A DNA stretch of 29,783 nt from NCBI GenBank assembly GCA_021737245.1, contig JAIPEI010000001.1:1-29783 (forward strand), in the 5' to 3' direction. The stretch's first letter is position 1; every line of letters begins with the position of its first letter. This document shows, one piece after another, positions 1 to 29,783 of the stretch. The notes beneath the pieces were generated by a model. The model made no database searches. It was given only the letters and a program-made list of their open reading frames with translations, and had not been told where the DNA came from. The position numbers and the translations under genes are program-made. Source of the DNA: Deltaproteobacteria bacterium. GTDB lineage: Bacteria > Desulfobacterota > DSM-4660 > Desulfatiglandales > HGW-15.

Positions 1-96
1 AAGAAGCCCGGCCACCACGATTCCGAAGAGGATGTAGATCGAGGACTCCCGAAGAAGCTCCCAGGCGGCCAGGATGGTGTCGATGATGAAAGGCAT
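1..96 (-). CDS. Probable permease, DUF318/ArsP (COG0701, SO_0444-like metal efflux) family; N-terminal 32 aa only, truncated by window edge
   Basis: Not in ORF track. Manual translation from ATG at 96: MPFIIDTILAAWELLRESSIYILFGIVVAGLL, which resembles the 'W-xLL-xES-xxYILFG-xxxAGLL' start of this family as I recall it. A promoter lies upstream. Confidence 0.6.
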   Translation of the reverse strand, partial: MPFIIDTILAAWELLRESSIYILFGIVVAGLL

Positions 97-162
97 GACC
101 GGTGAAACACCCGAGTCCTGCGGCGACCCGCAGGCTAAGTCTGCGATGCACGCACTGTTTCG

Positions 163-190
163 TCACGATACGTGATTGAATCATTGATTC
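163..190. promoter_or_regulatory. Chain of overlapping palindromes just downstream of the permease -10; candidate repressor operator
   Basis: TCACG-ATA-CGTGA (163-175), TGATT-G-AATCA (173-183) and GAATCA-T-TGATTC (178-190). AT-rich in a GC-rich background. Confidence 0.45.
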
Positions 191-198
191 TGTGTTCC

Positions 199-226
199 AC
201 TATGGCCACTCCGGACCATTTGTCAA
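199..226 (-). promoter_or_regulatory. Sigma70-type promoter for the permease
   Basis: Minus strand TTGACA (226-221), N16, CATAGT (204-199). Confidence 0.55.
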
Positions 227-309
227 CCCGCAGACTTCCTCCGTCGAACCCCATGGAGGGGGGTCGCCTCTTCCCTGTCCTGCCGGGTCCGGCGTTGTTC
301 GGGGGCACG

Positions 310-353
310 TTGCGCTACCAAGGTTGCGTTCAAGGTTGCGTTGACACATTGCG
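310..353 (+). repeat. Direct repeats upstream of and overlapping the ATPase -35
   Basis: Exact tandem CAAGGTTGCGTT x2 (319-342). Core TTGCG at 310, 324, 336 and 349. Confidence 0.7.
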
Positions 354-369
354 GCATTTGTCCTAAGTT
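341..369 (+). promoter_or_regulatory. Sigma70-type promoter for the ATPase gene
   Basis: TTGACA (341-346), N17, TAAGTT (364-369). Confidence 0.6.
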
Positions 370-432
370 GTCCAACGCGACATCGTTCCGGAAGCACCCC
401 CCTCCTTTCATTTTCGCGATCCAGGAGTCGCT

Positions 433-1158
433 ATGCATATTCGAAGGATCTCCTTCCTCGTCGAGGACTATCCCACAGACGCTTACTATCCTTTCAACCT
501 GGAGACGTTTCGCCGCACCAGGCAGCTCGAGTTTCCCTCCACCGTTACCATGCTCGTGGGAGAGAACGGGAGCGGGAAGTCCACGCTCCTGCATGCTGTT
601 GCCAACCGCTGCGGCATTCACATCTGGAAAACCATCGAAACCAGCCGCTACGAGCTCAATCCGTACGAGCAGCTCCTGTGGCGCTTCATCGACGTGGAGT
701 GGTGCGGGGATTACGTGCACGGCTCCTTTTTTTCTTCGGAGATGTTCCACGATTTCGCCAGGAACCTGGACGAGTGGGCCGTGTCCGATCCGGACTCGCT
801 GAGGTATTTCGGTGGAAAATCCCTCATGACCCAGTCCCACGGCCAGTCCCTGATGAGCTACTTCAGCGCCCGGTATCGGATCAAGGGGCTATACCTGTTG
901 GACGAACCCGAGACCGCGCTCTCTCCCAGAACCCAGCTCAGCCTGCTGGAGCTGCTCGAGGAAATGGGGAAGGCCGGGCACGCACAGTTCATCGTAGCCA
1001 CCCACTCGCCGATCCTCCTGGCCTGCAGGGGGGCGACCATATACAGCTTCGATGAGATCCCCATCAGCGAGGTGTCTTACGAGGACACGGAGCACTACCA
1101 GGTCTACCGGGACTTCATGAAAGAGATGGAACGCAGGCTGGAGGAGGGCGGGAGCTGA
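433..1158 (+). CDS. Stand-alone ABC/AAA-type ATPase (COG3910-like predicted ATPase), 241 aa
   Basis: Walker A GENGSGKS, variant signature SHGQ, Walker B LYLLDEPE, H-loop ATHSP. AGGAG ribosome-binding site at 423-427. Confidence 0.85.
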   Translation: MHIRRISFLVEDYPTDAYYPFNLETFRRTRQLEFPSTVTMLVGENGSGKSTLLHAVANRCGIHIWKTIETSRYELNPYEQLLWRFIDVEWCGDYVHGSFFSSEMFHDFARNLDEWAVSDPDSLRYFGGKSLMTQSHGQSLMSYFSARYRIKGLYLLDEPETALSPRTQLSLLELLEEMGKAGHAQFIVATHSPILLACRGATIYSFDEIPISEVSYEDTEHYQVYRDFMKEMERRLEEGGS

Positions 1159-1262
1159 GTTTCCCCGCGGATCCTGATCGGGGAATCGGACAGGGAAGCT
1201 TATCGTTTCAGGGGCCCGGGAGGCAGGAAGACGGGCCAGCCAGGGTTCGCCGGAGCAGCGGA

Positions 1263-3485
1263 TTGGATCGAGCAGATCGAGAAGGGCGGATCCGCGCCCA
1301 GATCGTCGACGGAATTTACCGCCAGGCACCGGGGGGGATGGTCGCTACACTGGCCAACGCCCTGATTCTCGCCGCCGTCCTCCTGGGGGAGGTCCAGGCC
1401 GTTGCCGTCGGGACCTGGCTCGCTGCCGTGATTCTCCTCCTCGTCGCCCGGGCGGCTCTGGTGTTATTCTATCGGAGATCGTCTCCGCCTCCGGAGCTGG
1501 CCCGGGTGTGGGAAAGAAGGTTCATGGTCGGGCTGTTCCTGTCCGGGCTCCTGTGGGGGAGCACCGCCGTTTTTCTCTTTCCCGTGAACGCACCCCTGCA
1601 TCAGGCGTTTCTCGCCATTGTCCTGTGCGGCATGGCCGCCGGGGCCGTGGGTTCTTTTTTTTTCCTGGTGGAGATGTTCGCTCTCTTCACCTTTCCCGCC
1701 CTGACTCCATTGATCGTTCGTTTCCTTCTGATTCCCGGCGGGGTATACCTCGCACTGGCCGCGATGACCGCTCTGTTCGTCGCGTTGACCGTGGCGACCG
1801 CCCGACGCACCAGCCGGGCCAACTGGGAGCGGGTGGAGCTCAAGGAGACGTTCGCCGACATGCTCGAGGACCGAACCTCGGAGCTCACCCGAAGCAACCG
1901 ACGATTGAGAGCGGAGAACGAGGAGCGGAGGCGGGCTGAAAAGGCGCTTGCGGAAACCGAAAAAAGATACCGAAACCTGTTCGACAACATCCCGGACCTG
2001 CTCTATGCCCATGATCTGGAAGGGAGGATGCTGGAGGCGAACCGATCTTGGGAGCGATACGGCTTCAATCGAGACGATCTGGTGGGTCTGTCCGCCCGGA
2101 GGATCCTGTCCGAGCAGGTGAAGGGTGAGTTCGACGACTATCTCGCAAGGATTCTGGAGGACGGCTTTACCGAAGGGTTGATGCAGATTCGGGGAAAGGA
2201 CGGGGGAACGTTCACGGTGGAGTATCGGAGCGATCTGGTTCGGGACGACGAGGACCGGCCGGTGGCGGTTCGGGGGGCGGGCAGGGATGTCACGGATCGG
2301 ATTCAGGCTCACAAGGAGAAGCGGGAACTGGAGGCCCAGCTCATGCAGGCCCAGCGCTTGAAGGCGATCGGGACGCTGGCGGGTGGGATTGCCCATAACT
2401 TCAACAACCTGCTCATGGGCATCCAGGGGAACGTTTCGCTCGGTGTTCTGGAGATCGACGCGGGGCACCCGCTCGAGCAGCGGCTGGCGAGGATCGATCG
2501 CCTGGTCGGGCGAGGCTCCGAGCTGACCAGCCATCTCCTGGCCTATGCGCGCGAGGGAAAGGTCCAGGTCCGGCCCCTGGACATCAACGAGGTCGTGAAG
2601 AACACGGCCTCCGCATTCGGTGAGACCCGAAAGGAGATGCGGGTGCACCTCGATCTGGCGGAGGGGTTGGGCCTCGTCGAGGCGGATCTTTCGCAGATCA
2701 GACAGGCCGTCCTGAACCTTTGCATCAACGCGGCCGAAGCCATGCCCGGCGGGGGGGAGCTCCGGATTCGGACGCGGGGCAGGCGTGGGGACGAGGTTCG
2801 GGAAGCCCGGCCTGACGCGAAGCATTGCGACTACGTAAAAATGACCATTCTGGACACCGGCGTGGGCATGGATCAAGAGACCATGGCAAGAGTCTTCGAT
2901 CCCTTTTTTACGACCAAGGGGGTCGGCCAGGGAACCGGATTGGGACTGGCGTCCGTACACGGCATCGTGGAAAGCCACGGAGGGCTCATCGAAGTCGATT
3001 CCGAGGTCGGCCGGGGGACACGTTTCGATGTGTATCTCCCCGTGGCCGTCGGCCGAGGAAGGGAGGGTAAGCTCATGGAGGAGCAGACAAAGCACGGCCC
3101 TCGGACCGTGCTCCTGGTGGACGACGAACCGATCATCGTGGAGGTGGGGGAGCAGATGCTGGGGTCGCTGGGTTTCCGCGTTTTTACGGCGGGAAGCGGC
3201 CGGGAGGCCTTGAAGGTTTACGAGCGTTACGCCGGCGAGATCGACCTGGTCGTTCTGGACATGATCATGCCGGACATGAGCGGCGGCGAGACCTTCGATC
3301 GCCTCAAGGAGGCCGATCCCGGCGTGCGCGTGCTGCTCTCGAGCGGATACAGTATCGACGGTGAGGCGAGGGAGATTCTGGACCGGGGGTGCAGCGGCTT
3401 CATTCAGAAGCCGTTTCGCCTGTCCGACTTGTCGGATGTGCTCGACGAGCTGATGGCGGGGGGTGAAACGGATTCGCAGGCCTGA
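1263..3485 (+). CDS. Membrane-bound hybrid sensor histidine kinase (multi-TM, PAS/PAC, HisKA, HATPase, REC), 740 aa
   Basis: About 6 hydrophobic segments; PAS (LFDNIPDLLY...EAN); H-box LAGGIAHNFNNLL; N-box NLCINA; G1 DTGVGM; F-box FDPFFTTK; G2 GTGLGL; receiver VDDE...LDMIMPDMSG...SSGY...QKPF. TTG start with GGAG upstream. Confidence 0.93.
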   Translation: MDRADREGRIRAQIVDGIYRQAPGGMVATLANALILAAVLLGEVQAVAVGTWLAAVILLLVARAALVLFYRRSSPPPELARVWERRFMVGLFLSGLLWGSTAVFLFPVNAPLHQAFLAIVLCGMAAGAVGSFFFLVEMFALFTFPALTPLIVRFLLIPGGVYLALAAMTALFVALTVATARRTSRANWERVELKETFADMLEDRTSELTRSNRRLRAENEERRRAEKALAETEKRYRNLFDNIPDLLYAHDLEGRMLEANRSWERYGFNRDDLVGLSARRILSEQVKGEFDDYLARILEDGFTEGLMQIRGKDGGTFTVEYRSDLVRDDEDRPVAVRGAGRDVTDRIQAHKEKRELEAQLMQAQRLKAIGTLAGGIAHNFNNLLMGIQGNVSLGVLEIDAGHPLEQRLARIDRLVGRGSELTSHLLAYAREGKVQVRPLDINEVVKNTASAFGETRKEMRVHLDLAEGLGLVEADLSQIRQAVLNLCINAAEAMPGGGELRIRTRGRRGDEVREARPDAKHCDYVKMTILDTGVGMDQETMARVFDPFFTTKGVGQGTGLGLASVHGIVESHGGLIEVDSEVGRGTRFDVYLPVAVGRGREGKLMEEQTKHGPRTVLLVDDEPIIVEVGEQMLGSLGFRVFTAGSGREALKVYERYAGEIDLVVLDMIMPDMSGGETFDRLKEADPGVRVLLSSGYSIDGEAREILDRGCSGFIQKPFRLSDLSDVLDELMAGGETDSQA

Positions 3486-3521
3486 TCGCGGGCGGCCGGG
3501 TGACGCAAAGGTTTCGCAGAT

Positions 3522-4139
3522 CTACTCCTTGCGGTACAACGCAAGGATTCCGTTCAGCGCGCGGACCGGTGTGAGCAGGTCGAAGCCGGGGAGGCGGGGC
3601 TGAATCCGTTCCAGACCGTAGACTGCGAAGACCGCGCCCGATCTTGCCTTGCGGGCGATCAGCGCGGCGAACTCCTCCTGCATGGTGAGATAGGTGTAGA
3701 AGAGGTCGAAGTCCTCGAACCTGAGGCCGGTATCGCTCTCGATTTTATCATGAAGGGCGTCGTCCGTGGAGTCCCCTTCGAAGAGCCGGATGTTCCCGGG
3801 AATGGGGGGAAGACCCCTCCGGGACAGCTCGGCCTCGAGCTCCCGCTTCAGCTCGGCATGGTCGTCGAGGATCCAGTCGTCCATCTCCACGCCCACGGAC
3901 CGGCGGACCAGCCAGCTGAGGAAAACGTTCACGCGGCCGTCGGCGCAGCCCATGTCCAGGAAGCGGGTCTTGCCCGGGATCAGGATGCCGTCGTACACCA
4001 GCGGCTCGAGGCAGGGAAGCAGCCTGGCCAGCTCGCTGGATCGCCGAAATCCCAGGGAGCCGACGTCGCCCACCCGGCGCTCGTCGCAGAAGCGGGCGAC
4101 CGCCTCCAGCGTGGTCTGCAGCTCATAACACCTCAACAC
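3522..4139 (-). CDS. Class I SAM-dependent methyltransferase-like protein, 205 aa
   Basis: Motif I FLDMGCADGR, acidic beta-2 end (GVEMD), post-motif FEGDS and DLFYTY. GTG start lies within the 8-bp repeat. Substrate unknown. Confidence 0.7.
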   Translation of the reverse strand: MLRCYELQTTLEAVARFCDERRVGDVGSLGFRRSSELARLLPCLEPLVYDGILIPGKTRFLDMGCADGRVNVFLSWLVRRSVGVEMDDWILDDHAELKRELEAELSRRGLPPIPGNIRLFEGDSTDDALHDKIESDTGLRFEDFDLFYTYLTMQEEFAALIARKARSGAVFAVYGLERIQPRLPGFDLLTPVRALNGILALYRKE

Positions 4140-4150
4140 CTCAACACCTT
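4127..4150. repeat. 8-bp tandem repeat (AACACCTC x2 + AACACCTT) at the junction of the Cys-rich gene and the methyltransferase
   Basis: Read directly. The minus strand is AAGGTGTT GAGGTGTT GAGGTGTT, containing the upstream TGA stop and the downstream GTG start. Confidence 0.85.
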
Positions 4151-4681
4151 CCTCACCCTTTCCTCCAGGAGAAAGAGGGTCCCGATCTCCTCCCCTTCGC
4201 TTTCCCGGAGCGGGGTGAGACGCTCAGGATCGATGCGGTGGGTGATCTTGGCGCACAGGTAGTTGATGCAGATCACATGGCGGGCCGACAGGAGGCATCC
4301 GGTACGGCCCAGGAAGAAGCATCCCGCCGGATCGAGCCGTTCCCCGGGAAGCGGCCTGCCCAGCAGTCGGTTGATCAGCAGCAGCAGCCCGCTGTATCGA
4401 TCCTCGATGCCCCTCCCGCAGCAGGAGCCCCCTTCCCGGAGACCGCACTCGCTGCAGCAGTCCGCAACACCCGATTCGAGCATCCGGCGGCGGGGCGCTT
4501 CCGCGGCCGCCCTGAACCGCGCGAGCAGATCCGCGACGGCCGGATCCGCCGACAGGCGGGCGCCGGCTTCCCGGTAGCAGGACTCCGCCCACGCAATCCT
4601 CTCTGCGACGGGACTGCCCAGGGAGCCGTTCCCGCCGGGTGTAAACTCAGGCCTTCTTTTTCCCGCTCGACTTTCGGCCAC
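4133..4681 (-). CDS. Cys-rich hypothetical protein, possibly YkgJ/FliB-like (CxxCxxCC) metal or Fe-S binding; start uncertain
   Basis: CCxxC-x7-CC ... CFFLG-xxGC ... CINYLC. Start candidates: GTG 4681 (overlapping the Lon end, purine-rich upstream), CTG 4621, ATG 4483. The track's 4777 start overlaps Lon by 131 nt. Confidence 0.6.
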   Translation of the reverse strand: MAESRAGKRRPEFTPGGNGSLGSPVAERIAWAESCYREAGARLSADPAVADLLARFRAAAEAPRRRMLESGVADCCSECGLREGGSCCGRGIEDRYSGLLLLINRLLGRPLPGERLDPAGCFFLGRTGCLLSARHVICINYLCAKITHRIDPERLTPLRESEGEEIGTLFLLEERVRKVLRC

Positions 4682-7151
4682 CGGACTTTTCCCTTCCTTT
4701 TTCCTCGGCGGGCTCGGCGTTCCCGAACTTCTTGAGCCCTTCGGCCAGCTCCCGAAGTTTCCGGTCCACAAGGTCATTGATGCTGTTCTTGGTGTAAGTG
4801 CCGTCGGCCTTCCTCTTGCCGGCCGGCCTGCCGGACAGGATCTCGATGCCCTCGTCGATGGTCTTGACGGACCAGATGTGAAACCTTCCCTTTTCCACCG
4901 CCTCCACCACGTCCTTGCGCAGCATCAGATCCTTGAGGTTCGCCTCGGGAATCATGACGCCCTGGTTTCCGGTCATGCCGATCTTCCGGCAGCAGTCGAA
5001 GTACCCCTCGATCTTCTGGTTGACCCCTCCGATGGCCTGCACCTCTCCTTTCTGGTTCACGGATCCTGTCACGGCGATGTACTGCTTCAGCGGTAGGTCC
5101 GCCAGGCTCGAGAGCAGGGTATAGACCTCGGTGGACGACGCGCTGTCCCCTTCCACCCCTCCGTAGGACTGCTCGAAGGCGATGCTGGCGCTCACAGTGA
5201 GCGGCTTCTCCTGTGCGTACTTGTGGCGGAGGTAGCCGCTGAGGATGAAAACGCCCTTGTTGTGGGTCTTGCCCGAAAGATCGGACTCCCTCTCGATGTT
5301 GATGATGCCGGCCCGTCCCATGGACGTGGAAGCCGTGATCCGGTTGGGCTTGCCGAAGGCGTAGTCCCCCAGGTCGTAAACCGCGAGCCCGTTGACCTGC
5401 CCCACCTTTTCCCCGTCCACGTCGATCATCAGGGTTCCCCGGTCGATCATCTCCTGGATCTTCTCCTCCACCAGGTTGGAGCGGTACACCCTGGCGTCGA
5501 CGGCCCGGTCCACGTGCTCGGCGCGAACCGACGGGGCCTTGTCCTGGCCGGACCAGTAGTCGGCCTCGCGGATGATGTCTGTAATTTCGGAAAAGCTGGT
5601 GGAGAGCTTCTCCTGCCTCCCGGTCATGCGGACCGCCTCCTCGACCAGGGCGGCCACGCTCGTTCGGTCGAACGGCTTGAGCTTGTCGTCCTCCACCCTC
5701 ATCTTGATGAACTCGGCGAACCGGTGAATGGACTCTTCCGTCTTGTCCATGGACGTGTCAAAGGCGGCGCGCACCTTGAAGATCTTTGGGACGTCCTCGT
5801 CGTAGCGCAGCAGGAGGTAGTAGACATAGTCCTCGGAGATGACGATCACCTTGGTGGTCATGTCCACCGGCTCGGGCTTCAGGCCGGTGGTCGTGAAGAG
5901 GTAGAACGGATCGTAGGTCTGGATCTCCATTTTCTCGGTCTTCAGGGCGCGCTTGAGAGAGGGCCAGACGCCCGGTTCGATCAGGGCGTCCATGAGGTTG
6001 ATCACCAGGTACCCGCCGCTCGCCTTGACCAGAGAGCCGGCGCGGATCTTGCTGAAGTCCGTCCGCCACACGCCGCTTCGGTCCACCACGCGTTCGATGA
6101 AGCCGAACAGGTTGCGGTAGGTGGGGTAGGTTTCCACGATGACCGGAACCGCCGACCGCTCCGAGTTGTCCACGATCACGTTGACCTGGTAAGGCTGGAA
6201 TGGATCGCCTTCGGTGAGGATGAACGGGAACCCCTGCATCTGCTCCTTGCCCTGTGTCTGGAAGATCCTGATGTTTTCTCCCAGGTCCTCAAGCATGTCG
6301 TCGAGAAACTTCTGAACCTTTTCCACTTCGTACTTCCTGCGGATGGAGGCCAGGCCGTCCTCGGCCAGGTTCTTGAACAGCATGGTGTCCGTCTTCTCGA
6401 CGTTCTCCTGGACCTCTTTCTGGAGGTCGCGAAGCTCGAGGAAGATCTGATCCACCTGCTCCCGCAGCTCCGCCTGCTTCTTCTTCAGGACCTCGTACTC
6501 CTCCTGGGGAAAACGCCCCTTCTCCACCATGGCCTCGATCTGGTCGATGTGGGTGGGGTTGCCGTCGACCAGGGGGACGACCTCGGGACGCTTGATGTCC
6601 CCCAACTGCATGTCCACCAGGGCGAACCCTTCTTCCCGAACCTTTTTGTCCAGGTCTTTGAAGAATCCCTTGCCCTTCTTTTCATAAGCCTGCATGATCT
6701 CTTTCTTGCGGCTCAGGTAGTCCTGGCTTTCAAAGAGCGCCGGCACCTCCCGCTTCAGGCTCTCGATGAAATCGTGAATGTCCTTCTTGAAGGCGCCGCC
6801 CTTTCCCGCGCTGAACCGGAGCAGGATGGGATTGTCCGGGGACTTGAAGTTGTTCACGTAGCAGAGATCGTCCGGGATCTCGACCCCCTTCTGCTCGGCC
6901 ATCTGCTCGAGAAGCTTTCGCACCGTGGACATGCGACCCGTCCCGGCGATCCCGGTAACATAGATGTTGTACCCCGGCTTGTGCATGCCCATGCCGAACC
7001 GGAAGGCTTCCACACCGCGGTCCTGGCCGATGATCTTTTTCAGGGGTTTCAGGTCGTCCGTGGTCTGGAAAGGCAGAGACGCTGCGTCCAACCGCCATCT
7101 CAGCTGATTGAGCGGTGCTCTGTGGGTGCTCGATTTTTTCTTTGAGGGCAT
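4647..7151 (-). CDS. Lon-family (S16) protease, LonC/YcbZ-like, 834 aa
   Basis: Ser-Lys dyad motifs GVEGDSASS and GGVNQKIEGY. N-terminal LRWRLD...IIGQDR. ATG at 7151 with GAGGAGG upstream, so the track's 7370 start is too long. Confidence 0.9.
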   Translation of the reverse strand: MPSKKKSSTHRAPLNQLRWRLDAASLPFQTTDDLKPLKKIIGQDRGVEAFRFGMGMHKPGYNIYVTGIAGTGRMSTVRKLLEQMAEQKGVEIPDDLCYVNNFKSPDNPILLRFSAGKGGAFKKDIHDFIESLKREVPALFESQDYLSRKKEIMQAYEKKGKGFFKDLDKKVREEGFALVDMQLGDIKRPEVVPLVDGNPTHIDQIEAMVEKGRFPQEEYEVLKKKQAELREQVDQIFLELRDLQKEVQENVEKTDTMLFKNLAEDGLASIRRKYEVEKVQKFLDDMLEDLGENIRIFQTQGKEQMQGFPFILTEGDPFQPYQVNVIVDNSERSAVPVIVETYPTYRNLFGFIERVVDRSGVWRTDFSKIRAGSLVKASGGYLVINLMDALIEPGVWPSLKRALKTEKMEIQTYDPFYLFTTTGLKPEPVDMTTKVIVISEDYVYYLLLRYDEDVPKIFKVRAAFDTSMDKTEESIHRFAEFIKMRVEDDKLKPFDRTSVAALVEEAVRMTGRQEKLSTSFSEITDIIREADYWSGQDKAPSVRAEHVDRAVDARVYRSNLVEEKIQEMIDRGTLMIDVDGEKVGQVNGLAVYDLGDYAFGKPNRITASTSMGRAGIINIERESDLSGKTHNKGVFILSGYLRHKYAQEKPLTVSASIAFEQSYGGVEGDSASSTEVYTLLSSLADLPLKQYIAVTGSVNQKGEVQAIGGVNQKIEGYFDCCRKIGMTGNQGVMIPEANLKDLMLRKDVVEAVEKGRFHIWSVKTIDEGIEILSGRPAGKRKADGTYTKNSINDLVDRKLRELAEGLKKFGNAEPAEEKGREKSGGRKSSGKKKA

Positions 7152-7227
7152 TGCGGACCTCCTCGAAGGCTCAGGCTCCTTCGGTTCACATGATGACTGT
7201 GTCTTCGCAGCCGCCGGCCGGGCGGAG

Positions 7228-7674
7228 TCAGGCGATCCGGATCTCAATTTCACGCGCGGGATCGGTCTTTCGTTTGGGCAGGACGATCTCCAGTACTCCT
7301 TCGTTGTAGCTCGCCGAAGCTTCTTCGGGAACGATCCGGGAGGGCAGCCGCAGCCGCCGTACAAATGCATCGTACCGCGCTTCCGTCTTTCGAACGGTGT
7401 CGTTTCCCCGCCTGCGTTCCGTTCGACTCGCGCACCGGATCGTCAGCCGGTCCTCCGACACCCGGACGGTGAGGTTGGCCGGGTCGATGTCCGGGATCCG
7501 GGCCCGGAGCAGAAGCGATTCCTCCCGGTCGAGGATCTCGATCGAGTCGATCCCCCCGGCGGGCGGCAGGGCGGGAGTCATGCAGAAATCGTCCCAGACG
7601 CGTTCGAACATGCGTCCCATGTCACGCCTCAGTCGGTTCATTTCTTCGATCTTCCAGATGGACAGCTCAGCCAT
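7228..7674 (-). CDS. Small heat-shock protein, Hsp20/alpha-crystallin family, 148 aa
   Basis: FVRRLRLP...ASYNEGVLEIVLPK and a C-terminal IEI motif. GGGAGGT ribosome-binding site at 7687-7681. Confidence 0.92.
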   Translation of the reverse strand: MAELSIWKIEEMNRLRRDMGRMFERVWDDFCMTPALPPAGGIDSIEILDREESLLLRARIPDIDPANLTVRVSEDRLTIRCASRTERRRGNDTVRKTEARYDAFVRRLRLPSRIVPEEASASYNEGVLEIVLPKRKTDPAREIEIRIA

Positions 7675-7758
7675 GCTTCGACCTCCCGGCGGTTTTGCTG
7701 TAGGTGAACAAGATGGCCGGAGAACGACCAGCGGCCTTCGATCCGGCGCCCTGCCTAC

Positions 7759-7787
7759 ATTCTATGGAGGTGCTCGATTCGCTGCAA
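7759..7787 (-). promoter_or_regulatory. Sigma70-type promoter for hsp20 (and probably lon)
   Basis: Minus strand TTGCAG (7787-7782), N17, TAGAAT (7764-7759). Confidence 0.65.
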
Positions 7788-7818
7788 GCCCCTTTTGAAC
7801 GCCTGGGCCGCTGTGCTC

Positions 7819-7847
7819 TTTACAAGCGGAAAAGCGGCGGGTAAAGT
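7819..7847 (+). promoter_or_regulatory. Sigma70-type promoter, divergent from the hsp20 promoter
   Basis: TTTACA (7819-7824), N17, TAAAGT (7842-7847). Confidence 0.65.
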
Positions 7848-7886
7848 GCGCTGAAGGTCGATGGAGCAAAAGGTCCGGGGCTTCAA

Positions 7887-8210
7887 ATGGGAATCACGCC
7901 GTTCAAGAAGACAAACAACCGTGCGGTTCTGGGGTTCCTGCTTCCTTTCGTGGCCATGGGGTCGGCCTGCGGGGTGGTCCTCTGGAATCGGGCCTACGGG
8001 CTGCCGTTTCCGGTCTGGCTGCCGATCCTCGTGCTGGTTCCCGTCCTTCTGGCCTGGGGGCTCTTCTTCTCGATCACATCGATTCCGCGCATCGAGGATC
8101 TCGGGGACAAGGACTATGCCTACTCCGGGCTCGTTCTCAACCTGTTCCTCGTCCTGCTCCTCTTCTCGAGCATCCTCTACTACCTTGTCCGCATTCATCC
8201 GGGCACATGA
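7887..8210 (+). CDS. Small membrane protein of unknown function, 107 aa, about 3 TM
   Basis: Three hydrophobic segments and a polar loop (IPRIEDLGDKDYAYSG). Has its own candidate promoter. Confidence 0.7.
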   Translation: MGITPFKKTNNRAVLGFLLPFVAMGSACGVVLWNRAYGLPFPVWLPILVLVPVLLAWGLFFSITSIPRIEDLGDKDYAYSGLVLNLFLVLLLFSSILYYLVRIHPGT

Positions 8211-8537
8211 CCCCGATGGTGTCTCCTCTCCGGTGACACCGGAGCGGTACGTGTCCGGGCTCCCTCCCGCTCATGACGTCACCCGCAGGTGACTTCAAAG
8301 CCTCCCGTCCATATCACCGGATGGTGACAGAAAACCGGGTGGACCGGTCTTTTGACCACGCGACCTTGGCCTGAAGGCCTCCTCGAGACCCTTGGGAGGA
8401 GGCCCGGCCTCTCTCTTCGATACTCCACATCTGGTGGTCCATAAACACTGGGGCACACGCTGTGGCGTGTCATTGACCACCCCCTCCCCTGTGCGTTTCC
8501 AGGGTCGCGTCCGGTTTTTCAGTGGAGCATTTTTCCC

Positions 8538-8567
8538 TTGACAAGCCGGGGAGTTATCGGGTAAAAG
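8538..8567 (+). promoter_or_regulatory. dcw (Pmra-like) promoter
   Basis: Perfect TTGACA at 8538-8543. The -10 is imperfect (TAAAAG at 8562-8567, N18). Lies directly upstream of mraZ. Confidence 0.55.
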
Positions 8568-8600
8568 TGTCACAAAGTGGAACTTAGTGTCATAAAGTGG
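8566..8600 (+). promoter_or_regulatory. MraZ-type operator: four AGTG(T/G) boxes at exact 10-bp period
   Basis: AGTGT 8566, AGTGG 8576, AGTGT 8586, AGTGG 8596. MraZ is known to bind GTGGG-like direct repeats with 10-bp period upstream of mraZ. Confidence 0.8.
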
Positions 8601-8609
8601 TGCCCCGGC

Positions 8610-9047
8610 ATGTTCAAAGGACGCTCCCGACATACCCTGGACGAGAAAGGACGGCTGGCCGTCCCTGCTCGTTTCAAGGAGGCCCTCCAGCAGAAGGGCA
8701 ACGACGTTCTGGTGCTCACGAACCACGACAGTTGCCTCTGGGCGTTTGCCCTGGACGACTGGCGCGCCATTGAGGAGAAAGCTGCAAATCTCTCCCTTTT
8801 CAACCATGCTGCCAACCGTTATCTGCGCTATTTTATCTCCGGTGCGCAGGAATGTCCACTCAAACAGGGCCGCATCACCATTCCTCCGGATCTGCGGGAC
8901 ATCGCCGGCTTGACCAAAGAGGTCGTACTCGTCGGTGAGCTGAAGATCTTCGAGATCTGGGATCGGGAGCGGTGGGAGGACGAGTTCGAGACGGCGAGAC
9001 AGAGCTTTCCCCAGGACAGCCAGGCCCTCTCGGAGCTGGGCATTTAG
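8610..9047 (+). CDS. mraZ: Division/cell-wall cluster transcriptional repressor MraZ, 145 aa
   Basis: MFKGRSRHTLDEKGRLAVPARF...GRITIPPDLR...FEIWDRERW. ATG at 8610; the track's 8577 start runs through the operator. Confidence 0.95.
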   Translation: MFKGRSRHTLDEKGRLAVPARFKEALQQKGNDVLVLTNHDSCLWAFALDDWRAIEEKAANLSLFNHAANRYLRYFISGAQECPLKQGRITIPPDLRDIAGLTKEVVLVGELKIFEIWDRERWEDEFETARQSFPQDSQALSELGI

Positions 9048-9059
9048 AGGTGAGAACCC

Positions 9060-9995
9060 TTGGAGTTCCCTCACGAACCGGTGCTCGTCGAGGAGGTGGT
9101 TCGAGACCTCCTGATCCGACCCGACGGGCTGTATGTGGATGGGACCTGCGGGAGCGGGGGGCACAGTCTGCCCGTCGCGGAAGCGTTGTCGAAGGAGGGG
9201 CGGCTGATCTGCCTGGACCGGGACCCCGAGGCCGTTCGCCGTTGCAGAGTCCGGTTGTCCTTTCTGGGAGAGCGGGTGGCGGTGCACAGGGCGAACTACG
9301 CGGACCTGGGGATCTTGCTCGAGGAGAGGGGCTCGGGAGGTGTGGACGGGATTCTGCTCGATCTGGGACTGTCGACCTATCAGCTCGATCAATCCGGCAG
9401 GGGTTTCAGCTTCCAGAGGAGCGAACCGCTGGACATGCGGATGGATCCGGAAAGCGGAGTGCCGGCCGCTCACCTGGTCAACACGCTGCCGGAGCGCGAG
9501 CTGGAGCGCATCTTGAAGAAGTACGGTGAAGAGAGAAAAGCACGGGCGATCGCCCGAGCCATCGTTCGAGCCCGGAGTGATGAGGAGATCATGACCGCAT
9601 CCCGGCTGGCCTCGCTGGTGAGATCCGTGGTCCCGCGCGCGCACTGGCCCGGGGCCAAGGATCCGGCCACGCGAACCTTTCAGGCGCTGCGGATCGCTGT
9701 AAACCGGGAGCTGGAGAATCTCGGGCTGTTTCTGGACAAGGTGCCCGAATGGATTCACCGGGGAGGGCGGCTCGTGATCCTGAGCTATCACTCCCTCGAG
9801 GACAGGATGGTGAAGCAGGCCTTTCGAGCTTGGGAAAAGGGATGCACCTGCCCGCCGGATTTTCCCGTCTGTACCTGCGGGAAAAGCCCCCTGTTCCGGC
9901 CGATTCGGCGGGATGGGCTGAAGCCGACGGAAAGGGAGATTGCCGAAAACCCCAGGGCCCGCAGCGCCGTCCTGCGGTCGGCAGAAAGGATTTGA
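9060..9995 (+). CDS. rsmH: 16S rRNA m4C1402 methyltransferase RsmH (MraW)
   Basis: HEPVL, YVDGTCGSGGHS, LLDLGLS...GFSF, PLDMRMD, YGEE, FQALRIAVNRE, SYHSLEDRMVK, NPRARSAVLR. Confidence 0.97.
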   Translation: MEFPHEPVLVEEVVRDLLIRPDGLYVDGTCGSGGHSLPVAEALSKEGRLICLDRDPEAVRRCRVRLSFLGERVAVHRANYADLGILLEERGSGGVDGILLDLGLSTYQLDQSGRGFSFQRSEPLDMRMDPESGVPAAHLVNTLPERELERILKKYGEERKARAIARAIVRARSDEEIMTASRLASLVRSVVPRAHWPGAKDPATRTFQALRIAVNRELENLGLFLDKVPEWIHRGGRLVILSYHSLEDRMVKQAFRAWEKGCTCPPDFPVCTCGKSPLFRPIRRDGLKPTEREIAENPRARSAVLRSAERI

Positions 9996-9998
9996 GCC

Positions 9999-10364
9999 AT
10001 GGGTGGTCGAAAAACAAGGAACGAGTTGAACAGGCTGCGGAATCATGGAACCGGCGTTCGGATTCACAATGCGAAGAAAAAGGACCGCGAGCTCCGGTTG
10101 ACACCCCGTCAGATCGTGGTCATCTCCATCATGTTCCTCATCTTCATGGGGAGCGGGATCGGCTATGTCTGGTCGAACTTCGAAGGTACCCAGATCGGCT
10201 ATGACCTGAGCCGTCTCCAGAAGCGGGAGATGGAGCTCACGGAGCTTCATCGCAAGCTCAAGCTTGAGCTCGCCTTCCTGAAGTCGCCGCAGTACCTGGA
10301 GCAGGCGGCCCGGAAAGCCGGTCTTCACCCGACGGACCCCGATCAGGTGATCCTGATTCCATGA
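9999..10364 (+). CDS. ftsL: Cell division protein FtsL
   Basis: Basic cytoplasmic N-terminus, one TM, heptad coiled coil, ending LEQAARKAGL. Lies between rsmH and ftsI. Confidence 0.85.
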   Translation: MGGRKTRNELNRLRNHGTGVRIHNAKKKDRELRLTPRQIVVISIMFLIFMGSGIGYVWSNFEGTQIGYDLSRLQKREMELTELHRKLKLELAFLKSPQYLEQAARKAGLHPTDPDQVILIP

Positions 10365-12394
10365 GATTTACGGAAAAGAAATGGATCCGATTCCGCATTT
10401 ATGTTGTCGCGACGGTGTTCGCGCTGGGACTTGCGGTGATCCTCGCACGGGGATATCAGCTCCAGGTCCGCGAACGGGACAAGCTCACCAGGATCGCCCG
10501 CAAAGGGTACAGTGGAACCGTGAAGCTCCCCCCCATGCGGGGCACGATCTATGACCGGAAGGGAAACGAGCTCGCGGTAAGCATCGAGGTGGCTTCCGTC
10601 TATGCCCATCCCCAGCGTGTCGAGGACAAGGCCGGGACCGCCGGGAAGCTCGCCCGGGTTCTTTCGCTTTCGAAAGCGGAGGTGCAGAGGGAGCTCGAAA
10701 AGAAGACGCCGTTCGTCTGGCTGCGCCGAAGGGTTCCGCCCGAGCTGGCGGAGCGTATCCGGAAGCTCGGGCTCAAGGGCGTCGGCACGACGGCCGAATC
10801 CAAACGCTTTTATCCCGGAAAGGAGATTGCGGGACACCTCATCGGCTTTTCGGGAACGGACAACCAGGGCCTGGAAGGTCTGGAAAAGGCCTATGACCGG
10901 TACCTCAAAGGCCCCGAGTATGTGCTGATCCAGATGCGGGACGCCCTTCGGCGACCGTTTTTCGTAAGCCGGCCCACGCCCCGGGAGGAGGACGGGACGG
11001 TTCGATCCATGCACGATCTCGTGCTGACGATCGACAAACATATCCAGTACAAGGCCCAGCAGGCGCTGAAGGAGGCGGTGGAACGGGCGAAGGCCGAGAG
11101 CGGCCAATGCGTCGTCGTGGATCCACAGAGCGGGGAGATCCTGGCCATGGCCGTGGTCCCCGCCTTCAACCCGAACTCCTTCGGCGAATACGAGCCGGAG
11201 GACTGGCGCAACCGGGTGATCACGGACTGCTACGAGCCGGGCTCCACCATGAAGGCCTTCCTGATCTCCGCCGCATTGGAAAAGACCGTTGTGTCTCCGC
11301 AGACGCGTTTCCACTGCGAGAACGGAAAATTCAAGGTTGCCAACCATGTGATTCACGACACCCACGAGTACGCGGAGCTCACGGCGGAAGATATCGTGGT
11401 GCTTTCGAGCAACATCGGCGCGGTCAAGATCGGGTGGAAGCTGGGCTATCGGACCTTCACGGACTACCTGCGGGGGTTCGGCTTCGGGAAGAAGAGCGGT
11501 GTGGACCTGATCGGAGAGCGGGCGGGCTTCATTCGTCCCGCGGCCGAGGCCCGGCCGATTGATCGGGCCAACATCTTCTTCGGGCAGGGATTGACGGTGA
11601 CCTCCATCCAGCTCGCCATGGCCATGGGAGCCGTCGCCAACAACGGGCGTCTGATGAGGCCTTACGTGGTCAAGGAGATCCGGGAGGCGAACGGCCGGGT
11701 CGTTCGGCGCACTCAGCCCCAGGTCGTCCGGCGGGTTCTCTCTCCGGATACGGCCCGGAAGGTCAAGAGAATCCTCAGCGGTGTGGTGAGCGACCGGGGG
11801 ACCGCTCCGCGCGCGGCGATCGCGGGCTATCAGGCCGCCGGGAAGACCGGCACCGCCCAGAAGGTGGACCCGAAGACGAAACGGTACTCGAGGAGCAAGT
11901 ACGTGGCGCTCTTCGTGGGGTTTGTCCCCGTGGACGATCCCAGACTGGTCTGTCTCGTGCTGGTGAACGAACCCAAGGGGAGCAGTTACGGGGGGGTGGT
12001 GGCCGCCCCGGCCTTCGGGGAGATCGGCCGGTGGGCCCTGAATCATCTCCGGGTGACTCCGCGCCTGAAGCTGGCGTCAGCCTATGAAAATACCGGGACG
12101 CGCGAGGAGGCGACCTTCGAGTTGGTGAAAGAGGGCGGAAGCGTCGGGACAGGAGAGGAGCGGGCGGGCATGAATGAAAACCGTGCGGGGAAGGGGGGCG
12201 CGGCCGTTCCGTCGGAGAGGAGGCTTCCCGATTTTCGTGGAGAGTCCATGAGGGAGGTCCTCCGGAAGGGCACCGACCTGGGCGTTCGTGTGGTTCTCGA
12301 GGGAAGCGGACTGGCGGTCGAACAGGAGCCCGAGGCGGGTGTGGGGCTGAGCCGCGTGAGCACGGTACGCGTACGCTTCAATCCGCCCCTCTGA
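10361..12394 (+). CDS. ftsI: Class B penicillin-binding protein FtsI (PBP3) with C-terminal PASTA domain, 677 aa
   Basis: RGTIYDRKG, EPGSTMK (SxxK), SSN (SxN), GKTGTAQK (KTG). C-terminal LPDFRGESMRE...GSG PASTA-like segment. ATGA overlap with ftsL. Confidence 0.95.
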   Translation: MRFTEKKWIRFRIYVVATVFALGLAVILARGYQLQVRERDKLTRIARKGYSGTVKLPPMRGTIYDRKGNELAVSIEVASVYAHPQRVEDKAGTAGKLARVLSLSKAEVQRELEKKTPFVWLRRRVPPELAERIRKLGLKGVGTTAESKRFYPGKEIAGHLIGFSGTDNQGLEGLEKAYDRYLKGPEYVLIQMRDALRRPFFVSRPTPREEDGTVRSMHDLVLTIDKHIQYKAQQALKEAVERAKAESGQCVVVDPQSGEILAMAVVPAFNPNSFGEYEPEDWRNRVITDCYEPGSTMKAFLISAALEKTVVSPQTRFHCENGKFKVANHVIHDTHEYAELTAEDIVVLSSNIGAVKIGWKLGYRTFTDYLRGFGFGKKSGVDLIGERAGFIRPAAEARPIDRANIFFGQGLTVTSIQLAMAMGAVANNGRLMRPYVVKEIREANGRVVRRTQPQVVRRVLSPDTARKVKRILSGVVSDRGTAPRAAIAGYQAAGKTGTAQKVDPKTKRYSRSKYVALFVGFVPVDDPRLVCLVLVNEPKGSSYGGVVAAPAFGEIGRWALNHLRVTPRLKLASAYENTGTREEATFELVKEGGSVGTGEERAGMNENRAGKGGAAVPSERRLPDFRGESMREVLRKGTDLGVRVVLEGSGLAVEQEPEAGVGLSRVSTVRVRFNPPL

Positions 12395-12416
12395 ATCGAG
12401 TCCGGGCAGGCGATCC

Positions 12417-13964
12417 ATGCAGGGGAAAAGGAACGGAAATCGAATGGAGCTGGGGCGACTCATCCAGGGCCTGAAGGGGGCGGAACTGCTCCGGGGCGAC
12501 CTGCACCGCAAGGTCGATGGTGTGGCGTACGATTCACGGAACATTCGACCCGGATATCTCTTCGTGGCCGTCAAGGGACACACGCAGGACGGCCATGCGT
12601 TTCTTCAGGAGGCCGCGGATCGCGGAGCCGGGGTTCTGGTGGCGGAAACGTTTCCCGAAATCGGGGGGGATGCGGCCATGATCCGCGTCCCCGACACGCG
12701 GGAAGCCATGACGCACATCGGGGCCCGGTTTTTCGATGAGCCGTACCGGGCGATGGAGATCGTCGGCATTACGGGGACCAACGGGAAGACGTCCACGACC
12801 TACCTCCTGGAATCCATTCTCCGGGCGGCCGGGACCCGTCCCGGCGTGATCGGCACCATCAACTACCGCTACGGGAAGACGAGCAGACCGGCGCCCGTGA
12901 CCACTCCCGAGTCCCTGGACCTGATGGCCGTGCTTCGGGAAATGGCGGACCACGGCGTCACTCACGCGGTGATGGAGGTCTCGAGCCATGCGCTGGAGCA
13001 GGGCCGGGTTCGAGGCTGCCCCATGCGGGTGGTGGTCTTCACGAATCTCTCCAGGGATCATTTGGACTATCACTCGGGCATGGACTCCTACTTCATGGCC
13101 AAGAGCATCCTGTTTCGGCCCCGCGAAGGCGGAGGAGTTCCGGGGGAAGGGGCGGCCGTGATCAACCTGGACGATCCGAGGGGGGCGGAGCTGGTTTCCC
13201 TGTCCGGAAGACCGGTCCGAACCTACGGGCTTCAGCAACGTTGCGATGTCCGAGCGGAAATCCTGTCCGAGGATCGGAACGGTCTGCGGGCGAGGCTGAG
13301 GGCGTCGGAAGGGGAGGTTGTGATCCAATCGTCCCTGATCGGGCGGATCAATCTCTACAACATCCTCGCCGCTGCGGGTGCGGCCCTCTCCCTCGGCGTC
13401 GGCCTGGATGAGGTGGCCTCCGGCGTCGAGCAGGTGCGAAGCATCCCGGGAAGACTGGAGCGAGTGGAGAACGAGCGCGGTTTGAGCATCCTGGTGGACT
13501 ACGCCCACACGCCGGATGCCCTGCAGAAGGCCCTGGAAACGGTTCGACCCCTGGTGGACGGGCGGCTCATCACGGTGTTCGGCTGCGGTGGAGATCGGGA
13601 TCGCGGAAAGCGGCCCGAAATGGGGCGGATAGGGGGAAGGTTGAGCGACCTCGTCGTGGTGACGTCCGACAACCCGCGAACCGAAAACCCGCTGGAGATC
13701 ATCGCCCAGGTGGAGGATGGGGTGCGGGCTTCCGGTCTCCCGCGCCTTCGAAACGGGACGACGGACCCGGGAGGTCGTGAAGGGTACGCGGTGGAGCCCG
13801 ACCGGAGGAAGGCGATCCGGCTCGCCGTAGCGGCTGCGACTCGAAAAGACATGGTCCTCATCGCAGGAAAGGGTCATGAGGACTACCAGGTTCTGGGAAC
13901 GGAACGGGTTCACTTCGACGATCGGGAGGAAGCGGCCATTGCGGCCGAAGTGAGTTCCGGTTGA
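12417..13964 (+). CDS. murE: UDP-MurNAc-Ala-Glu:meso-diaminopimelate ligase MurE (start may be 12444)
   Basis: GITGTNGKTST, TTPES, MEVSSH, FTNLSRDHLDYH, VDYAHTPDA, DNPR (meso-DAP specificity), AGKGHE. Confidence 0.96.
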   Translation: MQGKRNGNRMELGRLIQGLKGAELLRGDLHRKVDGVAYDSRNIRPGYLFVAVKGHTQDGHAFLQEAADRGAGVLVAETFPEIGGDAAMIRVPDTREAMTHIGARFFDEPYRAMEIVGITGTNGKTSTTYLLESILRAAGTRPGVIGTINYRYGKTSRPAPVTTPESLDLMAVLREMADHGVTHAVMEVSSHALEQGRVRGCPMRVVVFTNLSRDHLDYHSGMDSYFMAKSILFRPREGGGVPGEGAAVINLDDPRGAELVSLSGRPVRTYGLQQRCDVRAEILSEDRNGLRARLRASEGEVVIQSSLIGRINLYNILAAAGAALSLGVGLDEVASGVEQVRSIPGRLERVENERGLSILVDYAHTPDALQKALETVRPLVDGRLITVFGCGGDRDRGKRPEMGRIGGRLSDLVVVTSDNPRTENPLEIIAQVEDGVRASGLPRLRNGTTDPGGREGYAVEPDRRKAIRLAVAAATRKDMVLIAGKGHEDYQVLGTERVHFDDREEAAIAAEVSSG

Positions 13965-13992
13965 CAACGGAAGAAAGGGGGAGGCCCTGTCC

Positions 13993-15450
13993 ATGGCCGC
14001 CTCGTGGGGACGCATCACGGCCGGGGAGATCGCAGGCGCCGCAAACGGGGCCCTGATCGAGGGATCCGCGGACGCGGTGATCTCCGGCGTCACCACGGAC
14101 ACCCGGAATCTCGCGCCGGGGGAGCTCTTCTGGTCCCTGGTCGGGGAGCGGTTCGACGGCCACGACTTCATGCTCAGGGCGCTCGAGCAGGGAGCGGCGG
14201 GCGTTGTGGGAAAAACGGACCGGGTGCGATCCCTGTCCCTTCCCGAGGGACGCGCGGCCATCGGCGTGGAAGACCCCCTGAGGGCCCTGGGGGACCTGGC
14301 CTCGTGGTGGCGTCGTGAACACAGGGTCGCGGTGGCCGCCCTCACCGGCAGCGCCGGGAAGACGACCACCAAGGAGATGGCCGCGGCCGTGCTGGACCTG
14401 GAAGGACCGACTCTCAGGAACAGGGGGAACTTCAACAACCTGATCGGCCTCCCGTTGACCCTTCTCGGGCTTCTCGGGGAGCACCGCTACGCGGTCCTGG
14501 AGATGGGCATGAACAGGCCTGGAGAGATCGCGAGGCTCACCGAGATCGCCGATCCGGACGCGGGGCTCATCACAAACGTGGCCAGGGCCCACCTGGAAGG
14601 TCTGGGAGACCTTCGGTCCGTGGCCAGGGCCAAGGCGGAGCTCCTGGATCGAATGCGGCCGGGCGCAACGGCGATTCTCAACGGGGACGACGCACTCCTG
14701 ATGGCCGAGGCCCATCGGTTCCAGGGACACACCGTCACGTTCGGCCTGGGGCCGGAGAACCGGGTCCGGGCCGAACGCGTTCGGGCCCTGGGGCGAAACG
14801 GCATCCTGTTCGAGCTGGTGTACGGGGAAGAGCGGATCGAGGTCCGTCTTCCGGTCCCTGGGCGCCAGAACGTGTTGAATGCCCTGGCCGCGTCGGCCCT
14901 GGCCGGCAGCCTGGGCGCGGGCCTCGAGACCGTGGCGCAGGGGCTGGAAATGTTCAGGGGGGTCCCGGGCCGTTTCACTGTCCTGAATCTGCCCGGAGGC
15001 GGCGTTCTGGTGGACGACACCTACAATGCCAATCCCTCCTCGCTCGAGGCGGCCCTTGACTCGCTTGCCGACCTGGCGGGCGGGCGGGGACGGATCATCG
15101 TCTGTCTCGGGGACATGCTGGAGCTGGGGCGGGAAACGGTTCCCGCCCATCTGGAAGCGGGACGGGCGGCTGCGGAACGGGGTGCGGCGCATCTCCTGGT
15201 TCTAGGGGAGCAGGCGGATCACGTCATCCGCGGGGCCCTGGACCGGGGTCTCCCCGCCGAACGCACACATCGGATGCACAACCACGAGGAGATGGCGGAT
15301 GGAATCCTGGATCTGCTCGAGAACGGGGACGTCGTCCTACTCAAAGGCTCCAGGGGAATGCGGCTCGAGAAGGTGGTCGAGCGCATCGTCGGAGCGGGGC
15401 GGAAAGGAGGCCGTAGTGGTCTCGATCAAGAGGGTTCTGGTGGTGGATGA
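13993..15450 (+). CDS. murF: UDP-MurNAc-tripeptide:D-Ala-D-Ala ligase MurF
   Basis: LTGSAGKTTTKEM, NFNNLIGLPLT, EMGMNRPGEI, DDTYNANPSS, LGDMLELG, KGSRGM. Confidence 0.96.
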   Translation: MAASWGRITAGEIAGAANGALIEGSADAVISGVTTDTRNLAPGELFWSLVGERFDGHDFMLRALEQGAAGVVGKTDRVRSLSLPEGRAAIGVEDPLRALGDLASWWRREHRVAVAALTGSAGKTTTKEMAAAVLDLEGPTLRNRGNFNNLIGLPLTLLGLLGEHRYAVLEMGMNRPGEIARLTEIADPDAGLITNVARAHLEGLGDLRSVARAKAELLDRMRPGATAILNGDDALLMAEAHRFQGHTVTFGLGPENRVRAERVRALGRNGILFELVYGEERIEVRLPVPGRQNVLNALAASALAGSLGAGLETVAQGLEMFRGVPGRFTVLNLPGGGVLVDDTYNANPSSLEAALDSLADLAGGRGRIIVCLGDMLELGRETVPAHLEAGRAAAERGAAHLLVLGEQADHVIRGALDRGLPAERTHRMHNHEEMADGILDLLENGDVVLLKGSRGMRLEKVVERIVGAGRKGGRSGLDQEGSGGG

Positions 15451-15835
15451 CGAGCCGGGGGTTCGCGCGCTCCTCAGCGAAATCCTGGCGGGCCCTGAGC
15501 TTCATGTCACCCTTGCGGGCGACGGGCTCGAGGCCGTGCAGCTGCTCCGCCGGCGGCGGTATGATGCAGTCGTTACGGACGTGAACATGCCCGGCATGGA
15601 CGGCATCGATCTGCTTCGCTGGATGAAGAGGAACAAGCGCCGCGAGAAGGCCGTCGTCATGAGCGGATCGCCCCGGCACGATCTCCTTCCCGCCCCGGAG
15701 CTCCCTCCGATTCGGGCCCGGTTTCGAAAACCGTTCCGGATTGGAATGTTCGTGACGATCATGGAGGCGGTCCTGTTCGATCGCAGAGGAAATCCCGGAC
15801 GGCGCGCAGGGACCGGAAGAAAGGGAGTGGCCTGA
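15416..15835 (+). CDS. Single-domain response regulator (CheY-like receiver), 139 aa, inside the dcw cluster
   Basis: AGGAGG (15405-15410), 5 nt, then GTG at 15416. VLVVDDE, VVTDVNMPGMDG (phospho-Asp), VMSG (Ser), KPF (Lys). Overlaps the murF stop by 35 nt and ends 3 nt before mraY. Confidence 0.88.
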   Translation: MVSIKRVLVVDDEPGVRALLSEILAGPELHVTLAGDGLEAVQLLRRRRYDAVVTDVNMPGMDGIDLLRWMKRNKRREKAVVMSGSPRHDLLPAPELPPIRARFRKPFRIGMFVTIMEAVLFDRRGNPGRRAGTGRKGVA

Positions 15836-15838
15836 TCC

Positions 15839-16918
15839 ATGCTGTACAAGCTGATCTATATCTTCCATCAGGACCTCTCCTGGCTGAACGTGTTCCGTTA
15901 TATCACGTTCCGGACCATCCTGTCGGCGCTGTCGTCCCTGGCCGTCGTGCTCTTCTTCGGCCGATGGGGCATCGAACGGCTCCGGGCCATGCAGATCGGA
16001 CAGTTCATCCGCGAGGACGGACCGCCCGATCACAAGGGCAAGGCCGGCACCCCCACCATGGGAGGATGCCTGATCCTGCCCGTCATCATGCTTACCACGA
16101 TCCTGTGGGCGGATCCCGGGAACACCTATATCTGGCTGGCCATGGTGGTGCTTCTCGGCTTCGGCGGCATCGGGTTCGTGGACGACTACATCAAGCGGGT
16201 TCGCAAAAGCAGCCAGGGTTTGAGCGCCCGGTCCAAGTTCAGCCTGCAGTTCCTCGTCGCCACGGTCGTGGCGGTCTGCCTCTATACGTATCCCGACTTC
16301 GACTCGCGTCTCATGGTGCCGTTTTTCAAGAATCTCCAGCCGGATCTCGGTCCATGGTACATCCTGTTCGCCGTGTTCATCATCGTGGGGGCGTCGAACG
16401 CCGTCAATCTGACGGACGGGCTGGACGGTCTGGCCATCGGCCCCATCATCGTCTCTTTCAGCAGCTATCTGGTCTTTGCCTACCTGGCGGGGCACGTGAA
16501 GATTGCGGGATACCTTCAGATCCCCTACGTGGCGGGAGCGGGTGAGCTCTCGGTTCTGTGCGGGACGGTGGCCGGTGCGGGGTTGGGGTTCCTCTGGTAC
16601 AACGCCTATCCCGCAGAGGTGTTCATGGGGGACGTTGGTTCCCTGCCCCTCGGGGCCGTCCTGGGAACCGTCGCGGTGATCACCAAGCAGGAGATCGTCC
16701 TCGTTCTCGTCGGGGGCCTGTTCGTGGTGGAGGCTTTGTCGGTGATCTTCCAGGTCGCATACTTCAAGCTCAGGGAGGGGCGCAGGATCTTTCGCATGGC
16801 CCCCCTGCACCACCATTTCGAGCTGAAGGGATGGCCCGAGAGCAAGGTGACTGTTCGGTTCTGGATCATTTCCGTGATCCTGGCGCTCCTGGCCGTCAGC
16901 ACGTTGAAGCTGCGGTGA
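15839..16918 (+). CDS. mraY: Phospho-MurNAc-pentapeptide transferase MraY
   Basis: [45 protein letters not shown]. About 10 TM. Confidence 0.97.
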
Positions 16919-16922
16919 TTTG

Positions 16923-16982
16923 GTGTCGGTGTCTGTGTCTGTGTCGGTGTCTGTGTCGGTGTCGGTGAGGGTGAGGGTGAAA
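16923..16982 (+). repeat. Hexamer tandem array: 7 x GTGTC(G/T), 2 x GTGAGG, 1 x GTGAAA
   Basis: Read directly. Begins 4 nt after the mraY stop. Confidence 0.9.
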
Positions 16983-17080
16983 GCGCGATGATGGTTGAGG
17001 CGGAGCGGATCAGGAACAGGCCGTCGGTCAACGGGGACCATTGAAGAGCAACCCGCGTCCAGGATGTTTGGGAGGGGACC

Positions 17081-17269
17081 GTGGAAACGGACGCGCAAAA
17101 GGTCATGCTGGAGAGCTGGCGATACAGGGTTCAGCACCGGACCAACCCCCTGCACGTCTACTGCCGGCTGGTGGATTTGGGCATGGGACGTTTTCTCTCC
17201 AGGAAGGTTTGTGTGCTCTACGAAAGGCTGATCTTTCCACCCGGAAGGCGGGAATGGAGAAAGGACTGA
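17081..17269 (+). CDS. Putative small protein of unknown function, 62 aa, coupled to murD
   Basis: GGAGG (17071-17075), 5 nt, then GTG. Sequence METDAQKVMLESWRYRVQHRTNPLHVYCRLVDLGMGRFLSRKVCVLYERLIFPPGRREWRKD. Its stop overlaps the murD start by 16 nt. Confidence 0.6.
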   Translation: METDAQKVMLESWRYRVQHRTNPLHVYCRLVDLGMGRFLSRKVCVLYERLIFPPGRREWRKD

Positions 17270-18636
17270 ACATTCGAGGGAAGCGCGTCGTCGTAGTGGG
17301 CCTGGGCCGCTCCGGCTCGGCGGCGGCGTTGTGGCTCTCGAAGAGGGGAGCCGTGGTGACGGTCAGCGACCTGCGCCCGGCGTCCGATTTTCCGTCCGAT
17401 GCCCTTCAGGAGATCCGCGATGCCGGGATCCTCCTCGAGCTGGGCGGGCACGCAGCGGATACGTTCCTCCATGCCGATTGGATCGTCCTCAGCCCCGGCG
17501 TGCCCCCGGAGATCGAACCGATCCGATCCGCAAGGAATCGGGGGATCTCGGTTTTCGGAGAGATGGAGCTTGCCTGCAGGCTCCTGGACATCCCCATGGC
17601 GGGCGTGACCGGCACCAACGGCAAGTCCACGGTCACCGCCCTCTTGGGGGAGATGCTCCGAAACCGGGGAGAGCGGGTGTTCGTCGGCGGGAACATCGGC
17701 ACGCCCCTCATGGACCTGGTGACCGGACGCCGCGCGTACGACCGCGGCGTGATCGAGGTATCCAGCTTTCAGCTCGACACCATGGAAAGCTTTCAGCCCG
17801 AGGTCTCCGTGATCCTCAATGTCAGCCCGGATCATCTGGACCGTTACCAGGACTACGAGGCCTATGTTCAGAGCAAGCTGCGCATCTTTCGTCACCAGAG
17901 GCCGGGGGACGCCGTAGTTCTCAATGATGACGATCCCAGGCTTCAAAAGGTGGAACCCGCCGGACATCTCCGGGTCCTGCGCTACGGTGTGGAGGAGGCG
18001 CCGCACAGAGCGGCGTGGATCGGCGAAGGCCGCGTCATCGCCCGCCTGCCGGACGCCGGACCCGTTTCGTTTTCCCTGGCCGGGTTCGCGCTGCCCGGAG
18101 AGCACAACCGGGAAAACCTGATGGCGGCGGTGCTGGCCGCCATGGCCATGGGCGCCGGTCGCGATGCGGTGCAGAAGGGGATCGACAGGTTCCGGGGACT
18201 GCCCCACCGGCTGGAGTTCGTGGGCCGGGCCAAAGGCGTGGCGTTCTATGACGACTCGAAGGCGACGAACGTGGACGCCGCCGCGAGGGCCGTGGAAAGC
18301 TTCGAACAGCCTCTGGTCCTGATCGCCGGCGGCCGGCACAAAGGAGGCGACTACGGGCCGCTCGTGAGGGCTGCCCGGGGAAGGGTCAAGGGGGCGGTGT
18401 TTCTCGGAGAGGCTCGGCGGCTGCTGGCCGAGGCGTTCGACGGCGCGGTTCCGTACCGCATCGCCGGTACCATGGACGAGGCCGTGTCCGAATCCATAGC
18501 CCAGGCCGGACCGGGGGACGTGATCCTTCTCGCGCCGGCCTGCTCCAGCTTCGACATGTTCCAGGACTATGCCCATCGGGGGCGGGCGTTTTCGGAGGCC
18601 GCTCGGAGGTTCATGGATGGCGACGAAGAAGCGTGA
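17254..18636 (+). CDS. murD: UDP-MurNAc-L-Ala:D-Glu ligase MurD, 460 aa
   Basis: VVGLGRSG, SPGVP, GVTGTNGKSTVT, GGNIG, EVSSFQL, NVSPDHLDRY, DDSKATN, LAPACSSFDMF. True ATG at 17254; the track's 17041 start is extended. Confidence 0.96.
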   Translation: MEKGLNIRGKRVVVVGLGRSGSAAALWLSKRGAVVTVSDLRPASDFPSDALQEIRDAGILLELGGHAADTFLHADWIVLSPGVPPEIEPIRSARNRGISVFGEMELACRLLDIPMAGVTGTNGKSTVTALLGEMLRNRGERVFVGGNIGTPLMDLVTGRRAYDRGVIEVSSFQLDTMESFQPEVSVILNVSPDHLDRYQDYEAYVQSKLRIFRHQRPGDAVVLNDDDPRLQKVEPAGHLRVLRYGVEEAPHRAAWIGEGRVIARLPDAGPVSFSLAGFALPGEHNRENLMAAVLAAMAMGAGRDAVQKGIDRFRGLPHRLEFVGRAKGVAFYDDSKATNVDAAARAVESFEQPLVLIAGGRHKGGDYGPLVRAARGRVKGAVFLGEARRLLAEAFDGAVPYRIAGTMDEAVSESIAQAGPGDVILLAPACSSFDMFQDYAHRGRAFSEAARRFMDGDEEA

Positions 18637-19720
18637 ATCGAAAAGGACCGACTACGGAATCCTGATTCCCGCTTTGCTTCTCGTGGGGCTGGGAATGGTG
18701 TTCATTTACAGCTCGAGCTCCTTTCTCGCCGAGCACCGGCTCGGGGACAGCTATTACTTCCTCAAGCGGCAGGCCGTCTTCTGCCTGGTGGGGCTGTGCC
18801 TCCTGATCCTGGCCAAGAACATCCCGACCCGGGTCTGGTCGCGGTGCGCGTATCCCTTTCTTTTCCTGAGCCTCGGTCTCCTCGTGGCGCTCCTGATCCC
18901 GGGCCTGGGCAGGACCGTGGGAGGCGCGAGCCGTTGGCTCCGGTTTTACGGGCTTTCCTTTCAACCCTCGGAGCTGGCAAAGCTCTCCCTGGCCGTCTAC
19001 ATCGCCTACTCCATGGCCAAGAAGGGCTCCGGCATGGAGTCGTTTTCCAAAGGGCTTCTGCCCCACCTCCTGGTGGCGGGCCTGTTCATGGTGTTGATCG
19101 TGCTCCAGCCGGACCTTGGAACAGCGGTGATCATCGGGTGCTGGGTCATGATGCTGCTCTTCGTCGGCGGGGCCCGCTTGTATCAGCTCCTGGCCCTTCT
19201 GCTGGCGTTCGCTCCCGTCGTCGGCTTCCTGATCTGGTTGGAGCCGTACCGGCTCCGACGCTGGTGGGCGTTCCTGGAGCCCTGGAAGGACCCTCATGGT
19301 CTGGGCTTCCAGATCATCCATTCTTTTCTGGCCTTCGGATCGGGTGGTGTGTTCGGCGTGGGGCTGGGTAACAGCAAGCAGAAGCTCCTCTACCTCCCGG
19401 AGCCCCACACGGACTTTATCCTGTCCATTATCGCGGAGGAGATGGGGCTCCTGGGCGTGGCCACCGTGGTCTTCCTCTTCGCTCTGCTCGTGATGCGGGG
19501 GATCCGGGTCGCGCTCAACGCCAGGGACCTGTACAGCACCTATCTGGCCCTGGGCATCAGCTGCTTTCTCGGCCTGCAGGTGATGATCAACATGGGGGTG
19601 GTCATGGGGCTTCTGCCCACCAAGGGGCTGGCCCTTCCCCTGATCAGCTATGGGGGGTCCTCCCTGGTGGTGAACCTCATCGGGGTGGGGATCCTGCTGA
19701 GCATCGCGCAGAGGAGTTGA
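18617..19720 (+). CDS. ftsW: SEDS peptidoglycan polymerase FtsW
   Basis: GASRWL, FQPSELAK, QPDLG, PEPHTDFI, PTKGLALPLISYGGSS. ATG at 18617 overlaps the murD end. Confidence 0.95.
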   Translation: MATKKRESKRTDYGILIPALLLVGLGMVFIYSSSSFLAEHRLGDSYYFLKRQAVFCLVGLCLLILAKNIPTRVWSRCAYPFLFLSLGLLVALLIPGLGRTVGGASRWLRFYGLSFQPSELAKLSLAVYIAYSMAKKGSGMESFSKGLLPHLLVAGLFMVLIVLQPDLGTAVIIGCWVMMLLFVGGARLYQLLALLLAFAPVVGFLIWLEPYRLRRWWAFLEPWKDPHGLGFQIIHSFLAFGSGGVFGVGLGNSKQKLLYLPEPHTDFILSIIAEEMGLLGVATVVFLFALLVMRGIRVALNARDLYSTYLALGISCFLGLQVMINMGVVMGLLPTKGLALPLISYGGSSLVVNLIGVGILLSIAQRS

Positions 19721-19755
19721 TAGAGGGCTTTTGCCTTCACGGCTTGAAGAAACGA

Positions 19756-20886
19756 ATGGGAAACACGTCGAGAAAAAGTGGAGTTCGAATGGTCATCGCC
19801 GGCGGCGGGACCGGCGGCCACCTGTTCCCGGGCCTGGCCACGGCCCGGGAGCTGACGCGCCGTCACCCGGAGGCGGATATCCTTTTCGTGACGGGCGAGC
19901 GCAGGATGGAGACCCGCATCCTGGAGAGGTCCGGCTACGGGCAGGTCTCCATCCGCGTACAGCCCCTGAAGGGTCGGGGCTGGGCCGGAGGGCTGGCCGC
20001 CGTCCTGGCCCTTCCGGGAAGCATGGTCCACGCCCGGCGCATCCTGAAGCGATTCGTTCCCCGGGCCGTACTGGGCGTGGGCGGCTACTCGTCGGGTCCG
20101 GTCTGCCTGGCCGCCCGGACCCTGGGGATCCCCACGGCGATTCACGAGCAGAACTCTTTCCCCGGGCTCACGAACCGGCTCCTTTGCCGCATCGTGGACC
20201 GGGTGTTCATCTCCTTCGAGGAGAGCCGGACCCGGTTCCCGGCGGGACGTGTCGTCCTCACGGGCAACCCTGTGCGGGAGGAGATTCTGCGGATCGAGCC
20301 CCGTCGAATCGATCCGGAGAGGCCCCTGAGCGTTCTCGTGGTGGGTGGAAGCCAGGGGGCCCGGGCGGTGAACACGGCCGTGGCGGACGCCCTGGTTCTC
20401 ATGAAGGCCCGGGGGGCGGCGGTCCGCGTGGTTCACCAGACCGGCGACGCCGACTATGATCGGGTGCTGGGCCTGTACACGGATCGGGGCCTCCGGGGCG
20501 TGGTGAAGCCCTTTATCGAAGAGATGGCCGAGGCCTATGCACAGGCGGATCTGGTGGTGGGAAGGGCCGGTGCGAGCACGGTGACCGAGCTGGCCGCCCT
20601 GGGCAAACCCTCGATCCTGATTCCGTTTCCGCATGCGGCCAACAACCACCAGGTGACCAACGCCAGGGCCCTCGCGGACGCCGGAGGCTCGGTGCTTCTC
20701 CTCCAGGCGGATCTCGACGGCTCGACCCTGGCCGATCTTCTGACAAGATACGCCATGGACCGGGAGCCGCTTCGACGAATGTCCGTGCGGGCCCGGGAAA
20801 AGGCGCGACCGGAAGCGGCCCGGACCATCGTGAACCAGATCGAGGCGTTGATGAGGCTCGGCTCCGGGCGCCGGAGCGGGTCGTGA
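19756..20886 (+). CDS. murG: Lipid II GlcNAc transferase MurG (start 19756 or 19789 most plausible)
   Basis: AGGGTGGHLFPG, GVGGY, IHEQN, TGNPVR, GGSQGA, RAGAST, HQVTNA. Confidence 0.96.
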   Translation: MGNTSRKSGVRMVIAGGGTGGHLFPGLATARELTRRHPEADILFVTGERRMETRILERSGYGQVSIRVQPLKGRGWAGGLAAVLALPGSMVHARRILKRFVPRAVLGVGGYSSGPVCLAARTLGIPTAIHEQNSFPGLTNRLLCRIVDRVFISFEESRTRFPAGRVVLTGNPVREEILRIEPRRIDPERPLSVLVVGGSQGARAVNTAVADALVLMKARGAAVRVVHQTGDADYDRVLGLYTDRGLRGVVKPFIEEMAEAYAQADLVVGRAGASTVTELAALGKPSILIPFPHAANNHQVTNARALADAGGSVLLLQADLDGSTLADLLTRYAMDREPLRRMSVRAREKARPEAARTIVNQIEALMRLGSGRRSGS

Positions 20887-20893
20887 GGAACGT

Positions 20894-22270
20894 ATGAGAC
20901 CGTTCGGCAAGGTCCAGCACATTCATTTCGTGGGCATCGGCGGCATCGGCATGAGCGGTATCGCCGAGCTCCTGCTCAACCTGGGATATGCTGTGAGCGG
21001 GTCCGACCTGAAGGAGTCCGAGGTCACGCGCAGGCTGGGCAGAATGGGTGCATCCATATCACCCGGTCACCGCAGGGAGCATGCGTCAGAGGCGGATGTC
21101 GTGGTTTTTTCCTCGGCCGTTTCTCCGGACAACCCGGAGATCCTGGAGGCCGTGGAGCGTTTCGTCCCCGTGATCCCGAGGGCGGAGATGCTGGCCGAGC
21201 TCATGCGGCTCAAGTACGGCGTGGCGGTGGCCGGTGCGCACGGGAAGACCACGACCACCTCCATGATCGCGTCCATCCTCACGAGTGCGGATCTGGACCC
21301 GACGGTCGTCATCGGCGGGCGCCTGGACATCTGGGGCGGCTCCAACGCCAAGCTGGGCCAGGGCGACATTCTGGTCGCGGAGTCGGATGAGAGTGACGGA
21401 TCCTTCATGATGCTCTCACCCACCATCGCCGTGGTGACCAACATGGACCAGGAGCACATCGAGCACTACGGGACCATGGACAACCTGAGAACCACGTTCG
21501 TCGACTTTGTGAACAAGATCCCGTTCTACGGCTCGGCCGTGCTCTGCCTGGACAACGAGGAGATTCAGGGGATTCTCCCGCGGCTTCGCAAACGCTACCT
21601 GACCTATGGGATGGCCTCACAGGCGGATGTGCAGGCACGTGAGGTGGAGATGCGCGAGCTCTCCTCGTCGTTCGAGATCCTGCGCCGGGACCGCCCCCTG
21701 GGCCGGGTCCTGGTGGGTATGCCCGGGAAGCATAACGTTCTCAACGCCCTGGCCGCCATCACCGTCGGATTGGAGCTGGAGCTGGATCTCAAGGACATCA
21801 AGGCGGGTCTGCACAACCTGGGCGGGCTGGCCAGGCGGTTCCAGGTGAAGGGGGAGCGGGGGGGGGTCCTGTTCATGGACGACTACGGTCATCATCCCAC
21901 GGAGATCGTGCACACCCTGGAGACGGCCAGGACCTGCTGGCCCGAGCAACGGCTGGTGGTCGTATTTCAGCCGCACCGCTACTCTCGGACCAGGGCTCTG
22001 TTCGATCGGTTCGTCCTGAGCTTCAACCAGGCGGATATCCTGGTGGTGGCTCCCATTTACGGCGCCGGCGAAGAACCCATCGAGGGCGTGGACTCGGACC
22101 GGCTCTGCCGTGGAATCAAGCAGCACGGCCACCGGGAGGTGATCCTCGGCCGGGACCTGGACTGGATCCGGAACCACCTGCGCGGGATTTTGCGACCGGG
22201 GGACGTGATCATCACCCTGGGTGCGGGCGACGTTCACAGGGTGGGGGAACAGCTCATGGAAGAGCTCTGA
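20894..22270 (+). CDS. murC: UDP-MurNAc:L-Ala ligase MurC
   Basis: HIHFVGIGGIGMSGIA, RAEMLAELM, AGAHGKTTTT, DDYGHHPTE, FQPHRYSRT. Confidence 0.97.
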   Translation: MRPFGKVQHIHFVGIGGIGMSGIAELLLNLGYAVSGSDLKESEVTRRLGRMGASISPGHRREHASEADVVVFSSAVSPDNPEILEAVERFVPVIPRAEMLAELMRLKYGVAVAGAHGKTTTTSMIASILTSADLDPTVVIGGRLDIWGGSNAKLGQGDILVAESDESDGSFMMLSPTIAVVTNMDQEHIEHYGTMDNLRTTFVDFVNKIPFYGSAVLCLDNEEIQGILPRLRKRYLTYGMASQADVQAREVEMRELSSSFEILRRDRPLGRVLVGMPGKHNVLNALAAITVGLELELDLKDIKAGLHNLGGLARRFQVKGERGGVLFMDDYGHHPTEIVHTLETARTCWPEQRLVVVFQPHRYSRTRALFDRFVLSFNQADILVVAPIYGAGEEPIEGVDSDRLCRGIKQHGHREVILGRDLDWIRNHLRGILRPGDVIITLGAGDVHRVGEQLMEEL

Positions 22271-22279
22271 GGCCGGACC

Positions 22280-23197
22280 ATGGAGGAAAAGCATCGACGG
22301 AGACTCCTGGAGATTGCGGTGGGCGACGTCCGGTTCGACCGACCCATGCGTCTCTACACCTCGCTTCGGGTGGGGGGCGTTGCGGCCGCCCTGGTTCGGG
22401 CCGGGAGCCTGGAGGTCTTGAGAGATGTTTGCGTCTATGCGGCGGCCCACACCATTCCCCGGATTGTGGTGGGCAAGGGAAGCAACCTGCTGGTCTCGGA
22501 CCGGGGGTTCCCGGGGGTGGTCATTCGGCTGCGGGGCGCGCTGGCCGAGGTGAGATGGGAAGAGGAAGGGGAATTGAACGCCGGAGGAGGGGCGACGAAT
22601 CGACGGATCCTGGACCATTGCTCCCGGGAGGGGATCGGCGGGCTCGAGTTCCTGTCCGGCATTCCGGGGACGGCGGGCGGAGCCGTGGCCACCAACGCCG
22701 GGGCCCGGGGCCGGGACACCGGGGAGGTGCTGAGACGGGTGGAGCTCCTCACGGCGGAAGGAACAGTCGACACCCTCCCTTCAGGGGAGCTGCGGTTCTC
22801 GTACCGCAGCTGCAGCCTCCCCGAGGGCGCAGTGGTTACGAGGGCGGTCTTTCATGTTCGGCGGGAAGCGCCGGAAGCGGTCACGAAGAGGATCGCCCGA
22901 AACCTGAGCGAGCGACGACGCAAGCAGCCGCTGCGTTTTCCTTCGGCGGGGTCGGTGTTTCGAAATCCACCGGAGGAGCCGGCCTGGCGGCTGGTGGAGA
23001 GGGCGGGGCTGAGGGGCAAACGGATCGGAGGCGCCCAGATCTCGCCGCTCCACGCAAACTTCATCGTTAACAGCGGAGGGGCCAGGGCGGAGGACATCCT
23101 GTCGTTGATGAACCTGGCGCGGGATGAGGTCCTGCGCCTCACCGGGATCGAGCTCGAACCGGAGATCCGGACCGTTGGTTTCCAAAACAAACGGTGA
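22280..23197 (+). CDS. murB: UDP-N-acetylenolpyruvoylglucosamine reductase MurB
   Basis: GKGSNLLVSD, GIPGTAGGAVATNAGA, FSYRSC, PSAGSVFRNP, HANFIVN, LEPEIR. Confidence 0.96.
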   Translation: MEEKHRRRLLEIAVGDVRFDRPMRLYTSLRVGGVAAALVRAGSLEVLRDVCVYAAAHTIPRIVVGKGSNLLVSDRGFPGVVIRLRGALAEVRWEEEGELNAGGGATNRRILDHCSREGIGGLEFLSGIPGTAGGAVATNAGARGRDTGEVLRRVELLTAEGTVDTLPSGELRFSYRSCSLPEGAVVTRAVFHVRREAPEAVTKRIARNLSERRRKQPLRFPSAGSVFRNPPEEPAWRLVERAGLRGKRIGGAQISPLHANFIVNSGGARAEDILSLMNLARDEVLRLTGIELEPEIRTVGFQNKR

Positions 23198-23225
23198 AGC
23201 ACTGAATGGAGCGTTCCAAGAACCC

Positions 23226-24029
23226 ATGACGAGGCAAGCGACGGAGGAACGGGAGCGGCATATCCTGGCGACGGCCTGGCAGGTGGTCTGCTGGACGGGC
23301 TCGTCCTTCCTGAAGGTCTCTTGCCTGCTGGTGTGCCTTATGATGATCAGCGTGCTCTTTCTTGCCGGGTACCAGTTCCTGCTCCACTCGCCCTACATCC
23401 GTCTGGAACGGGTGGAGATCTCCGGGGTGGAGAACACGATCAAGCGCGAGCTCCTGGAGGTATCGGGTCTGCGTTCGGACATGACCCTCCTGGCCGTAAA
23501 TCTGAGAAAGCTGGAGCAGAACCTGGAGCGCCATCCCTGGGTCAAGTCCGCCACGGTGGTCAAGCGGTATCCGCACTCCCTGAAAATTACGGCCGTGCGG
23601 GAGGAGCCGTGGGCCGTAGTCTCCACCGGCGGGCTCTTCTACATGAACCGCCACGGGGACGTTTTCAAGGAGGTGGAACCGGAGGAGCCGGTGGACTACC
23701 CGGTCATCACCGGCGAGTTCGACGACGAGGAGCAGCGCGACCGGAATCTCAAGCTTGCAGCCCACGTGCTCAGGGTTCTGGAGCGCCGCGGGGAGGACTG
23801 GATGAAGGAAGAGATCTCCGAGGTCCATCTGCGCAACGCCGGGAACGTTTCGCTCTACTTCCGCTCCCTGCCTGCGATGGTGCAGGTGGGTGTGCCCGAC
23901 CTGGAAAAGAAGATCGACGATCTGAACCGGATTGTCGAGCATCTGCGCGATACGCAGCAGGTCGAAAAGGTCACCGGCATCAATCTTCACTACCGGGACG
24001 GTGCGGTGGTTTCCTTCAAGAGAGGGTAG
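23226..24029 (+). CDS. ftsQ: Cell division protein FtsQ/DivIB (start uncertain; ATG 23226 used)
   Basis: One TM, POTRA domain (VEISG...LERHPWVKSATVVKRYPHSLKITAVRE), C-terminal INLHY. Lies immediately before ftsA. Confidence 0.88.
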   Translation: MTRQATEERERHILATAWQVVCWTGSSFLKVSCLLVCLMMISVLFLAGYQFLLHSPYIRLERVEISGVENTIKRELLEVSGLRSDMTLLAVNLRKLEQNLERHPWVKSATVVKRYPHSLKITAVREEPWAVVSTGGLFYMNRHGDVFKEVEPEEPVDYPVITGEFDDEEQRDRNLKLAAHVLRVLERRGEDWMKEEISEVHLRNAGNVSLYFRSLPAMVQVGVPDLEKKIDDLNRIVEHLRDTQQVEKVTGINLHYRDGAVVSFKRG

Positions 24030-24063
24030 GACGCCGGTCGCTGAAGAAGAAGGAGTTCGAATC

Positions 24064-25287
24064 ATGGCCGCAGAGATCATCGTAGGGCTGGACATCGGAA
24101 CCACCAAGATTTGCGCCGTGGTAGGAGAGCTGAAGCCGGACGGAATCGAGATCATCGGCATCGGGAGCCACCCGTCGGACGGCCTCAGGAAAGGGGTGGT
24201 CATCAACATCGAGCATACCGTGAACTCCATCAAGGAGGCCATCGAGGAAGCCGAAACCATGGCCGGATGCGAGATCAGCTCGGTCTACGCGGGGATCGCC
24301 GGGGGGCACATCAAGGGGTTCAACAGTCACGGCGTCATTCCGCTCAAGGAAAAAGAGGTGACCAGGAAGGACGTGGAGCGGGTGATCGAGGCGGCGAGCG
24401 CCGTGGCCATCCCCATGGACCGGGAGGTGATCCACGTCCTCACCCAGGAGTTCATCGTGGACGAGCAGGGCGGAATCATGGATCCCCTGGGCATGTCCGG
24501 AGTCCGTCTGGAGGCAAAGATTCACATCGTCACCGGCGCCGTGACATCGGCCCAGAACATCATCAAGTGCGCCAACAAGGCAGGGCTGGATGTGGCGGAC
24601 ATCGTGCTGCAGTCCCTGGCCTCGAACGAGTCCGTGCTCTCGGATGAGGAAAGGACGCTCGGGGTGGCGCTGCTCGACTTCGGGGGGGGGACCACGGACA
24701 TGGCCGTCTTTTCACGGGGGGCCATCAAGCACACTTCCGTGCTCGCTCTCGGGGGGGACAACCTGACCTACGATCTGTCCATCGGCCTGCGGACCTCCCG
24801 CAAAGACGCGGAGAAGGTCAAGATGAAGTACGGCTGCGCGCTCTGCTCGATGATCGGGGAGGACGAAACCGTGGAGGTTCCCGGCGTGGGAGGGAGAAAG
24901 CCCCGGGTCCTCTCGCGGCGGATCCTGGGCGAGATCCTCGAGCCCAGGGTGGAGGAGATCTTCACGCTCATTCACAACGAGCTGCTCCGGTCGGGGTTCG
25001 CCGATTCGATCAACTCGGGCGTGGTGGTCACGGGCGGATCGGCGGAGCTCTCCGGCATTGCGGAGATGGCCGAGGCCGTGTTCAAGTCGCCCGCCCGGAT
25101 CGGCTACCCCCGGGAGATCAAGGGATTGGTGGAGGTGGTGAACAAGCCCATGTATGCAACCGCCGTGGGCCTGGTGCTCTACGGTGCAAGACGCAGCAAG
25201 GAAGGAAAAAAGTTCAGGATTCGGGACACCAACATTTTCGGAAGGGTTATGGACAGGATGAAAAGGTGGTTCAAGGATATCATCTGA
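24064..25287 (+). CDS. ftsA: Cell division protein FtsA, 407 aa
   Basis: VGLDIGTTKI, DFGGGTTDMA, AEKVKMKYG, VVTGGSA, YATAVGL, amphipathic tail MKRWFKDII. AGGAG upstream of ATG 24064. Confidence 0.97.
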   Translation: MAAEIIVGLDIGTTKICAVVGELKPDGIEIIGIGSHPSDGLRKGVVINIEHTVNSIKEAIEEAETMAGCEISSVYAGIAGGHIKGFNSHGVIPLKEKEVTRKDVERVIEAASAVAIPMDREVIHVLTQEFIVDEQGGIMDPLGMSGVRLEAKIHIVTGAVTSAQNIIKCANKAGLDVADIVLQSLASNESVLSDEERTLGVALLDFGGGTTDMAVFSRGAIKHTSVLALGGDNLTYDLSIGLRTSRKDAEKVKMKYGCALCSMIGEDETVEVPGVGGRKPRVLSRRILGEILEPRVEEIFTLIHNELLRSGFADSINSGVVVTGGSAELSGIAEMAEAVFKSPARIGYPREIKGLVEVVNKPMYATAVGLVLYGARRSKEGKKFRIRDTNIFGRVMDRMKRWFKDII

Positions 25288-25327
25288 GCCTGTCAGGCGC
25301 CTCACACGCATGAAAAGGAGGGACATC

Positions 25328-26629
25328 ATGAAATTCGAGTTTATCGAGGAAAAGGAGAGCAGGTACAGCGCGAAGATCAAGGTCTTCGGCATCGGGGGAG
25401 CCGGCGGAAACGCCATCAACAACATGATCTCCGCCAAGCTCAAGGGCGTGGACTTCATCACGGCCAACACGGACAGCCAGGATCTCGAGCGTTCCTCGTG
25501 CTCCTGCAAGATCCAGCTCGGCGAGTCGCTCACCCGGGGGCTGGGTGCCGGTTCGGATCCGGACATCGGTCAGGCCGCCGCCGAGGAGAGCACGAACGAT
25601 CTGCGTGAAGCAGCGGAAGGGGCCGACATGGTCTTTGTCACGGCCGGCATGGGCGGCGGGACCGGCACCGGGGCCGCCCCCGTGGTCGCGCACGAGTGCC
25701 GGGAGTCCGGTGCGCTCACCGTGGGCGTGGTCACCAAACCGTTCAAGTTCGAAGGGGACAAACGGATGCGCCGCGCCCTGGAAGGGGTGGAGAAGCTCAA
25801 GCAGGAAGTGGACACCTTGATCATCATCCCGAACGAGCGGCTGAAGTCCGTAGGAACCAAGAACAGTACGGTCAAGGATCTCTTCGTGCGGGCGGACGAG
25901 GTGCTCCTGAACGCCGTCCGGGGCATCTCGGACCTCATCAACAGCAGCGGGTTCATGAACCTGGACTTCGCCGACGTGAAGAAGGTCATGGAGCAGATGG
26001 GAACCGCCATCATGGGGACCGGCCGGGCCGGCGGCGAGAACCGGACCATCGAGGCGGCGCGCGAGGCGATCAACAGCCCGCTCCTCGAGGACATCTCCAT
26101 CGGAGGCGCCCGGGGTCTCCTGATGAACCTGACCGGGCCGTCCGACATGACCATGGAGGAGGTGGACGAAGCCTTTACCTACATCAAGGGAGAGGTGGAC
26201 GAAGGCGCCGAGATCTTCTCCGGACTGGTGTTTGACGACAGCATGGGCGACGAGGTCCAGATGACGGTCATCGCCACGGGCATCGACCGGGAGGAGTACA
26301 GCAAGGTCATCCGGCTCAACGACCGTGTCCAGGAACGATCCGGCGGTGTTCAGGAGCGGGCCTGCGGTGTGCGGGAAGCCAGCCCGGAAGAAGCGGAAGG
26401 GGCCTGGACCGTCCGCACCGGAAGCGGTTCCGCTCTTAACGGCAATGACCTGGACGATGATAACCTCGACATTCCCGCCTTCATGCGGAACAAGGTCGAG
26501 GAGAATCCCTTCGGGGACATCCAGGAGGACGAACGGGGGGAGAAAAAGGGGTTCCTGCGAAGGGCCTTCTCCAAGGAAAGTCTGGATTTCCCGACCTTTC
26601 TGAGGACGAAGCAGTCCAAGGCCTATTAG
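25328..26629 (+). CDS. ftsZ: Cell division protein FtsZ, 433 aa
   Basis: GIGGAGGNA, NTDSQDL, AGMGGGTGTG tubulin signature, PFKFEG, NLDFADV (T7 loop). ATG 25328 has AAGGAGG upstream. Confidence 0.98.
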   Translation: MKFEFIEEKESRYSAKIKVFGIGGAGGNAINNMISAKLKGVDFITANTDSQDLERSSCSCKIQLGESLTRGLGAGSDPDIGQAAAEESTNDLREAAEGADMVFVTAGMGGGTGTGAAPVVAHECRESGALTVGVVTKPFKFEGDKRMRRALEGVEKLKQEVDTLIIIPNERLKSVGTKNSTVKDLFVRADEVLLNAVRGISDLINSSGFMNLDFADVKKVMEQMGTAIMGTGRAGGENRTIEAAREAINSPLLEDISIGGARGLLMNLTGPSDMTMEEVDEAFTYIKGEVDEGAEIFSGLVFDDSMGDEVQMTVIATGIDREEYSKVIRLNDRVQERSGGVQERACGVREASPEEAEGAWTVRTGSGSALNGNDLDDDNLDIPAFMRNKVEENPFGDIQEDERGEKKGFLRRAFSKESLDFPTFLRTKQSKAY

Positions 26630-26693
26630 TGACTTAAACCTGAAAGGCTGTCACAATAAACAAGAAGTTCGTCACACCGGGGCCGCAGGCGGC

Positions 26694-26804
26694 GGGGGCC
26701 GGGGGTTTCCGGAGCGAAGGGAGCGGAGGAAGGCCCCGGCCTCCAGAGCCGGCCGTTCCTCTGCCGGGTTGCGGGCCATGGCCCGCCTTAGAGCGAACCG
26801 GCAG
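26694..26804. repeat. Two GC-rich inverted repeats in the ftsZ to radical SAM spacer
   Basis: GGGGGCCGGGG (26694-26704) / CCCCGGCCTCC (26734-26744). CTGCCGG (26761-26767) / CCGGCAG (26798-26804), enclosing GCGGGCC-AT-GGCCCGC. Confidence 0.6.
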
Positions 26805-26827
26805 CATGACTCCCCGGGAGCCCACGC

Positions 26828-28591
26828 GTGGAAGGAAGACAAGCAGCGCTTCACCGGAAGCGGTTCGGTCTGGAAACGGGCGCCGTCCGCAAGGATTGGG
26901 GCGGCCGGCTCTCCGTGGCCCTGGCCTACCCCAACAGTTACGCCCTGGGCATGTCCAGCCTGGGGTTCCAGATCGTCTACGGGATCCTGAACCGGGACGA
27001 CCGTGTGGTGGCGGAGCGGGTTTTCTACCCTGACAAACCGGAGACTTCCCTCCCTCCGGAGGGGGGAAAGGGGATCCTTTCCATGGAGTCCCTCTCCCCC
27101 CTGTCCCGCTTCGACCTCATCGCCTTCTCGCTCTCCTTCGAGAACGACGATCCCCATGTCCTCCGCATGCTGGACTGGGCACGCATTCCGGTCCTCCAGG
27201 AGGATCGGGACGACGCACACCCGTTTGTCCTGGGTGGGGGGATCCGGGCCATGCTCAACCCCGAGCCCCTGGCCCCCTTCTTTGACGCGTTTCTCCTGGG
27301 GGAGGCCGAGGCCGTACTCCAGCGGTTCATTTTCCTTTTCCGGGAGTCGGCAGACGCCGGCCTCGACCGCCGTGAGACCACAAGGCGGCTGGCTTCAGAG
27401 ATCCCCTCCCTCTACGTTTCCTCCCTCTACCGTCCCCGCTACCAATCCGATGGAACCCTCGAGGTGCTGGAGCCCCTGGAAAACGGCGTCCCCGACCGGA
27501 TCCGTCCGGCCAGGGACCCGGAGAGCCGCGCCCCGGGCGTTTCCATGATCACCACGCCGGAGACCGAGTTCGGCGAGAAGGTCCTGGTGGAGCTGGGACG
27601 CGGGTGCGGGCGGGCCTGCCGGTTCTGTGCGGCGGGTCATATCTATCGTCCCCCGCGGTTCCGCCCCGAGAGCGAGTTGAAAGCGTGCGTGGACCGGGCC
27701 CTTTCGGTCACGCCCCGGGTGGGGCTCCTGAGCCCGGCCGTGTCGGACACGCCGGGCATCGAGGCCCTGACCGCCCGGATCGTGGACCGGGGAGGGACGT
27801 TTTCCGTCTCCTCTCTGAGGGCGGACTCCTTGAGCCCGAAGCTCCTGGAGCACCTGGCACGGGCCGGGCAGAAAAGCATCGCCATCGCCCCCGAGGCCGG
27901 AACGGAGCGGCTCCGGCGTGTGATCAACAAGCATCTCACCGAGGAGGAGATCCTGGGGGCGGTCCGAAACATCGCGTCGGTGCGGGGCTTTTCATTGAAG
28001 CTCTACTTCATGATCGGGCTTCCCACGGAGACCCGGGAGGACGTGGCCGGCATCACGGACCTTGCGAAAAGGATCCGGCACAACATGGTGCAGGAATCCG
28101 GGGGAAGGGGGACCGTCGGTCGGATCCGGCTGAGCGTGAACTGCTTTGTGCCCAAGCCGTTCACGCCGTTCCAGTGGTTTCCCATGGAGCCCGTGAAATC
28201 CCTCAAGCTCAAGCAGCGTCAGATCCGGCAGGCCCTGGCCCGGACGGGCGGCGTGACCGTGACCTTTGACGTGCCCCGGTGGGCGTACATCCAGGCCCTG
28301 CTCTCCCTGGGCGACCGAAGGGCCGGAAAGATCCTCCTGGCCGCCCACCGGTTCGGCGGGGACTGGAAGGAGGCCTTCCGCCGCAGCGAGGTGAACCCGG
28401 ACTTCTTCGTCCACCGCCCCCGGGGGCTGGACGAGATTTTGCCCTGGGACCACATCGATCACGGCATCCGCAAGGAGTATTTGGCCGGGGAGTACGAGCG
28501 GGCCTTGGCGGAGAAGGAGTCCCCGGAGTGCCGGGTGGGGCGGTGCGACCGTTGCGGCATGTGCCCTGAGCCAGTGGCCGTTCTCGAGTAG
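26828..28591 (+). CDS. Radical SAM protein with N-terminal B12-binding-like domain (COG1032-like), function unknown, 587 aa
   Basis: ELGRGCGRACRFC (CxxxCxxC), YPNSYALGMSSLGFQ N-terminus, APEAGTERLR, YFMIGLPTE, FVPKPFTPFQW, C-terminal CxxxxCxxCxxC. Confidence 0.9.
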   Translation: MEGRQAALHRKRFGLETGAVRKDWGGRLSVALAYPNSYALGMSSLGFQIVYGILNRDDRVVAERVFYPDKPETSLPPEGGKGILSMESLSPLSRFDLIAFSLSFENDDPHVLRMLDWARIPVLQEDRDDAHPFVLGGGIRAMLNPEPLAPFFDAFLLGEAEAVLQRFIFLFRESADAGLDRRETTRRLASEIPSLYVSSLYRPRYQSDGTLEVLEPLENGVPDRIRPARDPESRAPGVSMITTPETEFGEKVLVELGRGCGRACRFCAAGHIYRPPRFRPESELKACVDRALSVTPRVGLLSPAVSDTPGIEALTARIVDRGGTFSVSSLRADSLSPKLLEHLARAGQKSIAIAPEAGTERLRRVINKHLTEEEILGAVRNIASVRGFSLKLYFMIGLPTETREDVAGITDLAKRIRHNMVQESGGRGTVGRIRLSVNCFVPKPFTPFQWFPMEPVKSLKLKQRQIRQALARTGGVTVTFDVPRWAYIQALLSLGDRRAGKILLAAHRFGGDWKEAFRRSEVNPDFFVHRPRGLDEILPWDHIDHGIRKEYLAGEYERALAEKESPECRVGRCDRCGMCPEPVAVLE

Positions 28592-28617
28592 TTTCCATCC
28601 GGAAAGGGTCTTTTTTT
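28592..28617 (+). terminator. Possible weak intrinsic terminator after the radical SAM gene
   Basis: Short stem only (TTTCC/GGAAA or ATCC/GGGT), followed by T7 at 28611-28617. Confidence 0.3.
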
Positions 28618-28656
28618 GCTCCTGGTGCGGAGGTTGGACAGAGGGGACAAGAGTTG

Positions 28657-28685
28657 TTGAGTTATGGAGGAACGTCCCCTAAGAT
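28657..28685 (+). promoter_or_regulatory. Sigma70-type promoter for the MBL-fold gene
   Basis: TTGAGT (28657-28662), N17, TAAGAT (28680-28685), in an AT-rich patch. Confidence 0.55.
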
Positions 28686-28794
28686 AATTGAATGAAGATC
28701 ATGACCCGCATCCGGCTGGTCAGAGCGAACACATTCGAGGAGGCCGCTGCATGCGGCGACAACGGATTTGGATTACCCGGAGAATTCTTCGCAC

Positions 28795-29783
28795 ATGACC
28801 CGCCGGGGTTTCCTGAGGCGGGCCTCCGCCTGGACGGCCGGCGGCCTGCTGCTCTCACTCATGCCGGGGTGCGGCATTTCGAGGCAGGCCGTGGCTGCAG
28901 AAGAGACGGCGCGCCTGGCATCCCGGGCCCGGGGACTTTCCCTGCGGGGGATCGCCCAACAGCGGCTTCACCACGGCAAGGACCGGTTTCTGAACCCCTT
29001 CAGCACCGAGCCGCGCGGCGGGTTGTGGCGGCTTCTGAGGTGGAAGCTCTTCAGCCGGAACGAGTTCAAGGATCAATACGCGGATGAGGAGGTCCGGCCC
29101 CTGGACCTGGACTGGCGGGCTTTCCGCGAGGAGGGGGACGGTGCGGTCATGTTCCTGCGCCACTCCTGCGTGCTGGTCCGGGACCTGGAGACGGTCTACC
29201 TGGTGGATCCGATTTTCTTCGGCCTGTTCTGGCTGACCGACTTCAGCCCCATCCGGTCGGGGCTGGAACAGATGCCCCGGCCCGATCATGTCCTCATCAC
29301 CCACGGCCACTACGACCATCTGGACGTGGACAGCCTCCGCATCCTCGACCCTGATACCCACCTCATCACGCCCCTGGGTTACGATCACATCTTCGAGAAG
29401 CTCGGCATGTCCAACCGGACCCCCCTCGACTGGTACGAGACGCACGCGGACGGCCGGGGCGAGGTGCTGTTCCTTCCCTGCCACCACTGGACCATGAGGA
29501 ACCCGATCACGGGCCCGAACCGGAGCCTCTGGGGGGCCTACCTGGTTCGGGGGGCGAGCGGCCGGAACGTCTTCCTCTCGGGAGACGCAGCCTACTTCGA
29601 CAGGTACCGGGAGATCGGAAGGGAGTTCGATATCGACCTGGCGGTCTTCAACCTGGGCGCGTACGAGCCGCGCTGGTTCATGGCCGGGAGCCACATCAAC
29701 CCGGAGGAGACGGTGCGGGCCTTCTGCGAACTCAACGCCCGCAGGCTTCTGGTGGTGCACTGGGGCGCGTTCCGCCTGGGAGA
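28795..29783 (+). CDS. Tat-exported MBL-fold metallo-hydrolase (NAPE-PLD/RomA-like), truncated by window edge
   Basis: Not in ORF track because it has no stop. Manual translation from ATG 28795: MTRRGFLRR (twin-arginine), THGHYDH (HxHxDH), PCHHW, SGDAAY, LGAYEPRWFM, HINPEE, HWGAF. Confidence 0.9.
   Translation, partial: MTRRGFLRRASAWTAGGLLLSLMPGCGISRQAVAAEETARLASRARGLSLRGIAQQRLHHGKDRFLNPFSTEPRGGLWRLLRWKLFSRNEFKDQYADEEVRPLDLDWRAFREEGDGAVMFLRHSCVLVRDLETVYLVDPIFFGLFWLTDFSPIRSGLEQMPRPDHVLITHGHYDHLDVDSLRILDPDTHLITPLGYDHIFEKLGMSNRTPLDWYETHADGRGEVLFLPCHHWTMRNPITGPNRSLWGAYLVRGASGRNVFLSGDAAYFDRYREIGREFDIDLAVFNLGAYEPRWFMAGSHINPEETVRAFCELNARRLLVVHWGAFRLG

Follow-up and report, generated by a model that had tools for sequence, protein, structure and literature searches.

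The closest parallel that we know for the locus described here comes from Myxococcus xanthus: a 2025 study showed that EpsZ, the phosphoglycosyl transferase with which exopolysaccharide synthesis on undecaprenyl phosphate begins, is a direct target of EpsW~P, a phosphorylated single-domain regulator that binds and activates it (PMC12802240). EpsW is a stand-alone receiver, like the protein examined here, and it acts post-translationally on an enzyme that moves a sugar-1-phosphate to undecaprenyl phosphate (PMC12802240); MraY carries out the analogous first membrane step for peptidoglycan. The likeness is a functional analogy, joined in our case by gene adjacency and likely coupling to mraY: EpsZ is a monotopic phosphoglycosyl transferase with a beta-hairpin feature, whereas MraY is polytopic, belongs to another superfamily and shows no feature that tracks the receiver. 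Receivers of the DivK/DVU0259 type and CpdR are also single-domain proteins that act by protein-protein contact, on division or proteolysis, and appeared among the NCBIfam matches of our protein. Their genes, however, lie outside the dcw operon, and DivK is essential whereas the receiver described here has been lost repeatedly. Spo0F is likewise a stand-alone receiver lacking an aromatic switch residue, carrying H at position K-3, and was the best structural match; it differs in that sporulation is not a trait of the host lineage of our sequence, for which no partner of the Spo0B type is known. FATGUY receivers (Sma0114, SdrG) are single-domain proteins in which alpha4 is disordered or absent. 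The receiver studied here lacks their PFxFATGY motif at beta4-alpha4, and its family instead has a canonical (V/I)M(T/S)G at beta4. Adjacency of murF and mraY is among the most constant in bacteria, and our literature search found no paper describing a receiver between the two genes. What is new is that this receiver has a fixed place in the dcw operon and recurs there.

The whole stretch of DNA that was analysed (29,783 nt, hereafter the window) possessed a dcw cluster in the order mraZ, rsmH, ftsL, ftsI, murE, murF, receiver, mraY, murD and onward, as assigned by Pfam and NCBIfam. The gene for the stand-alone response-regulator receiver (15416..15835, + strand; 139 aa, GTG start, TGA stop at 15833-15835) was identified by Pfam PF00072 and by an AF2 model with a REC fold, and was situated between murF (13993..15450, +; TIGR01143, 407.9 bits) and mraY (15839..16918, +; TIGR00445, 420.9 bits). 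As the first-pass annotation of the sequence had noted, it starts inside murF behind a strong Shine-Dalgarno sequence: AGGAGG (15405..15410, +) lies within the murF 3' end, 5 nt before the GTG, and 35 nt are shared between murF and the start of the receiver gene. At the other end, the mraY ATG follows 3 nt past the receiver TGA, and the last receiver codons hold AAGGGAG (15821-15827, +), the likely mraY ribosome-binding site, which agrees with the earlier placement of that site in the tail of the receiver. We found neither a promoter-like nor a terminator-like site on the + strand between murF and mraY. Because the receiver is packed so tightly against both neighbours, translational coupling is likely, in line with the linkage that the first-pass annotation had proposed. 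The same layout was seen in related genomes, where the receiver start codon occupied the homologous position behind a purine-rich Shine-Dalgarno sequence in 60 of 61 orthologues. With murF stops located by a heuristic, the murF-to-receiver distance had a median of 6 nt, and the receiver start overlapped murF in 22 of 58 cases; the receiver-to-mraY distance had a median of 21 nt and was at most 60 nt in 51 of 54. We regard the receiver gene as genuine, embedded in the operon and apparently coupled in translation to its neighbours.

At the head of the cluster, a TTGACA hexamer was followed by four (A/T)(A/T)AGTG boxes with an exact 10-bp period (8564, 8574, 8584 and 8594; the whole element at 8539..8599, +), next to an mraZ ORF (8577-9047) that matched Pfam MraZ. 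The boxes at 8564-8599 resemble published MraZ operator repeats, and the region 8539-8599 looks like a Pmra promoter carrying such repeats, in keeping with the control by MraZ that had been suggested for the receiver gene. The boxes adjoin and overlap the listed mraZ GTG start at 8577, and this overlap suggests that the true start lies further downstream. Similarly, the listed murD ORF (TTG at 17041) extended ~80 residues beyond the N-terminal end of the region matched by Pfam MurD; murD therefore probably begins further downstream, leaving an unusually long mraY-murD spacer (16919-17300).

The window receiver matched Pfam PF00072 with 71.7 bits (cutoff 30.2; E 7e-20), with only profile positions 1-79 of 111 aligned. 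REC was the only Pfam match in the 139-aa protein, and residues 122-139 are disordered and not conserved, leaving no output domain. The AF2 model (72 sequences) had a confident REC fold (pLDDT 83.5, pTM 0.78) in which all five strands and helices 1, 2, 3 and 5 were modelled, residues 84-98 formed a coil in place of alpha4, and residues 124-138 were disordered; in an orthologue from family f3 (G129), AF2 placed a six-residue, low-confidence alpha4 helix at 86-91. A Foldseek search against the PDB matched at least 500 receiver chains, all of them generic; the list was led by Spo0F, RR468, XynC and the RssB receiver, with the Spo0F entries 6ifh and 1pey as the closest structures (TM ~0.72-0.86, 31% identity). 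The analogy with DivK and CpdR drawn in the first-pass annotation survives at the level of function only, since the receiver scored 40 bits against an NCBIfam cutoff of 160 for the DVU0259_DivK family (NF045717) and 47.7 bits against 180 for the CpdR family (NF046022), and so belongs to neither. The protein is a single-domain response regulator, one ordinary representative of a very large superfamily.

The residues expected of a phosphorylatable receiver, previously described as intact, are present in the window protein and conserved in the 61 extracted orthologues on which our residue and start-codon counts rest. D11 and D12 (codons 15446..15451, +) form the acidic Mg2+ pocket, with D12 found in 61 of 61 orthologues and D or E at position 11 in 61 of 61. 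D55 (15578..15580, +), the predicted phospho-acceptor, sits in a TD-x-x-MP motif and is invariant. S83 (15662..15664, +) supplies the T/S at the end of beta4, which is T in 43 and S in 18 orthologues, and K105 (15728..15730, +) lies in a KPF motif where both K105 and P106 are invariant. M58, P59, G63, M70, R75 and E77 were also without exception; R75-x-E77 and M70-K71 are signatures of this orthologue family and not of receivers in general. The beta4 strand reads AVVMSGSP in the window receiver, against an orthologue consensus of VIVMTGxP. The K-3 position, which is the aromatic Y106 in CheY, is R102 here, and the CheY-type aromatic switch is therefore absent, as had been proposed; the six commonest residues at position 102, which cover 56 of the 61 orthologues, were R in 23, Q in 17, H in 7, L in 4, S in 3 and K in 2, with no aromatic residue among them.

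The window receiver contains the stretch SPRHDLLPAPELPP. The Pro-rich alpha4 segment (residues 85-98; 15668..15709, +) was modelled by AF2 as coil with pLDDT ~75-78 and varies across orthologues. That alpha4 is Pro-rich in the window was confirmed, and the helix is degenerate, but only the window's genus has the Pro-rich version, which is thus a local trait and not one of the orthologue family. The same holds for the basic, disordered C-terminal tail (residues 122-139; 15779..15832, +; pLDDT <50 at residues 124-138), which holds the mraY ribosome-binding site: tail length ranged from 0 to 25 residues among orthologues and the tail was strongly basic mainly in the window's family, f1, so we rejected it as a feature of the family of orthologues as a whole. 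Over the 61 orthologues, residues 86-96 of the alpha4 segment were the most variable part of the receiver domain, and the usual output face, alpha4-beta5-alpha5, was its least conserved part.

We evaluated the distribution of the receiver with an orthologue profile in 209 genomes of the window's order, which also make up the entire class. Profile scores were bimodal, with orthologues at 143 bits or more and other receivers at no more than about 108 bits, and an orthologue was present in 100 of the 209 genomes, comprising 33 of 61 in f1 and 67 of 105 in f3; the profile search found none in families f2, f4, f5 and f6. By match coordinates and tblastn on the loci, 98 of these 100 orthologues adjoin murF and/or mraY on the same contig, and the remaining two (G077, G110) lie on short contigs with neither gene in the flanks fetched. 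This comparison of intervals bears out the expectation that the gene is kept in many relatives, and we conclude that two families of the Desulfatiglans order have inherited the receiver vertically at exactly this murF-mraY junction. Broader searches were less selective. A DNA-level search with the back-translated TD-x-x-MP motif, which is generic, returned one true orthologue, and a profile search of protein representatives gave a top 150 dominated by multi-receiver proteins with summed domain scores. The orthologue of G128 is identical to VBB47185.1 from an uncultured Desulfatiglans sp., whose 90%-identity cluster includes WP_051184651.1 of Desulfatiglans anilini, and a 73%-identical locus is labelled as an uncultured Desulfobacterales bacterium, Thermodesulfobacteriota. 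The source of the window is thus a member of the Desulfatiglans lineage, and its DNA is present in metagenome runs from lake water. Orthologues appear in databases as 'response regulator', 'CheY-like chemotaxis protein' or 'Sporulation initiation phosphotransferase F', the last of which, on a Desulfatiglans orthologue, is an automatic similarity label.

Pairwise Nei-Gojobori dN/dS of the receiver gene, excluding the 12 codons that overlap murF, was 0.29-0.35 when the window was compared with its two nearest species and 0.22 in a further close pair, and the same genome pairs gave 0.17-0.25 for murF and 0.07-0.15 for mraY. The receiver is under purifying selection. It is nevertheless frequently lost. 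Three of the nine species in the window's own genus (G002, G007 and G008) have a deletion of the gene, and within f1 and f3 we counted 37 receiver-less genomes with a murF-mraY gap below about 110 nt and 15 further genomes with a gap of 110-320 nt and without an orthologue. The first-pass annotation had named absence from close relatives or signs of decay as what would count against its reading, and the outcome was mixed: a dN/dS of 0.2-0.35 speaks against decay where the gene is retained, but the losses reach into the genus and extend to about half of the order. With deletions on this scale, the receiver is therefore not an essential division factor; it probably adds to cell-wall synthesis a signalling component that the cell can do without.

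In several genomes the loss is still under way, with recognizable remnants at the junction. In the window's genus, G002 keeps a 99-aa in-frame remnant without part of alpha2 and the whole of beta4-alpha4-beta5, G007 has murF fused in frame to the last ~15 receiver codons with a stop 3 nt before mraY, and ~60 nt of the receiver are left in G008. Elsewhere in the order, G187, one of 11 species in a genus whose other 10 carry the gene, encodes a 30-aa mini-ORF composed of the first 21 and last 8 receiver codons; G100 has weak remnants, and in G193 the receiver is split across two frames. The remnants retain the receiver 3' end with the mraY ribosome-binding site. As every one of them keeps the 3' end before mraY, the body of the gene is dispensable in these genomes and the mraY initiation context is not.

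To place the junction in the context of the phylum, an even sample of 401 genomes was scored with the orthologue profile, and orthologue-level scores were found only in members of the window's class. A survey of murF-mraY intervals in 141 genomes at least 90% complete, chosen without bias, showed that, of about 122 genomes outside the class with a measurable interval, about 110 have murF and mraY separated by no more than about 130 nt. Two other families nonetheless have different stand-alone receivers at this junction: G345 (L196) and G280 (L197) of family f58 have gaps of ~470-500 nt with such a receiver inside, and G443 (L182) and G544 (L183) of family f51 carry another between murF and mraY. 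Within f58, a junction receiver was present in 4 of 17 genomes from three genera. This second group, which also includes the receivers of loci L219 and L221, has MSS or MST at beta4, C or H at K-3, and an alpha4 region that aligns fully to Pfam. In a quick tree, the receivers of G345, G280, G443 and G544 formed a clade of their own, apart from the window's family; in an AU test, however, a single clade of all junction receivers was not rejected (p 0.90), the constrained tree having the higher likelihood, and an independent origin of the second group thus stays undecided.

Adjacency of murF and mraY is lost altogether in a small number of genomes of the phylum, such as G315, with murF at C1, 2089478-2090866 and mraY at 3847021-3848094, and in families f50, f47 and f34. 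In some genomes with non-adjacent genes, MraY is only 42-44% identical to that of the window. In two further genomes, from other families, murF and mraY are ~340 nt apart (G317, C1:1611374-1611711; G344, C2:24996-25331), and neither interval contains a receiver-like sequence or, on the coding strand, a long ORF.

Both species of one genus, g89 (G171 and G170), possessed a 269-aa sensor-less histidine kinase, consisting of HisKA and HATPase_c only, between murF and the receiver (L131:291-1097, which is G171 C4:78740-79546, and G170 C266:5904-6710), giving the order murF-kinase-receiver-mraY. The insertion argues that the junction receiver may be a real phosphorylation substrate. Both genomes also encode, at another site, a paralogue 56% identical to this kinase. 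We evaluated the junction kinase as a universal partner and rejected it: it had no orthologue outside the genus, and its best matches, at ~50% identity, occurred in receiver-bearing and receiver-less genomes alike. Since it has no orthologue elsewhere in the order, it names no general partner. In the window itself, a PAS-HisKA-HATPase-REC hybrid kinase is encoded 5 kb upstream of the dcw cluster (1263-3485, +), and a LonC/LonB-like protease 1.2 kb upstream (4647-7370, -). The hybrid kinase was likewise discarded as a partner, as the genus has no full-length orthologue and only a C-terminal receiver piece occurs near dcw, in receiver-bearing and receiver-less genomes alike. Genomes of the order hold dozens of hybrid kinases. 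The first-pass annotation had proposed a phosphorylation input into division or peptidoglycan synthesis, and our comparisons showed no direct link of this kind: checking the hybrid kinase and the g89 kinase in relatives yielded no conserved partner kinase, and no column of the MraY alignment separated receiver-bearing (n=21) from receiver-less (n=5) sequences.

Gene position by itself is no proof of a functional link. The reading we favour, though tentatively and with somewhat less than even confidence, is that this single-domain receiver, presumably co-produced with the dcw proteins, is a phosphorylation-dependent accessory modulator of the machinery made alongside it, most likely at the MurF-to-MraY step. 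The receiver would be translated, along with MurF and MraY, from the dcw transcript, and D55 would receive its phosphate from a histidine kinase or an Hpt protein whose gene lies elsewhere or, in g89, possibly from the kinase encoded right beside the receiver. The phosphorylated protein would then work by protein-protein contact as a non-essential modulator, and its most likely target would be the formation of lipid I and the use of undecaprenyl phosphate at the MurF-to-MraY step, on the model of EpsW~P and EpsZ. A more specific form of this proposal, in which the phosphorylated receiver binds MraY (or MurF) directly and gates lipid I synthesis and undecaprenyl phosphate allocation in response to a kinase signal, we consider rather unlikely; the absence of a tracking MraY column, the unconserved output face and the frequent loss of the gene all count against a tight MraY partnership.

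The unconserved output face also fits a role as phosphate shuttle or sink within a multi-step phosphorelay, similar to Spo0F, with no direct dcw target and with the operon providing steady, growth-coupled expression. Spo0F as the best structural match, the dozens of hybrid kinases in these genomes, the R, Q or H at K-3 as in shuttles, and the dispensability of the receiver in many lineages are all consistent with that role, which we judge an unlikely but serious alternative. If the operon served only for expression, however, such fidelity to one position would be surprising: the receiver occupies one junction in 98 of 100 cases, with a second group of receivers there as well. Nor did we identify an Hpt or Spo0B-like partner. 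In another reading the gene is a passenger, kept mainly for the mraY translation-initiation signals in its 3' end and with little or no present role for its own activity. All deletion remnants retain this 3' end with its stop and ribosome-binding-site context, as in the G007 fusion, the G187 mini-ORF and the G002 remnant. Yet these same remnants show that coupling is achievable without the gene body, and where the body is present it is under purifying selection (dN/dS about 0.3) with D12, D55, K105, R75 and E77 invariant in 61 orthologues, so we regard a passenger as improbable.

Least probable, in our view, is a pseudo-receiver that acts independently of phosphorylation as a constitutive structural partner. 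The degenerate alpha4 and the lack of an aromatic switch residue are what such a protein might show, and with both features the classical Y-T coupling is missing. The conservation of D/E11, D12, D55, T/S83, K105 and the MP motif stands against it, as does the recruitment of a kinase gene beside the receiver in g89.

If the phosphorylation-dependent modulator that we favour is not the answer, what is left is an orphan receiver in an unusual place, and its repeated clean deletions mean that it is not needed for viability. That a receiver has stayed fixed in this junction through the lifetime of two families, and recurs there in others, nevertheless suggests that in some bacteria a phosphorylation signal reaches the committed membrane step of wall synthesis. 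Such an input, if real, would extend the EpsW-EpsZ principle from exopolysaccharide to peptidoglycan. Binding of the receiver to MraY or MurF, if it occurs, would constitute a two-component, post-translational input on the first membrane step of peptidoglycan synthesis, and the presence of junction receivers in four or more families of Thermodesulfobacteriota would in that case be due to repeated recruitment or ancient retention. Desulfatiglans anilini is a cultured host with an orthologue (WP_051184651.1) and g89 adds an adjacent kinase, which together provide a testable handle on such an input.
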